Assembly (NCBI GenBank): GCA_963775955.1
Contig: CAVZKT010000003.1
Coordinates: 14,805-78,804 of the forward strand
Source: Candidatus Moraniibacteriota bacterium
GTDB taxonomy: Bacteria > Patescibacteriota > Minisyncoccia > Moranbacterales > UBA2206
Reading direction: 5' to 3'
DNA: 64,000 bases
Within the stretch, counting starts at the first letter, position 1. The number at the start of each line of letters is the position of its first letter. Shown piece by piece: positions 1-64,000 of this stretch. The position numbers were made by a program, and so were the translations under genes. The notes beneath the pieces were generated by a model. The model searched no databases and had not been told where the DNA came from. It saw only the letters and a list, made by a program, of their open reading frames with translations.

Positions 1-2238
1 GTTTCGGCCGATCACTTGCATTCAGGGCATATTATGAGTTATTCCCAGGCGGAATTTGTCGTGCGCTATAAGCGCATGAAAGGCTTTAATGTTTTTTATC
101 CTATGGGTTTTGACGACAACGGACTGCCTACGGAAAGATTTGTGGAAAAAAAATACAAAGTGAACAAATCCAAAATCAGCCGCAGTGAATTTATAAAAAT
201 TTGCCTGGAGGAAACAAGGAAAGGCGCCGAGACGTATAAAAAACTCTGGACCGCTTTGGGAATTTCCGTTGACTGGTCAAAAACATATAGCACCATCAAT
301 GATCACTGCCGCAGAATTTCTCAGCAGTCATTCGTGGATTTGTATAAAAAGAATCTTGTTTACAAGGCAAAAAAGCCGGCTTTGTGGTGCACAACTTGCC
401 AAACAGCCATCTCGCAAGCCGATCTGGAAGCTGAAGAAAAAGAAAGCGAGCTGGTTTATATTAAAGCTAAAACAGAAACTGGGGAAGATTTAGTTTTTGC
501 CACGACCCGTCCGGAGTTGCTGCCGGCCTGCATGGGAATTTCAGTGCATCCAGACGACGCGCGGTATAAAAAGCTGATTGGCAAAAAAGTTATCATGCCG
601 ATTACCAACGCAGAAGTGGTTCTTTCGGCGGATGAGGCAACAGACATTAATTTCGGATCAGGCGTGGTTTATTATTGCAGTTATGGCGGAGGAGAGTGCA
701 TTGAATGGCTTGAGCGCCATTCGGAAGCCAAAACAACAAACCTGATTCTGGCTTATGGAAAAATTTCCGAGAGTGGCGGAAAATATGCGGGACAGACAGT
801 TTTAGAAGCGCGCAAAAACATAGTTGAGGACTTAAAAAAAATCGGTGCGCTGGAAAAAATTGAGCCGATCAAACACAGCGTCTATGTCCATGAGCGCTGC
901 CAGACAGATGTGGAATATATCGAAACCGACCAGTGGTTTGTAAAACTCTTGGACAAAAAAGACGAATTTTTAAAGCGCGGAGAGGAATTCAAATGGTTTC
1001 CGCAAAGGATGGCCAAAAATTACGCGGATTGGGTAAGCGGCCTCAAATGGGACTGGTGTATTTCGCGCCAAAGATATTACGGCGTGCCTTTTCCGGTTTG
1101 GTATTGCAAAAAATGCGGAGGAATCATCCTGGCCGAAGAAAAAGATCTGCCAATTGATCCCTTGGAAATAATGCCGGCCGGCAAAAAATGCTCAAAATGC
1201 GGCGGGAGCGAATTTATTCCGGAAACAGACGTAATGGATACTTGGATGACATCGTCGCTCACGCCGGTTATCGCGGCGAAATTATTCACGGACGAAAAGA
1301 TACAGCAAAAACTATATCCGATGTCACTTCGTCCGCAGGCATTTGAGATAATCCGGACCTGGCTTTTCTATACAGTCGTAAAATCTCATTATCACGACAA
1401 ACAGCTTCCATTCCGCGACGTGATGATTTCCGGCCATGGCCTGGACGAAAAAGGCAAAAAAATTTCCAAACGGCTGGGCAACTACGCCGAACCGGGAAAA
1501 ATAATCAACCAATATGGCGCTGACGCCCTGCGGTATTGGGCGACGGGCGCGACTTTGGGAGAGAATATGCGCTGGAGCGAGGATGAGGTGAAAATGGGTA
1601 AAAAAACCATCAATAAACTGTGGAATGTTTTTAAATTTTCTCTGTTGCATTTGGAAAACTTTAACCCGGGCAGCGCGGAAAATGAACCGGAGCCGGCCGA
1701 CAAATGGATTCTTAATGAATTGCATGAAACGGTTAAAATCGCAGAAAAAAGTTTTGAAGAATATGAATATTCCAAAGCTAAAAATAACATAGAAACATTT
1801 TTTTGGAATGCTTTCACTGATAATTATCTGGAATTTATAAAATACCGCCTTTATGACGAAGACAAAACGTCTGCGTCTTATCGGACTGCCCGCGAAACTT
1901 TGTATGCTTGTTTAAGCGCGATCGTTAAATTGTATGCTCCGATTATGCCTTTTATTACAGAAGAAATATACCAAGCTCTTTTTAAAAATTTTGAGAAAGC
2001 CAAGAGCATCCACATTTCCAGCTGGCCCGAGGCGCAAGAATCCTGGAAGGCTGCCGATGAGTTTAAGGCGGAATTTTCTGCGGTTTTGGAAGCCATTGGT
2101 CAGATAAGAAAATATAAGTCCAAACAGAATATTTCTCTGGGCAAGGAAATCGACGAATTTAAAATTTCTGCAAAAATCAACCTGGAAAAATATGGGAACT
2201 TTATTCAACGGGCAGCCAGGGTTAAAAAACTTGTATAG
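1..2238 (+). CDS. valS: Valine--tRNA ligase (class I aaRS), 5' end cut by window edge
   Basis: The ORF is open to position 1; the track start at 16 is an internal TTG. Translated motifs: HSGH (HIGH box), GFDDNGLPTE, WCTTCQTAISQADLE, WDWCISRQRYYGVPFP, KISKRLGN (KMSKS box). Val rather than Ile/Leu rests on my recall of archaeal-type ValRS motifs. Confidence 0.75.
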   Translation, partial: VSADHLHSGHIMSYSQAEFVVRYKRMKGFNVFYPMGFDDNGLPTERFVEKKYKVNKSKISRSEFIKICLEETRKGAETYKKLWTALGISVDWSKTYSTINDHCRRISQQSFVDLYKKNLVYKAKKPALWCTTCQTAISQADLEAEEKESELVYIKAKTETGEDLVFATTRPELLPACMGISVHPDDARYKKLIGKKVIMPITNAEVVLSADEATDINFGSGVVYYCSYGGGECIEWLERHSEAKTTNLILAYGKISESGGKYAGQTVLEARKNIVEDLKKIGALEKIEPIKHSVYVHERCQTDVEYIETDQWFVKLLDKKDEFLKRGEEFKWFPQRMAKNYADWVSGLKWDWCISRQRYYGVPFPVWYCKKCGGIILAEEKDLPIDPLEIMPAGKKCSKCGGSEFIPETDVMDTWMTSSLTPVIAAKLFTDEKIQQKLYPMSLRPQAFEIIRTWLFYTVVKSHYHDKQLPFRDVMISGHGLDEKGKKISKRLGNYAEPGKIINQYGADALRYWATGATLGENMRWSEDEVKMGKKTINKLWNVFKFSLLHLENFNPGSAENEPEPADKWILNELHETVKIAEKSFEEYEYSKAKNNIETFFWNAFTDNYLEFIKYRLYDEDKTSASYRTARETLYACLSAIVKLYAPIMPFITEEIYQALFKNFEKAKSIHISSWPEAQESWKAADEFKAEFSAVLEAIGQIRKYKSKQNISLGKEIDEFKISAKINLEKYGNFIQRAARVKKLV

Positions 2239-2271
2239 CGCTTCATTTTAGGCATTTTAAGCCGTTTTCAT

Positions 2272-2300
2272 TTGACAAAACGCTTTTTTTAGCTTATGAT
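2272..2300 (+). promoter_or_regulatory. Sigma70-like promoter upstream of rnpB
   Basis: TTGACA (2272-2277), 17-nt spacer, TATGAT (2295-2300). Confidence 0.6.
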
Positions 2301-2330
2301 AAAGAGTGTATTTTAATAATTTAAACCCAA

Positions 2331-2772
2331 GATTTATCAAGGTGAATCGGGCAATTACGGCGCTTCAAAAAAGCGTCGAGGAAAGTCCGGACATCCCCTG
2401 TGTTTTTACATTAGGGAAAAGGGTAATGGATAACGTCCATCGGGTGCGCTGCAAGGCGTATCAAGGGAAAGCGCCACAGAGACAATACTACTCCGGCATT
2501 TTGCCGGGGGAAGCGTGAAAAGTATGCCGGTGTTTGTTCGCTTTATCAGCTGATTAGCGAAATTAAGCTACGGTATTTGTTAACTAGCGATAGTTAATTA
2601 TGGTAAGCCCTGCCTGATGCAAGGCCGTACTCCGGCGCAAGTCGGAGGGTGCCGCTAGAGGTTATTAGCAATAATAATCCCAGATAAATTATTGCCGCAG
2701 TTTTGTATTTTTGACTAACGTCGGAGACAAAATTGGCACAGAATCCGGCTTATAGATTTGCCTTGATAAATT
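2331..2772 (+). ncRNA. rnpB: RNase P RNA (bacterial type)
   Basis: Conserved P4 strands GAGGAAAGTCCGGAC (2378-2392) and ACAGAATCCGGCTTA (2738-2752). Closing P1 helix: TTTATCAAGGTGAATC (2333-2348) pairs with GATTTGCCTTGATAAA (2755-2770, two G-U pairs). Track ORF 2306-2518 lies inside it. Ends are approximate. Confidence 0.9.
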
Positions 2773-2797
2773 TTTGGTTTAAAGTAACGCGCATTTT

Positions 2798-4213
2798 ATG
2801 AAGAAATCGGAATTATTTTTCAGCGCCATCCAGGTTCCCATTGATATCATAATGATTTTTCTAGCCGCACTCACGGCTTTTGTTGTTCGTAATGTGCCAG
2901 AAGTCTTGGCGCTGCAGCCCAAACTTTATAATTATCCGTTGGAAAGCTACGTAAAAATTGTGGCGCTGGTGGTTCCGCTTTTCATCATAATTTATGCGAT
3001 TGAAGGCCTGTATGATATCCGGTCAACGCGAAAATTTTGGAAGGAAGCGCTGAAGGTTTTTACTGCAACTTCCATCGGACTGGTTATTATTATCGTAGCA
3101 ATTTTTTTGAAACGGGAATGGTTTTCTTCCCGTTTTATTATTTTAGCGGCGTGGTTTTTGGCAGTAACCTACGTCGTCTTTGCCCGCTATCTTTTGCAGC
3201 TTTTGCAAAAATGGCTTTTGGCTTCGCGGGGCACGGGAGTTCATCGCGTTTTACTTATCGGACGCAACGGTAAGATAGATGTTTTTGCGAAATTAATCCG
3301 CCGGGATAAAAAACTGGGATACAGAATCGTAGATCAAATTGAAACAGCGCATCTCAAAGTTGTCAAAAAAATAAAGGAAGAAAAAGGGATTGATGAAATA
3401 ATTATTTGCGAACCGTCAATAACCGACGATGAACAGGAAAAACTTATTGATTTTTGCGCCATAAATAACATTACATATAAATTTATTCCGACAACGCTGC
3501 AAACTTCCAAAATTACCATTGGAGTTTTGGATGGCGAACCGCTTTTTGAGGTGAAAAACACGCCACTTGAAGGCTGGGGCAGGATTTTAAAGAGAACTTT
3601 TGACATAGCAGCCTCGCTTTTCGGAGTAATTATCACTTCTCCCATAACGATTTTAACCGCTGTCGCGATAAAACTGGACAGTCCAGGTCCGGTGATTTAT
3701 AAAAACGAACGGATTGGCGACAACGGCAAAAAATTTTTTGTTTATAAATTCAGATATATGAAATGGGATTATTGCGTTACCAAAGAAAATCCCAACTTGG
3801 ATGCAGCGCTAAATGTTGAAAATAATTTAATTCAAAAACAGAGCGTGCGTCAGGGTCCGCTCTATAAAATAAAACGGGATCCCAGAAAAACGCGCGTCGG
3901 CAATTTTATTGAAAAGTATTCCATTGACGAACTGCCGCAATTTTTCAATGTCCTTTTTGGTTCAATGAGCATGGTCGGACCCAGGCCGCATCAAAAACGC
4001 GAAGTGGAAAAATATATGGATTATCACCGCCGGCTTCTGACTATCAAGCCGGGTGTGACCGGCATGGCGCAAGTTTCCGGCCGATCAGATCTGGATTTTG
4101 AAGATGAATACCGCTTGGACTTATACTATATCGAAAACTGGTCGCTTCCTTTGGATATTTTAATCTGCCTTAAAACCATCGGCGTGCTGTTCCGGAAAAG
4201 GAGAAATTTATAG
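2798..4213 (+). CDS. Polyprenyl-phosphate sugar phosphotransferase (WbaP/large PGT-type bacterial sugar transferase)
   Basis: Motifs: N-terminal TM helices, RILKRTFDIAASL, SPGPVIYKNERIG, FFVYKFRYM, DELPQFFNVLFGSMSMVGPRPH, PGVTGMAQVSGRSDL, YIENWSLPLDI. Confidence 0.9.
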   Translation: MKKSELFFSAIQVPIDIIMIFLAALTAFVVRNVPEVLALQPKLYNYPLESYVKIVALVVPLFIIIYAIEGLYDIRSTRKFWKEALKVFTATSIGLVIIIVAIFLKREWFSSRFIILAAWFLAVTYVVFARYLLQLLQKWLLASRGTGVHRVLLIGRNGKIDVFAKLIRRDKKLGYRIVDQIETAHLKVVKKIKEEKGIDEIIICEPSITDDEQEKLIDFCAINNITYKFIPTTLQTSKITIGVLDGEPLFEVKNTPLEGWGRILKRTFDIAASLFGVIITSPITILTAVAIKLDSPGPVIYKNERIGDNGKKFFVYKFRYMKWDYCVTKENPNLDAALNVENNLIQKQSVRQGPLYKIKRDPRKTRVGNFIEKYSIDELPQFFNVLFGSMSMVGPRPHQKREVEKYMDYHRRLLTIKPGVTGMAQVSGRSDLDFEDEYRLDLYYIENWSLPLDILICLKTIGVLFRKRRNL

Positions 4214-4214
4214 A

Positions 4215-4254
4215 TCCCGGTTAAATAGTTTTGCTTCGCAAAAATTTAACGGGA
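4215..4254. repeat. Compact hairpin related to the ACCCCGTTAGA inverted-repeat family
   Basis: TCCCGGTTAAAT...ATTTAACGGGA arms enclose an inner TTTTGC-TTC-GCAAAA stem, giving about 17 bp with small bulges. It lies between the stop at 4213 and the next gene. No T-run follows. Confidence 0.6.
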
Positions 4255-4263
4255 CAAGAAAAT

Positions 4264-4860
4264 ATGGATGCGTTGGGCGCTGTATTGAATTTTATAGAAG
4301 AACATCGGTATCTTGGGTATCTTGTTTTGTTTTTGGGCATGATAGTTGAGGGCGAAGTTTTACTGATGACTGCCGGAATCTTAGCCAATCTTAACGCTTT
4401 AAGTCTGGAAAGTGTTTTTGTGGCCGCGTTTTCAGGCGTGCTGGCTAATGATATAATTTGGTATCATATTGGGGTGTATCTTAAAAATAACCATGGCCAT
4501 CGCAATTTGCTTTTGCGCGCGGAACAAAAAGTAAAAAAGTTACTGCCCAGTGTGGAAAAAAGTCCCGCTTACGCGATTTTTATATCCAAGTTTGTAGCCG
4601 GACTCAATCATCCGACCCTCATAATTTTAGGATTTTTTAAAACAAATTTCAGGTATTTTATGAAATTGCAATTTTTTGCCTCTCTAGTTTGGACTCTGGT
4701 TTTTATTTCTCTGGGCTTTGCCTTTGGCCACGCAGCCATCAGTGTGAGCCGGAAAGTCCATGTGTTCATAATCTTCGCCATCCTGCTGATGGCTGCGGCC
4801 CTGTTGCTTGAGCGCGGCATCCGGTATATCGTAAATAAAAACGGCAATGGGTTGAAATAA
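4264..4860 (+). CDS. DedA/SNARE-associated family membrane protein
   Basis: Multi-TM protein with the DedA-like N-terminal pattern YLGYLVLFLGMIVEGEVLLMTAGILA. ATG 4264 is preferred over the track TTG 4231, which lies inside the hairpin. Confidence 0.6.
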   Translation: MDALGAVLNFIEEHRYLGYLVLFLGMIVEGEVLLMTAGILANLNALSLESVFVAAFSGVLANDIIWYHIGVYLKNNHGHRNLLLRAEQKVKKLLPSVEKSPAYAIFISKFVAGLNHPTLIILGFFKTNFRYFMKLQFFASLVWTLVFISLGFAFGHAAISVSRKVHVFIIFAILLMAAALLLERGIRYIVNKNGNGLK

Positions 4861-4967
4861 AGCATGGGCGGGACAAAAATGGCTTGAAACAAGCCTTTTT
4901 AATTTGCTTAAAAAGGGAAAGGAATGTATAATAGGGGCAGTAATCAGTGATTAGCAAGAGTAACTTT

Positions 4968-5702
4968 ATGGAAAAGGAAATTAAAATTAACACTAGAAAC
5001 GGCAAATATATTTATGGCAAACTGCAGGGCTCGCTCAAAAATCCGTTAATTATTTTTGTGCATGGCCTGACCGGCTATATGGACGAGCACATTTTTTATA
5101 ATGGTGCCCGTTTTTTTGAGAAAAAAGGTTTTTCTACTTTTCGTTTCAATCTGTATGACTATTGGGATAATGCCAGAAAATTACATGAATGCGACCTAAA
5201 AACGCACTCTGGCGACCTCAACCGGGTAGCAGAATATTTCCAACGCAAAAAAGTCGGCGACATTTATGCTATCGGCCACAGCTACGGCGGACCGACAATC
5301 CTGTTGTCAAAAACCAAAAAATACAAAGCACTCATCCTGTGGGATCCCAGCTTTCACCTCAAGGAGCTTTTTAAAAATAAAAAATATTCCAAAGAATTTA
5401 AGGGATATTTCAAAGAGTGGAGTTTGATGTTTTTTGTTGGCAGTAAGTTTGTGGCGGAAGCCGAAAGATTGGCGGACGCTTATTGGCGCCTAGTCGGGAA
5501 AAATAAAGCTCCAACCAAAGTCATTTTGGCAGGGAAAGGAAACGCGCAATTTCCCCAAAAACATAATTTTTTTGGCGCGCTGAATGATCCAAAAGAGATA
5601 ATTGAACTGAAGGGGGCCGGGCACACATTTAGTGAGGATGGGATGGAAGAAAAACTTTTTGCAGAAACCTTAAAGTGGCTTAATAAATATAGAAAAAAAT
5701 AA
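4968..5702 (+). CDS. Alpha/beta-fold hydrolase
   Basis: Nucleophile elbow GHSYGG, upstream oxyanion-like HGLTG, C-terminal GAGHTF. Extended -10 TGTATAAT at 4925-4932. ATG 4968 is in frame with track start 4947. Confidence 0.7.
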   Translation: MEKEIKINTRNGKYIYGKLQGSLKNPLIIFVHGLTGYMDEHIFYNGARFFEKKGFSTFRFNLYDYWDNARKLHECDLKTHSGDLNRVAEYFQRKKVGDIYAIGHSYGGPTILLSKTKKYKALILWDPSFHLKELFKNKKYSKEFKGYFKEWSLMFFVGSKFVAEAERLADAYWRLVGKNKAPTKVILAGKGNAQFPQKHNFFGALNDPKEIIELKGAGHTFSEDGMEEKLFAETLKWLNKYRKK

Positions 5703-5706
5703 ATTT

Positions 5707-5979
5707 ATGGACTATTTTATTGCATTATATTTCTTTGCTGGGATTTTGCAGGATTTTTTATTAACTTTGAATTGGCGTTATATTGCCAAACACAAAGTAG
5801 CGCCGGCAGTAGTCATGTCCTTTTTAGTGACAATTATTACTCTTCTAGTCATTTATGATATAATTTCAAGATTGGATAGCGACAGAAGTATATTAGCGAT
5901 TATCATATATGCAACCGGAGTCGCAACCGGAACATTTTTGGGAATGAAATTTAAATTCGGGATGGAAGATAAAAAATAG
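5707..5979 (+). CDS. Small 3-TM membrane protein (possibly DUF5698/UPF0316-like)
   Basis: 90-aa hydrophobic ORF. The family guess rests on weak pattern recall only. Confidence 0.4.
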   Translation: MDYFIALYFFAGILQDFLLTLNWRYIAKHKVAPAVVMSFLVTIITLLVIYDIISRLDSDRSILAIIIYATGVATGTFLGMKFKFGMEDKK

Positions 5980-5992
5980 AAAAAGGAAATTT

Positions 5993-6580
5993 ATGACCAA
6001 ATATATTTTACATGGCGGGGAAACGGGCGTTCCTAATATCCACAATAAGAAATTTTATCAGGAAATGTTCAGGGCAGCCAACGGCAAGCCGATTTTGGCC
6101 TGCTATTATTCCCGTCCCTATGCGGAATGGAAAGATCTGCTGGTTAGTGACAAACAAAGAATGAAAAAAGCGGTGGGCAAGAAAAAATTTAAGATTATAT
6201 GTGCTTCCAAAAATTCCGAGATATTTTTAAAGCAAATAAAAAAAGCTGAAGATATATATTTCAGGGGCGGCAAGACGAAAAAATTGAAAAAAAGGCTGCG
6301 CGGCATTCAAAAGCAGCTCAAAAAAGCTTTTGTCGGGAAAACAATACTTGGATCTTCGGCTGGCGCTTTATTTCTGGCCAGATATTATTATAGTCAAGGC
6401 GACACCAAGATTTTCAGGGGCTTCAATATTTTACCTATTAAAATCATAACCCACTATTTATCTAAGGATAGATACGCTCCGACTAGCGGCAAAGAAAAAT
6501 TGGAAATGCTGAAAAAGTACAAAGAAAAATTGCCAACTTACGCGATTTCTGAAACAGAATTCATAATCTTAAAAAAATAA
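5993..6580 (+). CDS. Peptidase S51 / type-1 glutamine-amidotransferase-like protein
   Basis: Motifs IYFRGGKT and ILGSSAGAL resemble the GGNT and SAG motifs of dipeptidase E-like proteins. Confidence 0.5.
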   Translation: MTKYILHGGETGVPNIHNKKFYQEMFRAANGKPILACYYSRPYAEWKDLLVSDKQRMKKAVGKKKFKIICASKNSEIFLKQIKKAEDIYFRGGKTKKLKKRLRGIQKQLKKAFVGKTILGSSAGALFLARYYYSQGDTKIFRGFNILPIKIITHYLSKDRYAPTSGKEKLEMLKKYKEKLPTYAISETEFIILKK

Positions 6581-6678
6581 TTACGCAATTAGTTACTTAC
6601 ATAAAAAACCTTAGTAGGGGATGAACTTACCAAAAACCAAGTCCTAAAAAATAATTAATACAAAAATCATCCTTAAAA

Positions 6679-6708
6679 CATCCTTACAAACTGGAGTTTG
6701 TAAGGATG
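6679..6708. promoter_or_regulatory. Palindromic operator-like site upstream of the ArsR-like gene
   Basis: CATCCTTACAAAC-TGGA-GTTTGTAAGGATG. The right arm overlaps a -35-like TTGTAA (6698-6703), 16 nt before the extended -10 TGGTAGAAT (6717-6725). Confidence 0.6.
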
Positions 6709-6752
6709 TAAAAATGTGGTAGAATAGACTAGGAAAAAATAATTCAAAAACT

Positions 6753-7061
6753 ATGTTGGCTAAAAAACACAAAGTTGAAAGAAAAATAAAATCTCCAAAG
6801 CAAATGGAACGACATTTAAAGGGCATGGCCAATCATTATCGTATTGAAATATTGATGATTATCGATAAAGACAAGAACATCACTTTGGATGGAATAATTG
6901 AGAAAATTGGTGCCAACTCTAAGACGATCGGGGAGCACACGCGAAAACTCCATCAAGCAGGGCTGGTCAATAAGAGATACCGCGGCAAATTTGTGGAGCA
7001 TGCGCTATCCCCATATGGTAAAAAATTTGTCCGGTTTCTCAAATCATTCCAGCGCATATAA
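6753..7061 (+). CDS. ArsR/SmtB-family winged-helix transcriptional regulator
   Basis: 102 aa. LKGMANHYRIEILMII...ITLDGIIEKIGANSKTIGEHTRKLHQAGLVNKRYRGKFVEHALSPYG fits the ArsR-type HTH plus wing pattern. No obvious metal-binding Cys motif. Confidence 0.75.
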   Translation: MLAKKHKVERKIKSPKQMERHLKGMANHYRIEILMIIDKDKNITLDGIIEKIGANSKTIGEHTRKLHQAGLVNKRYRGKFVEHALSPYGKKFVRFLKSFQRI

Positions 7062-7095
7062 ATCATCCTTACAAACTGGAGTTTGTAAGGATGAT
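7062..7095. promoter_or_regulatory. Second copy of the same palindrome (15-bp arms)
   Basis: ATCATCCTTACAAAC-TGGA-GTTTGTAAGGATGAT starts 1 nt after the regulator's stop. It ends 17 nt before the TATAAT of the extended -10 TGTATAAT (7111-7118). Confidence 0.6.
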
Positions 7096-7146
7096 TTATC
7101 ATTGTGAAGTTGTATAATTAACGAAATAAATAACAGTTTTATATTT

Positions 7147-8300
7147 ATGCGGATTGCTTTAGTCCACGATTATTTAGTCCAATGCGGGGGCGCTGAAAAA
7201 GTGCTGGAATGTTTTTGCGAACTCTACCCGCGCGCACCGATCTTCACTTTGATTTATGACGAAAAACTGACTGCATGGCATATTTTCCAAAAAAAATATC
7301 CACACTTCATTTTCTCCAAAAAATCCCTTTTTCAAAAACGCGCCACCGAATTTTTCCGCCGCTTATGGCGATGGCAATTGAGCAGTTTGATTTTTCAAAT
7401 TACGACGTTGTGCTTTCGGATTCATCAAGCTTTGCCCATGGCATCATAACTTGTCCCGAGACGTTGCATATCTGCTATATGCACACGCCGATGCGCTATG
7501 CCTGGGATGATTGCCAAAAATATACCGAAGATTTTTATTTTCCAAAATTTATCAAAAAAATAGTTCCACTGTTCATGAATTATATCCGGGTGTGGGATCG
7601 AGTAAGTGCCGACCGTCCGGATGCGATTATCGCAAATTCCAAGTTTATTGCCAAGAGGATAAAAAAATATTATAAAAGAAATTCATGCGTAATCCATCCG
7701 CCGGTAAAAGTCAATGATTTTTTTGTGTCTGCCGGGTCTGGCGATTATTTTTTGTTGGTCGGAAGGCTGATGGCGTATAAAAGATTTGACATTGTTATTG
7801 AAGCGTTCAAAAAGCTGGGATGGAAGCTGAAAGTGATCGGGCGCGGCACTGAATTAAATCGACTGAAAAAAATAGCCGGATCCAATATTGAATTTTTAGG
7901 AAGAGTGGACGACGCGGAGTTGCGTGAATATTATTCAAAATGCGAGGCTTTCATTTTTCCGCAGGAAGAAGACTTCGGCATAACCGCTATTGAAGCCATG
8001 GCTTCCGGCCGGCCCATCATCGCGTATCGCGGCGGAGATATTCCCGAACATATGGAAGAGGGGAAAACCGGATTATTTTTTGATCACCAGAATGCTGAGT
8101 GTTTGATTGACGCGCTTCATAAATTCAATGAAAAAGATTTTGACCGTGCCTACATAAGATCAAAAGCCCTGGAATTTGACAAAGAAATTTTTAAGGCTAA
8201 AATAAAGGAATATATAGACAAAGCGTTAGCGCTTCATAATGAAAACCACAAGATTTATGGAACTAAAAGAATACATACATATCCTGAAAATGCACATTAA
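7147..8300 (+). CDS. GT4 (group 1) glycosyltransferase, one apparent frameshift
   Basis: The N-terminus MRIALVHDYLVQCGGAEKVLE (frame of 7147) continues in the frame of 7275 as KKISTLHFLQKIP...AIEQFDF...EEDFGITAIEAMASGRPIIAY. The frame switch falls at or before the A8 run at about 7289-7296. Confidence 0.8.
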
Positions 8301-8862
8301 AGCCTTTATTTTAACGGTAATTTTGGTTTTAATTGGGGGTGTTTTGTATTTTTCCTTGCGGCCGGTCATGTATAGCGCGTCTCTTACGCTGAATATAACC
8401 CGCAGTGGCACCCAGGAAACGGCTGATTACAAATATGATGATTTCTACCGCCTGCAGGCCGACGAAAAATTCGCGGAAACCGTAGTGGAGTGGCTCAAAA
8501 GCCCGCGCACAGTCGCTGACATTTATTTTAATTCTGACATTGATGCCAACCAATTCAGCTTGGGAAAATTGGAAAAAAGCCTGCGCTCGGAAAAACTTTC
8601 CTCGCAGATTGTTTCGGTTAAGTTTTCATCTGACACGCCGGAAAAGGCCAGAAAGATTGCTGGTTCAATCAGCCAGGTTATTACAAAAAATATTGAGAGC
8701 CTTAATTTAAATCAAAAAGAAAAAAATTGGTTTGAGATTGTCGCGCAAGATCCGATAATCACCCAAAATATCCTGGACTTTTGGATTGTCGCGCTGGCAT
8801 TTTTGGCAATCGGCATTTTTTTGGGGTTTTGGACAATTTTGCTTATTCATTATTTGAAATAA
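8257..8862 (+). CDS. Wzz-like polysaccharide chain-length determinant family protein
   Basis: N-terminal TM, a soluble segment of about 150 aa, and a C-terminal TM. The start motif MELKEYIHILKMHIKAF is typical of short Wzz/YveK-like proteins. ATG 8257 is in frame with track start 8239. Confidence 0.55.
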   Translation: MELKEYIHILKMHIKAFILTVILVLIGGVLYFSLRPVMYSASLTLNITRSGTQETADYKYDDFYRLQADEKFAETVVEWLKSPRTVADIYFNSDIDANQFSLGKLEKSLRSEKLSSQIVSVKFSSDTPEKARKIAGSISQVITKNIESLNLNQKEKNWFEIVAQDPIITQNILDFWIVALAFLAIGIFLGFWTILLIHYLK

Positions 8863-8865
8863 AAT

Positions 8866-10035
8866 ATGATTATCGGAATTGATGTCAGATGTCTGGCGGA
8901 AGGGAGAGCAACGGGAGTTGAGGAATATACAAAAAATCTCTTGGAAAATTTGTTTTTACTGGACCAAGAGAATGAGTATATTCTTTTTTTTAACTCTTTT
9001 AAAGCAAGGAAGGCCGATTTTTTGTGGCTCGAAAAATATCCCAACGTTAAGCTGAAAAGATTCGGTCTCCCCAATAAATTTTTGAACTTTTGCTTCTGGT
9101 ATCTTGATTTCCCCAAAATTGACAAAATGATAGGAGGCGCAGATATTGTGTTTCTGCCGAATATCATTTTTGGAAACGTAAGCGCAAAGACAAGGCTAAT
9201 GGCTACGATCCATGATTTAAGCTTTGAGAGATCTCCGGAAACATTTTCCTGGAAGCGCCGCCTGTGGCACGGATTTATCAATCCGAAAAAAATTTGCTGC
9301 CGGGCGCAAAAAATAATCGCGGTTTCCGATTCCACAAAAAATGACCTGCAATCGCTTTATGGGATAGAATCCCGGAAAATTGAAGTTATCCCGAGCGGTG
9401 TTTCGGAAAAATTTTTGCCAATTAGCCGAAATGATCAAAGATTAATTGAAGTAAAAGAGCGCTACAGCTTGCCTTATAAGTTCGTTTTATTTTTAGGGAC
9501 CATTGAACCCAGAAAAAATATAGCGGCGCTGATTCGCGCCTTTGACAGTTTTAAGAATTTTGCCAATGCGAAAAAAGACGAGCAGCTTGCGAAATTCAAA
9601 CTGGTGATTGCCGGACAGAAAGGCTGGCTGGGAGAAAAAATTTATCGTGAAATAGAAAAAGCGAAATATAAAAATGATATTTTAGTTATTAATTTTATTC
9701 CCGAGGATGACAAGTCCTGCGTGATGAATCTGGCAACTTTGTTTGTCTACCCTTCTATTTTTGAAGGCTTTGGCTTTCCGCCGCTGGAGGCTATGAAATG
9801 CGGCGTGCCGGTGATAGCTTCCAATAACTCATCGCTTCCGGAGGTGGTCGGGAGCGGGGGAATTATGGTAAATTTTGATAAGCCGGATGAAATTGAAAAA
9901 GCGATGCGGGAAATTCTGGAAAATCCGCAACTATATGGCAAAATAAAAGAAGCGGGCATAAAAAAGGCCGGCGAATTCAACTGGCAAATAACCGCGCGCA
10001 AGTTTTTGGATGTCATAAAAAGTTTAGAAAAATAG
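8866..10035 (+). CDS. GT4 (group 1) glycosyltransferase
   Basis: Motifs MIIGIDVR, LGTIEPRKN, PSIFEGFGFPPLEAMKCGVPVIASNNSSLPEVVG. Confidence 0.9.
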   Translation: MIIGIDVRCLAEGRATGVEEYTKNLLENLFLLDQENEYILFFNSFKARKADFLWLEKYPNVKLKRFGLPNKFLNFCFWYLDFPKIDKMIGGADIVFLPNIIFGNVSAKTRLMATIHDLSFERSPETFSWKRRLWHGFINPKKICCRAQKIIAVSDSTKNDLQSLYGIESRKIEVIPSGVSEKFLPISRNDQRLIEVKERYSLPYKFVLFLGTIEPRKNIAALIRAFDSFKNFANAKKDEQLAKFKLVIAGQKGWLGEKIYREIEKAKYKNDILVINFIPEDDKSCVMNLATLFVYPSIFEGFGFPPLEAMKCGVPVIASNNSSLPEVVGSGGIMVNFDKPDEIEKAMREILENPQLYGKIKEAGIKKAGEFNWQITARKFLDVIKSLEK

Positions 10036-10114
10036 CTACAACTTGCTTCAGGCCGTCCAGCTAATTGAATAATTTGCTTTCAACAAATTAATCCCGATCC
10101 TCGGGATTATTCTA

Positions 10115-10375
10115 ATGGGTAAAAATATGTATTATCTCTATATTATTGAATGCGCTGATAAAACTTTGTACACCGGGATTACGACGGACTTGAAACGCCG
10201 GATTGCCGAACACAACAACACCAAGCTCGGCGCGAAATACACAACTTCCCGCCTGCCGGTGAAACTGGCATATTCAAAAAAATTTAAAAATCGGTCTCTG
10301 GCCTCGAAAGAAGAAGCCCGGATCAAAAAGTTAAAAAAACCTCAAAAATTAAAGATAATTCATCCGGGGGGATAA
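10115..10375 (+). CDS. GIY-YIG nuclease-domain protein (YhbQ/UPF0213-like)
   Basis: YYLYIIECADKTLYTGITTDLKRRIAEHN matches the GIY-(N10)-YIG core plus the R..EH helix. Confidence 0.85.
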   Translation: MGKNMYYLYIIECADKTLYTGITTDLKRRIAEHNNTKLGAKYTTSRLPVKLAYSKKFKNRSLASKEEARIKKLKKPQKLKIIHPGG

Positions 10376-10443
10376 GCGGACAATTAATTACCGCGATTAT
10401 TGAAACATGCCTCACTTCGTACCTATTAAACCAAGTCGAATAG

Positions 10444-10452
10444 TGCTATAAT
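10444..10452 (+). promoter_or_regulatory. Extended -10 promoter element
   Basis: TGCTATAAT. A transcript would start about 7 nt downstream, at the 5' arm of the element below. Confidence 0.5.
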
Positions 10453-10462
10453 AGCCTTATGA

Positions 10463-10586
10463 ACCCCGCACTAAACTTTCCGATGTAGAGCATAGGTTTG
10501 TGTTCGCGGGGAATTATTGAAATTATTAACATTTTCTGCTATTTTTCAAAATTATTTGAGAAGTATTCGGAAAGTTAGTGCGGGGT
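10463..10586 (+). repeat. Long-range inverted-repeat element, copy 1
   Basis: ACCCCGCACTAAACTTTCCGA (10463-10483) is complementary to TCGGAAAGTTAGTGCGGGGT (10567-10586, one bulge). The interior is 83 nt. The 3' arm contains GTG 10585. Confidence 0.85.
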
Positions 10587-11727
10587 GAAAATTGGAATCG
10601 ACGCCCGTTTTTACGGGCCTTTAGGCAAAGGGCTGGGGCGCTATACACAAAAATTGATAGAGAATCTGGAGAAAATTTCCGGTGCGGAGGCAAATCCTAA
10701 AAATCAATATTTTATCCTTCTTCGCAAAGAAAATTTTGCTGAATATCAGCCAGGAAGCCGGAATTTTCATAAGATTTTGGCTGATTTTCCTTGGTATACG
10801 TTTTCAGAGCAAATTCGCATGCCAAGACTGCTTAAAAAGCTCGAGCTTGACCTGGTTCATTTTCCCCACTTTAATGTGCCTCTTTTTTATTTTGGGAAAT
10901 TTATCGTTACTATTCATGATTTAATCCTGCTTCATTTTCCGACCGTAAAAAGCACGACACTTCCAGCTGTTTTTTATTGGCTGAAATTTTTTGCTTATAA
11001 AATTGTGATTAGCTCGGCTGTTCGCCGCGCAAAAAGCATAATTGCCGTGTCAAGATTCACCAAAGCTGACATCCTGAAAAATTATCGCCGGATTTCAGCC
11101 GAAAAAATAACCGTGACCTATGAAGCCTGCGATGATTATTGTTTTTTTAATCCAAGGCCGGCTGAAGAAATTCTTCCGCGGTATGGTATAATAAAACCAT
11201 ATCTGCTTTACGTGGGAAATGTATATCCCCACAAAAATCCAGAGAGGCTTGTTTTGGCGCTGAAGCAGTTGGAAAAACAAATCCCTGAGTTGCGGCTGGT
11301 TTTTGTCGGGGGAGAGGACTATTTTTACGCGCGCCTCAAGAAGTTTGTGAATTTGGAAAAAATCAACAATATTATTTTCGCCGGTTTTGTTCCAGATCAT
11401 GATCTTGATGTCGTTTTTAAAGAAGCAGTGGCTTACGTGCGGCCCTCGCTTTACGAAGGCTTTGAATTGCCGCCGCTTGAAGCAATGGCCAGGGGAGTTC
11501 CGGCAATATGTTCTGATCATAATTGTGCCCGCGAAATTTTGGAAAATAGTCCGGCATATTTTAATGGAAAAAATATTGAGGACATTTCACGTGTGATAAA
11601 AAATGTCTTTATGGACGCGAGTCTTCGCGAAAGTTTGATAAATAAAGGCTATATTCAATCTAAAAAATATAGCTGGCAAAAAATGGCGCAAGAGACGCTT
11701 ATGATTTACCAAAACGCAACAAAATGA
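10585..11727 (+). CDS. GT4 (group 1) glycosyltransferase
   Basis: GTG start giving (M)KIGIDARFYG. Motifs VGNVYPHKN, PSLYEGFELPPLEAMARGVPAICSD. Confidence 0.9.
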   Translation: MKIGIDARFYGPLGKGLGRYTQKLIENLEKISGAEANPKNQYFILLRKENFAEYQPGSRNFHKILADFPWYTFSEQIRMPRLLKKLELDLVHFPHFNVPLFYFGKFIVTIHDLILLHFPTVKSTTLPAVFYWLKFFAYKIVISSAVRRAKSIIAVSRFTKADILKNYRRISAEKITVTYEACDDYCFFNPRPAEEILPRYGIIKPYLLYVGNVYPHKNPERLVLALKQLEKQIPELRLVFVGGEDYFYARLKKFVNLEKINNIIFAGFVPDHDLDVVFKEAVAYVRPSLYEGFELPPLEAMARGVPAICSDHNCAREILENSPAYFNGKNIEDISRVIKNVFMDASLRESLINKGYIQSKKYSWQKMAQETLMIYQNATK

Positions 11728-14285
11728 AAAAAAATAAAAAAATCATACCGCAAATGTTTGATGTGCGGCCGGTAAATTCGGCCGGTGATCTGGATTGGGA
11801 AAAGATTGAAAAAATTACCTCGACCCTGGTTATTAAACAAAAAGAAAAAAAGTCTGAAATCCCGCATGTAATTTCCAGACAAAGCGTTTACGACATAAAA
11901 AAACCGGATGTAATATCTGACGAGATTAAAAGATTTCAAAAAGTTATTGAAGCTGATTCGCGCGTGAAGACGAACGCGGCAGTTCCGGTTTACGGCGAAA
12001 GCGAAATAGAAACTCCAGTGGCGACGATTATCGTGCAAAAAAACAGGCGGGCAAAATTTGTTCCAGATATCCAGCAAGTTCAGCCGGAAGAAAATAATGT
12101 TTTCATAATGGATGCTGATCTGGAATTTTTGAAACAAAAAAGCCGGGAGCTCCTGGCAGAAGAAGCCAAAATTGATTATTTCAGCGAGCCTGCTCTGGAA
12201 GAAATTATTGAATCCGCCGCGGCGAGAAAAAAGTCCCGCCTGAATTTAGGGGAAAAACTTATCGAAATAAAAAGTTTTTTTCACAACGAATATGAAAATT
12301 CTTATGCGCCAAAACCAAAAAAATTCGTCTTGTCTTTTGCCGGCGCGGCGTGTTTTATTTTTATTCTTATTTTTGGCGCTGGTTTTTTTTATAAAAGCCT
12401 AAGCGTTAAAAAAGACGTCCTTTCTGCCGGTGCAAGCGCTTATGCCAGCTTAGCGCGAGCGCAAAGCGAGGTTGCCAGCAAAGACTTTCAGGCATCAGCG
12501 TTCGAATTTAATGAAGCGTATAAAAACTTCAGTGAAATTTCCTCTCAACTGGACAGTCTGGGAGGAGTTTTAATAGAAACTTCCCGTTTTATTCCTTTTC
12601 TTTCTAAGCTTTCCTCTGGAAGCCATCTGGCTCAAGCCGGGAAAGATATTTCGCGTATTGGAGTTTTAAGCACGGGCATAATAGAAACACTCGGTCAGGC
12701 AAAAAACCCCATCAGCTCTGGCGCGGAAAGCGTATCGTATTTAAAAATTTTGCAGGACACCAGTGCTAACGCCAAAGAAATTGCGGCGCTTCTGGAAGAT
12801 GCCAATCAAAATTTATCCCGTGTCAATGCGGAAGACATTCCCAGCAAACAGCGGGCTGAGTTTTCCATGTTGAGAAACAAGCTTCCTGAAATTTCCGCTT
12901 TTGTCAAAGGGTTTGCCGATAACGGGCAGATTTTTTCAGATGTTTTAGGAGGCAATGGACCGAGAAAATATCTTTTTCTTTTTCAAAATAACCAGGAAAT
13001 GCGGGCTACCGGCGGATTTATCGGGACTTACGGCGTGATGGACGTATCAAACGGCCGCATAAAAAAGTTTTTTGTGGATGGAATCTTTAATCCGGACGGG
13101 CAACTTCTGGAAAAAATAGTTCCTCCGGCGCCTATCCAAAAAATAAGCGCGGCTTGGAGCCTGCATGACAGCAATTGGTTTCCGGATTTTCCAGTTTCCG
13201 CGGAGAAGGCCATGCTTTTTTACGAAAAAACCGGCGGACCGACAGTTGACGGAGTAATCGCGATGACCCCGGCTGTCATGCAAAAACTTTTGGAAATTAC
13301 CGGTCCGATTGAAATGCCGGAATACAATGTCACGATCGACAAAGATAATTTTATTGAGAAGGTCCAGCAGGAAGTCGAAGTGGATTATGACAAGGAGCTT
13401 AATCAGCCGAAAAAAATGTTGGCGGATTTGGCGCCGTTGATGCTGGACAAGATTTTTAATGCCAATAATTTTTCCGACATTTCCAAGATGATTAAAATTT
13501 TGGATGAAAGCTTGAATGAGAAACAGATTCTCATTTATTCAAAAAATTATGAAATTGAAAAAATGCTTTCCGAATTAGGATGGTCCGGGGAAATATTAAA
13601 AACCCAGAAAGATTATGTGAGCGTTATAAATACCAATATCAACGGGTTTAAAACCGACGGTGTTATTTCTGAAAAAATAGAGCATCAGTCGGAAATTCAG
13701 CCGGATGGGACGATAGTTGACACTCTGGCTATCACCCGTCATCATAATGGAGGCCAGACTAATTTTGCGTGGTGGGACAAGGTAAACGCTGATTATATGC
13801 GCGTTTACGTGCCCAAGGGCTCCGAACTTTTAAGTGCGGAAGGCCAGACGCGTGAGTTCAATTCACCTCCACTCGATTATAACGCGCTGGGATTTAAACG
13901 GGATCCTCTGGTGCAAATGGAAGAAGATTCTATAAAAATAGACGAGGCCAGCGGGACACGAATTTATGAAGATGCCGACAAAACTGTTTTTGCCAACTGG
14001 GTCTATGTCAGCCCCCAGGAAACAGTGACGGTGAAATATAAATATCTCTTGCCGTTTAAAATCGAAATTAACGGCGAAAACAAGCCGGCAGACGCCTATT
14101 CGCTTCTGGCGCAAAAACAGTCCGGAAGCGTCGGCAGCGAATTTATTTTTAATATAAGTTATCCGCAAAAATATAATGTCTTGTGGAAATATCCGGACGA
14201 GCTGAAGCAAGATGGCAATAATTTGAAAATAGAAACCGACCTGAAAACAGACAAATTTATCGGGATGGCGCTAATTAAACAATAA
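11724..14285 (+). CDS. DUF4012 domain protein (long form; cytoplasmic Lys-rich N-terminus, one TM, large extracytoplasmic domain)
   Basis: The hallmark segment RKYLFLFQNNQEMRATGGFIGTYGVMDV matches my recall of DUF4012. Start overlaps the upstream stop (ATGA). Confidence 0.75.
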   Translation: MKKNKKIIPQMFDVRPVNSAGDLDWEKIEKITSTLVIKQKEKKSEIPHVISRQSVYDIKKPDVISDEIKRFQKVIEADSRVKTNAAVPVYGESEIETPVATIIVQKNRRAKFVPDIQQVQPEENNVFIMDADLEFLKQKSRELLAEEAKIDYFSEPALEEIIESAAARKKSRLNLGEKLIEIKSFFHNEYENSYAPKPKKFVLSFAGAACFIFILIFGAGFFYKSLSVKKDVLSAGASAYASLARAQSEVASKDFQASAFEFNEAYKNFSEISSQLDSLGGVLIETSRFIPFLSKLSSGSHLAQAGKDISRIGVLSTGIIETLGQAKNPISSGAESVSYLKILQDTSANAKEIAALLEDANQNLSRVNAEDIPSKQRAEFSMLRNKLPEISAFVKGFADNGQIFSDVLGGNGPRKYLFLFQNNQEMRATGGFIGTYGVMDVSNGRIKKFFVDGIFNPDGQLLEKIVPPAPIQKISAAWSLHDSNWFPDFPVSAEKAMLFYEKTGGPTVDGVIAMTPAVMQKLLEITGPIEMPEYNVTIDKDNFIEKVQQEVEVDYDKELNQPKKMLADLAPLMLDKIFNANNFSDISKMIKILDESLNEKQILIYSKNYEIEKMLSELGWSGEILKTQKDYVSVINTNINGFKTDGVISEKIEHQSEIQPDGTIVDTLAITRHHNGGQTNFAWWDKVNADYMRVYVPKGSELLSAEGQTREFNSPPLDYNALGFKRDPLVQMEEDSIKIDEASGTRIYEDADKTVFANWVYVSPQETVTVKYKYLLPFKIEINGENKPADAYSLLAQKQSGSVGSEFIFNISYPQKYNVLWKYPDELKQDGNNLKIETDLKTDKFIGMALIKQ

Positions 14286-14333
14286 TCCTTATCCAGCGCT
14301 TCGCGCCACCTTCTCCTTAAAAAGGAGAAGGGA

Positions 14334-15999
14334 ATGCGGAAAAACTTTTTAATGATTAAAAAATTTTTCAACAACGGGATACTGCTGAATTCAGAGCCGT
14401 CCAAGTCGGTTATTTCGGCGGCCCTTGTAATTACGCTGGCTGGTATCGCCAGTCGTATTTTGGGTCTTGTCCGCGACCGTTTTTTGGCTTCTACTTTTGG
14501 AGCGGGGGATACGCTGGATGTCTATTACGCCGCCTTTCGCGTTCCAGATTTGATTTATAATTTGCTGATTTTGGGGGCGCTTAGCGCGGCTTTTATTCCG
14601 GTTTTTACCAGCCTCATCAGTCAGGAAAAAGAAAGGGAGGCTTGGGACTTGGCCAATGACCTTATGAATATCGCTATAATTTTAATCGTGGCTTTTTCGC
14701 TTATTTTTGCTATCTTTGCTCCCTTTTTGATGAAATTGATAACCCCCGGTTTTCCGCCGGAAAAAATAAATATGGCGGTTTTTTTTACGCGCATAATGTT
14801 CTTGAGTCCGCTTTTTCTGGGAATCAGCGGAATTTTTGGCGGTATTCTCACTTCTTTTAAAAGGTTTTTAATTTATTCAATTGCGCCAATTTTTTATAAT
14901 CTCGGAATTATTATTGGCGTGCTTTTCTTCGTAAAGTTTATGGGTCCAATCGGCCTTGCTTGGGGCGTGGTTTTTGGAGCATTTTTGCATATGCTGGTCC
15001 AATATCCGGCCGCCAAACATCTGGGGTTTGACTATCAAGCAGTTTTCGGGCGAATTTTTCGAAAATCGCCAGCTTTATAAAGTCATAGCTCTCATGGTTC
15101 CGCGCGTGATGGGGATTGCGGTAAATCAAATGAATCTTTTTATTATTACAATTTTTGCTTCGTTTTTATCTGCCGGCAGCCTTTCTATTTTAAATTTCGC
15201 GCAAAATTTACAAAGCGTTCCCCTGGGCCTTTTTGGAGTTTCTTTTGCCATTGCTGTTTTTCCGGTTCTCTCAACCTTGGCGGCAAAAAATGAAAAAGAA
15301 GAATTTGTAAAATCTTTTTCCAGAACTTTCCGCCAAATTTTATTTTTTGTCATTCCGCTTTCGGTAATACTCTTAGTTTTGCGCGCCCAATTCGTGCGGG
15401 TGATTCTCGGTGCTGGCAAATTCGACTGGGAAGACACAATTCTTACTTTTCAGTGTCTCGGAATTTTTTCTTTAAGCCTGTTCGCGCAAAGCACCATTCC
15501 GCTTTTGGCTCGGGCTTTTTACGCGCTCCACGATACCAAGACCCCCTTTTTTATAGCGCTTTTTGCGGAAGCAGTCAGCATCGTGAGCGTTCTTTTGCTC
15601 ATAAATAAGTTTCACGTTTTGGGCCTGGCAATCGCGTTTTCGCTGGCGAGCATCGTGCAGATGGCTTTTTTGCTTTATGTTTTAAGAACGCGCTTTAAAA
15701 CGCTGGATGACAGAAACATTATCAGCTCCGTCGGAAAAATCGCTTTGGCGTCATTTACGGCCGGCATCGGCATCCAGCTGGCAAAGTATTTTACTGCCGC
15801 TTTTGTAGATCTAGACCGGTTTTGGGAGATTTTTGCCCAATTGTCAATTTCCGCAGTTATTGGAATTCTGATTTTTCTTGCGGCGTGCTATTTTCTGAAA
15901 CTGGAAGAATTTTTTATTTTTAAAAATTCCCTGACCAGAAAATTGTTCAAGTCAAAAGAGGCGATTGTGGAAAGCACGGACCAGGTGTCAGGAATCTAA
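14334..15999 (+). CDS. murJ: Lipid II flippase MurJ, one apparent frameshift
   Basis: Motifs SRILGLVRDRFLASTFGAGDTLDVYYAAFRVPDLIYNLLILGALSAAFIPVF, then VPRVMGIAVNQMNLFI in the frame of 14956. The switch is at about 15030-15075. Confidence 0.85.
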
Positions 16000-16003
16000 A
16001 TAA

Positions 16004-16060
16004 TTAGTTTTTAGTTTTTAGTTTTTAGTTCTTAGTTTTTGGTTCTTAGTTTTTGGTTTA
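16004..16060. repeat. Short tandem repeats (TAGTTTTT x3, then a roughly 15-nt unit x2)
   Basis: Read directly from the sequence. The last unit plus GCAAAAACTA (about 16063-16072) forms a 9-bp hairpin after the murJ stop. Confidence 0.8.
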
Positions 16061-16250
16061 TAGCAAAAACTATTGATATGTTTGGATTTCCATATGTGGA
16101 CATGTGGAAATGTTTTAATTTTATTGTTTGGTGGTCGTATCAATCTACATTATTATCTATGTAGATATCTCAGTAGATGTAATTCTTACACTTGGCCACA
16201 TATGGAAGCATTGCTTTGAAAGTAAAAAGGGGACTAACCGCCTGCTTTCC

Positions 16251-16279
16251 TTGATTTTAAGGCGATTTTATATTAGAAT
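16251..16279 (+). promoter_or_regulatory. Sigma70-like promoter for lepA
   Basis: TTGATT (16251-16256), 17-nt spacer, TAGAAT (16274-16279). Confidence 0.55.
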
Positions 16280-16288
16280 AGGGTTTAT

Positions 16289-18233
16289 ATGGATCAAAAC
16301 AACGTTCGTAATTTTTGCATTATTGCTCATATTGACCATGGGAAGTCGACTTTGGCCGACCGGCTTTTGGAACTCACAAAAACCGTTGAACATCGCAAAA
16401 TGAAAGAGCAAATGCTGGACCAAATGGATCTGGAGCGGGAACGCGGCATCACCATAAAATTGCAGCCGGTAAGAATGAAATATGATTTAAATGGTAAAAA
16501 ATATATTTTAAACTTAATTGATACTCCGGGACATGTTGATTTCAACTATGAAGTTTCCCGGTCTTTGGCGGCCGTGGAGGGCGCAGTACTCCTGGTGGAC
16601 GCGACCAAGGGCGTGCAAGCGCAGACGCTTTCAAATTTATATTTAGCCATTGAACAAGGGTTGGAAATAATTCCGGCGGTTAATAAAATTGATTTGTTTA
16701 ACGCCAATGTCGCGAAAACCAAAAAAGAAATCGTTCATATTCTGGGTTGCCAGGAAGAAGAAATTTTGGAGGTTTCCGGAAAAACAGGGCAAGGCGCGGA
16801 CAAACTTTTGGAAAAAATTGCAGAAGTTGTACCGGTGCCGGCGGGTAAAAAAGAAAAACCTTTGCGCGCGCTCATTTTTGATTCAAAATATGACACCTAT
16901 AAAGGAGTGGTAGCTTATGTGCGCATCGTGGACGGAAAAGTCAAACGGGGCGATAAAATTTTCATGATGGCGGCTGAAGCCGAAAGTGATGCTGTGGAAG
17001 TGGGCTTTTTCAAGCCCGGTTTTGAACCAACCGAGGAACTTACGGCCGGAGATATCGGCTATATCGCCACCGGATTTAAAAGCGTTGAAAGCTGCCAGGT
17101 AGGAGACACGATAACAAATTCCAAAATCCAAATCTCAAATTCCAAACCCCAGGAAGCAGAGCGGGGCTCGCTACGGGGCAGGCAAATCCAAAATTCAAAA
17201 TCTAAAATTCAAAATTTTGTAGAACCATTGCCTGGCTATAAAAAAGTTACTCCGATGGTTTATGCTTCGTTTTATCCGGTGGAGGGCGATGATTATAATT
17301 TTATGCGCGACGCCTTGGAAAAATTAAAACTAAACGACGCGGCTTTTACTTTTGAACTGGAAAGCAATTTAGCTTTAGGCAGGGGATTCCGCTGCGGATT
17401 TCTCGGGATGCTGCATTTGGAAATAATCCAGTCGCGCCTGGAGCGTGAATTTGAAATCAGCCCGACCATTACCACTCCCAGCGTTGTTTACGAAGTGGAA
17501 CTGCGTGGTAAAAAAGTGAGCGAAGAAAAGGTTTACCCTGTTAAATCCGCCATAACGGGCGGTCCCGCTTCGCGGGAATTTAACAGGGCAAGAATTTATT
17601 CGCCAACTGAATTTCCTGATCCGTCGGCCATCGAAAAAATTTATGAACCTTACGTGAAACTGGATATTATTTCGCCGAGCGTTTATTTGGGCAACATTAT
17701 GGATGTGATGAAAAATACGCGCGCTGAGTATTTAAATACGGAATATATCGACGCAGAAAGGCTAGTTCTGACTTTTGACTGTCCGCTCACGGACGTTATT
17801 ATCAATCTCCATGATGATCTTAAAAGCGCTTCATCCGGCTACGCTTCGATGAATTATTTTATTACTGAATACAAGCCTTATGACTTGGTAAAATTGGATA
17901 TACTGGTAGCCGGAGGAAAAAATTGAGGCTTTTTCGCGCATCGTGCCCCGCGAAAGGGCGTTTAGCGAAGGCAAAAAAACGGTGGAAAAGCTCAAGGATT
18001 CCATTCCGAAGCAGAACTTCCAGATCGCGCTCCAGGCGGCCATCGGCGGAAAAATAATCGCTCGCGAAACCATTAAGGCTTTCCGGAAGGATGTTACCAG
18101 CGGGCTGTATGGCGGGGACGTCACGCGCAAGCGAAAACTGCTGGAAAAGCAGAAAAAAGGCAAGAAAAAAATGAAAAACATCGGCCGGGTTTCCATCCCG
18201 TCCGAAGCTTTTTTGTCGGTTTTAAAAAAATAG
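16289..18233 (+). CDS. lepA: Elongation factor 4 (LepA), one frameshift near the 3' end
   Basis: Motifs [32 protein letters not shown]. The C-terminal tail [53 protein letters not shown] lies in the frame of 17943. The switch is in an A-run at about 17917-17922. Confidence 0.95.
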
Positions 18234-18272
18234 CCATTTGTTTAGAATAAAAAAATTTGCTAAAATAACCCC

Positions 18273-18386
18273 ATGAGCTTTAAAAAACGCAACAAAAGAA
18301 TGTATTGGATTTGGGTGGTTATCTCCATTCTGGCGGTTTTGTCCATGATTGCTTTTACAATCGCTCCATTGATAACCATGCAATGA
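18273..18386 (+). CDS. Possible 37-aa single-TM protein (not in ORF track)
   Basis: The ORF from ATG to TGA reads MSFKKRNKRMYWIWVVISILAVLSMIAFTIAPLITMQ. It fits the co-directional gap, but there is no homology evidence. Confidence 0.3.
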   Translation: MSFKKRNKRMYWIWVVISILAVLSMIAFTIAPLITMQ

Positions 18387-18420
18387 CATAATCAGCCAGA
18401 TAAAATTTAGTTTATATGCA

Positions 18421-18825
18421 ATGGCTAGAGACTCAGAAAAAAGCAAAAATTCAATATTTTCGAAACTGGTTTTGATTATTGGTTTTTTTATTTTGGTTAC
18501 GGTGGTATTTTTTCTGGCTAAAGAATTTTATAAAAAGCGGCAAATTCAGAATGAAATTCAGAAACTTGAGGAAGAAGCCGCCCATATTAATCGGGAAAAT
18601 TTGGAAATTCAGGATAAAATAGCCTACTTGCAAAGCCGCGATTATCAAGAGCGGGAAGCCAAAGACAAGTTAAATCTGCAAAATCCTGGTGAAAATGTCG
18701 TAGTTATAAAGCCGGGAGTGGCCAGGGAGCAGGACATGGGAGCGGAAAATGAAAATTTTCCGCAACCGTTGCCGCCCAACATTTCAAATCCGCAAAAATG
18801 GTGGAAATATTTCTTTAAATATTAG
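18421..18825 (+). CDS. Septum formation initiator FtsB/DivIC family protein
   Basis: N-terminal TM plus a coiled coil: IQNEIQKLEEEAAHINRENLEIQDKIAYLQSRDYQEREAKDKLNLQNPGENVVVI. Confidence 0.8.
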   Translation: MARDSEKSKNSIFSKLVLIIGFFILVTVVFFLAKEFYKKRQIQNEIQKLEEEAAHINRENLEIQDKIAYLQSRDYQEREAKDKLNLQNPGENVVVIKPGVAREQDMGAENENFPQPLPPNISNPQKWWKYFFKY

Positions 18826-18869
18826 GATCACACAACCCATAACGCTTAACTCATAACGCAAAATTGAAA

Positions 18870-19922
18870 ATGGAAAATGAAACAAATAAAAAAATAAAAC
18901 CGGCAACGATTATCCAGACAGCGGTTTTGATAGTTGTTTTGTATATTGTTTTCGTTGGAGTTTTGATTTATGTTTTTGATTTGGATAATGTGATTACCAG
19001 AATTTCTGCCAAAATTATTCCTTATCCGGCAGCGATAGTTGGCTCCAAACAGTTTGTTTCAATCAGCGAGTTGCAAAAAAATCTGCAGTCCGTAAAAAAT
19101 TTTTATGGAAACCAGAATTTTTCCGAAGCGGGGCTCAGAGTTGATTTTTCTACGGAAAACGGGCAAAAACGCCTGCTGGTGAAAAAAAAGGAAATTCTCA
19201 ACAAATTGATCGAAAATAAAATTATTGAGAGGCTGGCTTTTGAGCGCGGCATAATTATTACGGAAGAAATGACAGCGCAAGCAGTAAACCAGGAAATTGA
19301 AAAGTATGGAAATAAGGAGGAAACCCTGAATAATTTACAAAAGCTATATGGCTGGAACCAAAGCGATTTTGAAAAAAATTTAGTCAAACCCGACTTATGC
19401 CAGGCAGCTTTGGAAAAATATATCAAAGAAAATGAAACCGACGCCCAAAAGGCCAGGGAAAAAATCGAGTTGGCTTTTAATGAAATAAAAAATAGCCGGA
19501 GAGACTTTTCCGAAATTGCCCGCCAATATTCTGAGGGGGAAAGCGCCAAAAATGGCGGGGATTTAGGCTGGTTCAGCGCTGACCAGATACTTCCCCAATT
19601 GTCGGCCGCCACTTTTGCCCTGGAAAAAGGCGCGATGAGCGATATAATTGAAAGCGCGCTGGGATATCACATTGTAATTTTAGATGACAAAAAAACCGAA
19701 GAAGGGATTGACAAGGTTAAAATCCGGCAGATCTTCGTAAAAACCAAAAATTTTGCCGACTGGCTCGCTGAACAGGAAAAAAATATTAAAATTTTTATCC
19801 CGCTTGGAGATTTTTTCTGGGATCGGGAATTAGAAGAGGTTGAGTTTAAAAATGAAGATATGAAAGAATTTGAGCAAAATCTGGATAAAAATTCCGTTGG
19901 CGACGCGTCGGTTATGTTTTAA
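18870..19922 (+). CDS. Parvulin-type peptidyl-prolyl isomerase (PrsA/SurA-like), membrane-anchored
   Basis: PpiC domain: FSEIARQYSEGESAKNGGDLGWFSADQILPQLSAATFALEKGAMSDIIESALGYHIV. N-terminal TM present. Confidence 0.85.
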   Translation: MENETNKKIKPATIIQTAVLIVVLYIVFVGVLIYVFDLDNVITRISAKIIPYPAAIVGSKQFVSISELQKNLQSVKNFYGNQNFSEAGLRVDFSTENGQKRLLVKKKEILNKLIENKIIERLAFERGIIITEEMTAQAVNQEIEKYGNKEETLNNLQKLYGWNQSDFEKNLVKPDLCQAALEKYIKENETDAQKAREKIELAFNEIKNSRRDFSEIARQYSEGESAKNGGDLGWFSADQILPQLSAATFALEKGAMSDIIESALGYHIVILDDKKTEEGIDKVKIRQIFVKTKNFADWLAEQEKNIKIFIPLGDFFWDRELEEVEFKNEDMKEFEQNLDKNSVGDASVMF

Positions 19923-19936
19923 TTAATAATTAATTC

Positions 19937-19999
19937 ACCCTGTTGAGTAAATTTTACCCGGCAAAATTATCCCGCTGAGGCGGATTACTCAAACAGGGT
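19937..19999 (-). repeat. Inverted-repeat element, copy 5 (opposite orientation)
   Basis: ACCCTGTTGAGTAA / TTACTCAAACAGGGT (one bulge), with a 34-nt interior. Read on the minus strand it shows a GCGGGATAATT box and GGGTGAA after the 3' arm, as in copies 1-3. Confidence 0.7.
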
Positions 20000-20007
20000 A
20001 AAAAAAT

Positions 20008-20187
20008 ATGCCAAAAGCCAAAGTCAATGAAGAGCTTTGCATCGGTTGCGGAACCTGCGAGTCTCTTTGCCCCAATGTCTTTAAACTGGAAAACGGGAAG
20101 TCCCATGTTATTTCCGAAGACTGCGCTGATTGCAATTGCCAGGAAACAGTTGATAGCTGCCCGGTTGGAGCGATTTCCATAGAGTAA
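20008..20187 (+). CDS. Small ferredoxin (59 aa; below ORF-track cutoff)
   Basis: MPKAKVNEELCIGCGTCESLCPNVF...DCADCNCQETVDSCPVGAISIE carries a CxxCxxC...CP cluster motif plus extra Cys. The minus-strand track ORF 19989-20180 is its shadow. Confidence 0.8.
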   Translation: MPKAKVNEELCIGCGTCESLCPNVFKLENGKSHVISEDCADCNCQETVDSCPVGAISIE

Positions 20188-20239
20188 GAGTTAAATACTT
20201 ATTAAATATCCAGATAGCCTGTTTGAATCCATTAAACAG

Positions 20240-21549
20240 GTGTTTATGGGGCCTAAAAACATGGAAGAAATAAAAAATAACATTTCAAACACACTCCCGG
20301 GCAACGCTCCGGAAGAAAAACCCAAAAAAGTAAAGTTTATCCGGTTGGCGGCTTTTCTCTTGGTATTTATCGCCGCTTCTTTTTTTGGCGCTATTTTTGG
20401 TCTTATGAGCGGAGGGCTGGCGCAAAAATTTTTTCCGAATGCTTTTAAATCCTTGCCGGCATCAAACAGCGGAATAATCAAACAACAAATAATGGATGAA
20501 GATTCGGCGGTAATTGATGTCGTTGCTAAAGCCACGCCGGCCGTGGTAAGTATAATCATCAGCAAGGATATGCCGAAAATTCAGAGTTTTTTTTCCAATC
20601 CTTTTGATTTTCCGAATTTTTTTGACCCCTTTGGCAGTCCGCAGGACGACAGTGATAATTCCGGCGGAAGCGGCACGGAAAAAAAGCAAATTGGAGGCGG
20701 ATCGGGATTTTTGGTTTCCGGTGACGGCATAATTGTCACTAATAAACATGTCGTTTCAGACACAACCGCCGATTATACGGTTATTACAAATGACGGGAAA
20801 GAACATGTTGCCAGTGTTTTAGCCAAAGATCCGATAAATGACGTAGCCGTCATAAAAATTGAAGGTTCCAGCTATTCAACATTGAATTTTGGAGATTCGG
20901 ATTCCCTCAAAATCGGACAAACCGCCATCGCCATCGGAAATTCTCTGGGCGAATTTTCCAATACCGTAAGCAAGGGAATTATTTCCGGATTAAAAAGAAA
21001 TTTGACCGCCGGCGGAGGTTTCGGCGAAACAGAACAGCTTAGAAATATCATTCAAACAGATGCGGCCATTAATCCGGGAAATTCCGGCGGCCCGCTTTTA
21101 AATATCAATGGGGATATTATCGGAATAAATGTGGCGATGGCGCAAGGCGCTCAAAACATCGGCTTTGCTATTCCCTCAAATCAAATCAAAAAAATTGTTG
21201 ATCAGGTCAAAACAACCGGAAAAATATCCACGCCTTATTTCGGCGTCCGCTACATCCCAATTGACAGCGTTATCCAAAAAGACAATAATTTGCCATTTGA
21301 TTATGGCGTGCTAGTGCTGCGCGGGCAAAAAATAACTGATTTTGCGGTTATTCCGGGATCATCCCGGCGGACAAAGCCGGTATCACGGAAAATGATATAA
21401 TTTTAGAAATCAACGGAACGAAAATTGATACTGAAGACAGCCTGACTGATATTGTCGCAAAATTCAATGTCGGCGATACAATAACGCTCAAAATCTGGCA
21501 CAAAGGGGAGATCAGGGAGGCGCGAGTCCAGCTGACAGAACGAAAATAG
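20240..21549 (+). CDS. htrA: HtrA/DegP-family serine protease (S1C + PDZ), one frameshift
   Basis: The triad contexts are intact: VTNKHVV, NDVAVIKI, INPGNSGGPLL. The PDZ domain (PADKAGITENDIILEINGTKI...TLKIWHKGEIREARVQLTERK) is in another frame from about 21364 to stop 21547-21549. Confidence 0.9.
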
Positions 21550-21623
21550 TCGAAAATTGTCATGACAAAATAAAAATGTTACACTAAATTCGGATAATTT
21601 GTTCGTGCTCCTGATTTTTTCAA

Positions 21624-22364
21624 ATGTTTTTAAAGCTTCGCCTACTTTTATTCAGCCTGCTTTTTTTCGCGGGACTTGAGTTTGCCGTATTCCAGCCGCG
21701 GTTTATTTTTTTAGTGGCTGTTATTTTAGCGCTACTCGCTCTTTTTGAGGGCAAAAAAAGCGGCGGCAAATGGCTGTTTTCTATTTTGCCCGTAATTCTT
21801 TCGATTTTTTCAATTATCCAGTTGTACCTAATCGGACTTGCTTATGAACAGCAAGTTTTTATTCTGCTGGCCTCCGGCATGTATTATCTGGCGCTTTTAA
21901 GCGCTTATCGATTAGGGCAATATCGCCAAGACCAAACTGCCCGGGGAATGAATATGGCGGCCGCTACTGCGACGATTTTTTTTACTTATGCCGGCGCTTA
22001 TGGATGGTATCTTAATTTTTTAGTTCCGCTTTATTGGCTGATGCTTGTTTTTCTTATTGCGACTCTTTTTATAAGTTACCAATATTTTTCAATTATCAAA
22101 CCAGGGGAAAAAAGGACAGTCTGGATTTACTGTTTTGTACTGTCACTTATAATGGCGGAAATTATCTGGACAATGAATTTTTGGCCCTTTGGATACTTGA
22201 CGACCGGCGTTATTGCGCTTATACTCTACTATGTTCTTTGGGACCTCATTCAAAGCCATTTTCTCAACCTTTTGAGCAAAAAAAGGGTAATCGCAAATAT
22301 GGTCTTTTTTTCCGTAATGATCATTCTGGTTTTAATGACAGCCAAATGGATACCGGTTATATAG
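21624..22364 (+). CDS. Polytopic membrane protein, unknown function
   Basis: 246-aa ORF with about 7 hydrophobic segments. A possible promoter is TTGTCA (21557-21562), 17-nt spacer, TACACT with an upstream TG. Confidence 0.6.
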   Translation: MFLKLRLLLFSLLFFAGLEFAVFQPRFIFLVAVILALLALFEGKKSGGKWLFSILPVILSIFSIIQLYLIGLAYEQQVFILLASGMYYLALLSAYRLGQYRQDQTARGMNMAAATATIFFTYAGAYGWYLNFLVPLYWLMLVFLIATLFISYQYFSIIKPGEKRTVWIYCFVLSLIMAEIIWTMNFWPFGYLTTGVIALILYYVLWDLIQSHFLNLLSKKRVIANMVFFSVMIILVLMTAKWIPVI

Positions 22365-22425
22365 AATTTAAAATTTAAAATTCGTAATTCGAAATTAAAA
22401 AAACAGCAAGCTTGATGCAGGCCAT

Positions 22426-23583
22426 ATGAAAAAGAAAATAATTAAAAAAATACTAATAATTCTATTCATTATGATTATTGGCGGTTTAGGCGGAATTATT
22501 GCTAATCGTTATTTTTTTCCGTATCTTAGCGCGACCAATCTTTTTTCCAAATATGAATTTCTGAAAAAATCGGCCGAAAATGTCACTGTGATCAATAAAA
22601 CAGAACAGGTATTTGTGAAAGAAGACACATCAATTGAAAAGATTGCAAATTCAGCTTCTTCCTCGGTGGTGAATATCATATCTTTTTCCGCGCCGGAACA
22701 AAAAAATATGGCAGTTGGCGCGCTTACGGTTTTGACAAAAAACAGCACGGGCTTAATTGTTACCAGCGATGGCTTAATCGCAACTTATATTCCAGAGATC
22801 GATCCCGGCAAAACAAAGTTCAAGGTCTTGACTTTTGACGGGAATAACTATGACGCTGAATTTAGCGGATTCGATACTTACAGCAATTTGGCTTTTTTGA
22901 AAATCAGCGCTTCCAATCTGCCGACTGTTTCTTTTGGAAATTCTGACGATACTGTGCCGGGGGAAAAGGCGCTGACTATTGGAAACAGCCTTGCTTCCTT
23001 TGGTTATCTATATCAGGCGGGATTACTCCGCAGTTTTAATCCGGCTTATAATTTGGCCGGAAAAACGGTTTCTTCCTCTGAAAAACTGGAGGGTGTGTTT
23101 AACACTGATTTCAACTCTCTGGCAGATTTTATTGGAGGACCGATCGTTGATTATTCCGGAAAAGTAATTGGCATAGTCGGGTTTCTGAATAAAAACAACG
23201 GGATTGAATATTTCCAAATACCTTCTAATAAAGTAAAAAACGTGATTGACCGCGCTATAAAAAAAGAGCTGGAGCAAAATCCGAATTTGGGAATATACTA
23301 TCTTCCGATAAATGAAACACTTTCGCTTGCCAATAGCCTGGCGAGCGACAAAGGCGCGCTGATATATTCTCCATCCGGGCAGCAGGGCCTGGCGATTATT
23401 TCCGGATCTCCGGCGCAAAAAGCGGGATTGCAAATTAATGACATAATACTGTTGGTTAATAATCAGGAAATAAATCCGCAAAACAGCCTTTCGGATATTC
23501 TCTATAAATACAAAAAGGGGGACCAAATTGAGCTTAAAGTTTTGCGCGGCGGACAAGAGCTGAAAATTCCGGTTCAACTGTAA
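22426..23583 (+). CDS. HtrA-like protein with PDZ domain but substituted catalytic triad (pseudoprotease)
   Basis: Aligns by eye to the 20240 paralog. TNKHVV becomes ATYIPE, NDVAVIKI becomes SNLAFLKI, and GNSGGPL becomes DFIGGPI. The PDZ-like segment PAQKAGLQINDIILLVNNQEI is retained. Confidence 0.75.
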   Translation: MKKKIIKKILIILFIMIIGGLGGIIANRYFFPYLSATNLFSKYEFLKKSAENVTVINKTEQVFVKEDTSIEKIANSASSSVVNIISFSAPEQKNMAVGALTVLTKNSTGLIVTSDGLIATYIPEIDPGKTKFKVLTFDGNNYDAEFSGFDTYSNLAFLKISASNLPTVSFGNSDDTVPGEKALTIGNSLASFGYLYQAGLLRSFNPAYNLAGKTVSSSEKLEGVFNTDFNSLADFIGGPIVDYSGKVIGIVGFLNKNNGIEYFQIPSNKVKNVIDRAIKKELEQNPNLGIYYLPINETLSLANSLASDKGALIYSPSGQQGLAIISGSPAQKAGLQINDIILLVNNQEINPQNSLSDILYKYKKGDQIELKVLRGGQELKIPVQL

Positions 23584-23608
23584 AAAGCCGTAAAAAATTA
23601 TTTTTCAG

Positions 23609-23634
23609 AGACCCCCTTTTAAGAGGGGTTTTCG
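23609..23634 (+). terminator. Weak intrinsic terminator
   Basis: The short GC stem ACCCC...GGGGT is followed by TTTT. Confidence 0.45.
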
Positions 23635-23637
23635 TAT

Positions 23638-23665
23638 TTGACAAAATTCATAAAAGAGTTATTAT
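23638..23665 (+). promoter_or_regulatory. Sigma70-like promoter
   Basis: TTGACA (23638-23643), 16-nt spacer, TATTAT (23660-23665). Confidence 0.55.
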
Positions 23666-23755
23666 TGGGTGTTCTTTTATAAATAAAGAATGTTGAGGGC
23701 TAAATCCTGATTTTCGGGATTAAATTATAAACATGCCAAAAAAGGAGGTAATGTC

Positions 23756-24341
23756 ATGAAAATGACAAAGATGTTGCTTGTAGTTTTATTTTCTCTCGCG
23801 CTTTTTGTTGCATGCGGTGGGGGAGGAGGGAGACAGTTCCGTAACTGTTAACCCTGTTAATCCGTCGACACCCGAGCCTACGCCTACGCCGGCGACAACA
23901 ACCACCCCTGGAACAATAACCCTCAGCACACCCTTAAATGGGTTGACGCCACTGACATTTAGTTCGGCGCTCCTGCAGAATCACATTGTAATGGAACCCG
24001 ACAAAGTTGTTGGGCTAATGAACGAAGCTGTGCAAATCGGCATCGTTCAGGAAGTTTGCTGGGAGGGGTTTTTGGCAAAATGGTCAGATCCGGATCATGG
24101 AAAATTTCAAAAAAATTATTGCACCACCAATGTAAGCTCAGGCGATAATTTTCAGGGGATGATTCTGATACCACAGTGTGATGCGGGAAACCTAGTAGCA
24201 TATCTGACCTCAACAATAAACAACGGAGAAACATCCTGGTTCAACATCTGGGACTGGGAGGTCCCGGCAGGATCCACTAAAAATCTGGAGCAGGGATGGA
24301 TAATTACCTGCATAAATAACTTGCCCCCTGGTGCGCATTAA
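23756..24341 (+). CDS. Lipoprotein with Pro/Thr linker and Cys-rich domain, one frameshift after the lipobox
   Basis: GGAGG lies 7 nt upstream. The signal peptide and lipobox MKMTKMLLVVLFSLALFVAC-GGG are in one frame. The mature part DSSVTVNPVNPSTPEPTPTPATTTTPG is in the frame of 23805. The switch is in the G-rich run at about 23815-23832. Confidence 0.7.
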
Positions 24342-24347
24342 CAAATA

Positions 24348-24401
24348 GGTCCCGACGATTTTAGAGAATCTTTCTCTGGATAGTCGGGGCCTTGTTTTTT
24401 T
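24348..24401 (+). terminator. Intrinsic terminator
   Basis: The stem GGTCCCGAC...GTCGGGGCC (one G-U) is followed by TTGTTTTTTT. Confidence 0.7.
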
Positions 24402-24410
24402 GCACAGCCC

Positions 24411-24439
24411 TTGACAAAATTAAATTTCAGTATTAGAAT
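24411..24439 (+). promoter_or_regulatory. Sigma70-like promoter
   Basis: TTGACA (24411-24416), 17-nt spacer, TAGAAT (24434-24439). Confidence 0.65.
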
Positions 24440-24465
24440 AGGAAGTTAAAATGTAATAAATATAT

Positions 24466-25152
24466 ATGACGAAGGAAAAACTCGTTTTTTTGGCCAAAAC
24501 AAAGCTTTTTACCCTAATTTTAACGGGTCTTCTTCTGGGCGCCATATCCTTTCTTTTCCTGGTTACTACCCAAAAAAGCTTTAAAGCGAGCACTGACCTT
24601 TTGGTTGTGCAAAATCAAAATGGATTCACGGACTATTACGCGCTTTCCAAATCAGCCGATTTTTTGACCAGCGTTTTAGTTGAATCGGCTTACAGCGAAA
24701 AATTTATCAGCGAAGTAAAAAATACCAATCTGGTTTCCATGGCATTCTTGCCGACCAACAAGCGGGATGCTTTAAAAAAATGGGAACGTACGGTAAAAAT
24801 AAGCCGCAATCCGAATCTGGGAATAGTGCATGTGGAAGTTTTTGGCGAGGATCAAAAACAGGTCACGGATATTTCCAATGCTGTAATTCAGGTGATGACT
24901 TCAAAAAATTTCCTATTTTTAGGCAGCGGACAAAATATTGACGCAAGAGTTTTAAGCGGTCCGATTTGGGAAAAAAATCCAAGTGTTAGCAATATCATCC
25001 TAGCTGTTATTGGCGGATTTATAATCGGATTCTTGCTGGCGCTGTTGTGGATTTTTTATCGGGCGGAAAAATATGAAGCGATGCTGAAAAATCAAATAAG
25101 AACTCCAGAGCCGGATGAATATGAAGAAAGTTTGAGATATTTGGAGAAATAA
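24466..25152 (+). CDS. Wzz-like chain-length determinant family protein
   Basis: TM1 (LILTGLLLGAISFLFLV), a soluble region, TM2 (ILAVIGGFIIGFLLALLWIF), and a short acidic tail. Confidence 0.55.
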   Translation: MTKEKLVFLAKTKLFTLILTGLLLGAISFLFLVTTQKSFKASTDLLVVQNQNGFTDYYALSKSADFLTSVLVESAYSEKFISEVKNTNLVSMAFLPTNKRDALKKWERTVKISRNPNLGIVHVEVFGEDQKQVTDISNAVIQVMTSKNFLFLGSGQNIDARVLSGPIWEKNPSVSNIILAVIGGFIIGFLLALLWIFYRAEKYEAMLKNQIRTPEPDEYEESLRYLEK

Positions 25153-25302
25153 TTCATAATTTAAAATCCAAAATCAGTGAGATGCTTTAATGTTATGCAA
25201 CATTGAGGCATCTGTCAGACGAGGATGAAAAGGATAGTGCAGTTTCGTCTTTGACGGAACTTTTGACAAAAAAATAATTTAGAAAGAAAGGATGGAATAA
25301 AA

Positions 25303-26670
25303 ATGAAAAGGATGAGAATGATAATTTTGTTGTTTGTGGCGGCCGCCGTCCTTTCGGGATGCGCGACTACCAATAATTTTCAGTTTGCGGATGTAATTGA
25401 TTTGCAGGGTGGTGAAGTTGAACGTGCCAGTAGTTCCGAGAATCAACCAAGTCAAAGGGTTGAGATTATAGAGGATGAAGGTGATGGTAAAAAAATTGTC
25501 AGATTTTCAACTGATCCCTATGCTACGCTCGGGGTTATGAAAACCCAGGCGCTAGTGTCCGGGAATGTGACAATAGTTGTTGGCGTGGTTCCGGATATTC
25601 GCTTTGGCGAATATTTTCCGGGGGCCATCGGCGGGAAATGCTGGGCAGTAAAAGAAGAAAAGGAATTCTATTGCCAATCAATTCTTTTGCCTCCAGGTCC
25701 TGATCTGCGATTTCGGGTTGCCTATATTATTGAGGGTCTGCCCGAAGAAGTGGCAAAAGCCAAAGTAATGGAGCTCTCCGTCACGGGAGAATATCTCTAT
25801 GATGGCGGAGGCGATGAGTTTATTGCCGACAAGAAAAACACAAAAGACGGCAAAATTCGCAGAAAGTTTATTTCTGAAAATGGAACATTCGCTTACAATC
25901 TGCCGCGCATGGACGGTTTGCGGGAGGCTATTCTTGACTGGAACGAATATTCTACGCCGGAAGGCATACTTTTGAGCCCGCTGGGTTCCGAAGAGGTTGC
26001 CTACATCGCGAGCATTAATCCACAATATAAATTTATGGATAAGCTCATTGGAACTGGAGATTTTTCTCTAAAACCGGATCTGGCTGGCATGGGCACCGGG
26101 TTGGCGCTGGATGTATTCAGAGCTATGGGAGCGCCTGCCACTGGCTGGGATTATTCATCAATGCTTCCGAGCCGACGCAATATGGGTCTTATTTTTGAAT
26201 ATGTCGGCAAAATGAGGCTAGCTTCAGTAGGCCTAGCGCCTGTTGAAAATACTAAAAAAATTGCAAAAGCTGGGAAAGTAGTTGAAAAAGTAAAGCAAGT
26301 TGGGAAGGCTGCTACTATTGAACCAAAGACAGGAGCTGTACAAATAGCCGAGACAAAAAATCCAAAGACGCAAAAATTTTCAGCGGCAGTAAGAAAATTG
26401 GCCGAAGAAAAGATTATGAAGCTCGGCTTTCAAGAAGATGTTTCCCTGTCGCTTGCTCAAAAAGTAAAAAGCGGGGATTATGACAAAGTTAATTTGTCAT
26501 ATGGTTCACATGCAAGCGTCATGTTGGTTAATGGCAGCATTAAAAATAACATGCGCCTGCAATGGCCTGAAAATCCGGATTACAAGTTTTTCGCCGAAAA
26601 ATACGAGGTGGATGGTTATGTTTTATACCATCTTATATGGAAAAAACAGGAGTTGTGGTGGAAAACATAA
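25303..26670 (+). CDS. Lipoprotein, unknown function (455 aa)
   Basis: Signal peptide plus lipobox MKRMRMIILLFVAAAVLSGC-ATT. I recognise no family. Confidence 0.7.
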   Translation: MKRMRMIILLFVAAAVLSGCATTNNFQFADVIDLQGGEVERASSSENQPSQRVEIIEDEGDGKKIVRFSTDPYATLGVMKTQALVSGNVTIVVGVVPDIRFGEYFPGAIGGKCWAVKEEKEFYCQSILLPPGPDLRFRVAYIIEGLPEEVAKAKVMELSVTGEYLYDGGGDEFIADKKNTKDGKIRRKFISENGTFAYNLPRMDGLREAILDWNEYSTPEGILLSPLGSEEVAYIASINPQYKFMDKLIGTGDFSLKPDLAGMGTGLALDVFRAMGAPATGWDYSSMLPSRRNMGLIFEYVGKMRLASVGLAPVENTKKIAKAGKVVEKVKQVGKAATIEPKTGAVQIAETKNPKTQKFSAAVRKLAEEKIMKLGFQEDVSLSLAQKVKSGDYDKVNLSYGSHASVMLVNGSIKNNMRLQWPENPDYKFFAEKYEVDGYVLYHLIWKKQELWWKT

Positions 26671-26684
26671 AAGAGGAGGCTTAT

Positions 26685-27644
26685 ATGAAAAATCTTTTGG
26701 TAGCATTTTTGATGGTTGCTTTTCTTGCATTTTTTGCGGGAATAGCAACAGCAGGAGACGATGAGAATCTTGACAGTATGCATGAGCCACAGGGCGGTGC
26801 ATATATCGGAACCAACAAACTTACCACCTGGGGAGGCGGATGGGTCAAGTATAAGTATAGCAAAAAGACTTGCGATTCCGCCGCTAAGGGAAAATGCATC
26901 GCGAATGTCGGCGCGGTTTATCCCGGAGTTGGAGTTTTAGGAAGCTTTACCACTGGTCGAACAAAAAACTCAACCTATAAATATGATGAGTGGGCAGCAG
27001 GTCCGCTTGGGGGTGCAAAGTTTTTTGGAGAAGACGATACCGGCAGGCCTTGGATGGTTGAGATTGATGTAGCTCCTCAATTCTATGGCGTTAAAGGACA
27101 CAATAAAGAAAAAGAGAGGTACTATAACGATCAAAAAGGCATAAAGGCTAATGTCCGAATTGAAGCCAACAAAATCACAGGTGAAAGCTCGGTAATCGGG
27201 GGCTATATTGAGGGAAATATCCCAATTAAGGTTACTTCCTATAAATCCTCGTGGAAAGGCGACAAGCCATCCAATAGAGGCTCAATTGAAATTGGAGGAT
27301 ACAAAATCACTCCGATAAATGATGACTGGGATTATGAATTGTCTGTATCTCTAATGAAAGGTTTCTGGGACAGGCAAGTATTCGGTAAGATCGTTCCACT
27401 GGAATTGATCTATAAAAACCGATTAAGGTTTGGGGGCGGCGTGTCTCTGCCTTTAGGCATTAGCAGTGTATATAAGGGCGCATCATTCGGAGACCTTGTT
27501 ACACCCTGGGCGTTCGTTCAGTATGACACCGGACCGGACGTAAGAAAGATTGACGCAGGAAAAAAATCCAGCCGGGTAATTCCACTGGATAAACCTGCAA
27601 ACAAAGAAAACAAAACCAATGCTGCCAAAGAGCAGCGCAAATAA
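26685..27644 (+). CDS. Secreted protein, unknown function (beta-strand-rich by eye, Lys-rich tail)
   Basis: GAGGAGG SD, then MKNLLVAFLMVAFLAFFAGIATA-GDD signal peptide. ATG 26685 is in frame with track start 26637. Confidence 0.7.
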   Translation: MKNLLVAFLMVAFLAFFAGIATAGDDENLDSMHEPQGGAYIGTNKLTTWGGGWVKYKYSKKTCDSAAKGKCIANVGAVYPGVGVLGSFTTGRTKNSTYKYDEWAAGPLGGAKFFGEDDTGRPWMVEIDVAPQFYGVKGHNKEKERYYNDQKGIKANVRIEANKITGESSVIGGYIEGNIPIKVTSYKSSWKGDKPSNRGSIEIGGYKITPINDDWDYELSVSLMKGFWDRQVFGKIVPLELIYKNRLRFGGGVSLPLGISSVYKGASFGDLVTPWAFVQYDTGPDVRKIDAGKKSSRVIPLDKPANKENKTNAAKEQRK

Positions 27645-27657
27645 CAAGGAGGGTGCT

Positions 27658-28491
27658 ATGAAATCAAAGAAGTTAGTGGTGTTTTTCGGTATTATTGGTG
27701 TTCTATTGTTCGGCGTAGCCTATGCGGAGACCTTTTCACCGGTTAACTGCCTGTATGTAGATGCAGATACAAATGGCAGGGTTATTACAAAAGGCAGTCC
27801 GATTGACATTGCAATGTTGACGACTGCCGTCCAATTCTGTCCGGACCAGCTGAAAGCCGATGCTGGTGGATCCTGTGACGTTCTAAGGAATAAATACCAG
27901 GATTTTGTTATTATTAATCCTGGTGAAGCCACCTTTCAATTAAACATGCGCTCTATTTCTGATAAAGGGCAGGTAGCGTTTAACCTGAAGAATGGAAGAC
28001 TATGGCTGCTCATCACTAATCCCAATGTTGTAGTGGGCAAGAATCTCGCCCTTGAAATGAGTCATCCTAACCCCGGAAGTGAGGATGGAAAAGGCGGGAC
28101 CCATTTCGTTTATACAGGACATGGATATGTTCCAAAATATCCGGTTAGCGGAGGTGGCGAGGCCTGTGTGGGCGGGTCATTAATTTTGAACCTTGCGGTT
28201 CCTGAAAAAGTTCCGTGTAAGGTTACATTGCGTGGCGAAGCCACACGAACAAAGGAGCTAAAAAGGATAATTACCGCATATTGGGGAGTTGAAGTTGAAA
28301 TAAAAGCTGTGACAAAAGGACATGACGTTGTAGTGACAGGAGCAGGCGGAACCAGAATGGTTCCAGTTTCAGACAAACTCCTCACTAAACTTGAGAAGCT
28401 GAGCGGGGATGGAAATGCAGGCGATTCATTGAATAGTCTGTGCCCCAAACAGGCGAAATCGCTCCGAGAAGCAATTGGAGATTGTAAGTAG
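27658..28491 (+). CDS. Secreted Cys-containing protein, unknown function
   Basis: AAGGAGGG SD, then MKSKKLVVFFGIIGVLLFGVAYA-ETF signal peptide. The mature part has 8 Cys. Confidence 0.7.
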   Translation: MKSKKLVVFFGIIGVLLFGVAYAETFSPVNCLYVDADTNGRVITKGSPIDIAMLTTAVQFCPDQLKADAGGSCDVLRNKYQDFVIINPGEATFQLNMRSISDKGQVAFNLKNGRLWLLITNPNVVVGKNLALEMSHPNPGSEDGKGGTHFVYTGHGYVPKYPVSGGGEACVGGSLILNLAVPEKVPCKVTLRGEATRTKELKRIITAYWGVEVEIKAVTKGHDVVVTGAGGTRMVPVSDKLLTKLEKLSGDGNAGDSLNSLCPKQAKSLREAIGDCK

Positions 28492-28498
28492 GTCAAAA

Positions 28499-37196: not shown

Positions 37197-38144
37197 ATGA
37201 CAGCTAAAAATAAAATTATAATTTTAATAATTGGAGCAAGGGGATGCTTGGACAGGAGCTGGTTAATATTTTCCAAAAAGACAAGGATTATAAGATTTTT
37301 GCGTGGGATAAAGATGAGATGGATATCACTAATCAAAAACAAATTGATAAAAAGGTTTTGGAATTGAAACCGAAAATTATCATAAATTCTGCGGCTTATA
37401 ACGCCGTGGATAAATGCGAGAAGACAAAAAAGAATTAAATGGCCAAAAAAATAAACGGCCTCGCGCCCGGATATCTGGCGAAAATTGCCAAAAAGATCGG
37501 CGCGACTCTGGTGCATTATTCCAGCGACTATATTTTTAACGGCGAACCGGAAATAGAGTTAGAACCAAAGGGCTGTACGCATTCGTGTATGTCTTGTGAA
37601 TTACATCAGAATTTTATTCCCATAATAGGTTTTAATGAAAAGGCAAACCCAAGCCAATTTCCAATTATGGAAAATCAAAATTTTTGGGTGAGAAGGAAAT
37701 TCAAAAAGTAAAAGGTAAAAATTATATCATCAGACTTTCAAAATTGTTTGGAAAGCCGGCTAAAATAAAAGGCGCTAAAAGAAGTTTTTTTGATATAATG
37801 TTGGAAATTGGGAGAAAAAATAAAGAAGTCCGCGTTATTGATGAAGAAACCAGCTGTTTTACTTACGCTCCAGATTTGGCCAAAAAAACCAAGGAAATTA
37901 TCGAATCCAAAAAACCGTTTGGAATTTACCACATTACTAACAGTGACCCTTGCACTTGGTATGAAGCGGTTGTAGAATTATATCATCAGGCGAAAATTAA
38001 GACTGAAATTATACCGGTAGGCTCGGAGGAATTTCCCCGGCCGGCCAAGAGGCCATATATATTCAATTCTAATCAATACTAAACTCAATCCGCTTACGAA
38101 GCTATAAAGAAGCGCTAAAAGAATATTTAAAAAAGCATGACTAA
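37197..38144 (+). pseudogene. rfbD: dTDP-4-dehydrorhamnose reductase, about 4 frameshifts plus an in-frame TAA
   Basis: Pieces across frames: IIGARG / MLGQELV, SAAYNAVDKCE, TAA at 37436-37438 in frame with the following MAKKINGLAPGYLAKIA, HYSSDYIF, NYGKSKFLGE, FGIYHITN, RPAKRP, YSILINTKLNP, LRSYKEALKEYLKK. The end overlaps the rfbA start. Confidence 0.8.
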
Positions 38145-38937
38145 GGGCATTATATTTTCTGGTGGAACGGCCACGCGGCTTTTTCCTCTCACCGCCACGA
38201 CTTCCAAGCAACTGCTTCCGGTTTATGACCGGCAGATGATTTTTTATCCGCTCAATACCCTGATCAAAGCCGGCATCAAGGATATTTTAGTGATCGTGGC
38301 GCCGGACCACAGCGGACAATATCTAAATCTCCTTGGATCAATTTTCAAAAATCACGGGGTCCATCTTTATTTTGAAGTGCAAAAACTTCCCAAAGGACTG
38401 CCTGAAGCGTTCGTTTTGGGAGAAAGTTTTATCGACGAAGATAATGTGGCAATGGTTCTTGGCGACAATATTTTCGAAGATGATTTTTCAGAGGCGATAA
38501 AAAATTTCAAATCCGGCGGTCACATTTTTGCCACCAAGGTTACCGATCCGGAAAGATCAGGGGTGGTTAAATTTGATGAAAAAGGAAAAGTGGAGAAAAT
38601 TATTGAAAAACCGAAAGAATGGATAAGCGATTATGCCATCACTGGTCTCTATCTTTATGACAAAAGAGTTGTTGAAGCCGCTAAAAATCTGAAACCGTCT
38701 GCGCGGGGGGAAGTGGAAATTACCGATTTACACAAATATTATTTAAGCCTGGGTGAATTAGAAGTAACTACTTTTGAAGGCAAATGGATGGATGCTGGTA
38801 CGATTGATTCACTGCTGGAAGCCGGAAATATCGTCAAAGAAAAACAATTGTATAAAAATTTCGATCCACTGATTGACAGCGCCATCGCTGAATTTAATGA
38901 AGAGTTAAAGGCGATTGCCAAAAAAAGATTATTATAA
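38137..38937 (+). CDS. rfbA: Glucose-1-phosphate thymidylyltransferase (short form)
   Basis: Motifs KGIIFSGGTATRLFPLTATTSKQLLPVYDRQMIFYPL, VLGDNIF, GVVKFD. Confidence 0.85.
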   Translation: MTKGIIFSGGTATRLFPLTATTSKQLLPVYDRQMIFYPLNTLIKAGIKDILVIVAPDHSGQYLNLLGSIFKNHGVHLYFEVQKLPKGLPEAFVLGESFIDEDNVAMVLGDNIFEDDFSEAIKNFKSGGHIFATKVTDPERSGVVKFDEKGKVEKIIEKPKEWISDYAITGLYLYDKRVVEAAKNLKPSARGEVEITDLHKYYLSLGELEVTTFEGKWMDAGTIDSLLEAGNIVKEKQLYKNFDPLIDSAIAEFNEELKAIAKKRLL

Positions 38938-38946
38938 AAAAAATAT

Positions 38947-39813
38947 ATGCGTATAAAAAAGGCCATTTTGCCTGTGGCTGGATTTGGCACCAGATTCCTG
39001 CCAGCAACAAAATCCCAGCCTAAAGAGATGCTTCCGGTTGTAGACAAACCGGTTATCCAATATCTCGTGGAAGAAGCAGTCGCATCCGGCATTGAAGAGA
39101 TAATTTTTGTAACTGGACGCGGCAAAAGAGCTATTGAAGATCATTTTGACGTCTCTTATGAGCTGGAAGAAACTTTGGTGGAAAAAAATAGGCACGATCT
39201 TTTAAAAGAAGTGCAAAAAATTCCCGGGCTGGCCAAATTTTCATACGTTCGCCAGCCCATGCCCCTTGGAGACGGGCATGCTATCTTGCAAGCAAAACAT
39301 CTCATTGGAAACGAACCGGTTTTGATAATTTTTGGTGATTGCATATATGACAGTAAAGTCCCGGCAGCAAGACAGCTAATTGATGTGTACGAAAAATATG
39401 GCGATTCAGTCATTGGCATGAGCCAGGTTGCCAGGGACGAAGTCTCAAAATTCGGAGTCCTTGAGGGCATCAATCTGGGAGACGGCGTTTACGAAATTAA
39501 GGGAATCACAGAAAAGCCAACACCAGGAGAAGCTAAATCAAATTTAGTTGCCGTCGGAAAATATGTGATAACGCCTGAAGTAATGGAAACCCTGGCAACC
39601 ATGAAAAGCGGAAAATCGGGTGAAATTCGCCTGGCCGACGCTTTTAATATAATGCTTGAAAATAATCGGCCATTGTATGGAAAAGAGCTGGAAGGCGAGT
39701 GGTTGGATACTGGAGATAAATTTAACTTTATAAAAGCCACTATAAAAATAGGGCTTAAGCATCCGGAAGTGGGCGAGAATTTAAAAAAATTTCTTAAAGA
39801 ACTGAATAAATGA
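38947..39813 (+). CDS. galU: UTP--glucose-1-phosphate uridylyltransferase
   Basis: Motifs KAILPVAGFGTRFLPATKSQPKEMLPVVDKPVIQYLVEEA, GRGKRAIEDHFD, VRQPMPLGDGHAI. Confidence 0.9.
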   Translation: MRIKKAILPVAGFGTRFLPATKSQPKEMLPVVDKPVIQYLVEEAVASGIEEIIFVTGRGKRAIEDHFDVSYELEETLVEKNRHDLLKEVQKIPGLAKFSYVRQPMPLGDGHAILQAKHLIGNEPVLIIFGDCIYDSKVPAARQLIDVYEKYGDSVIGMSQVARDEVSKFGVLEGINLGDGVYEIKGITEKPTPGEAKSNLVAVGKYVITPEVMETLATMKSGKSGEIRLADAFNIMLENNRPLYGKELEGEWLDTGDKFNFIKATIKIGLKHPEVGENLKKFLKELNK

Positions 39814-39914
39814 ACCCCGTTAGAGTTTTAATATAAGTAATGGGGGATTATATAATAATATTTTTTAAGTTTTCGCTATTGGTAGAGTTCAATGGCGCAA
39901 AACTCTAACGGGGT
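39814..39914 (+). repeat. Long-range inverted-repeat element, copy 3
   Basis: ACCCCGTTAGAGTTTT (39814-39829) / AAAACTCTAACGGGGT (39899-39914). The arms are 16/16 identical to copy 2 while the interior differs. Confidence 0.9.
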
Positions 39915-41034
39915 GAAAATTGCGATTCAAGCGGCGGATTTGGACCATGACAGAATAGACGGCACCCGGGTTTATATTTTAAATTGTCTGAAATATTTCG
40001 GCGAACTGGATCCGGCCAGTGAATTTTTGATTTACCACAAAAAGGAATTCAATCCCGAATTGGCGCCGCCCAATTTTTCGAATTATAAAATTAAAAAAAT
40101 TTACGCCCCGCTTTTTTGGACGCAGACCAGATTTGCCTGGGAAATCAGGAAAGACAAGCCGGATATATTATGGATGCCGATGCACAACGCGCCGCTGCTT
40201 TGCCCGAAAAAAATAAAAACAATCGTGACTATCCACGATCTGGCGTTCAAATATTTTCCCGAACATTTTCCTAAAAAGGATTTACTGAAAATCAACCTGC
40301 TCACCCGCCTTGCCATCAGGAATGCCGACGGCATAATTGCGATTTCCGAATCTTCCAAAAAAGACATTCTTAAATTTTATCCCGGGACGCGAGCCGAAAA
40401 AATCAAAGTTATTTACCATGGATTTGATTCGGAGGTTTATGAACAAGAGCGAGATTTGGCCAAAGAAAAGGAGATTAAGGAAAGACTGGGAATACGGGGT
40501 GATTATTTGCTTTATATTGGGGCAATTCAGCCGCGCAAAAACCTGGAGGTTTTTATCGAAGCCTTTAATTTAATTAGAACCAGACAAAAAAGCAATTTAA
40601 GCCTGGTTTTTGTTGGAGAAAAAGCCTGGTTGAGCAAAAATACCCTAAAAAAAGCTACTTTTAGCCCCTTTAGTCAGGACATTAAGATGCCCGGAAGGGT
40701 CAAATTTTGCGATTTGGGACATCTTTGCCGGGGAGCCAGAATATTCGTCTTCCCGTCTCTTTATGAGGGTTTTGGCATACCACCATTGGAAGCTATGGCG
40801 GCGAAAGTCCCGGTAATTCTGGCCAATAATTCCAGTCCTCCCGGAAGTGGGCGGCGAGCGCTGCGCTATATTTTGAAGTCCGGCAAAACCCGAAGGATTT
40901 GGCGCAAAAAATTGAAATAAGTTTTGGGAAACGAAAATTTGCGCGCCGCGATGATTGCTAGAGGCTTAGAGCAAATTAAAAAATTTTCCTGGGAAAAATG
41001 CGCCCGGGAAACACTGGACTATTTAAAGAAGTAA
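39913..41034 (+). CDS. GT4 (group 1) glycosyltransferase, three clustered frameshifts near the 3' end
   Basis: GTG 39913 gives (M)KIAIQAADL. Motifs IGAIQPRKN, PSLYEGFGIPPLEAMAAKVPVILANNSS. The reading then passes through LPEVGGE / AALYFEVRQNPKDLAQKIEI / VLGNENLRAAMIARGLEQIKKFSWEKCARETLDYLKK in three successive frames (about 40845-40925). Confidence 0.8.
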
Positions 41035-41136
41035 CCCCGTTAGAAAAATGACTAAGCCCGCAACCGCATTGTGAATATTTTTGTTTTTTGTAATTATAGT
41101 TTCCTATAAATTATTTTGTCATTTTCTAACGGGGTT
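41033..41136. repeat. Long-range inverted-repeat element, copy 4
   Basis: AACCCCGTTAGAAAAATGAC (41033-41052) / GTCATTTTCTAACGGGGTT (41118-41136), with one bulge. Lies between convergent genes. Confidence 0.85.
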
Positions 41137-41548
41137 AACTATTCTTGTCCGGCAAAGCGAAAGTTTTATAGAAAAATAAAATGATGGCAAAAACTGCCAG
41201 CGAGAAAATGGCGGTTTCGATAAGTCCCAGGCTGCGCAGGGAATTGATAATTAAAAGAAGCGATATTGAAAGCAAAAGAAGCATCGTTTTATTTTTGAAA
41301 ATATTTTTTTCGCTATACGTTTCAAAATTAATATCATTTTTTCTCCCAAACCAGACAATCAAAAATAAAATAGCAAAAAGAACCAGAATTATTTTAGTAA
41401 AACTAAGATGGGCTGAAAAAAATCCGGGCACCAGGCTTTCCAGGACAAGCAGTCCGGCAAATACAAAAATCCACAAAAACAGGATGTCGTTTAGTAATTT
41501 ATACAGCAATAACTTCAGTTGTTTTTTATTATTAGGTTGCATAACCAT
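41135..41548 (-). CDS. Small 4-TM membrane protein, unknown function
   Basis: 137-aa hydrophobic ORF, coupled to the upstream gene by overlap. Confidence 0.55.
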   Translation of the reverse strand: MVMQPNNKKQLKLLLYKLLNDILFLWIFVFAGLLVLESLVPGFFSAHLSFTKIILVLFAILFLIVWFGRKNDINFETYSEKNIFKNKTMLLLLSISLLLIINSLRSLGLIETAIFSLAVFAIILFFYKTFALPDKNS

Positions 41549-42836
41549 AATTAACTAAAAGTCTGCGTTTTATTTCCGAAAGAATATCGCGCATATTTTC
41601 CCAATTTAAATTCCGGTAAAATTTTACATTAGCCTCGGCTAATAAAACTCCGCTGGATTTTTTCATTTCAAACTGATAATTATTCCCGGAAAATTGTTTG
41701 ATATTTTTGAGCGCTATGGCGCACTGGTATGAACGAAGTGGCCAGATTTTTTTGGCAAGATTGCAGGAACCCCCAAAATCCAGGCTTTTTTCCTGCACTT
41801 CAATCAGGCTTCTTTTGAGATAGCTTTTGAGAATTTCCACACCCCTGATTTCAAATTTTTGTCCGCCGCTTACCAAATAATATTTCCCAATATCTGAGGC
41901 AAAAAAAATTGTTCCATCCGGGTGGGGCCGGTCAAATGAAAAAATCTTGTCGCGTTCGTAAAGGCCGATTTCCTCTTCGCTGACCGGCAAAACATCCTCC
42001 CATTTGTAGCCAAAAGATAAAAAGGTCACTGGATTATTAAAAGGTACGACTTTTCCGGAAACCACCGCAAAGACTCCAATATCAAAAGAAAGCAGGGATC
42101 CGTCGGCAAAACCAGTGGCCTCCTCGCTTATTGTGTAATTTTTGCTGAAATTTTCGTCTTTTCCCAGTGCCTGATTTTTTTCGTAACGGGATAGATACGC
42201 CTTTTCACTGATAAATGGAATGAGTATTTGGTTTTTCATTTGATAGTATGTCTCGCCGATTAAAAATAGTGTTCCGTCGGGAAAAAGTTTCGCATCTGAA
42301 ACATCGGCATCCCTTTCACTGAAACTTAACTCTTCTGCGGCGGCTTCCTGAAAAGCATTCTCCGGGTAGCTCATTGCCAGCGCCAATGCCAATGACTGGA
42401 ATTTGCGCAGTTTTCCGGCGGAAATAATATAATATTGCCCGCTATTTTTCACCAGACTGCCTTCCGGAAAACCTGCCGGCACCGGGGCAGTCGGATAGGT
42501 GAAAGCTTGGTAGGTTTTTCTGATTTTAACTTCATCGCCCGCAATTGTGGAAGATTTTTCATTCAAAGCAACTTGGATTTTTGTGTCGGAAAAGTTTTCT
42601 GCGGAATAAGCGTTAAAAATAACTTTGCCTGACCGGGTATCGTCCACGCCCAAAGTATTTTCCTTGGCGCCTAAATTGGATAAATTTATAAAATAATCCT
42701 GAATAGGGAAAAAAATGCGGTAAAAAAAATAAATTACCGCGGCCATAAATACCAGCGACAAAATAAGGCGGGCAAAAAGGTAGCGTTTTTGCCAAGGTGT
42801 TTCCAGCGCGACATTTTTTGTCAGGTCAAATTTCAT
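41532..42836 (-). CDS. Membrane-anchored protein with four internal repeats, unknown function
   Basis: N-terminal TM. The motif [PA][DE]G[ST][LI]...Y[YL]...G...F recurs four times: PEGSLVKNSGQYYIISAGKLRKF, PDGTLFLIGETYYQMKNQILIPF, ADGSLLSFDIGVFAVVSGKVVPF, PDGTIFFASDIGKYYLVSGGQKFEI. Confidence 0.6.
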   Translation of the reverse strand: MKFDLTKNVALETPWQKRYLFARLILSLVFMAAVIYFFYRIFFPIQDYFINLSNLGAKENTLGVDDTRSGKVIFNAYSAENFSDTKIQVALNEKSSTIAGDEVKIRKTYQAFTYPTAPVPAGFPEGSLVKNSGQYYIISAGKLRKFQSLALALAMSYPENAFQEAAAEELSFSERDADVSDAKLFPDGTLFLIGETYYQMKNQILIPFISEKAYLSRYEKNQALGKDENFSKNYTISEEATGFADGSLLSFDIGVFAVVSGKVVPFNNPVTFLSFGYKWEDVLPVSEEEIGLYERDKIFSFDRPHPDGTIFFASDIGKYYLVSGGQKFEIRGVEILKSYLKRSLIEVQEKSLDFGGSCNLAKKIWPLRSYQCAIALKNIKQFSGNNYQFEMKKSSGVLLAEANVKFYRNLNWENMRDILSEIKRRLLVNYGYAT

Positions 42837-44599
42837 TTTTTTAGCAGATATAATTTTCCGGAAACTGTGATTCTTTGTTCGGATGGGAGAATTACTCGCG
42901 AATGAAAGGCCAGATTCTTATTAAAAATATTCGACTGCAGAAAATTATTTTCCAGCGTATAACTTTTCACCGGTTCCATTCGCTCAAGCAGCCCGCTTTT
43001 TTCATAAAAACCCAGTCGGTTGTCAGGAATGATAAAGTAGATTTCCGGGTAGTTATGGATGCTTAATTTATCCAAATCAGCGGGGTTCAAAAAATAAACC
43101 GCTTGTTTTCCAAAAACATATTGGAGTGGTCCGGCCATCATTGACCAGCCGTCGCCTGAAGCTTGCTGATCAACTAAAATCAAATCAGAATTTGAAAAAT
43201 TCGGAAGCATTTGGGCTACTCCGGATAAAAGCTTTTGATGGGGGATTACCGGCAGGAAGCGGACCATTAAAAAAAGATTGAGCGCCAGCATCGCGCCGGA
43301 AAACGCGTAAAAAAACGCCCGTTTTTTAAAAAAACCGTCAAGAAGCAGGGTAGTATAAAACACGCCAGCCGGAATGATGGAGAAGGCAAACCGGCGGAGC
43401 ATCCAGGGGTGGTCGGCGGAAATGTTTGGGAAAATCAAATAGATAAAACTTGGCAAGATAATTAAGAAAGGAATGGCCGCTTCTTTGTTTTTTTTCAAGA
43501 TATAAAGCAAGCCGGCAAAGCCAAAAAGCAAAAAATTCAGAAGATAATAGGCGAAAAGAACTTTGCCGGCATAGAGAGCGGAATTCCAAAGACTGTTTCC
43601 AATATCGGCAGCGCTTGAATAGCCGGAAAAGGGTTTTATCGCTCCCTTGATTAGCGCGATGAAAAACTGGCTGTCAATCGCAATAAAAATGGCATAAATC
43701 GCCGCTATGCCGGCAAGAGTCCAAAGAATTTTCCGGCCAACCAAAATTCGAAATTTTTCTCCTATCCATCGCGCCCTGAAAAACAAAAAAATAATCATCA
43801 CTGCCAGAAACGCCAGCGCTTCAACGCGGGCAAAAGCTAGAAGCCCGAATGCTAAAAAAGATAACAGGAGATAATATCTTTTTTCTTCGCGGAAATATTG
43901 GACGAAAAAAAGTATGCCCAGCCACACCAGCGCGAGCGCCATATTTTCACTCAGCGTAAATTTAGAAAACCAAAAAACCGGAAAAGCGGTAATAATCAGA
44001 AACAATCCGAAAAAAGCGGAAGACGGACGGAGATAAATCCGCGCCAGAAAATAAAATGCCAGGGCGAAAAGAAGCAGTAAAATCCCGTTAGCAAAGGCGA
44101 AGCCGGCCAGGCCGAAAAATGAATAGAAAACCGCCAGCCAGGAAATATAACCGAGCGGAAATTGGGTGACAAGCTGCCCGTCGGAAGCGTAGTTGAATCC
44201 GGGGAAATTAAGGGCCTGGCCTTCTCCATAAATCCGGAAAAATTCCTGCTCGGCCGGAAAAGAAAATTTAAGACCGTGGTTTTGCGCGAGGCTGATGGCC
44301 GCGCCGCTCAAAGACCCCTGGTCGCGCCCGGAAAAAATTGTTGGCGTCGAGAAAATTAAAAAAATAATAATCAGCGAAACTGAAAAAATCAAAACATACA
44401 GAAAATGCCGGTTTATTTTTTTGATTTCCTCCCAGTTGAAAAAAAACAAAAAGGTCAGCGCGGCCAGTCCCAGCAAAAAATAAGCTTCCAAAAAAGCCTT
44501 GTAAAAAGCCCCGATGAGCGTAAGGGTAAGGCCGAGCCAGCCCAAGCCGATCCAAAAAATAGCAAAGGCGGCGAATAATTGAGATTTAGAAAGTTTCAT
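42833..44599 (-). CDS. Putative GT-C fold membrane glycosyltransferase (ArnT/PMT-like)
   Basis: About 12 TM helices and a first extracytoplasmic loop (FSGRDQGSLSGAAISLAQ), followed by a C-terminal soluble domain. The assignment is by architecture only. Confidence 0.5.
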   Translation of the reverse strand: MKLSKSQLFAAFAIFWIGLGWLGLTLTLIGAFYKAFLEAYFLLGLAALTFLFFFNWEEIKKINRHFLYVLIFSVSLIIIFLIFSTPTIFSGRDQGSLSGAAISLAQNHGLKFSFPAEQEFFRIYGEGQALNFPGFNYASDGQLVTQFPLGYISWLAVFYSFFGLAGFAFANGILLLLFALAFYFLARIYLRPSSAFFGLFLIITAFPVFWFSKFTLSENMALALVWLGILFFVQYFREEKRYYLLLSFLAFGLLAFARVEALAFLAVMIIFLFFRARWIGEKFRILVGRKILWTLAGIAAIYAIFIAIDSQFFIALIKGAIKPFSGYSSAADIGNSLWNSALYAGKVLFAYYLLNFLLFGFAGLLYILKKNKEAAIPFLIILPSFIYLIFPNISADHPWMLRRFAFSIIPAGVFYTTLLLDGFFKKRAFFYAFSGAMLALNLFLMVRFLPVIPHQKLLSGVAQMLPNFSNSDLILVDQQASGDGWSMMAGPLQYVFGKQAVYFLNPADLDKLSIHNYPEIYFIIPDNRLGFYEKSGLLERMEPVKSYTLENNFLQSNIFNKNLAFHSRVILPSEQRITVSGKLYLLKK

Positions 44600-44639
44600 G
44601 TGACAAGTGTTTTCTGTATTATACCGTTAAAATAATTTT

Positions 44640-44668
44640 TTGCCAAACGGTCTTTATTAAAGTAGAAT
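44640..44668 (+). promoter_or_regulatory. Sigma70-like promoter
   Basis: TTGCCA (44640-44645), 17-nt spacer, TAGAAT (44663-44668). Confidence 0.6.
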
Positions 44669-44736
44669 ATGATTATAAAGCACATGGCATAAGGCACATA
44701 CCAGGCTCGTGTTTTATGTTTTATGTTTCATGTTTC

Positions 44737-45915
44737 ATGAGGATTTTGGTTATTGCTCCCACGCCTTTTTTTTCCGACCGAGGCGCTCACATTAGAATTT
44801 TGGAAGAATCATTGGCGCTGGAAAGGCTGGGACATGTTATTTCAATTGCCACTTACCATATCGGGAAGGATATTCAAAGTGATGTTGATACGAGAATTGA
44901 CGTCAGAAGAATCAGGCGTCTGCTTTTTTGGTATAAAAAACTGGAAGCCGGTCCGGACTGGCAGAAAATACTCTTGGATATCATGCTTATCCGCAAGGCT
45001 TTCAACCTGGCGCGCACGCAAAAACCGGATATCATCCATGCGCATTTGCACGAAGGTGTTTTAATTGGCTGGATTGTTCAAAAGGCACTTTTTTGGCGGA
45101 AAATGAAGCTGGTGGCCGATTTTCAAGGAAGCCTGACTGGAGAAATGCTTTCTCATGGCTATTTAAAAAACGGGCTCAATGGAATATTTTTATTGATTGA
45201 AAAGTTTATCGACCGTCTAGGAAATTGGACTATTGTCAGTTCCTGGGAAGGCGCGGTAAATATAAAAAAATTGAGCAAAAAAAAAGAAGTCGACGTTGTT
45301 TTAGATGGAATTAATCTTAATAGTTTTAATATTGCAAAAACCAAAGATGAAATTCGAGCAGAATTAGATTTGCCAAAAGATAAGTTCATTATTATTTACA
45401 CCGGCGGATTGGTTGCCAACAAGGGCATCAACTACCTTCTGGACGCGATTATTCCGGTTCTAAAAAGAAGGCCGGACGTTTTTTTTCTAATTGGCGGATT
45501 TCCGCCGCACGGAACGCAGGATTTTATTTTGGCGAATAAATTGGAAGAATCGGTGAAATTAGTCAGTCCACTTAATTACTTTAAGTTGCCAGAGTTTCTT
45601 TTAGCCAGCGACATCGCAATTGACCCCAAAAATACCGAAGCTATGCAGGCCAGTGGAAAAATGTTAAATTATATGGCAGCCGGATTGCCGGTTGTCTGTG
45701 TGGACAAAAAAAATAACCGAAAATACCTGGGTGATGGCGCTTATTTCTGCCGAGAGCTTTCTGCTAAAAATATTGCCGAGGGAATTTTATTTTTTGTAAA
45801 TCGCCCGTATGAGGTCAAAGAGAAAGGCGATGCTAATAGGCGAAAAGCCAACGAATTCAGCTGGGATAAGCCGGCTATAATAATTGATAATATTTATAAA
45901 AGATTAACTAAGTGA
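44737..45915 (+). CDS. GT4 (group 1) glycosyltransferase
   Basis: Starts MRILVIAPTPFFSDRGAHIRILEE, with TGGLVANKGINYLLDA further on. ATG 44737 is in frame with track start 44716. Confidence 0.85.
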   Translation: MRILVIAPTPFFSDRGAHIRILEESLALERLGHVISIATYHIGKDIQSDVDTRIDVRRIRRLLFWYKKLEAGPDWQKILLDIMLIRKAFNLARTQKPDIIHAHLHEGVLIGWIVQKALFWRKMKLVADFQGSLTGEMLSHGYLKNGLNGIFLLIEKFIDRLGNWTIVSSWEGAVNIKKLSKKKEVDVVLDGINLNSFNIAKTKDEIRAELDLPKDKFIIIYTGGLVANKGINYLLDAIIPVLKRRPDVFFLIGGFPPHGTQDFILANKLEESVKLVSPLNYFKLPEFLLASDIAIDPKNTEAMQASGKMLNYMAAGLPVVCVDKKNNRKYLGDGAYFCRELSAKNIAEGILFFVNRPYEVKEKGDANRRKANEFSWDKPAIIIDNIYKRLTK

Positions 45916-47121
45916 AACTATTTTTGATAAAAATCGGCAAGACCTTAAACGTAATCCGACAGGACGGATTAATTAACGGAATTGCAAGAATTGCAGTGGC
46001 CTTTTTTGGCATGTTTCAAAAAGTTGGACGGGGCGATGTTCTTTTTGTGACAAACGGAATAGGGGATAGCGCCAGATATAGAACTCGTAATATTTCTGAA
46101 GAATTAAAAGCGCATGGATTGCAGTCCAGTGTTACTGTTCAGGATAACCCAATGCTTCTTAGTTATGTCAGTAAGTTTAAAATTTTTGTTTTTCATCGGG
46201 CACTTTTTACGGCACGGGTTAAAAAGATGATTGAAAAAATTAAACAGCGAGGAGGAGAAATAATTTTTGAAGCTGATGACCTTGTTTTTGATCCCAAATA
46301 CTTTACACAGCTTGAATATTTTAAAAATATGAATCAGTTAGAAAAAAAACTTTATGAACGGGGATTGGGCGGAGAAATTTTGAAAGATCCATATGTGAAA
46401 ATTTGCACCACCACCACTTCTTGTTTAGCCAAAATATTGGAAGGATACGGAAAAAAAGTTTTTATCGTCCCTAATAAATTATCCGACGATGACTTAAAAA
46501 TTGCAGATAAAATCATAAAATATAAAACATTGAACATAAAACAGTGTTACGTGCTTCATGCTCCATGCTCTATGATTAAAATCGGTTATTTTTCAGGTAC
46601 TAAAAGCCACGACCGTGATTTTGCAACAATTGCTGATGCACTGGTAGATATAATGAAAAAATTTCCCGATGTCAGGCTTGTTTTGGCCGGACCATTGGAT
46701 ACCGGCCAAAAACTTGTTGGATATGAAAGTAGGATCAGGCGGCTGGCGTATGTTCCCAGAAAAATAAATTTTGAAAATATCGCATCGGTTGATATAAATA
46801 TTGTTCCGCTGGAAATCGGTGATCCGTTTTGCGAATCAAAATCAGAGCTTAAATTTTTTGAAGCTGGAATTCTGGGAGGTGCCGACCGTGGCTGCTGCCA
46901 CTCAAACTTTCCGTGAAGCTATCGCGGACGGCGTGGACGGTTTTTTGGCTAGCAATACAGAAGATTGGGTGGAAAAACTGGAAAAATTAATTACTGATAA
47001 AAAATTAAGGAAAGAGATGGGCAAAAAAGCGCGGGAAAAAGCCTTGCAAAAATATACTGTAAAAAACAGCAGTAATGAAGAGTATTATAATTATTTAAGA
47101 AGTAGACTGAATAATATATAA
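45912..47121 (+). CDS. Glycosyltransferase (group 1-like C-terminal domain), one frameshift
   Basis: KFFEAGILG (frame of 45912) continues as VPTVAAATQTFREAIADGVDGFLASNTEDWVEKL (frame of 46801). The switch is at about 46874-46880 in GGGAGG. Confidence 0.65.
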
Positions 47122-47125
47122 AGAT

Positions 47126-48064
47126 ATGGCTACTTTGCAAGACGCGGTAAATTTGCTTAAATGCAATATTTGCGGAGGAAATTTTAATGTTTATGGAGAA
47201 AATTCAATAAGGTGCTCTGATTGCAAAAAAGAAGTCGCGATAATTAATAAAAATATTTTTCAGTTCGAAAGAAATACTGTATCCGGGGATATTATGGAAA
47301 ACACGATGTATGGACCAGAAAAAGACGAGCTAAAAAAAGAACTTTTTAAAGAAAAGCCGGATTGGCTTTTAACTGGAGAAAAAATCGAAACTGTCAATAA
47401 TCCGGTTATTCTTGATTATGGTTGTGGTTCAAGCCGGCAGATTTTTGATTTCGCAAATTATTTTAAATCAAAGATAATTTTTGGGGTTGATTTTGATTTA
47501 AGTCCCTTAATTATATCCTCGCAAATAGCGGAGGAATTTGGATATAACAACGTTTTTTTTGTCCAATATTCCGCAATAAATATTCCATTTGGGGACGCTG
47601 TATTCGATATTGTTTCTGCTCATCAAGTGCTAGAACACTTATCTGATCCTAAAAAAGCAATGGAAGAAATTTCAAAAAAAATGAAAAAAGGCGCTTTTTT
47701 TGAAGCAGACTTTCCCAATGGGCATTCGCTTGGTGAAATAATGAGGCATGTTTTTCATAAAATAATCAGGCGAAAAAATCCTCATATTTCAAAAATCAAT
47801 CTAAGGAAAGCAAATAAGATGTTTGCAGGCGCACAGTTAAAAGTGGTTAAATTTACACCGGATCAAATTTTTTCCGGGCCGATCATATATTTCTATGAAG
47901 GATTTCTTATGCGTTTTTTGAAGAAAAAAAATAAATTATGGGAAACAAGAAAAAAGCTGAAAAAAAACATCGTGTTAAAATTTATCATCAATTTTGAGAG
48001 AAGGCTGTCCTTATTGTTTCCCAGATTAGCACATAATTTTAGGTTTATATTAGTTAAAAAATAA
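47126..48064 (+). CDS. Class I SAM-dependent methyltransferase with N-terminal zinc-ribbon
   Basis: Motifs CNICGG...[17 protein letters not shown] (motif I), [22 protein letters not shown]. Confidence 0.75.
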
Positions 48065-48081
48065 TATCTAAATTTAAACTT

Positions 48082-49036
48082 ATGAAAATATTAATCACTG
48101 GCGGAGCAGGATTTATTGGTTCGGCGCTCGCTAAAAAATTGATGGACAGGGGAGACAAAATTGTGTTGATTGATAATTTCAATAATTACTACGATCCGAA
48201 ACTAAAGCGCGATCGCACTAAAGATATTTTTAAAAGGATATAAATTCAAGCTGTATAAGGGCGACATTCGGGACACGAAACTTTTGGAAAAAATATTCAA
48301 GACCGAAAAACTGGACAAGGTGATGCATCTGGCGGCTTTGGCCGGCGTGCGCAATTCGCTTCTTGATCCGCTGGCTTATGAAGATGTGAATATTAAAGGC
48401 ACTTTGAATTTGCTGGAAATGGCGCGCAAATATAAAATCAAAAATTTTGTGTATGCTTCTTCTTCTTCAGTTTATGGCAATAATAAAAAACAGCCGTTTT
48501 CCGAGTTGGATAATGTGGATATGCCCATTTCGCCCTATGCCGCCACCAAGAAGGCTACAGAGCTTCTGGCACATGTTTACAGCCATATTTACGGCCTAAA
48601 TACGACCGGATTGCGCTATTTTACGGTTTATGGGCCCTGGGGAAGGCCGGATATGGCGCTTTTTCTTTTTGCCGACGGAATTACGAAAGGTAAGCCGATC
48701 AAAGTTTTTAATTATGGAAAAATGAGCCGGAATTTCACTTATGTGGACGATATCGTTTCCGGAACAATTAAAGTTATTGACGCCAATCTGAAATGCGAAA
48801 TTATGAATATCGGCGGAGATCGCGAAGAAACTCTGATGCGCTATATTGAAGTTTTGGAAAAATGCCTGGGGGGAAAAGCCAAGAAAAAAATGCTGCCGAT
48901 GCAACCTGGAGATGTTCCCGCCACCGTGGCCGACATTCGCAAACTGCGCAAACTCGGCTGGAAGCCGACGACGAGGATTGAGAAGGGGATTAAAAAATTT
49001 GTGGAGTGGTACTGCGGGTATTATGGAGTCAAATAA
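48082..49036 (+). CDS. NAD-dependent sugar epimerase (UDP-glucuronate 4-epimerase-like SDR), one frameshift
   Basis: The N-terminus [20 protein letters not shown] is in one frame. [20 protein letters not shown] and YAATKKATE (YxxxK) are in the frame of 48284. The switch is at about 48225-48245 in T/A runs. Confidence 0.8.
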
Positions 49037-49211
49037 TTTTATAAAATAATTTTAGTTATCCACAGTAACGCTGTTTACTTAATTCGGCAATTATATTATG
49101 ATAGAAATAAGCGATTGCTAACTTTTTAAATATTTTTTGAAAATAATTTATCCGGGAATTCGTCTTCGGATTTTTTAATGGAATTATCATCTTTTATAAT
49201 AACTTTTTAGC

Positions 49212-49239
49212 CACTACCGTAATACTTATTACGGTAGTG
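49212..49239. promoter_or_regulatory. Perfect palindrome, copy A
   Basis: CACTACCGTAAT-ACTT-ATTACGGTAGTG, ending 9 nt before ATG 49249. Confidence 0.65.
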
Positions 49240-49248
49240 AAAATAAAA

Positions 49249-49705
49249 ATGTCGGGAAAAGTAAAATATCATGAATTAAGCGAGAGCGAAAAGAAAAAAT
49301 ATTTGGGAGATTTTTATTCCATGATTGCCCTGCTGAAAACGCGGGATGACGCCAAAAATTTTTTTAAGGATCTTTTGTCTTTGAGCGAAATCGTGATGAT
49401 TTCCCGACGCATACAAATAGCCAAGATGCTTTTGGAGGAACATACATATGAATCCATAAGAAAGGAATTGAGAGTCTGGGCCGTTAAACATCAGTCAGGT
49501 GGAAAAGTGGCTTAATAACGGCTTTGGCGGATATCGCAAAATTATAGCGGAGTATAAGAAAAAATATCCAAACAGGAGCGACTTTGAAAAATACGGCTAT
49601 CCGGCTTTTTCAAGGGAGTGGGTGAAAAAGAAATATCCCGCGCATTCTCTTTTGGCAAATCTTTTAAGCGGAAAAATTAGTGGAAAAGTTGGCGGAAGGG
49701 GGTGA
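49249..49705 (+). CDS. TrpR-like (YerC/YecD family) DNA-binding protein, one frameshift
   Basis: FFKDLLSLSEIVMISRRIQIAKMLLEEHTYESIRKEL resembles the YerC/YecD helix pattern. It continues as GPLNISQVEKWLNNGFGGYRK in the frame of 49499. The switch is at about 49465-49475. Confidence 0.6.
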
Positions 49706-49713
49706 AAATCAGC

Positions 49714-49741
49714 CACTACCGTAATACTTATTACGGTAGTG
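49714..49741. promoter_or_regulatory. Perfect palindrome, copy B
   Basis: Identical 28-mer, starting 9 nt after the stop at 49705. Confidence 0.65.
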
Positions 49742-49833
49742 TTTAAATATATAAAAGGTAAATATAAATTAATAAATTAAAATAAAAAAACAATTTTTGC
49801 AAAGTTTTTTGCAGGGGTTGTTAAAACAAAAGT

Positions 49834-50091
49834 ATGGATGGATTCTTCGCTTATTATGGAGCCCTAGGGCTAGGCATTTTTTTGGGTTCTCTAATTATTG
49901 GATTGGTGATATCATTTATTTTTAGTAAGATTCTTAAAAATTTTTGGGTATTTCCTGCCATAATGGCTCTAATAGCAGTTGTCTTTTATATTATTGGAAT
50001 GACTTTTACGGCATTTCTCTACTTAATGATAGTTATATTTGTTTTATTGTTTTTAATTATTAAAGGACATGCAAAAAATGAAATTAAATAA
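49834..50091 (+). CDS. Small 3-TM membrane protein
   Basis: 85-aa hydrophobic ORF. Confidence 0.5.
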   Translation: MDGFFAYYGALGLGIFLGSLIIGLVISFIFSKILKNFWVFPAIMALIAVVFYIIGMTFTAFLYLMIVIFVLLFLIIKGHAKNEIK

Positions 50092-52461
50092 AAAAATTGG
50101 ATTTATTTTTCTGATCTTTGTAATTACTTTTGCTCCCATATCTTTTTCTAATATATTTGTCAAATCCCAGGAAGCCGGTTATGAAGAAATAGGCGGTTAT
50201 GAAGAATGGACGACTGACCAGACAATCTCCGGTTTAATAACAGTCAATACCGGAGCAACTTTGGTGATAAAAAGTGGAATTACCCTAACTTTTAATGGCG
50301 GCAATATTGATGTTAAAGGAAGCTTAATCGTTAGTGGAACAGTGAAATATCCAGTTAAATTTCAAAGAGCGGAAGGAGCTGAATATTATTCAATCAAAGT
50401 TGAAAGTGATGGAAAATTAATAATGAGAAATTCCGAAATGAGTGGCGCGGGATTAATGGCGGTTCCCATTGCGGATAATTCCCTGCTAAACACAGCCAAT
50501 GCGTTTTATGAAGGTGGAATAAATATGAACGGCGGGACGTTGAATGTTCAGGGGAGCAATTTTCACGACAACGATGTTGCGATTAGCATTAGCAGAAGCA
50601 GCGCCGGGAAAGTTATTATCAACCGGTCAAAATTTTCCAACAGCCAGACAATGGATGTTTACTATAATAGCGCCTCCTCAAGCCCTTCGGTGGATTTTCA
50701 GATACAACTGGTGGGGAAGCCCGACTGGTCCATCTCAAATATGTGAAGAAGGTTACGGTTGTTATTATGATAAGATGGATGGAAAAATAGATTCTTCCAA
50801 TTATCTGACTCAAGAAGATTTTCGCGATCCGGTGATAATTATTCCCGGTATTTTGGGTTCATTTGACTTTTTTGGCGAACAAAGGTTGGATCCATTTTTA
50901 CACACTTATGATTATTTATATGAAACATTTGAGTTGAATGGCTACAATCCGGAACAAAAACTTTTTGCTTTTCCTTATGAATGGCGCGATAGTAATATAG
51001 ATAACGCGCAAAAACTAAAAATTAAAATTGATGAAATAAAGCAGGCTAATAATTGGCCGAAAGTGGACATCGTAGCTCATTCAATGGGCGGACTTTTGGC
51101 GCGTGAATATATTGAATCCGAATATTATGGCAATGATGTGGATCAATTGATTACTCTTGGAACTCCACAAAAAGGAGCGCCTAAGGATTATTTGACTTGG
51201 GAAGGCGGAAAAATGGCATCTTCTAAGTTTGACTTCCTGGCTATGTTTATGGAGGATATTTTTCGAGCAGAATCATTGAAAAAAGGTTTCACAAATATAT
51301 TTGACTACGTTCGAAATCGACCAATTCTTTCTGTCCAAGAATTATTGCCCATTTACAGCTATCTTTACGATGATGGAAATCAAAGAGTTTATCCGACTGA
51401 TTATCCGGTCAACTTATTTTTAGAAACCTTAAATAATTCGAGTGGAATTTCCAAATTGCATAATGTTGAATTTGACAATATCGTCGGCAATTTAGATGGT
51501 TCCGATAATACGATTTCGCGAATTGATGTGGTTAAAAGCGATGACGATGTTATTATGGGAACACGGTTATCCCGAAGATTTTGATTCGCTATTAGGAAAT
51601 CATGGTTTGGTGTATGGAGATGGCGATGGCACAGTGCCGCTTGAATCAGCAAGCCTTCCAACAGCTGACGAAAAAATTGAAATTAACGCGAAACACGGCG
51701 CTCTGCCGGAAGACGCTGCGGGGGAAACTTTTAAGCTTCTCACAAAACATTTTCCGCAAAATATTTCTCTCTCAAAACGGATAAAAAATATCATATCCAT
51801 TTTTGTCTTTTCCCCAATTGACATTCAGGTTATTGCGCCGAGCGGGAAATGGGTTGGCAGGAATATAAAAAATCTGGATGAAGCGGACATAATTCCCGGC
51901 GCGTATTATACGGGCTATGACGGAGTGGACAGCGAGTTTTTGACCATTCCTGATCCGGAAAATGGAGACTATAAAATTATCACGCAGGGCACGGGAGGCG
52001 GGGATTACCGGGTTGAAATTTCCCGGCTGACTGAAAATTCTGACACGGGAAAAGTTGCGGAAATAAATGGAGAAATTTCCGGAACAGCAATTAATGGAGC
52101 TGAAGAGGAAAAAATAGTCACAGTTAAAGACAATGAAATCGTGACTGAAACTGAAGAAGCGCCGGAAATTACGCCTGACACTATTTCACAAAATATTGCC
52201 CAATACCGAAAAATGGCCTGATAACCAAAAAAACCGCCAATGCTTTGCAATTGCGCGTTAAACTGATTTCCCATACACTGGATATGCTGGCTAAGATGAA
52301 AGAAAAATAACAAGCCTAGGGTTGAAAAAGTTTTGACCAGGCTTTTGAAAAAACAAATTGACGATATGATCAAACTCATCCAGAAAAAATTCGCGGGGAC
52401 AATTAAGCCGCCGGCGGGGGAGCTGCTAATCGAAAGCCTGAATTCCCTAAAATACAATTAA
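50069..52461 (+). CDS. Secreted lipase/esterase-like protein (beta-helix-like N-domain + PGAP1/LCAT-like alpha/beta hydrolase), at least 4 frameshifts
   Basis: Signal/TM segment MKLNKKIGFIFLIFVITFAPISF, then NVQGSNFHDNDVAISI...YNWWGSPTGP, then the nucleophile elbow VAHSMGGLLAREY, then GDGDGTVPLESA. Pieces lie in the frames of 50069, 50544 and 51496 plus two more tail frames to stop 52459-52461. Confidence 0.7.
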
Positions 52462-52486
52462 ACTAACTTAAAACTTTTAAGCAGGT

Positions 52487-52522
52487 CAGCCACTACCGTA
52501 ATACTTATTACGGTAGTGGCTG
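52487..52522. promoter_or_regulatory. Perfect palindrome, copy C (16-bp arms)
   Basis: CAGCCACTACCGTAAT-ACTT-ATTACGGTAGTGGCTG. Confidence 0.65.
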
Positions 52523-52679
52523 TGTGAGGGCGCTGGATGTGGAAATAAATGTGGAGGAATAAGTGTTTTTCTGCCTATTTTTGTTTGGCTTTATTTTTTA
52601 ACCGTAAAATGCTACAATTTTACATATAGCAAAACATCATAAAAATTACAGCTTAAAATAATCCAGGGGGTATAAAAAA

Positions 52680-55528
52680 ATGGAAAAGAAAACAATCTGG
52701 CTGGGTGTTTGCGGGATAATCTTTTTTTCGTTTGCCATTGCTAATGCGAGATCGGCGGAAGACGCTTCGTCCGGCCTTGAAACAGACAAAAATACTTCCG
52801 CTTTTCAAAGTCTCAACGAAAAGGCCGGAGGAGATTTGACGTATTCAATTGACAGGAATACGGGGAAAGTTACTTTTATCAGGTCGGAAAAAGGGGGCAT
52901 TCCTCTGGAAATCCAAAAAAACACTGAAAGGTTTAGTCTAGCTGATTCCGCTTCTATCGCCAGTCAGTTCATTGAAGAATATGGAACTTATTTTGGAGTT
53001 GCCGATCCCGGGAAGGATCTCCTTTTTTCAAAAAAAGATACTGATTCCCTGGAGATGACCCATGTCCGTTATGGCCAAAGATATAAGGGAATTCCGGTTT
53101 TTGGCGGCCAGATTATCGTCCACCTGGAAAAAAACAAAGGAATAAAGTCGGCTAATGGAAAAGTTGTTCCTGATATTTCTCTAGACACCTCTCCCGGTAT
53201 TTCAGAAGATCAAGCATTGGAAAAAGCCAGGGAATTATGGAAAGAACAAAAAAGGCCTGAATCGCCCGGGGTGCTGAAAAATAAACTTTATATTTTTAAC
53301 AAAAGCCTGTTTCAAGGCTGGTCGGATGACACAAAAAATTATTTAGTCTGGAGGGTTGAATTGTATAAAGACAGGCCCGCCAGCCATGAATACTTTTTTA
53401 TTGACGCCAAGAATGGAGATCTAGTTTTTCAAATTACCGGAATGCAGGACGCGATAAACCGCGAAATTTATGAGTGCGCTCTCTTTGATCTTGATTGCCA
53501 TTTGGATTACAACTATCCTTTTGATGATTATGACGATTATTATTATGGAAGATCGGAAGGCCAGCCGGCTCGCGGGCTCCACCCCGTTCTTGGCCTTTTT
53601 GATACCGATAATTTATATGACAGGACTGGAGATAATTACGATTATTATTTAGAAAAATTTTCCAGGGACGGCGCCAACAATCTAGGCGGTATGGGAGATT
53701 CAACGGATCCCTTGCCGGCTTATCCCCACTTCAATAATGCCGTGACCGCCGGATACACTCTTATTGATTATTTTTTTCTCGATTGGTTTGTAGGGACATG
53801 CCCTAACTCCTGGTTTGACGGAGTAGCTTCAATTCACTTTTGCCAAGACGAAACAACCCATGATATCGTTGGCCACGAATACGCCCACGCGGTAAATTAT
53901 TATTCAGTGCTGGACGGCGGGGATCCATCCGGGCTTATTTATTCCGGCGAATCGGGAGCGCTTAATGAAAATAATTCTGATGTTTTTGGCGAGGCCTTGG
54001 AATATTACAGCGCCGAAAGCAACGACTGGCTGTTTGGGGAAGACGCCCCCGGAGGCCCCTTTCGCGATATGAGCATGCCTTCTAATTATACTTACAATGT
54101 CGGTGGCGGAAACATGCCTTATCCCAATAAATTTTACGATTCCAACTACTATTGCGGAGAGGAAGATAATAATGGAGTGCATCTCAACAATTCAGTTCCC
54201 AACCACGCGGCCTATTTAATGGCGATGGGGGGAACATATAATAGCTGCGCAATATCGGCGATAGGAAGAGAAAAAAGAGGAAGCTATATTTTATCGGGCT
54301 CAAACTACTTATTATATCCCTAGCACGGATTTTAACGGCGCTTACGACGCCCTCATATCTTCTTGTGATGATTTATATGGTTCCGGAAGCGCGGATTGCA
54401 TTAATGTGATCAAGGCTCTGCGATCCGTTGAAATGGATCAGGGAGGACAGTGCGGTGAAATTCCGCGGGTTGCCCCCGCTTGCGACGCTCCAACTATAAC
54501 CGGTGTTTCCTCCGGCAAAACAAATGGCTTCTATGATACGGGAGATATTATTGACATAGATGTTACTTTTTCAAGAGCGGTTACCTCGGTTGGAGACGTG
54601 ACGGTTACATTGGAAACAGGCGATGTTGATCAAAGCTGCACTTTTGCTGTTTTGGATTCCACTACTGGAACATGCGATTATACTGTTCAGGACGGGGACG
54701 TTAGCAATGATTTAAATGTATTAAGTATTTCCGGAACCATAGCCGATCCAGACGAATGGGCCATAACAAATTTCACTCCGGCCGTAAATCTGGCGGTTAA
54801 TAAAAATATAAAGATAAATAGCGCGTATACAGCTTATGTCGGCCTCTTCCGCCCCAGCACCCATACTTTTTATCTCAAAAGCGCTAATAACGCTTCGGCA
54901 TCATCTACTAAGATTATTTGGGGAAAATCAACTGATATTCCGCTGGTCGGCGACTGGGACGGAGACGGGATTGATACAATCGGCCTCTTCCGCCCCAGCA
55001 CCCATACTTTTTATCTCAAAAGCGCTAATAACGCTTCGGCATCATCTACTAAGATTATTTGGGGAAAATCAACTGATATTCCGCTGGTCGGCGACTGGGA
55101 CGGAGAACGGGATTGATACAATCGGCCTCTTCCGCCCCAGCACCCATACTTTTTATCTCAAAAGCGCTAATAACGCTTCGGCATCATCTACTAAGATTAT
55201 CTGGGGAAGATCAACTGATATTCCGCTGGTCGGCGACTGGGACGGAGACGGGATTGATACAATCGGCCTCTTCCGCCCCAGCACCCATACTTTTTATCTC
55301 AAAAGCGCTAATAACGCTTCGGCATCATCTACTAAGATTATCTGGGGAAGATCAACTGATATTCCGCTGGTCGGCGACTGGGACGGAGACGGGATTGATA
55401 CAATCGGCCTCTTCCGCCCCAGCACCCATACTTTTTATCTCAAAAGCGCTAATAACGCTTCGGCATCATCTACTAAGATTATCTGGGGAAGATCAACTGA
55501 TTTGCCGATAATCGGAGCGTGGCAGTAA
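52680..55528 (+). CDS. Secreted M4 (thermolysin-family) metalloprotease with Ig-like domain and 5 FG-GAP/VCBS-like repeats, 2 frameshifts
   Basis: Signal peptide present. HEXXH motif in VGHEYAHAV. Third zinc-ligand motif GALNENNSDVFGEA. Frame switches lie in the A-run at about 54270-54276 and at the extra A at about 55106. C-terminal repeat unit: GDWDGDGIDTIGLFRPSTHTFYLK. Confidence 0.85.
54839..55528 (+). repeat. Five near-identical 141-nt tandem repeats (last one partial)
   Basis: Repeat starts marked by GGCCTCTTCC at 54841, 54982, 55124, 55265 and 55406. Spacings are 141, 142, 141 and 141 nt. Confidence 0.9.
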
Positions 55529-55617
55529 AATGAAAATTTGCAGTTTTAATTAGAATAGATTATAATAATCAAGGTCGCTGAGAATTTTTTTATTTAAATA
55601 ACAATTTATATAAAATT

Positions 55618-55872
55618 ATGGAAGTCAACAAAAAAATAGTATGCCTCATGTTGTTTTTATTCGCCCTAGTTTTTGTTTTGCCGGCCAAGGAGGCGCACGC
55701 CTATCTTGATCCGGGCTCCGGTAGTTACATGCTCCAGCTTATTGTCGCGGGACTGGCCGGATTTATAATCTCCCTCAAAATGTTTTGGAGACAAATAAGC
55801 GCTTTTATCACTAATTTATTTTCAAAAACTAAAGCCAATCAACCCATAAAGAACAAAAATGACAATGAATAA
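55618..55872 (+). CDS. Small membrane protein with YLDPGSGS motif
   Basis: Signal/TM segment, then AYLDPGSGSYMLQLIVAGLAGFII. I recall this motif from uncharacterised small proteins but cannot name the family. Confidence 0.55.
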   Translation: MEVNKKIVCLMLFLFALVFVLPAKEAHAYLDPGSGSYMLQLIVAGLAGFIISLKMFWRQISAFITNLFSKTKANQPIKNKNDNE

Positions 55873-57241
55873 TACACCCGGATTTTTTCGAGACCCGAGT
55901 GGCTTTGTTTTTGAAAAAGACGGGAAACTTTACAGACAAGTTAACAATCAATACAAGGAAAATTACGATTTATTAATAAGCTCTGGCCTATATAATAAGC
56001 TTGTAGAAAACCAATTATTAATTCCTCACAAGGAAGAAAATTTGAGTTTTTTACAAACGGACAGAGCTTATAAAATATTGCTTCCCGAACGGATCCCCTT
56101 TATTTCTTATCCGTACGAATGGTGTTTTTCCCAGCTGAAAGACGCTGCTCTGACTACATTAAAAATTCAGAAAATCGCCTTGGAATATAACATGTCGCTA
56201 AAAGACGCCAGCGCCTACAATATCCAATTTTTTGAAGGCAAGCCTTTATTGATAGACACGTTATCGTTTGAAAAATATACAGAAGGCAAGCCCTGGGTCG
56301 CTTATAAGCAATTTTGCCAGCACTTTTTGGCCCCCCTAGCCTTGTCCAGCCGCAAGGATATCCGCTTGAATTTAATGTCCCGGCTTTTCATAGATGGAAT
56401 TCCGCTGGACTTGGCTTCCAAACTTTTGCCGGCAGCGACAAAAATAAATCTTGGGTTGTTGTTTCATATTCATTTGCACGCTTATGCGCAAAAAAAGTAT
56501 GCGGACAAAAAAATAAACAAGAAAGCTTTAAAAGGGGGCATGAATAAAAAAGCGCTTTTAGGAGTGCTGGCAAGCCTGGAATCTGCAATTAATAATTTAA
56601 AATGGAAACCGGAAGGCACTGAATGGGCGGACTATTATCCTTCAAATAATAACTATATTTCGGAATCTTTAAAAAATAAAAGTAATTTGATAAGCGGATT
56701 TATTGATATATTGAAGCCAAAAAATGTTTGGGACTTCGGCGGGAATACGGGACTCTTCAGCAGAGTGGCGTCAGACAAAAACATTGAGACGATATCTTTT
56801 GATATTGACCCGTCAGCCGTAGAAATAAACTACCAAACAGTCAAAAAAAACAAGGAAGAAAATATTTTGCCGCTGATAATAGATTTAACCAATCCCAGCC
56901 CCAAATTAGGCTGGGACAATAACGAGAGAGAATCATTTTTTAAGAGGGGATCCGCGGAAACAGGGCTGGCCTTGGCCCTAATTCACCACCTGGCAATCTC
57001 AAATAATGTACCACTGCCCGAACTAGCCAGATTTTTTGCAGCCTATTGCGATTCTCTTATTATCGAATTTATTCCCAAAGAAGATTCGCAAGTCAAAAAA
57101 CTTTTGGCCACCCGGGAAGATATTTTCCCGAATTATACGCCCCAGGGATTTGTCGAGGCATTTCAAAAATATTTCAAGGTTGTGAAAACCGCACCCATTG
57201 AAAATAGCCAGCGAACTCTCTATTTAATGGAAAAAATATGA
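55859..57241 (+). CDS. Two-domain protein with C-terminal class I methyltransferase-like fold
   Basis: NVWDFGGNTGLFSRVA (motif I-like) ... FDIDPSAVE ... LALIHHL. The N-terminal domain of about 250 aa is unassigned. Confidence 0.55.
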   Translation: MTMNNTPGFFRDPSGFVFEKDGKLYRQVNNQYKENYDLLISSGLYNKLVENQLLIPHKEENLSFLQTDRAYKILLPERIPFISYPYEWCFSQLKDAALTTLKIQKIALEYNMSLKDASAYNIQFFEGKPLLIDTLSFEKYTEGKPWVAYKQFCQHFLAPLALSSRKDIRLNLMSRLFIDGIPLDLASKLLPAATKINLGLLFHIHLHAYAQKKYADKKINKKALKGGMNKKALLGVLASLESAINNLKWKPEGTEWADYYPSNNNYISESLKNKSNLISGFIDILKPKNVWDFGGNTGLFSRVASDKNIETISFDIDPSAVEINYQTVKKNKEENILPLIIDLTNPSPKLGWDNNERESFFKRGSAETGLALALIHHLAISNNVPLPELARFFAAYCDSLIIEFIPKEDSQVKKLLATREDIFPNYTPQGFVEAFQKYFKVVKTAPIENSQRTLYLMEKI

Positions 57242-59336
57242 ACAGATATTCCAATATTCTGTCTTTTATTTTGAAATTGTCAAAATTAATATGGAAAACG
57301 ATTAGAAAAGATGGTCCTGACGTTGTCTCGCTTTTAACGACACCTCTTCTTATTTTTATTTCTACATCCATACCGATCTATCTAAGCAACCAGGCTGATC
57401 TCGGGTACCAGCTTGACGTATTTATGCCTTTTTTATGGTTTTCCATAGGCACTGTACTTGTAGGCTTGGTTTTGTGGATATTTTCTGATTCGCGATTTGG
57501 GCGAGTTTTTCTTTGGGGATATTATCTTGCTGGACCACTTTTTCTTATCTTTACATTTTTCCGTGAAGATTCGCTTTCCTTATTAGAATATGCTTTTGGA
57601 ATTTCCATTTTTATAATATTTTCTCTCGTGTTAATTATAACTATCGCATATTTTAAAGCGCCTTGCCATGCGGTTAGTTACTTTGCAATTTTAAGCTTTT
57701 TATTACTTGTATTTGAATTTTACCACATTGGAACAGGAATTAAGTGGCACCAGCATTCTTTTCTGGAAGAACGCTCTGTTTCAACGTCAAAAACGGAATC
57801 CGGGCAGGAGTCTTTACCAAACATTTATCACATAATCCTGGATGGTTTTCAGAGTGATATTTTTACATACATTCTAACACCAGAGATTCGCGAAGATTTG
57901 AATGAATTTGCATATTTTCCTGAAGCAACGGCACTATATTCTGAAACAACCTGGTCTGTGCCATCTGTTTTTTTGGGAGAAACATACACTTTTTCAAATT
58001 CACAACAAGAATATCAAAATCGTGCTTTCAATAGCGACGCGTCTGTTTTATATGCTCTCAAGGAGGCTGGATATTCTACTTCTGCATATACACGAAATCT
58101 TTATCCAATTAAATTAAAATTGTTTGACTATGTAATTGAACATGTTGATAATATTGGCACCAAACGTGCCGATAATAGTGACGCGTTTATAAGCGCGTGG
58201 ATCTATCGATACGCTCCATTGGCATTGAAAGACATATTAATAAACAAAAATATTTTCATTAGCGAAGACAGTATTGAGCAATTTAATGCTGGCACTTTCC
58301 TTCCCGCCTCCGCTCCCGAGGAATCCTTCTTAAGTTTTCAGCGATTTCTTACTCAAGAAAAGGAATTGGCGGACTCTGGTCGCTATACATTCATTCACCT
58401 GATGTTACCTCACAGTCCTTACGTCCTTGATGCTAATTGTGCGACAAACGAGAAGGAGGCAACCGTACTTACACAGTCGCGGTGCGCCACTAAATTGATA
58501 GTGGATTTTATCAATGAGTTGAAAGCTCTTGGCAGATATGAAAATTCTTTGATTATAATACATGGCGATCATGGAGATAGATATGCTGCGGTACTAGATG
58601 ACAAGCTCGTATCACGGGAGCCTCCGACAAGATCACCTCGGTCACTTTTACTCTTAAAGACCGGCTCGTCTCTTAACAACAGCGAAATGGAAGTATCATC
58701 CTTTAGGGCTTCTTTGCTTGATATTGTACCCACCTTAATTTCATCAATTGGTAGTAGTGCTCCAAGAGATTATGAGGGCGTATCTTTAGCTGAAAAGGAC
58801 TTCGCAGCATCGGAAGATAGGAGTCGATATTACTTCGTCGTTGGTAATCAAAACATGAAAAAATATCTTATTGATGGCAATAATGAAGTTTTTAAGGAAG
58901 GATTTGTTATAGATAAAATGTCTACAATCCCCGATTCAACAGAAGAAGTAATCCCAACTTTTAAAACAAATGAAGTAATTGAAGCCGAAGCAGGGCATCT
59001 TAGCTCCAGCCATGTCGGGTCAGATATCCCAGGTACACATAGAGATTATGTAAGGACCGGCGGTGAATCGTTGAGATATAAGATTCGCGTGGAAGCGGAT
59101 GGAAGTAATATCGGCTGAGAGCCAATCTGATCACGCCGTCAGGTAATAATAATTCAACCTACGTAATAATGGACGACGGAAAACGTCAATCGTGGTCCAT
59201 GGGTAAATCAGACTCATGGAAATGGCAGGATTTTCCATTTGAATGGAGTTTGAAGCCTGGTCAATATGTATTAACATTTGAGAATCGAGAGCAAATATGG
59301 ATAGATCAGATTGAGCTTTATGAAATAAAAAAATAA
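57238..59336 (+). CDS. Membrane-anchored sulfatase/LtaS-type (alkaline-phosphatase superfamily) enzyme with C-terminal CBM-like domain, one frameshift
   Basis: About 5 N-terminal TM segments. Motifs PNIYHIILDGFQSD, HLMLPHSPYVLD, IIIHGDHGDRY. The tail YRLRANLITPSGNNNSTYVIMDDGKRQSW...QIELYEIKK is in another frame from about 59112. Confidence 0.75.
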
Positions 59337-59522
59337 TGTCAAAGTATTTCACATTGTAAGCACTTCTAGCTAAAGGATTGGTATACTATAATTTTTACGA
59401 CAAATTAGGCTCCAATGAAAAAACGGACGCCCTTTCCCGCTTTGTAATAAAGGACGGCAAAATAAGTTTCGACCAGAAATTTTAATTGAAAAATGTGGAA
59501 ATAAAAAAGTAATTTTGGCTGG

Positions 59523-59551
59523 TTGAGTATTGCTAAAATAATTGCTATAAT
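59523..59551 (+). promoter_or_regulatory. Sigma70-like promoter with extended -10
   Basis: TTGAGT (59523-59528), 17-nt spacer including TG, TATAAT (59546-59551). Confidence 0.6.
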
Positions 59552-59566
59552 GAGCCTGTATATGTA

Positions 59567-60361
59567 ATGGGCATTTTATTTTTTATGAGAAGAAAACATG
59601 AAAATTACAAGGAATTGATCTGGATGCTGGCAAAAACAGACTTTAAACTTCGCTACCAGAATTCGGTATTGGGCTATGTCTGGGCACTATTAAATCCATT
59701 GCTCACCTTCGTTGTTTTGAATTTTATATTTACTCATATTTTTGTGCGCGGTGCCGGAATAGAGCACTATTCCCTCCAGCTTTTTACGGCCATCGTCCTG
59801 TTTAACTTTTTTTCAGAAGGAACGCGATCCGGCATGGCTTCTCTCGTAACCAAATCATCTTTAGTAAAAAAAATATACGTTCCGCGCTGGACCATTATTG
59901 CTTCATCTACTGTCAACTCCGTTATGATTTTTTTAATGAACCTTATAGTAGTCGCAATATTCTTTGCTTTTAGCGGGGTTATGCCAAGCTTTGGGGCAAT
60001 CTTGCTTTTTGTTTTCTTTTCCATACTCACGTATATTATTATTTTAGGATTTTCCTTTTTAACCGCCACGCTTTATGTCAAATTAAGAGACCTGCTTATT
60101 ATTTGGGGGGTGCTTTTAATGATGCTTTTTTACGCCACGCCGATTATTTATCCGCTTCAAATACTGCCCAAATATATTCAGCAGGTCATCTTAGTGAGTC
60201 CGGTCGCTTTTATTATCCACTTTTCCAAAGAAGCCCTGGTGAATAATCACTTTCCTGAAATTTGGCAGATATTATTATTTGTTTTCTCTGTTTTGATTTT
60301 TGGGGGGATAGGATATTTAGTTTATAAAAAAACCGATGCTTCAGTGGCAGAGGACATATAA
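59567..60361 (+). CDS. wzm: ABC-2 type polysaccharide/teichoic-acid export permease
   Basis: YKELIWMLAKTDFKLRYQNSVLGYVWALLNPLL plus 6 TM segments. The true start may be ATG 59585. Confidence 0.85.
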   Translation: MGILFFMRRKHENYKELIWMLAKTDFKLRYQNSVLGYVWALLNPLLTFVVLNFIFTHIFVRGAGIEHYSLQLFTAIVLFNFFSEGTRSGMASLVTKSSLVKKIYVPRWTIIASSTVNSVMIFLMNLIVVAIFFAFSGVMPSFGAILLFVFFSILTYIIILGFSFLTATLYVKLRDLLIIWGVLLMMLFYATPIIYPLQILPKYIQQVILVSPVAFIIHFSKEALVNNHFPEIWQILLFVFSVLIFGGIGYLVYKKTDASVAEDI

Positions 60362-60366
60362 AAAAT

Positions 60367-61005
60367 ATGAAACCTGAGATTGATTGGACAAATCCCTCCT
60401 ACGATTTCATAGATTTTGGAAGTAAGATCGGCGGAAGCATGGATTTAGCTATCAGAAGGCTGGGAGGAACCAGAGGATTGGGAATCGACATTCGTCCGGA
60501 TGTGGTAGAAAAGGCTCAACAAGCGGGGTATGATGTAATTTTGGGAGACGCAACAAAGCTTGAATTCCCGGAAAACTGCGTCCGCTTTGCTGTTATTTCG
60601 CATTTTCTGGAACATTTGCCTGATTTAGAAACCGTCAAAAAATCTTTGAAAAGCGCTATAAAAATTTCGCGGGAATTCATTTATATACGCGGGCCAGTGT
60701 TTGATGATGAAGAATATTTAAAATCATTAGGATTTAGAACATATTGGTCGCACTGGATAGGGCATCCGTGCCACCTGACCACTTTCCAGCTGGCAGATAT
60801 CCTAAAATCTCTAGGTCAGGATAATTTCGAGTTCAGATTTGAAGTGCCAATGTATGATTCCAAAAGCAAAAATATTCATCCCTTGAGCGCTCCAGATGGC
60901 CAGCATGAATATGACGCTAAACTTCATCCGCCAAAACCATATGTAAAATTTGATCATGTTATTTTTAGAGAGTTTGTGTGCAATGTATTTTTAAACAAGA
61001 AATAA
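60367..61005 (+). CDS. SAM-dependent methyltransferase-like protein
   Basis: FIDFGSKIGGSMDLA ... GLGIDIRPDVVEKAQQAGYDVILGDATKLEF ... ISHFLEHL. Confidence 0.6.
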   Translation: MKPEIDWTNPSYDFIDFGSKIGGSMDLAIRRLGGTRGLGIDIRPDVVEKAQQAGYDVILGDATKLEFPENCVRFAVISHFLEHLPDLETVKKSLKSAIKISREFIYIRGPVFDDEEYLKSLGFRTYWSHWIGHPCHLTTFQLADILKSLGQDNFEFRFEVPMYDSKSKNIHPLSAPDGQHEYDAKLHPPKPYVKFDHVIFREFVCNVFLNKK

Positions 61006-61008
61006 TTT

Positions 61009-62289
61009 ATGGAAAATCCAATAGCAATTAAAGTTGAAAATATATCAAAAACTTTTCGCATTCCTCATGAAAAAATTACCAGTATGAAAAGCGCGTTTGT
61101 CGGCGCGTTCCGAAAAAGAACGTTTGAGGAATTCAAGGCGCTGGATGATGTTTCTTTTGAAGTAAAAAAAGGAGAGTTTTTCGGCATAATCGGAAGAAAT
61201 GGCAGTGGAAAATCAACGCTTCTAAAGATCCTGGCTGGTATTTATAAGGCAGATAGGGGAAATATTCATATTAATGGGCTTATTTCGCCCTTTTTAGAGC
61301 TTGGGATTGGTTTTAACTCTGAACTTTCAGGACGCGATAATATTTACCTAAACGCCACCGTTTTAGGACTTTCCAAGAAACAAATTGACAAAAAATTTGA
61401 TGAAATTGTGGCTTTTTCAGGGCTGGAGCGCTTTATTGACCAAAAATTAAAAAATTACTCTTCCGGCATGCAAGTGCGTTTGGCTTTTTCCGTGGCTATC
61501 CACGCCCACCGGGACATACTCTTGATGGATGAAGTTTTGGCAGTCGGGGATATGAATTTTCAACAAAAATGCCTTGAGGAACTTACAAAACTAAAAACTG
61601 AAAACCGGACAATCATTCTCGTTTCTCATTCTATGAAAAGTATCGAGGATTACTGCTCCAGAGCTATGTATTTAAAAGACGGGAAAATTGAGAGCATAGG
61701 AGAAGCCATAAAAATAGTTAATGATTATAATTTGAATAATATTTCCTATTTTGAAAAAAGCAGTCAGATAGAGGAAAAAAAAGAAAGAGAAGGCGGAGAG
61801 AGTAATATGATGAAAAAAAGAGAGAAGAGTGGTGAAGGAGTTCAAATCCATAAGGAGACTAGAAAAAAAATCGCTGAGGTTAAAAATGTTCAATTTTTTG
61901 ACGGCAATTATAGAGAGAGAAAAATTTTTATTTCCGGAGAAAAAATGATAATCAGGTTTTTTTTCAAGTTTAATAAAAAAGTCGAGTTACCACTTCTAGG
62001 AATCGCCATATACAAGGATATGCAACATGTCGTGTATGGAACAAATAGTGAAAAACAGTGGGGTCTTATTAAATTTATCGATACCAACAAAGAAGGATAT
62101 ATTGATTTTGAAATTGAAGAACTTTCTTTACTGGAGGGTAATTATCAGCTTTCAGCAGCAATTGGAAAAAAAAATACTGGCATGTTGGATAAGCACGACA
62201 GAAGATACTCGTTCATCGTGAATAGTGGAACACTTAGGGATTACGGTGTATGTAATTTAAGGCCAAAAGTAAAAATTACTTTAGGTTAG
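61009..62289 (+). CDS. wzt: ABC exporter ATPase with C-terminal glycan-binding-type domain
   Basis: Walker A GRNGSGKST, signature YSSGMQVRLAF, Walker B ILLMDEVLAVGD. A C-terminal beta-rich extension of about 140 aa (LLEGNYQLSAAI) resembles the Wzt_C pattern. Confidence 0.85.
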   Translation: MENPIAIKVENISKTFRIPHEKITSMKSAFVGAFRKRTFEEFKALDDVSFEVKKGEFFGIIGRNGSGKSTLLKILAGIYKADRGNIHINGLISPFLELGIGFNSELSGRDNIYLNATVLGLSKKQIDKKFDEIVAFSGLERFIDQKLKNYSSGMQVRLAFSVAIHAHRDILLMDEVLAVGDMNFQQKCLEELTKLKTENRTIILVSHSMKSIEDYCSRAMYLKDGKIESIGEAIKIVNDYNLNNISYFEKSSQIEEKKEREGGESNMMKKREKSGEGVQIHKETRKKIAEVKNVQFFDGNYRERKIFISGEKMIIRFFFKFNKKVELPLLGIAIYKDMQHVVYGTNSEKQWGLIKFIDTNKEGYIDFEIEELSLLEGNYQLSAAIGKKNTGMLDKHDRRYSFIVNSGTLRDYGVCNLRPKVKITLG

Positions 62290-62321
62290 AATAAGAAAGC
62301 AAAATGTGACCATGATTATTT

Positions 62322-63071
62322 TTAAAAGTTGAAAAATTGTATTAGATCACCCGTTTCTTTTTCAATAAAACTTATATCCTCTTTTGTTAACTCGTTTTTA
62401 TAATTCTCTTTCTTTCTATACACCCCCTTAACTTCAACTTTTGATTTTTCGTGATTTTCCGCAATCATTTTCGGCATATAGTCTTTTGACAATCCCGTAA
62501 AATCTAAAACTTTTTCCAAACATTGTTCAGTATTACTGGCCAGATCCTCATATTTTATTGTAAGCATGTTATTATGTTCAAGATAGGGCTTGACTGCCTT
62601 AATACAATCGCGATATTTTTTCACCGCGTCTTCAACGGAATTTGCAAATTTAAAAAACTCTGAGTGTAACATTGAGGAAACTACCGCTCTGGGATCGCGC
62701 GCCACATGAATAATTTTTGCTTGAGGAAAAAGACGCAGGATTTTTTCAATGTGAAAAATATGATGCGGAGTCTTTTCCACTAAAACTTTATCCCGAAAAC
62801 TTTCTATCTTCCGGTTAATATCATTAACAATTTTATCATCATCATATCTGATAAACGCTCCGGTTTCAGAAGTAACTCTCTTGCCGTCAATCACAGAAGG
62901 GTTGTCCGGATCAAAATCTTCCCTGACAATGGGAGCAACATCCGGATGCGAGGTGAGTAAGCCCCATAGCCAGGTCGTTCCGCTTCTTGGAACTCCTACT
63001 ATAAAAATTAATTTTGATTTTTTATTTTCTTGAGGATGTTTTGCTATTTTAGAATTCAAAATCGGACTCAT
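62322..63071 (-). CDS. Sulfotransferase family protein
   Basis: 5'-PSB-like motif GVPRSGTTWLWGLL and 3'-PB-like motif VARDPRAVVSS. Confidence 0.8.
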   Translation of the reverse strand: MSPILNSKIAKHPQENKKSKLIFIVGVPRSGTTWLWGLLTSHPDVAPIVREDFDPDNPSVIDGKRVTSETGAFIRYDDDKIVNDINRKIESFRDKVLVEKTPHHIFHIEKILRLFPQAKIIHVARDPRAVVSSMLHSEFFKFANSVEDAVKKYRDCIKAVKPYLEHNNMLTIKYEDLASNTEQCLEKVLDFTGLSKDYMPKMIAENHEKSKVEVKGVYRKKENYKNELTKEDISFIEKETGDLIQFFNF

Positions 63072-63294
63072 AGTTTTAGAATTAATATTTACTTTAATTT
63101 ATTTTAGCATACTGGCGAAAAAGGAAAAGGGATTCGGTTCAGTTTGTATTTTAGCTTGTCTTTGCTGCTTTTATATGTTATTATCACTAAAGGTTTTTTC
63201 TGTTTACAGAAATAAAGGTAAAAATGTTGTTTTAATCGCTGTCCGGACGATTACGATGAAATTCATATAAATAATACGCTTCAAGAGTAGTCTT

Positions 63295-63921
63295 ATGTCT
63301 ATAAGCAATCCAAAACAGTTTTGGGAGGGGATATCAAAAAAAGAAAACTGGCGAGATTATATACTGCCGAGAAATAATTTTGCTGATTTCGATAAAGAAG
63401 GCCACGCAGAAGCCCAGCGACTTTTTTATTTCTATGATAAAAATAGCATAGTGATTGATTATGGATGTGGTATTGGGCGGGTTGCAAAATATATAGCTCC
63501 CCAAATAAAAAAATTTATAGGACTGGACATTAATCCTGATTTTGTAGCGAAGGCGAGAGATTATGTAAAGGAAAAAAATGTCGAATTTTATACTATTGAT
63601 CAATTTAAGGATATAGAATTTGCAGATCTCGTTTATTCACTGATGGTTTTACAACACAATGATGAAAGCAATAGAAAAATGATAATGGATCATATTTATC
63701 GGTTATTAAAAAAAGGGGGCGTGGTAATAATTAATTTTCCACGATTTGAAAGCAACTACTATGCGGAGACCCATTTTGTCCATAAGTTCACATTAGCCGA
63801 AGTTGAAGAATATGGCAGTATATTCAGGCAGTATCGCATTATGACTGGAAATTTACCAAATTACGAGAAAGAATATGATAAAAATTTAGATCATGAGTAT
63901 TTTTTAATGGGAATAAAATGA
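63295..63921 (+). CDS. Class I SAM-dependent methyltransferase
   Basis: Motifs VIDYGCGIGRVAKYIA, GLDINPDFVAKA, DLVYSLMVLQHN, LKKGGVVIINFP. Confidence 0.8.
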   Translation: MSISNPKQFWEGISKKENWRDYILPRNNFADFDKEGHAEAQRLFYFYDKNSIVIDYGCGIGRVAKYIAPQIKKFIGLDINPDFVAKARDYVKEKNVEFYTIDQFKDIEFADLVYSLMVLQHNDESNRKMIMDHIYRLLKKGGVVIINFPRFESNYYAETHFVHKFTLAEVEEYGSIFRQYRIMTGNLPNYEKEYDKNLDHEYFLMGIK

Positions 63922-64000
63922 TGAAAATATTAATTACAACCCAGTATCTTGATAATTATGCCGGGACGGAAATTGTAGTCAGAGACTTATCCAAAAAGTT
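63918..64000 (+). CDS. Probable glycosyltransferase, 3' end beyond window
   Basis: ATGA overlap with the previous stop. MMKILITTQYLDNYAGTEIVVRDL resembles a GT4 N-terminus. Only 27 codons are visible. Confidence 0.4.
   Translation, partial: MMKILITTQYLDNYAGTEIVVRDLSKK

Follow-up and report, generated by a model that had tools for sequence, protein, structure and literature searches.

The window analysed here, a stretch of 64,000 nucleotides, contains a GT4 gene whose GTG start codon lies within one strand of a long inverted repeat. This raises the question of what the repeat is and how it came to occupy the start of a gene. The earlier note took it for a dedicated cis-regulatory leader RNA, in which two helices that exclude each other (one joining the two arms, the other joining the 5' ACCCCG to a G-run box) form a translational switch of glycosyltransferase (GT) genes maintained by selection on pairing. 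The sequence features on which that reading was built are all present. The extended -10 promoter TGCTATAAT is at 10444-10452 on the forward strand, the 5' arm (A)CCCCGCACTAAACTTTCCGA at 10463/4-10483 and the 3' arm TCGGAAAGTTAGTGCGGGG(T) at 10567-10585/6, with one bulged A and the GTG at 10585. The same layout is found at 30097-30198 and 39814-39914, with 0 matches expected by chance, and the G-run and TTTTC..CTATT boxes are there as described. GGAGG precedes positions 23756, 26685 and 27658, and none precedes the three GTG starts.

We found four copies of a 100-122 nt element in the window, with long-range inverted arms of the form CCCCG...CGGGG. These terminal inverted repeats are 13-20 bp long and begin with CCCCG. 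Copy 1 (c1) spans 10464-10585 (122 nt), with arms at 10464-10483 and 10567-10585 according to the arm scan and the fold, and an internal, third-arm-like G-run box at 10506-10516. Copy 2 (c2) spans 30098-30197, copy 3 (c3) 39815-39913 and copy 4 (c4) 41035-41134; no strand is assigned to any of them. The exact sites of the first three are the start codons of GT4 genes. The fourth, absent from the earlier note, is placed between the TAA stop of a forward-strand GT gene (41032-41034) and the TTA (=TAA) stop of a convergent reverse-strand gene (41135-41137), and therefore cannot be a 5' leader. None of the four copies has coding capacity or a GIY-YIG nuclease ORF inside. Their sole reading frames are run-on ORFs of 8-9 codons made by the junction.

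Direct repeats, overlooked before, bracket every copy. The first three are flanked by TGAA on both sides, at 10460-10463 and 10586-10589 for c1, 30094-30097 and 30198-30201 for c2, and 39811-39814 and 39914-39917 for c3. For c4 the flanks are GTAA and TTAA.

The c1 junction can be read directly. The old ATG start (10459-10461) now opens a 9-codon ORF on the forward strand (10459-10488), which reads MNPALNFPM before its stop and spans the entire 5' arm of c1. The old ATGs of the other two copies likewise begin ORFs of 8-9 codons across the 5' arm (MNPVRVLA and MNPVRVLI, each followed by a stop), which had also been overlooked. At the other end, the element finishes in ...CGGGG, so the 3' junction reads G-TGAA and an in-frame GTG start codon is recreated. 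This new start of the GT4 gene at 10585-11727 (10585-10589, forward strand) joins the element's last G to the TG of the 3' TGAA. Removal of the element and one TGAA gives back ATGAAAAT/ATGAAGAT, with the ATG start and an unchanged N-terminus. The 5' junction retains ATGAA, and at c3 it retains the TGA stop of the upstream NTP-transferase gene, which still ends there, with the GT gene starting at a GTG at 39913. At c2 the upstream Wzy-like ORF now terminates within the 5' arm and the GT gene has its GTG at 30197. Public gene calls give the wrong start codon for two of the three GT genes. Translational bypassing of the T4 gene 60 type, or an RNA intron between ATGAA and GTGAA, was also considered for this repeat. 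Neither is supported, and the empty sites described below account for it.

The GT genes beside the filled sites are intact, with dN/dS of 0.10-0.18; the GT4 gene at c1 is under purifying selection (0.10-0.13). We do not claim GT4-3 as a pseudogene, as its frameshifts differ between two assemblies that are 99.4% identical.

For all four copies the orthologous site is empty in close relatives, where the sequence is unbroken (ATGAAAAT) and the genes are intact. At c1, genome L001 is empty and reads CCTTATGAAAATAGGG, and L228 is filled; the promoter TGCTATAAT is invariant in the window and both of these genomes. At c2, L124 has an empty site and L125 carries a divergent copy. At c3 the empty sites read AAATGAAAATTGC (L127) and TAATGAAAATCGC (L128), with the site filled in the 99.4% identical strain L126, and the pattern is the same for c4 (empty in L127 and L128, filled in L126).

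The window's c2 is 96% identical to an L125 copy at another site, and only about 60% identical to the L125 copy at the same site (interior about 50%). One site has been struck by different family members, and near-identical copies are found at differing sites in related organisms. In c1 the window and L228 share 88% identity, although the dS of the adjacent gene is saturated at 2.4. Together with the empty sites, this indicates that the family was recently active. Presence and absence at the sites do not follow host relatedness.

We consider it very probable that the feature at 10464-10585 is a mobile inverted-repeat element of MITE-like, ORF-less form, which struck the TGAA inside ATGAAAAT at the start of the GT4 gene; c2-c4 have the same origin. 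Several features by which MITEs are recognised are found: a short sequence without coding capacity, terminal inverted repeats, a fixed 4-bp duplication, and copies that are multiple and polymorphic. The density is four copies in 64 kb, with an empty site for each.

The element belongs to a family which we recovered with two 20-base end patterns, at no fewer than 119 loci in genomes and 120 in metagenomes, in many phyla. No match was found in viral contigs. Insertion duplicates a 4-bp target, with TNNA preferred. Among the matches listed, 89 of 139 distinct copies of the CCCCGTTAG subfamily have the same 4 bp on both sides (permuted mean 16.8, maximum 29), as do 31 of 114 copies of the CCCCGCACT subfamily (permuted mean 5.1). 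A perfect duplication is absent in about a third of the former and in most of the latter, again among the matches listed. The 5' flanking tetranucleotide begins with T in 118 of 127 listed copies and the 3' one ends with A in 119 of 127. The TNNA target is commonly a stop codon, a start codon or a -35 box. Duplications of other sequence (TATG, CGAG, CTAA) also occur, and given these cases a 2-bp duplication with A...T termini was rejected in favour of 4 bp. The flanks of c4 are a better fit to a 2-bp duplication.

Family members range from 29 to 160 nt, and tandem and nested copies occur. They lie in both orientations at stop codons, between convergent genes, at -35 boxes and in pilin leader sequences, as well as beside or within rRNA genes, and their neighbours are unrelated housekeeping genes of many phyla. 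Element ends create a GTG start in 24 of 254 cases among the matches listed, and at least 16 duplications contain a stop codon (of the 254 element ends examined). Insertions of this kind leave both neighbouring genes unbroken, which explains the build-up of copies at start codons, stop codons and -35 boxes where genomes are compact. Our literature search found no paper on these end sequences or on MITEs in Patescibacteria, and the family, which is large and present in many bacterial phyla, is apparently undescribed.

The leader-RNA reading has real points in its favour. The predicted folds of the three GT-linked copies are very stable (-57.2, -39.4 and -36.3 kcal/mol; z = -8.7, -5.7 and -5.1 against shuffles), and the helix is real; any transcript starting at TGCTATAAT would carry the GTG start inside it. 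A short ORF lies over the 5' arm, as in leader-peptide attenuators, and the G-run box is enriched in the family (49 of 135 listed copies against 10 in shuffles). The c1 arms of the window and L228 match at 41 of 41 positions, with neutral sites saturated; this arm identity could also reflect selection on the helix. No co-conversion of flanks was seen between the window and L228, as all three pairs are equally similar over the first 30 codons. Finally, one pair of c2 is compensated between the window and L125.

The same comparison shows two c2 pairs lost to uncompensated A.C mismatches in the same-site copy of L125, and the interiors of the elements are unrelated and cannot be aligned between copies. 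The covariation of the arms, first noted from the window's copies, extends across the family: positions 11-13 of the 13-bp arms in the CCCCGTTAG subfamily, and positions 10-15 in the CCCCGCACT subfamily, use all four Watson-Crick pair types. Its attribution to selection on RNA pairing is not supported, as pairing breaks off after 13 bp, with position 14 no better paired than random, and mismatches show no preference for G.T. Such a helix end is just as compatible with the ends being recognised as DNA, and covariation is to be expected where the two ends, or a hairpin formed from them, are recognised by a single enzyme.

Position and context also argue against a dedicated leader. The window's copies are insertion polymorphisms with target duplications, c4 and many family members are upstream of no gene, and the flanking ORF families show no association with GT genes beyond the window's GT-rich cluster. 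Riboswitches hold a conserved 5' UTR position beside functionally related genes and a conserved core beyond the closing helix. Here we see neither; the G-run box alone recurs, in about a third of the copies. A search of Rfam 15 placed the element outside Rfam, with nothing relevant at the gathering threshold or at E<=1, where the solely observed matches were chance hairpins to eukaryotic miRNA models. The upstream ORF and the GTG, in turn, are automatic results of inserting the element at ATGAA. A GT-linked riboswitch- or attenuator-like switch is thus very unlikely, and as an account of the element's origin the leader-RNA reading is largely refuted.

The likeness to ermC-type attenuators and other long-range helices that sequester a ribosome binding site is confined to the layout, with the start codon in a helix and its 5' strand under a short ORF. 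Here the arrangement is an insertion by-product, not conserved at orthologous sites and with no sign of a sensing step. Effects on translation are plausible as side-effects of insertion. The promoter TGCTATAAT ends 6 nt before the old ATG, from which the ancestral GT4 mRNA was probably leaderless. In the present mRNA the arms would bury the new GTG. The helix is probably reopened by translation across the 5' arm, whether this starts at the old ATG and reads the short ORF or, at c2 and c3, comes from the upstream gene, and such reopening would explain continued expression of the GT genes. As for outward promoters inside the elements, consensus matches were found in c1 and c3 at non-equivalent positions, and none in c2.

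Several known types of repeat were compared with the family. REP/REPIN-type hairpins, domesticated as terminators, mRNA stabilisers or nucleoid-protein sites, share the hairpin form, the placement at gene ends and between convergent genes (as c4), and a protein gene flanked by the repeats. REPINs pass vertically down a lineage and leave no target duplication. The family presented here has target duplications, lacks a Y1/HUH gene and occupies sites without regard to host relatedness, and the same arm sequences in many phyla argue for horizontal spread. We regard a vertically inherited REP/REPIN-type repeat as the most improbable of the readings considered. REPIN-RAYT systems (PMC3116915) have dispersed hairpin repeats of about 100 nt and a small nuclease-type gene flanked by them, similar to our elements, but the RAYT protein is of the HUH/Y1 type and ours is GIY-YIG, in addition to the duplications and the sharing across phyla.

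Three other identities were rejected. Integron attC sites do not fit, as the arms GTTAGA (5') and TCTAAC (3') have a polarity opposite to the RYYYAAC...GTTRRRY core sites. Tn3 ends read GGGG from outside inwards, and the elements read CCCC, which excludes Tn3-derived TIMEs. IS200/IS605 PATEs were considered since TTAC frequently follows the element and resembles an IS608-type target; the elements carry duplications, and the TTAC derives from reverse-complement stop codons (GTAA) and pilin G-F-T codons.

The closest parallels in form are Correia/NEMIS elements of Neisseria and ERIC/IRU of enterobacteria, which are also about 100-150 bp long, without ORF, with terminal inverted repeats and a short target duplication. 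These elements adjoin gene starts and ends, their target duplication joins functional signals, and in co-transcripts they form long hairpins, which can affect how the mRNA is processed and translated. Our family differs in its end sequences, its 4-bp TNNA duplication (not TA), its 13-bp arms, its presence in many phyla instead of one genus or family, and its longer relatives with a GIY-YIG gene.

The element presumably moves in trans, and the agent was sought around the copies. The window holds no autonomous partner or any transposase, and none is recurrent in the 8-kb flanks. Clustering of flank ORFs returned housekeeping families only, arm pairs 0.5-5 kb apart gave nothing useful, and the flanks, about 1.7 Mb in all, yielded no enzyme of the DDE, HUH, serine or tyrosine type. 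What we did find are longer relatives of 289-388 nt with the same arms, which enclose not a known transposase but a gene for a UPF0213-type GIY-YIG nuclease of about 85 aa, some with the same 4-bp duplication.

The clearest case is L141, with the structure TTGA|CCCCGCACTAACTTTCGCT-ORF-AGCGAAAGTTAGTGCGGGG|TTGA and an ORF-less copy 1.3 kb distant that shares the first 17 nt of each arm. Arm-bracketed GIY-YIG genes were also found in L089, L089b (with a TTGA duplication), L006 and L223, the last within a 16S rRNA gene. The ORFs take up nearly all of the sequence from one arm to the other, and the L141 ORF, which encodes 84 aa, ends within the 3' arm. The nearest solved relatives of these proteins are UPF0213 (PDB 1ZG2, 1YWL), followed by SLX1 and I-TevI (PDB 1MK0). 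The protein has no obvious DNA-binding domain. In total, 12 PF01541 ORFs were found in 1.67 Mb of flanks, and ORF-less copies far outnumber those with an ORF. No homologue of the arm-flanked protein was found in plasmid and phage collections.

The window itself has a free-standing GIY-YIG (PF01541) gene of 86 aa at 10115-10375 on the forward strand, 88 nt upstream of c1. This gene is a separate insertion that replaces most of a SpoIIM gene, with a 3' remnant at about 10392-10443. It has no arms and belongs to a different subgroup from the arm-flanked ones, and L228 has c1 with no GIY-YIG gene nearby.

Tentatively, we propose the UPF0213-type nuclease of about 85 aa from the 289-388 nt relatives as the most likely mobilising agent. 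The covarying 13-bp arms would then be the substrate on which the enzyme acts, as two separate ends or extruded into a hairpin. A further step, which we put forward with somewhat greater doubt, is that the family is a new class of transposable element whose sole protein is this nuclease, with c1-c4 as non-autonomous riders. The nuclease would recognise the 13-bp arms, whether as paired ends or extruded into a hairpin or cruciform, and cut TNNA, and such cutting may lead to both the 4-bp duplications and seamless excision. The GIY-YIG homing enzyme I-TevI cuts CNNNG, with the outer bases fixed and the inner bases free. The arm-flanked genes resemble homing genes of this type in their PF01541 ORFs, their sporadic distribution, the same site being struck in different hosts and the one case in a 16S rRNA gene. 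They differ in a size of about 85 aa without a DNA-binding domain, in the lack of an intron or intein, and in being bracketed by inverted repeats with target duplication. Alternatively, the nuclease may be a homing gene product that parasitises the elements. GIY-YIG enzymes are not known to act as transposases, and our literature search found no paper tying GIY-YIG to inverted-repeat elements or REP-like repeats.

The main alternative agent is an unseen DDE transposase of the IS1380/piggyBac type, with c1-c4 as ordinary MITEs and the arm-flanked GIY-YIG genes as passenger homing endonuclease genes. IS1380 elements have CC ends and duplications of 4-5 bp, and both features are found here. The resemblance to piggyBac (TTAA, CCC...GGG) includes a 4-bp duplication with T first and A last, CC(CC) termini and apparently seamless loss, with empty sites that read as unbroken ATGAAAAT. 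IS1380 serves as a prokaryotic outgroup of piggyBac (PMC10813416). In our family the two central target positions are free, and the elements measure 0.03-0.4 kb, not 1.5-2.5 kb. GIY-YIG genes without arms or with unrelated arms were also found, which fits their independent mobility. On the other hand, no DDE gene lies between such arms or recurs nearby in the flanks, the GIY-YIG ORFs nearly fill the space between the arms, and L141 and L089b have perfect 4-bp duplications around them. We consider the DDE reading rather unlikely, although clearly more probable than either the leader-RNA or the REP/REPIN reading.

As a caution, these results show that arm covariation by itself cannot separate a structured RNA from transposon ends. 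The elements matter for annotation in Patescibacteria and several other phyla: start codons shift from ATG to GTG, residues at the N- and C-termini are added or replaced, and gene callers are misled. If the GIY-YIG link is true, the longer relatives would be a minimal transposon whose mobilising enzyme is of a new class, a sixth catalytic type among known transposases. It would also give a function to the widespread UPF0213/COG2827 family and possibly a very small tool for DNA insertion. For the biology of the family, end sequence and target preference jointly rebuild start codons, stop codons and -35 boxes, which shows a route by which a parasite can survive where genomes have hardly any intergenic sequence.

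The feature at 10464-10585 is one of many small mobile elements with inverted-repeat ends, which form a large family that appears to be undescribed so far. Its 5' arm, CCCCGCACTAAACTTTCCGA (10464-10483), pairs with the 3' arm TCGGAAAGTTAGTGCGGGG (10567-10585) with one bulged A. A promoter motif, TGCTATAAT (10444-10452), is read upstream, and the GTG start of a GT4 glycosyltransferase ORF (10585-11727) consists of the final G of the 3' arm and the TG that follows. These strings and coordinates, taken from an earlier note, were correct on re-reading, as was its remark that the three GT genes, as opposed to others here, lack a Shine-Dalgarno at normal spacing. The same layout with an unlike arm, CCCCGTTAGAGTTTT, was confirmed at 30098-30197 (copy 2) and 39815-39913 (copy 3), where no chance match is expected. 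A fourth copy (41035-41134, arm CCCCGTTAGAAAA(A)TGAC) had escaped that note, and a relaxed arm scan of the window returned these four copies only. RNA folds of all four are far more stable than shuffles (z -5.1 to -8.7).

Other repeats were seen in the window. Two near-perfect palindromes (7058-7099 and 36062-36129) have a common core, ATCATCCTTA..TAAGGATGAT, and are a second repeated hairpin unrelated to the element, possibly a terminator or another small repeat family. The inverted repeat at 16088-16207, with 22-nt arms TTCCATATGTGGACATGTGGAA and TTACACTTGGCCACATATGGAA 76 nt apart, has no CCCCG ends and lies outside the family.

Each of copies 1 to 3 has its inverted ends set within a short direct repeat (ATGAA/CCCCG...CGGGG/TGAA), an arrangement characteristic of transposable elements. 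Reading the sequence without the element and one TGAA gives ATGAAAATTGG, ATGAAGATTTT and ATGAAAATTGC, which are ATG starts with unchanged N-termini (M-K-I). The names of GT4 homologues point to a Moranbacteria-type patescibacterium as the organism. We compared contigs on which close homologues of these three GT proteins are encoded. The site of copy 1 is empty in L001 (81% aminoacid identity; ...AATAGTGCTATAATAGCCTTATGAAAATAGGG...), whose alignment with the window is continuous but for a 126-nt gap, that is the element and one TGAA; it is filled in L228, a more distant metagenome contig. For copy 2, L124 (84% aminoacid identity) is without the element and L125 (82%) has it. The site of copy 3 is empty in L127 (84%) and L128 (81%), which read AAATGAAAATTGC and TAATGAAAATCGC at the gene start. 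In the case of copy 4, also empty there, the convergent genes abut at the stop in L127 and are 19 nt apart in L128. Copies 3 and 4 are both present in L126, a strain 99.4% identical. Because of the empty sites in L001, L124, L127 and L128, copies 1 to 4 are insertions relative to near relatives with intact genes.

In a further relative, L002, a reverse transcriptase (PF00078) and a bAvd gene (1463-2911), which make up a diversity-generating retroelement, lie upstream of the orthologous GT4 gene, whose leader has a different 13-bp hairpin (ACGAAGTACGAAA..).

As for the spread of the family, an exact-pattern scan with one genome per species (ACCCCGTTAG-N60-90-CTAACGGGGT, the first subfamily) gave at least 119 loci. 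The matches listed come from many Patescibacteria classes, Omnitrophota, Desulfobacterota, Planctomycetota, Nitrospirota, Gammaproteobacteria, KSB1 and others. The ends of copy 1, ACCCCGCACT...AGTGCGGGGT (the second subfamily), were found at a minimum of 120 loci in metagenomes, and the viral contigs scanned gave 0 matches. Copies measure 29 to about 160 nt, some are tandem or nested, and interiors show no relation between copies. The neighbours are unrelated housekeeping genes (PilB-type ATPases, ABC ATPases, DnaX etc.), not glycosyltransferases, and the linkage seen in the window simply reflects a GT-rich cluster.

The elements insert mostly at TNNA, with a 4-bp duplication. Among the matches listed, the first subfamily has identical 4-bp flanks in 89 of its 139 distinct copies (permuted mean 16.8, maximum 29) and the second in 31 of 114 (permuted mean 5.1), while T and A hold the outer target positions in 118 and 119 of 127. 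Perfect duplications of TATG, CGAG and CTAA establish that the duplication covers all four bases and that CCCCG...CGGGG is the element proper. The junctions leave start codons, stop codons and -35 signals in place or form them anew: frequent flanks are stop codons (TAA, TGA or TAG followed by A, or complements), ATGA starts and the TTGA of the TTGACA -35 box, with TTGA on both sides in 19 listed c1-type copies. At 24 of the 254 element ends among the matches listed, the insertion produces a GTG start that opens a long ORF.

In some genomes (L100, 640-747 and 48-92; also L012 and L051) the right arm ..TCTCTAACGGGG/TTTACC encodes ..S-L-T-G/F-T.., a prepilin cleavage motif. The element there gives type IV pilin-like genes (MEAIMKQFRKRSLTG/FT..) their ribosome-binding site, start codon and entire leader peptide. 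In another locus (L010, 2046-5155), a gene for a 686-aa secreted protein stands between the approximately 325-bp arms of a large inverted repeat, and two copies lie within these arms; this region may be a composite or invertible segment.

The earlier note took the arms to covary and compared the element with riboswitch- or attenuator-like switches. Covariation is real across the family, with a sharp edge. Arm positions 1-10 are constant, nine of these being set by the search pattern itself. Of the 139 copies of the first subfamily among the matches listed, 130 pair at position 11, 119 at position 12 and 104 at position 13, with all four Watson-Crick pairs in use at these three; at position 14 the count is down to 37, the random level. 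Only 16 of the 64 non-Watson-Crick cells at positions 11-13 are G.T, and this mismatch enjoys no special tolerance. The subfamily of copy 1 covaries at positions 10-15, with pairing fading beyond. If one enzyme reads two ends, or a hairpin, a 13-bp edge of this kind and an unvarying outer part are to be expected; they are not expected of an RNA helix serving to cover a start codon.

Arm conservation at orthologous sites is mixed. The arms of copy 1 are identical between the window and L228 (41/41), while in the copy at the L125 copy 2 site one pair is compensated but two G-to-A changes are not and leave A.C mismatches; its interior is about 50% identical to that of the window. Rfam holds no family matching the element, at gathering score or E<=1; the sole match in the window is a class A bacterial RNase P RNA (2339-2768, 166 bits). 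A riboswitch or attenuator is unsupported as the nature or origin of the feature, although insertion does place a real helix over the start codon.

The conserved TGCTATAAT ends 6 nt 5' of the old ATG at copy 1, so the transcript probably starts at or next to this codon, which opens a 9-codon ORF spanning the entire 5' arm. Upstream genes end at the 5' arm of copy 3 and inside that of copy 2. Ribosomes on the short ORF, or on these upstream genes, would open the helix and make the GTG accessible. Next to filled sites the GT genes are intact, with dN/dS of 0.10-0.18, which suggests that they are still expressed. Possible outward promoters inside the elements have no conserved position.

Public calls choose a downstream ATG for the second GT gene (GTG at 30197), giving 382 aa, and an ATG at 39892 within copy 3 for the third, adding a MAQNSNG extension. 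These wrong starts are an example of insertions misleading annotation. The third gene (39913-41034) also needs about three frameshifts in 120 nt (40820-40940) for read-through; L126 is in frame there but lacks 1 nt at a different place, near 40618. Errors of assembly or consensus are a more probable cause than a pseudogene.

Element copies are polymorphic between relatives. Copy 2 of the window has 96% identity over 100 nt with an L125 copy elsewhere, on the initiation codon of the following GT gene (ATGAA/.../TGAAAATAGCG), and only about 60% with the L125 copy at its own orthologous site. The window has no element at the corresponding next-gene site (31448), where the GT gene starts AAAGTGAAAATAGCG (region 31440-31455), the ATG version with one extra G; speculatively, this G may be a 1-nt excision footprint. 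Copy 1 is 88% identical between the window and L228, with an adjacent-gene dS of 2.4 (synonymous sites saturated), and the site is empty in the closer L001 (dS 1.16). A test for co-converted flanks was negative. Repeated gain at preferred sites, together with loss and horizontal spread, fits these patterns, and a neutrally evolving ancient leader does not.

The elements would be mobilised in trans. No recurrent transposase was found in the fetched flanks of element loci. A tiny GIY-YIG gene does recur, with 12 PF01541 ORFs in 249 loci including the window (1.67 Mb). Three, the window gene and two others, are without arms. The window gene (10115-10375, 86 aa) takes the place of a SpoIIM gene that L001 and L228 keep whole; what is left of SpoIIM here is the last 50 nt or so (about 10392-10443, including a TAG stop overlapping the promoter). 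The window gene is a separate insertion that replaced most of SpoIIM, and looks like a free-standing mobile nuclease gene arriving with a deletion.

Of the nine ORFs in the other subgroup, eight are flanked by inverted arms or element hairpins, and these ORF-bearing relatives have the same arms as the elements. L141 (289 nt) reads TTGA/CCCCGCACTAACTTTCGCT-8 nt-ATG...84 codons...AGCGAAAGTTAGTGCGGGG/TTGA, with the stop codon within the 3' arm, and an ORF-less 116-nt copy 1.3 kb off has its first 17 arm bases identical. L089 (304 nt) has arms CCCCGCACCTAT, L089b (298 nt) has different arms and a perfect TTGA duplication, and L006 (388 nt, arms CCCCGTTAGAGATA) has 13 nt in common with an ORF-less copy on its own contig. 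In L223 (1650-3472), a 16S rRNA gene is interrupted near model position 65 by a 313-nt hairpin element with arms ATGCCACACCAAT that bears a GIY-YIG gene, and a TTGACA box upstream of the rRNA gene holds a c1-type copy without an ORF. L042 and L229 have a complete ORF-less copy, then the GIY-YIG gene, then one extra right arm. The internal G-run box, present in 49 of 135 copies among the matches listed against 10 in shuffles, is explained by this layout of three arms as a degenerate third arm.

The nearest solved structures to these ORFs are the uncharacterised UPF0213 proteins 1ZG2 and 1YWL, followed by SLX1 and I-TevI. Our first choice of mobilising enzyme, held tentatively, is the GIY-YIG nuclease. 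An unseen DDE enzyme of the IS1380/piggyBac kind is a rather doubtful second choice, put forward because the 4-bp T..A duplication, CC termini and seamless loss are piggyBac-like. A relation between IS1380 and piggyBac has been noted (PMC10813416). As for the GIY-YIG nuclease, we found no paper linking such genes with inverted-repeat elements. The link between the two is circumstantial but specific, and is the part of the result that merits pursuit.

Follow-up and report, generated by a model that had tools for sequence, protein, structure and literature searches.

Organization of the locus

The window, which is the whole 64-kb stretch of DNA analysed here, carries an NTP_transferase (GalU-like) gene followed by the gene of a GT4 glycosyltransferase. 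A 99-bp palindromic element, copy 3, lies at the junction of the two genes (Table 1). The first-pass annotation had described a palindrome at 39814-39914 directly behind the galU-like TGA stop, and this placement was confirmed (TGA, 39811-39813). That span comprises the element proper and one base of the duplicated target per side. Its 16-mer arms, separated by 69 nt, are ACCCCGTTAGAGTTTT (39814-39829) and the exact reverse complement AAAACTCTAACGGGGT (39899-39914). The identical 16-mer pair is present in copy 2 (30097-30112 and 30183-30198). The arms of copy 3 had been reported to equal those of copy 2 around a diverged interior. The two copies agree at 32/32 arm positions, and their interiors are 58.8% identical (40/68 aligned). 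The G-run (39842-39846) and the box TTTTCGCTATTG (39870-39881; TTTTCACTATTG in copy 2) are retained in copy 3, also as reported. An inner hairpin equivalent to that of copy 3, formed by other stem bases, is found in copy 2, L002, L136, and L143. In L153, a near-identical strain assembled independently, the sequences of copies 3 and 4 equal those of the window.

Table 1. Coordinates of the element copies, their parts, and the adjacent genes in the window
Feature	Position	Strand	Remarks
Copy 1, divergent relative	10464..10585	.	Arms CCCCGCACTAAACTTTCCG and CGGAAAGTTAGTGCGGGG
TGAA flanks of copy 1	10460-10463 and 10586-10589		GTG start of GT4 gene at 10585
Copy 2	30098..30197	.	TGAA at 30094-30097 and 30198-30201; GTG start of next GT4 gene at 30197
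Upstream NTP_transferase (GalU-like) gene	38947..39813	+	Stop codon inside left target duplicate
Left target-site duplication TGAA	39811..39814	+	Holds galU-like stop TGA 39811-39813
Copy 3, element proper	39815..39913	.	CCCC...GGGG, 99 bp; flanked by duplicated TGAA
5' TIR CCCCGTTAGAGTT	39815..39827	+	Copy 3; pairing runs on through 39829
G-run box, then TATAAT-like hexamer (39851-39856)	39842..39856	+	Copy 3
Inner hairpin CGCTATTGG-TAGAGT-TCAATGGCG	39874..39897	+	From the fold; 5' half is the earlier-noted TTTTCGCTATT box
3' TIR AACTCTAACGGGG	39901..39913	+	Copy 3
Regenerated start GTG	39913..39915	+	Final G of the element and TG of the duplicated target
GT4 glycosyltransferase gene, corrected start	39913..41034	+	At least 3 frameshifts around 40830-40925
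Right target-site duplication TGAA	39914..39917	+	Copy 3
Copy 4	41035..41134	.	Between convergent genes; flanks GTAA and TTAA

The window contains four copies in total. Copies 1-3 of the earlier listing stand, and a fourth at 41035-41134 had been overlooked. There are 4 exact matches to the 16-mer in the window. When up to 3 mismatches were allowed, 5 matches were obtained against 0.62 expected, and 0/100 shuffles gave 5. The fifth match (16936, 3 mismatches) sits within a long ORF and was rejected as an element; it is read as a chance match. At copy 2, the upstream Wzy_C ORF now terminates at the TAG of the arm itself (30104-30106). Copy 4 is abutted by the stops of both neighbours, TAA at 41032-41034 (+) and at 41135-41137 (-).

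Ends, size, and target-site duplication of the family

A genome scan recovered at least 119 loci and at least 128 distinct copies, the window copies included. The family TIR is 13 bp long and reads CCCCGTTAGA followed by NNN; the element is bounded by CCCCGTTAGA...TCTAACGGGG. The first ten positions of the TIR are conserved, and the last three (11-13) covary. Among the 128 copies listed, position 10, which was free in the search pattern, is A:T in 124, and positions 11, 12, and 13 are Watson-Crick paired in 117, 109, and 92, respectively, with four pair types. TIR pairing is near-perfect up to position 13 and at chance level from position 14. The terminal 11 bp are the same in every retrieved copy, 9 of these bases being set by the search pattern. 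The arms fall into discrete types, a possibility raised in the first-pass annotation. The element is about 75-125 bp long, copies spanning 76-122 bp, lacks an ORF, and has stop codons inside its arms. In-frame translation of the element was rejected, as an open frame runs across it in just 4/145 copies. Folded over its full length, the element gives a strong hairpin (z-scores of -5.7 to -9.7), and GC-rich copies form two inner hairpins.

Identical 4-mers flank both sides in 87/129 copies, compared with approximately 1 estimated by chance, and in 24/27 of the copies with exact 16-mer arms. Just 3 bp are duplicated in two copies (L137 and L152), and the flanks of approximately 20/129 copies are inverted rather than direct (TTNA...TNAA). 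The duplicated 4-mers vary and include TTGA, TCAA, TTTA, TGAA, TATG, and CGAG. TTNA and TNAA prevail, N being T, C, or G, and few duplications are TTAA; the search pattern partly imposed the terminal T and A of this apparent TNNA target. Copies outside the selection by the pattern also have duplications, TATG/TATG and CGAG/CGAG among them. A 2-bp duplication, with the element ending in A...T and TNNA as its target, was rejected as an alternative delimitation on account of these TATG and CGAG duplications and because the pattern forces the A and T. Some copies are nested (L091 and L098), and others lie in tandem or abut each other (L067, L087, and L090).

Filled and empty sites

The copy 3 junction is filled in four relatives (L002, L122, L123, and L124) and empty in six overall, including L001, L156, and L157, where an ATGA or TAATG junction is found. 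The empty orthologous sites carry no footprint. Relative L001, without the element, reads ...AAATGAAAATTGC..., an ATGA stop/start overlap, and removal of the element and one TGAA from copy 3 gives AAATGAAAATTGC, as in L001. The element landed in the TGAA of the ...ATGAAAATT... junction, where the galU-like TGA overlapped the ATG of the GT4 gene. The left TGAA duplicate retains the upstream stop, and the displaced former start ATG lies at 39810-39812, left of copy 3. Six relatives, L001, L002, L122, L154, L156, and L157, lack copy 4 at the orthologous site, and this copy is confined to the lineage of the window.

The arms are the TIRs of a transposable element, and the entire element is the mobile unit. 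Mobility, gene conversion, or selection had been offered for the identity of the arms. Mobility was upheld, although what moves is the whole element and not the arms. Gene conversion keeps some support from L002, where both arms of the orthologous copy have changed in concert from G:C to A:T. The interiors of the window and L002 copies are 87% identical. The view that interiors are hypervariable at orthologous loci was rejected, since interior divergence is close to flank divergence and arm identity is imposed by the pattern.

Start codon of the GT4 gene

GTG 39913-39915 is followed by KIAIQAADL, and the annotated ATG 39892 reads MAQNSNG across the 3' arm. Homologue N-termini read M-[KRN]-[IL]-A-[IL]-Q in 103/120 cases, and V or L stands at the same residue in 5 more (108/120 together). 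The empty-site relatives have an ATG exactly at the position of the window's GTG. GTG 39913 is thus well supported as the true start of the GT4 gene, and ATG 39892 as incorrect, in agreement with the first-pass annotation. No meaningful conservation of residues was found upstream of 39913, the result that would count against this start, because the few N-terminal extensions (MAQNSNGV, MNSNRV, MGISNGV, and MTLNSNGV) are translations of the 3' arm in genomes with the element at the same site and the ATG of the empty sites coincides with the GTG. Annotation of a start at ATG 39892 results from reading through the 3' arm and is artefactual. The GT4 frame keeps its start at the same residue because the terminal G of the element and the TG of the right TGAA give GTG-AAA.

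Regeneration of a GTG start holds generally across the family, beyond copy 3. In public genomes, an ORF of at least 90 codons is opened by 27/54 GTG junction codons; for the other junction codons the values are 6/71 (GTA), 2/43 (GTC), and 9/110 (GTT), i.e., 5-8%. The left flank of 22 of the 27 ORF-opening GTG copies is still ATGAA, GTGAA, or ATGA, the displaced ATG or GTG being retained. Retention of the old ATG on the left is an automatic result of insertion at TGAA. The junction codon of L123 and L124 is GTA, and the sole available start is an ATG or TTG within the element. The upstream stop codon lies within the flanking 4-mer in 21 cases, and in 11 it is the TAG supplied by the arm. A Shine-Dalgarno motif was found at 4/55 candidate starts in this compact genome.

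Distribution and database searches

The family was found in MAGs labelled as about ten phyla, beside unrelated genes. Identical 11-bp termini over such a range are unusual for a MITE. A search of viral contigs with the family pattern gave 0 matches. An Rfam scan at gathering thresholds, covering the window and 18 loci, returned RNase P, tRNAs, and rRNA only and no family for the element. E-value scans of two copies against Rfam gave only hits with E of at least 0.17, far under the gathering scores, and a tRNA/tmRNA search found none. Literature searches on the arm sequence returned only papers unrelated by title, mostly molecular-biology studies; those joining MITE with CPR phylum names returned no paper containing the MITE phrase, and those on IS1380 features returned only the relationship with piggyBac. 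Unmatched in Rfam and in the searched literature, the family nevertheless appears widespread.

No transposase was present among the 26-28 Pfam-scanned ORFs of the window, which contained glycan-biosynthesis and envelope genes instead. All-against-all clustering of 1244 ORFs from the at least 119 loci gave housekeeping families only and no recurring protein that could be a linked transposase. Neither the window nor 1.1 Mb of loci yielded an autonomous element with the same TIRs and a transposase. Long TIR pairs with matching duplications were rejected as candidates: they enclose no transposase and represent either MITEs in nested or tandem arrangement or a MoxR operon. The best tblastn hit of the ISEcp1 transposase against the 1.1 Mb had an E-value of 0.28, a single query that distant members would escape.

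Terminator-like sites were not found in the element. The TATAAT-like hexamer of copy 3 and TTAATA at 39828-39833 together make one sigma-70-like match, and copy 2 has none; supply of a promoter by the element is not claimed. In the 27 gene-start copies, -10-like hexamers are distributed 19 vs 19, without strand bias.

Nature of the element

The family displays the features of MITEs: short elements without coding capacity, common TIRs, a fixed 4-bp duplication, presence/absence polymorphism, and a multicopy state. Copy 3 is most probably a member of a MITE family that was moved by a transposase, inserted at a stop/start overlap, and rebuilt the start. The transposase would have made 4-bp staggered cuts. 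Insertions would persist because they do little harm in a compact genome with so few Shine-Dalgarno starts, and this low harm may be the reason for their build-up where genes begin and end. The constancy of the arms beside drifting interiors is probably due to recognition of the termini by the transposase, and mutual correction of the two arms, which form a palindrome, may contribute. The concerted change of both arms in L002 occurred in a resident copy and is not explained by transposase recognition alone. Our guess is that the mobilising enzyme is an IS1380/piggyBac-like DDE transposase, which might be encoded elsewhere in the genome or have been lost. The GT4 gene could be transcribed by read-through or from within the element.

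The element might instead have been moved as single-stranded DNA. A REP/REPIN-RAYT or IS200/IS605 (PATE) hairpin would be mobilised by a Y1 HUH transposase and inserted adjacent to a tetranucleotide with no true duplication. IS200/IS605 elements use target tetranucleotides, and the flanks here, mostly TTNA or TNAA, are reminiscent of them; the strong whole-element hairpin, the two inner hairpins of GC-rich copies, the arms that change in concert, and the lack of a linked transposase, which REPINs share, all fit. However, the flanks are true duplications of varying sequence, which a fixed cleavage tetranucleotide of the element's own would not yield. Pairing ends sharply past 13 bp, as in a protein-bound TIR, and a Y1 or RAYT gene was not seen in the window. 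We regard this origin as improbable. A tyrosine-recombinase site, integron attC-like or other, in which the arms are binding boxes and the interior is an exchangeable cassette, would account for variable length, an unconserved interior, and occurrence in many phyla. The cores of attC are GTTRRRY (R') and RYYYAAC (R''), and the arm boxes GTTAGAR and YTCTAAC are heptamers of these two cores. Nevertheless, the order of the boxes is opposite, with GTTAGA first and TCTAAC last on either strand, 4-bp duplications flank the element, and no cassette array or integrase lies in the window. Gain or loss at orthologous sites affects the element alone, and such a site is hardly credible.

The remaining alternatives place the function in RNA. 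A fold-conserved, non-mobile cis-acting structure (leader, attenuator, or riboswitch-like) could control glycosyltransferase genes: in the window, three of four copies stand upstream of GT4 genes and share their orientation, the fold is strong, the G-run has a 9:0 orientation bias at gene starts, and the 87% interior identity with L002 is above what spacer DNA might give. This explanation is very improbable, as copy 4 lies between convergent genes, the family stands beside unrelated genes in many phyla, interiors are hypervariable, orthologues function without the element, and Rfam holds no match. Target duplications and nesting of copies are typical of transposons, and all three single-arm changes at gene-start copies produce A-C mismatches on the sense strand, not G-U. 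Alternatively, the element might be neutralised at the RNA or translation level, through excision from the transcript or through a ribosome or initiator tRNA that skips the hairpin between the old ATG and the junction. An exact ATGAAA is regained when the element and one TGAA are dropped, 22/27 copies keep the old ATG or GTG on the left, and the hairpin brings both TGAA copies together. Yet no ribozyme or intron family matched, the interior is unconserved, and the in-frame GTG accounts for expression without a special mechanism. The GTA junctions of L123 and L124, with their only start inside the element, also argue against such neutralisation, to which we accord almost no probability.

Comparison with known systems

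Insertion by a transposase, the reading preferred here, allows comparison with several described elements. The Correia/NEMIS elements of Neisseria are MITEs of approximately 100-150 bp without an ORF, with a TIR hairpin and many gene-boundary copies. They are co-transcribed with neighbours and can alter gene starts and expression. The present family resembles them in size, absence of an ORF, TIR hairpin, and gene-boundary copies. Correia elements have TIRs of approximately 26 bp and a TA duplication and are known from one genus, whereas this family has 13-bp TIRs starting with CCCC, a 4-bp duplication, and a range of about ten labelled phyla, and its terminal base serves to rebuild a GTG start. 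REPINs are intergenic hairpin repeats of approximately 100 nt with no linked transposase and with concerted arms; they are not known to make a target duplication and are lineage-specific. Compared with these RAYT-mobilised repeats, the family is similar in hairpin size and concerted arms but has clear 4-bp duplications. Rickettsia palindromic elements are palindromic MITEs that are tolerated inside or at the edges of coding regions and are translated in frame as an extra peptide. Both kinds persist at coding edges, but this family is untranslated and preserves the neighbouring stop and start. The attC sites are variable-length imperfect palindromes with short conserved terminal boxes, found in many phyla and in arrays near intI. 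Their boxes are similar to GTTAGA/TCTAAC of this family, which differs in the reversed order, the target duplications, and the absence of cassette arrays and integrase.

IS1380 serves as the outgroup of piggyBac (PMC10813416), the features of which have been described (PMC7351741). The ends of ISEcp1, an IS1380 member, are CCTAGATTCTACGT...ACGTGGAATTTAGG, of the CCTAG...CTAGG type (5'-CC...GG-3'), with IRs of approximately 14 bp. The family shares with IS1380/piggyBac the CC(C)...(G)GG termini, a short TIR of 13-14 bp, and footprint-free empty sites. The target duplication is TTAA in piggyBac and 4-5 bp in IS1380 elements. The 4-bp length fits, but this family lacks the TTAA specificity.

Implications

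The family illustrates how a transposon survives in very compact genomes, in which its 4-mer target is often part of a start or stop codon and its ends mend the damage. It is a lead toward its transposase. As the termini are invariant in the copies retrieved, it also offers a tractable marker for tracing horizontal transfer in uncultured groundwater and anaerobic lineages. A bolder proposal, which we hold to be rather unlikely, is that a seamlessly excising prokaryotic transposase of the piggyBac/IS1380 kind has this family as its non-autonomous partner, which would act as a reversible switch and spread horizontally. If so, insertion at ATGAA starts and footprint-free loss from them would switch surface-glycan and other genes reversibly, the terminal G and TAG-containing arms would be built to preserve adjacent start and stop codons, and one system would have spread horizontally over approximately ten bacterial phyla, the candidate phyla radiation included.

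Gene callers mis-start genes beside these elements, and upstream ORFs may gain arm-encoded tails, e.g., the Wzy_C ORF at copy 2. Recognition of the element will allow corrected annotation in Patescibacteria and the other carrier phyla. Arm-derived N-terminal extensions were found in P0001, P0005, P0016, P0019, P0020, P0035, P0069, and P0078. The G-run box lies on the 5' side in 9/9 scorable elements at GTG gene starts.

Element searches and locus comparison

The window was scanned for CCCC...GGGG hairpins. The family at large was searched with the pattern ACCCCRTTAG-N65-95-CTAAYGGGGT in one genome per species, which gave at least 119 loci. Homologues of the GT4 protein were abundant in records labelled by their sources as Parcubacteria, Moranbacteria or Patescibacteria, and the DNA around several of them was fetched. 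Fetched loci carry the handles L001-L157. The junction codon was defined as the last G of an element plus the first two flank bases, and 280 element ends were scored.

Element copies in the window

Copy 3, between the galU-like gene and the GT4 gene, consists of ACCCCGTTAGAGTTTT and, 69 nt further on, the exact reverse complement of ACCCCGTTAGAGTTTT (39814-39914). The same two 16-mers enclose a 70-nt interior in copy 2 (30097-30198). The first-pass annotation had described identical arms around loosely similar interiors that retain a G-run and a TTTTCRCTATTG box, in an element placed directly after the galU stop. Each point was recovered: 32/32 arm positions agree, interior identity is 58.8%, both motifs occur in both copies, and the galU-like ORF (Pfam NTP_transferase) has its TGA at 39811-39813. 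The 16-mer has four exact matches in the window. Tolerating up to 3 mismatches raises the number to five (0.62 expected; five was reached in 0 of 100 shuffles); the fifth (16936; 3 mismatches, inside a long ORF) is read as chance. The hairpin scan returned four elements, and L153, assembled independently from a near-identical strain, has the same copy 3 sequence.

Elements and neighbouring features located in the window
Feature	Position	Detail	Source
Copy 1	10464-10585	different arms	CCCC...GGGG hairpin scan
Copy 2	30098-30197		CCCC...GGGG hairpin scan
Copy 3	39815-39913		CCCC...GGGG hairpin scan
Copy 4	41035-41134	between convergent genes; missing from the first-pass list	CCCC...GGGG hairpin scan
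RNase P RNA	2339-2768		
Palindromes, 2-nt spacer	6678-6709, 7058-7099, 36062-36129, 37152-37183, 52487-52522	perfect or near-perfect, 15-20 bp	
Repeat structure	16000-16207	TAGTTTT-like tandem repeats of ~7-8 nt (16005-16060), then 120-bp inverted repeat TTCCATATGTGGACATGTGGAA ... TTACACTTGGCCACATATGGAA (16088-16207)	
dTDP-glucose 4,6-dehydratase/epimerase-type gene	36130-37130	several short ORFs; frameshift just after ATG	by eye
Three genes without Pfam domains	41135-44599, minus strand	~135, 435 and 590 aa; convergent to the GT4 gene	

Copies 1-3 have TGAA on either side and an A before the left TGAA, so that the left flank reads ATGAA. Removing the element and one TGAA in silico gives ...ATGAARATT..., in which an ATG start overlaps a TGA stop. 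In copy 1 the TGAA duplication and the interior boxes are retained; its arms (CCCCG-CACTAA.../...TTAGTG-CGGGG) resemble the family arms (CCCCG-TTAGAG.../...CTCTAA-CGGGG) with the inner 6 bp strand-flipped. Before insertion, the gene at copy 1 had a TATAAT box 7 nt upstream of its ATG, an arrangement that looks leaderless.

Filled and empty orthologous sites

The predicted empty site exists: in L001 (84% protein identity) the junction is CATAAATGAAAATTGCAATTCAAGCGG, and in L156 and L157 the element is absent, with junctions ATGA and TAATG. L002 carries an element at the same place, its interior 87% identical to that of copy 3, about the value for the adjacent GT4 coding DNA (86%). Related elements occupy the copy 3 position in L122, L123 and L124. 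Copy 4 is absent at the orthologous place in L001, L002, L122, L154, L156 and L157, all of which match the window minus the element and one TA/TAA. Copies 3 and 4 are insertions and not conserved spacers. The mechanistic reading thus moves from conserved arms to a transposon that inserted at an ATGA junction.

In a rough neighbour-joining tree, loci with and without the element are intermingled, and both left-flank types have empty examples (window-like, L157; L002-like, L001 and L156). Either the same TGAA was hit more than once, or the element was lost more than once without leaving a footprint. The galU/GT4 junctions of one clade also lack an element and have GTG or TTG starts: TTTGTGAAAATC (L125, 2576-2581), ATCGTGAGAATT (L154, 1050-1055) and CACTTGAAAATC (L155, 753-758). 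These starts could be natural variation or the scar of a lost element.

Start codon of the GT4 gene

The gene had been proposed to start at GTG 39913, which opens KIAIQAADL, and not at the annotated ATG 39892. Among the best 120 homologues, the N-terminus is M-[KRN]-[IL]-A-[IL]-Q in 103 and starts with V or L at the same residue in 5. Eight of the remaining 12 bear short extensions (MAQNSNGV, MNSNRV, VLNSNRV, MGISNGV, MTLNSNGV, MALNSNGI) that are the translated 3' arm AACTCTAACGGGGTG, and the element was present at all loci fetched for four extension-bearing homologues. At the empty sites, ATG stands exactly in place of the window GTG. Hence, the gene starts at GTG 39913 and the annotated ATG 39892 is an artefact, a correction of immediate consequence for annotation. 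In L123 and L124 the junction codon is mutated to GTA and the sole remaining start codon, ATG or TTG, lies a few codons into the arm; the element can thus also donate a start codon from within.

Downstream, at least three frame changes (40830-40925) are required for the GT4 gene to reach its conserved C-terminus at 41034. Over ~1300 nt, L153 departs from the window only by a different 1-nt deletion and by ~14 differences within an 85-nt patch, exactly at the frameshift place (~40618 in L153). Decay of the gene, a recombination tract or an artefact of strain mixing could each account for this.

Family at large, termini and target sites

Record titles among the matches listed label the MAGs as many Patescibacteria lineages, Omnitrophota, Deltaproteobacteria/Thermodesulfobacteriota, Planctomycetota, Nitrospirota, Cloacimonadota, Edwardsbacteria, Stahlbacteria, Clostridia and Gammaproteobacteria. 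Across these labels, of about ten phyla, the 11-bp termini are invariant in every retrieved copy (9 of the bases fixed by the search pattern), an uncommon property. No copy was found in the viral contigs searched. Among the matches listed, element length is 83-113 bp with a mode near 101, and arm position 10, outside the search pattern, is A:T in 124/128 distinct copies. Positions 11-13 are variable yet paired, with four pair types each (Watson-Crick in 117, 109 and 92 of 128), and from position 14 on pairing is at chance level (~28%). The TIR is therefore 13 bp; given the conserved and covarying positions, the matches are not due to chance. Interiors among these matches are extremely diverse and include a GC-rich subset with two inner hairpins, e.g. 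CAGCGGGGCATTAAACCCCGCCGG. When metagenomes were scanned for exact matches to the 16-mer arms shared by copies 2 and 3, another 27 copies were found, with many unrelated interiors. Arms fall into discrete types, as suspected in the first pass.

The 4-mers flanking CCCC...GGGG are identical in 87/129 copies listed, against about 1 estimated by chance. The search pattern imposed A before CCCC and T after GGGG, so an apparent TNNA target is partly artefact. In copies of the same loci not chosen by the pattern, flanks are TTTA, TAAA, TTAA or TGAA; TATG/TATG and CGAG/CGAG occur as well. The target duplication is thus 4 bp and the element proper CCCC...GGGG, with T/A-rich sites preferred. Nested (L091, L098) and abutting (L067, L087, L090) elements occur. 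In about 20 of the 129 copies listed, a left-hand TTNA and a right-hand TNAA take the place of a direct repeat, and the mirror form occurs once or twice; examples in the L003-L121 set are L003, L006, L016, L060, L069 and L074, with GGGGTGAATC recurrent on the right. Decay of the duplication does not account for this asymmetry, nor does inversion between copies.

Preservation of start and stop codons

Of 54 GTG junctions, 27 lead into an in-frame ORF of 90 codons or more, compared with 6/71 for GTA, 2/43 for GTC and 9/110 for GTT. The N-termini encoded from GTG junctions are VK... or VN..., the former ATG-AAR or ATG-AAY, and the opposite flank of the 27 ORF-opening junctions is ATGAA in 18, GTGAA in 2 and ATGA in 2. 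Long upstream ORFs stop in the flank 4-mer in 21 cases and at the TAG inside CCCCGTTAG in 11; the Wzy_C ORF upstream of copy 2 stops at this TAG of the arm. Given these family-wide counts, the three 'GT4 leader' copies of the window reflect a general property of the family, and such preservation of neighbouring stop and start codons is also uncommon. By inserting into the TGAA of ATGAA, the element leaves the upstream stop in place and rebuilds a start. Displacing the upstream region should cost little, because a Shine-Dalgarno motif precedes only 4/55 candidate starts in the window. Many window genes begin ATGAAA; TGAA targets at start codons are thus plentiful.

Interior and fold

Copies 1-4 fold as strong hairpins (-33 to -56 kcal/mol, z-scores -5.7 to -9.7, RNA parameters), and transcription of the 5' arm would bury the GTG at the stem base. 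Copies 2 and 3 and those in L002, L136, L143, L133, L122 and L119 share one interior plan, in the order G-run, AT-rich stretch, T-run and inner hairpin, whose stems vary by copy (ATTGG/TCAAT, ATTGA/TCAAT, ATTGC/GCAAT, ATTGAC/GTCAAT). The G-run is on the 5' side in 9/9 scorable gene-start copies, several of them orthologues, versus 25:34 elsewhere, an orientation bias that is suggestive only. A promoter role is not claimed: a sigma-70-like match is present in copy 3, none was found in copy 2, and -10-like hexamers in gene-start copies showed no strand bias.

Template-switch correction of quasi-palindromes is an established process. Resident orthologous copies show concerted arm changes (G:C to A:T in L002, C:G to T:A in L124), which could come from this process or from pairing selection. 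Single-arm changes occur three times in gene-start copies, each time as an A-C mismatch in the sense strand, so selection on an mRNA hairpin is not supported. Of the first-pass proposal of gene conversion, the concerted changes in resident copies are what stands.

Classification and candidate mobiliser

With small size, TIRs, target duplication, insertion polymorphism and multiple copies, the family is functionally a MITE. The target-duplication test excludes a REPIN/IS200-type element, and the reversed box order excludes an attC site. The element matches no Rfam family, and a literature search of incomplete coverage found no description of it, so 'undescribed' is provisional.

No cognate autonomous element was found in the window or fetched loci. 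A Pfam scan of 28 window ORFs detected no transposase; the region is an envelope-glycan cluster (GT4s, Wzy, MurJ, DUF4012, Wzt). No protein family other than housekeeping recurred near the element across the at least 119 loci listed, and no long TIR pair with matching duplication enclosed a transposase in the searched loci. As the 4-bp duplication is real and varies in sequence, a DDE-type cut-and-paste enzyme is favoured over hairpin transposition of the Y1/HUH kind. In form, the family comes closest to piggyBac (PMC7351741) and to the IS1380 family, the prokaryotic relatives of piggyBac (PMC10813416). The piggyBac layout is TTAA, CCC...GGG, TTAA, with a 13-bp TIR and seamless excision. The ends of ISEcp1 on plasmid pC15-1a are CCTAGATTCTACGT...ACGTGGAATTTAGG. 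However, piggyBac targets TTAA, which is rare among the duplications of this family, and tblastn of the ISEcp1 transposase against 1.1 Mb of window and locus DNA gave no match. A transposase of the piggyBac/IS1380 type is a guess, and a doubtful one.

In L007, two inverted near-identical copies with mirrored flanks (2165-2260 and 4940-5035) surround one 686-aa ORF, by eye a secreted protein; the layout resembles a composite transposon.

Neighbouring features

The broken dehydratase/epimerase-type gene and the GT4 frameshifts suggest pseudogenisation of the glycan cluster or assembly indel errors. Three of the five 2-nt-spacer palindromes share the core ATCCTTA(C/A)AAACT/AGTTT(G/T)TAAGGAT, and the two inspected in full (36062-36129 and 37152-37183) directly follow stop codons. 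A normal RNA hairpin needs a larger loop than 2 nt, so the palindromes may instead be bound by protein or form a second family of repeats. The TAGTTTT-like repeats and the following inverted repeat, which may be another small mobile element, occupy the spacer upstream of an EF4/LepA-like gene (by eye). No tRNA genes were found in the 64-kb window. The Pfam-less gene trio after the GT4 gene is conserved in the window and in L001, L002 and L122-L125.
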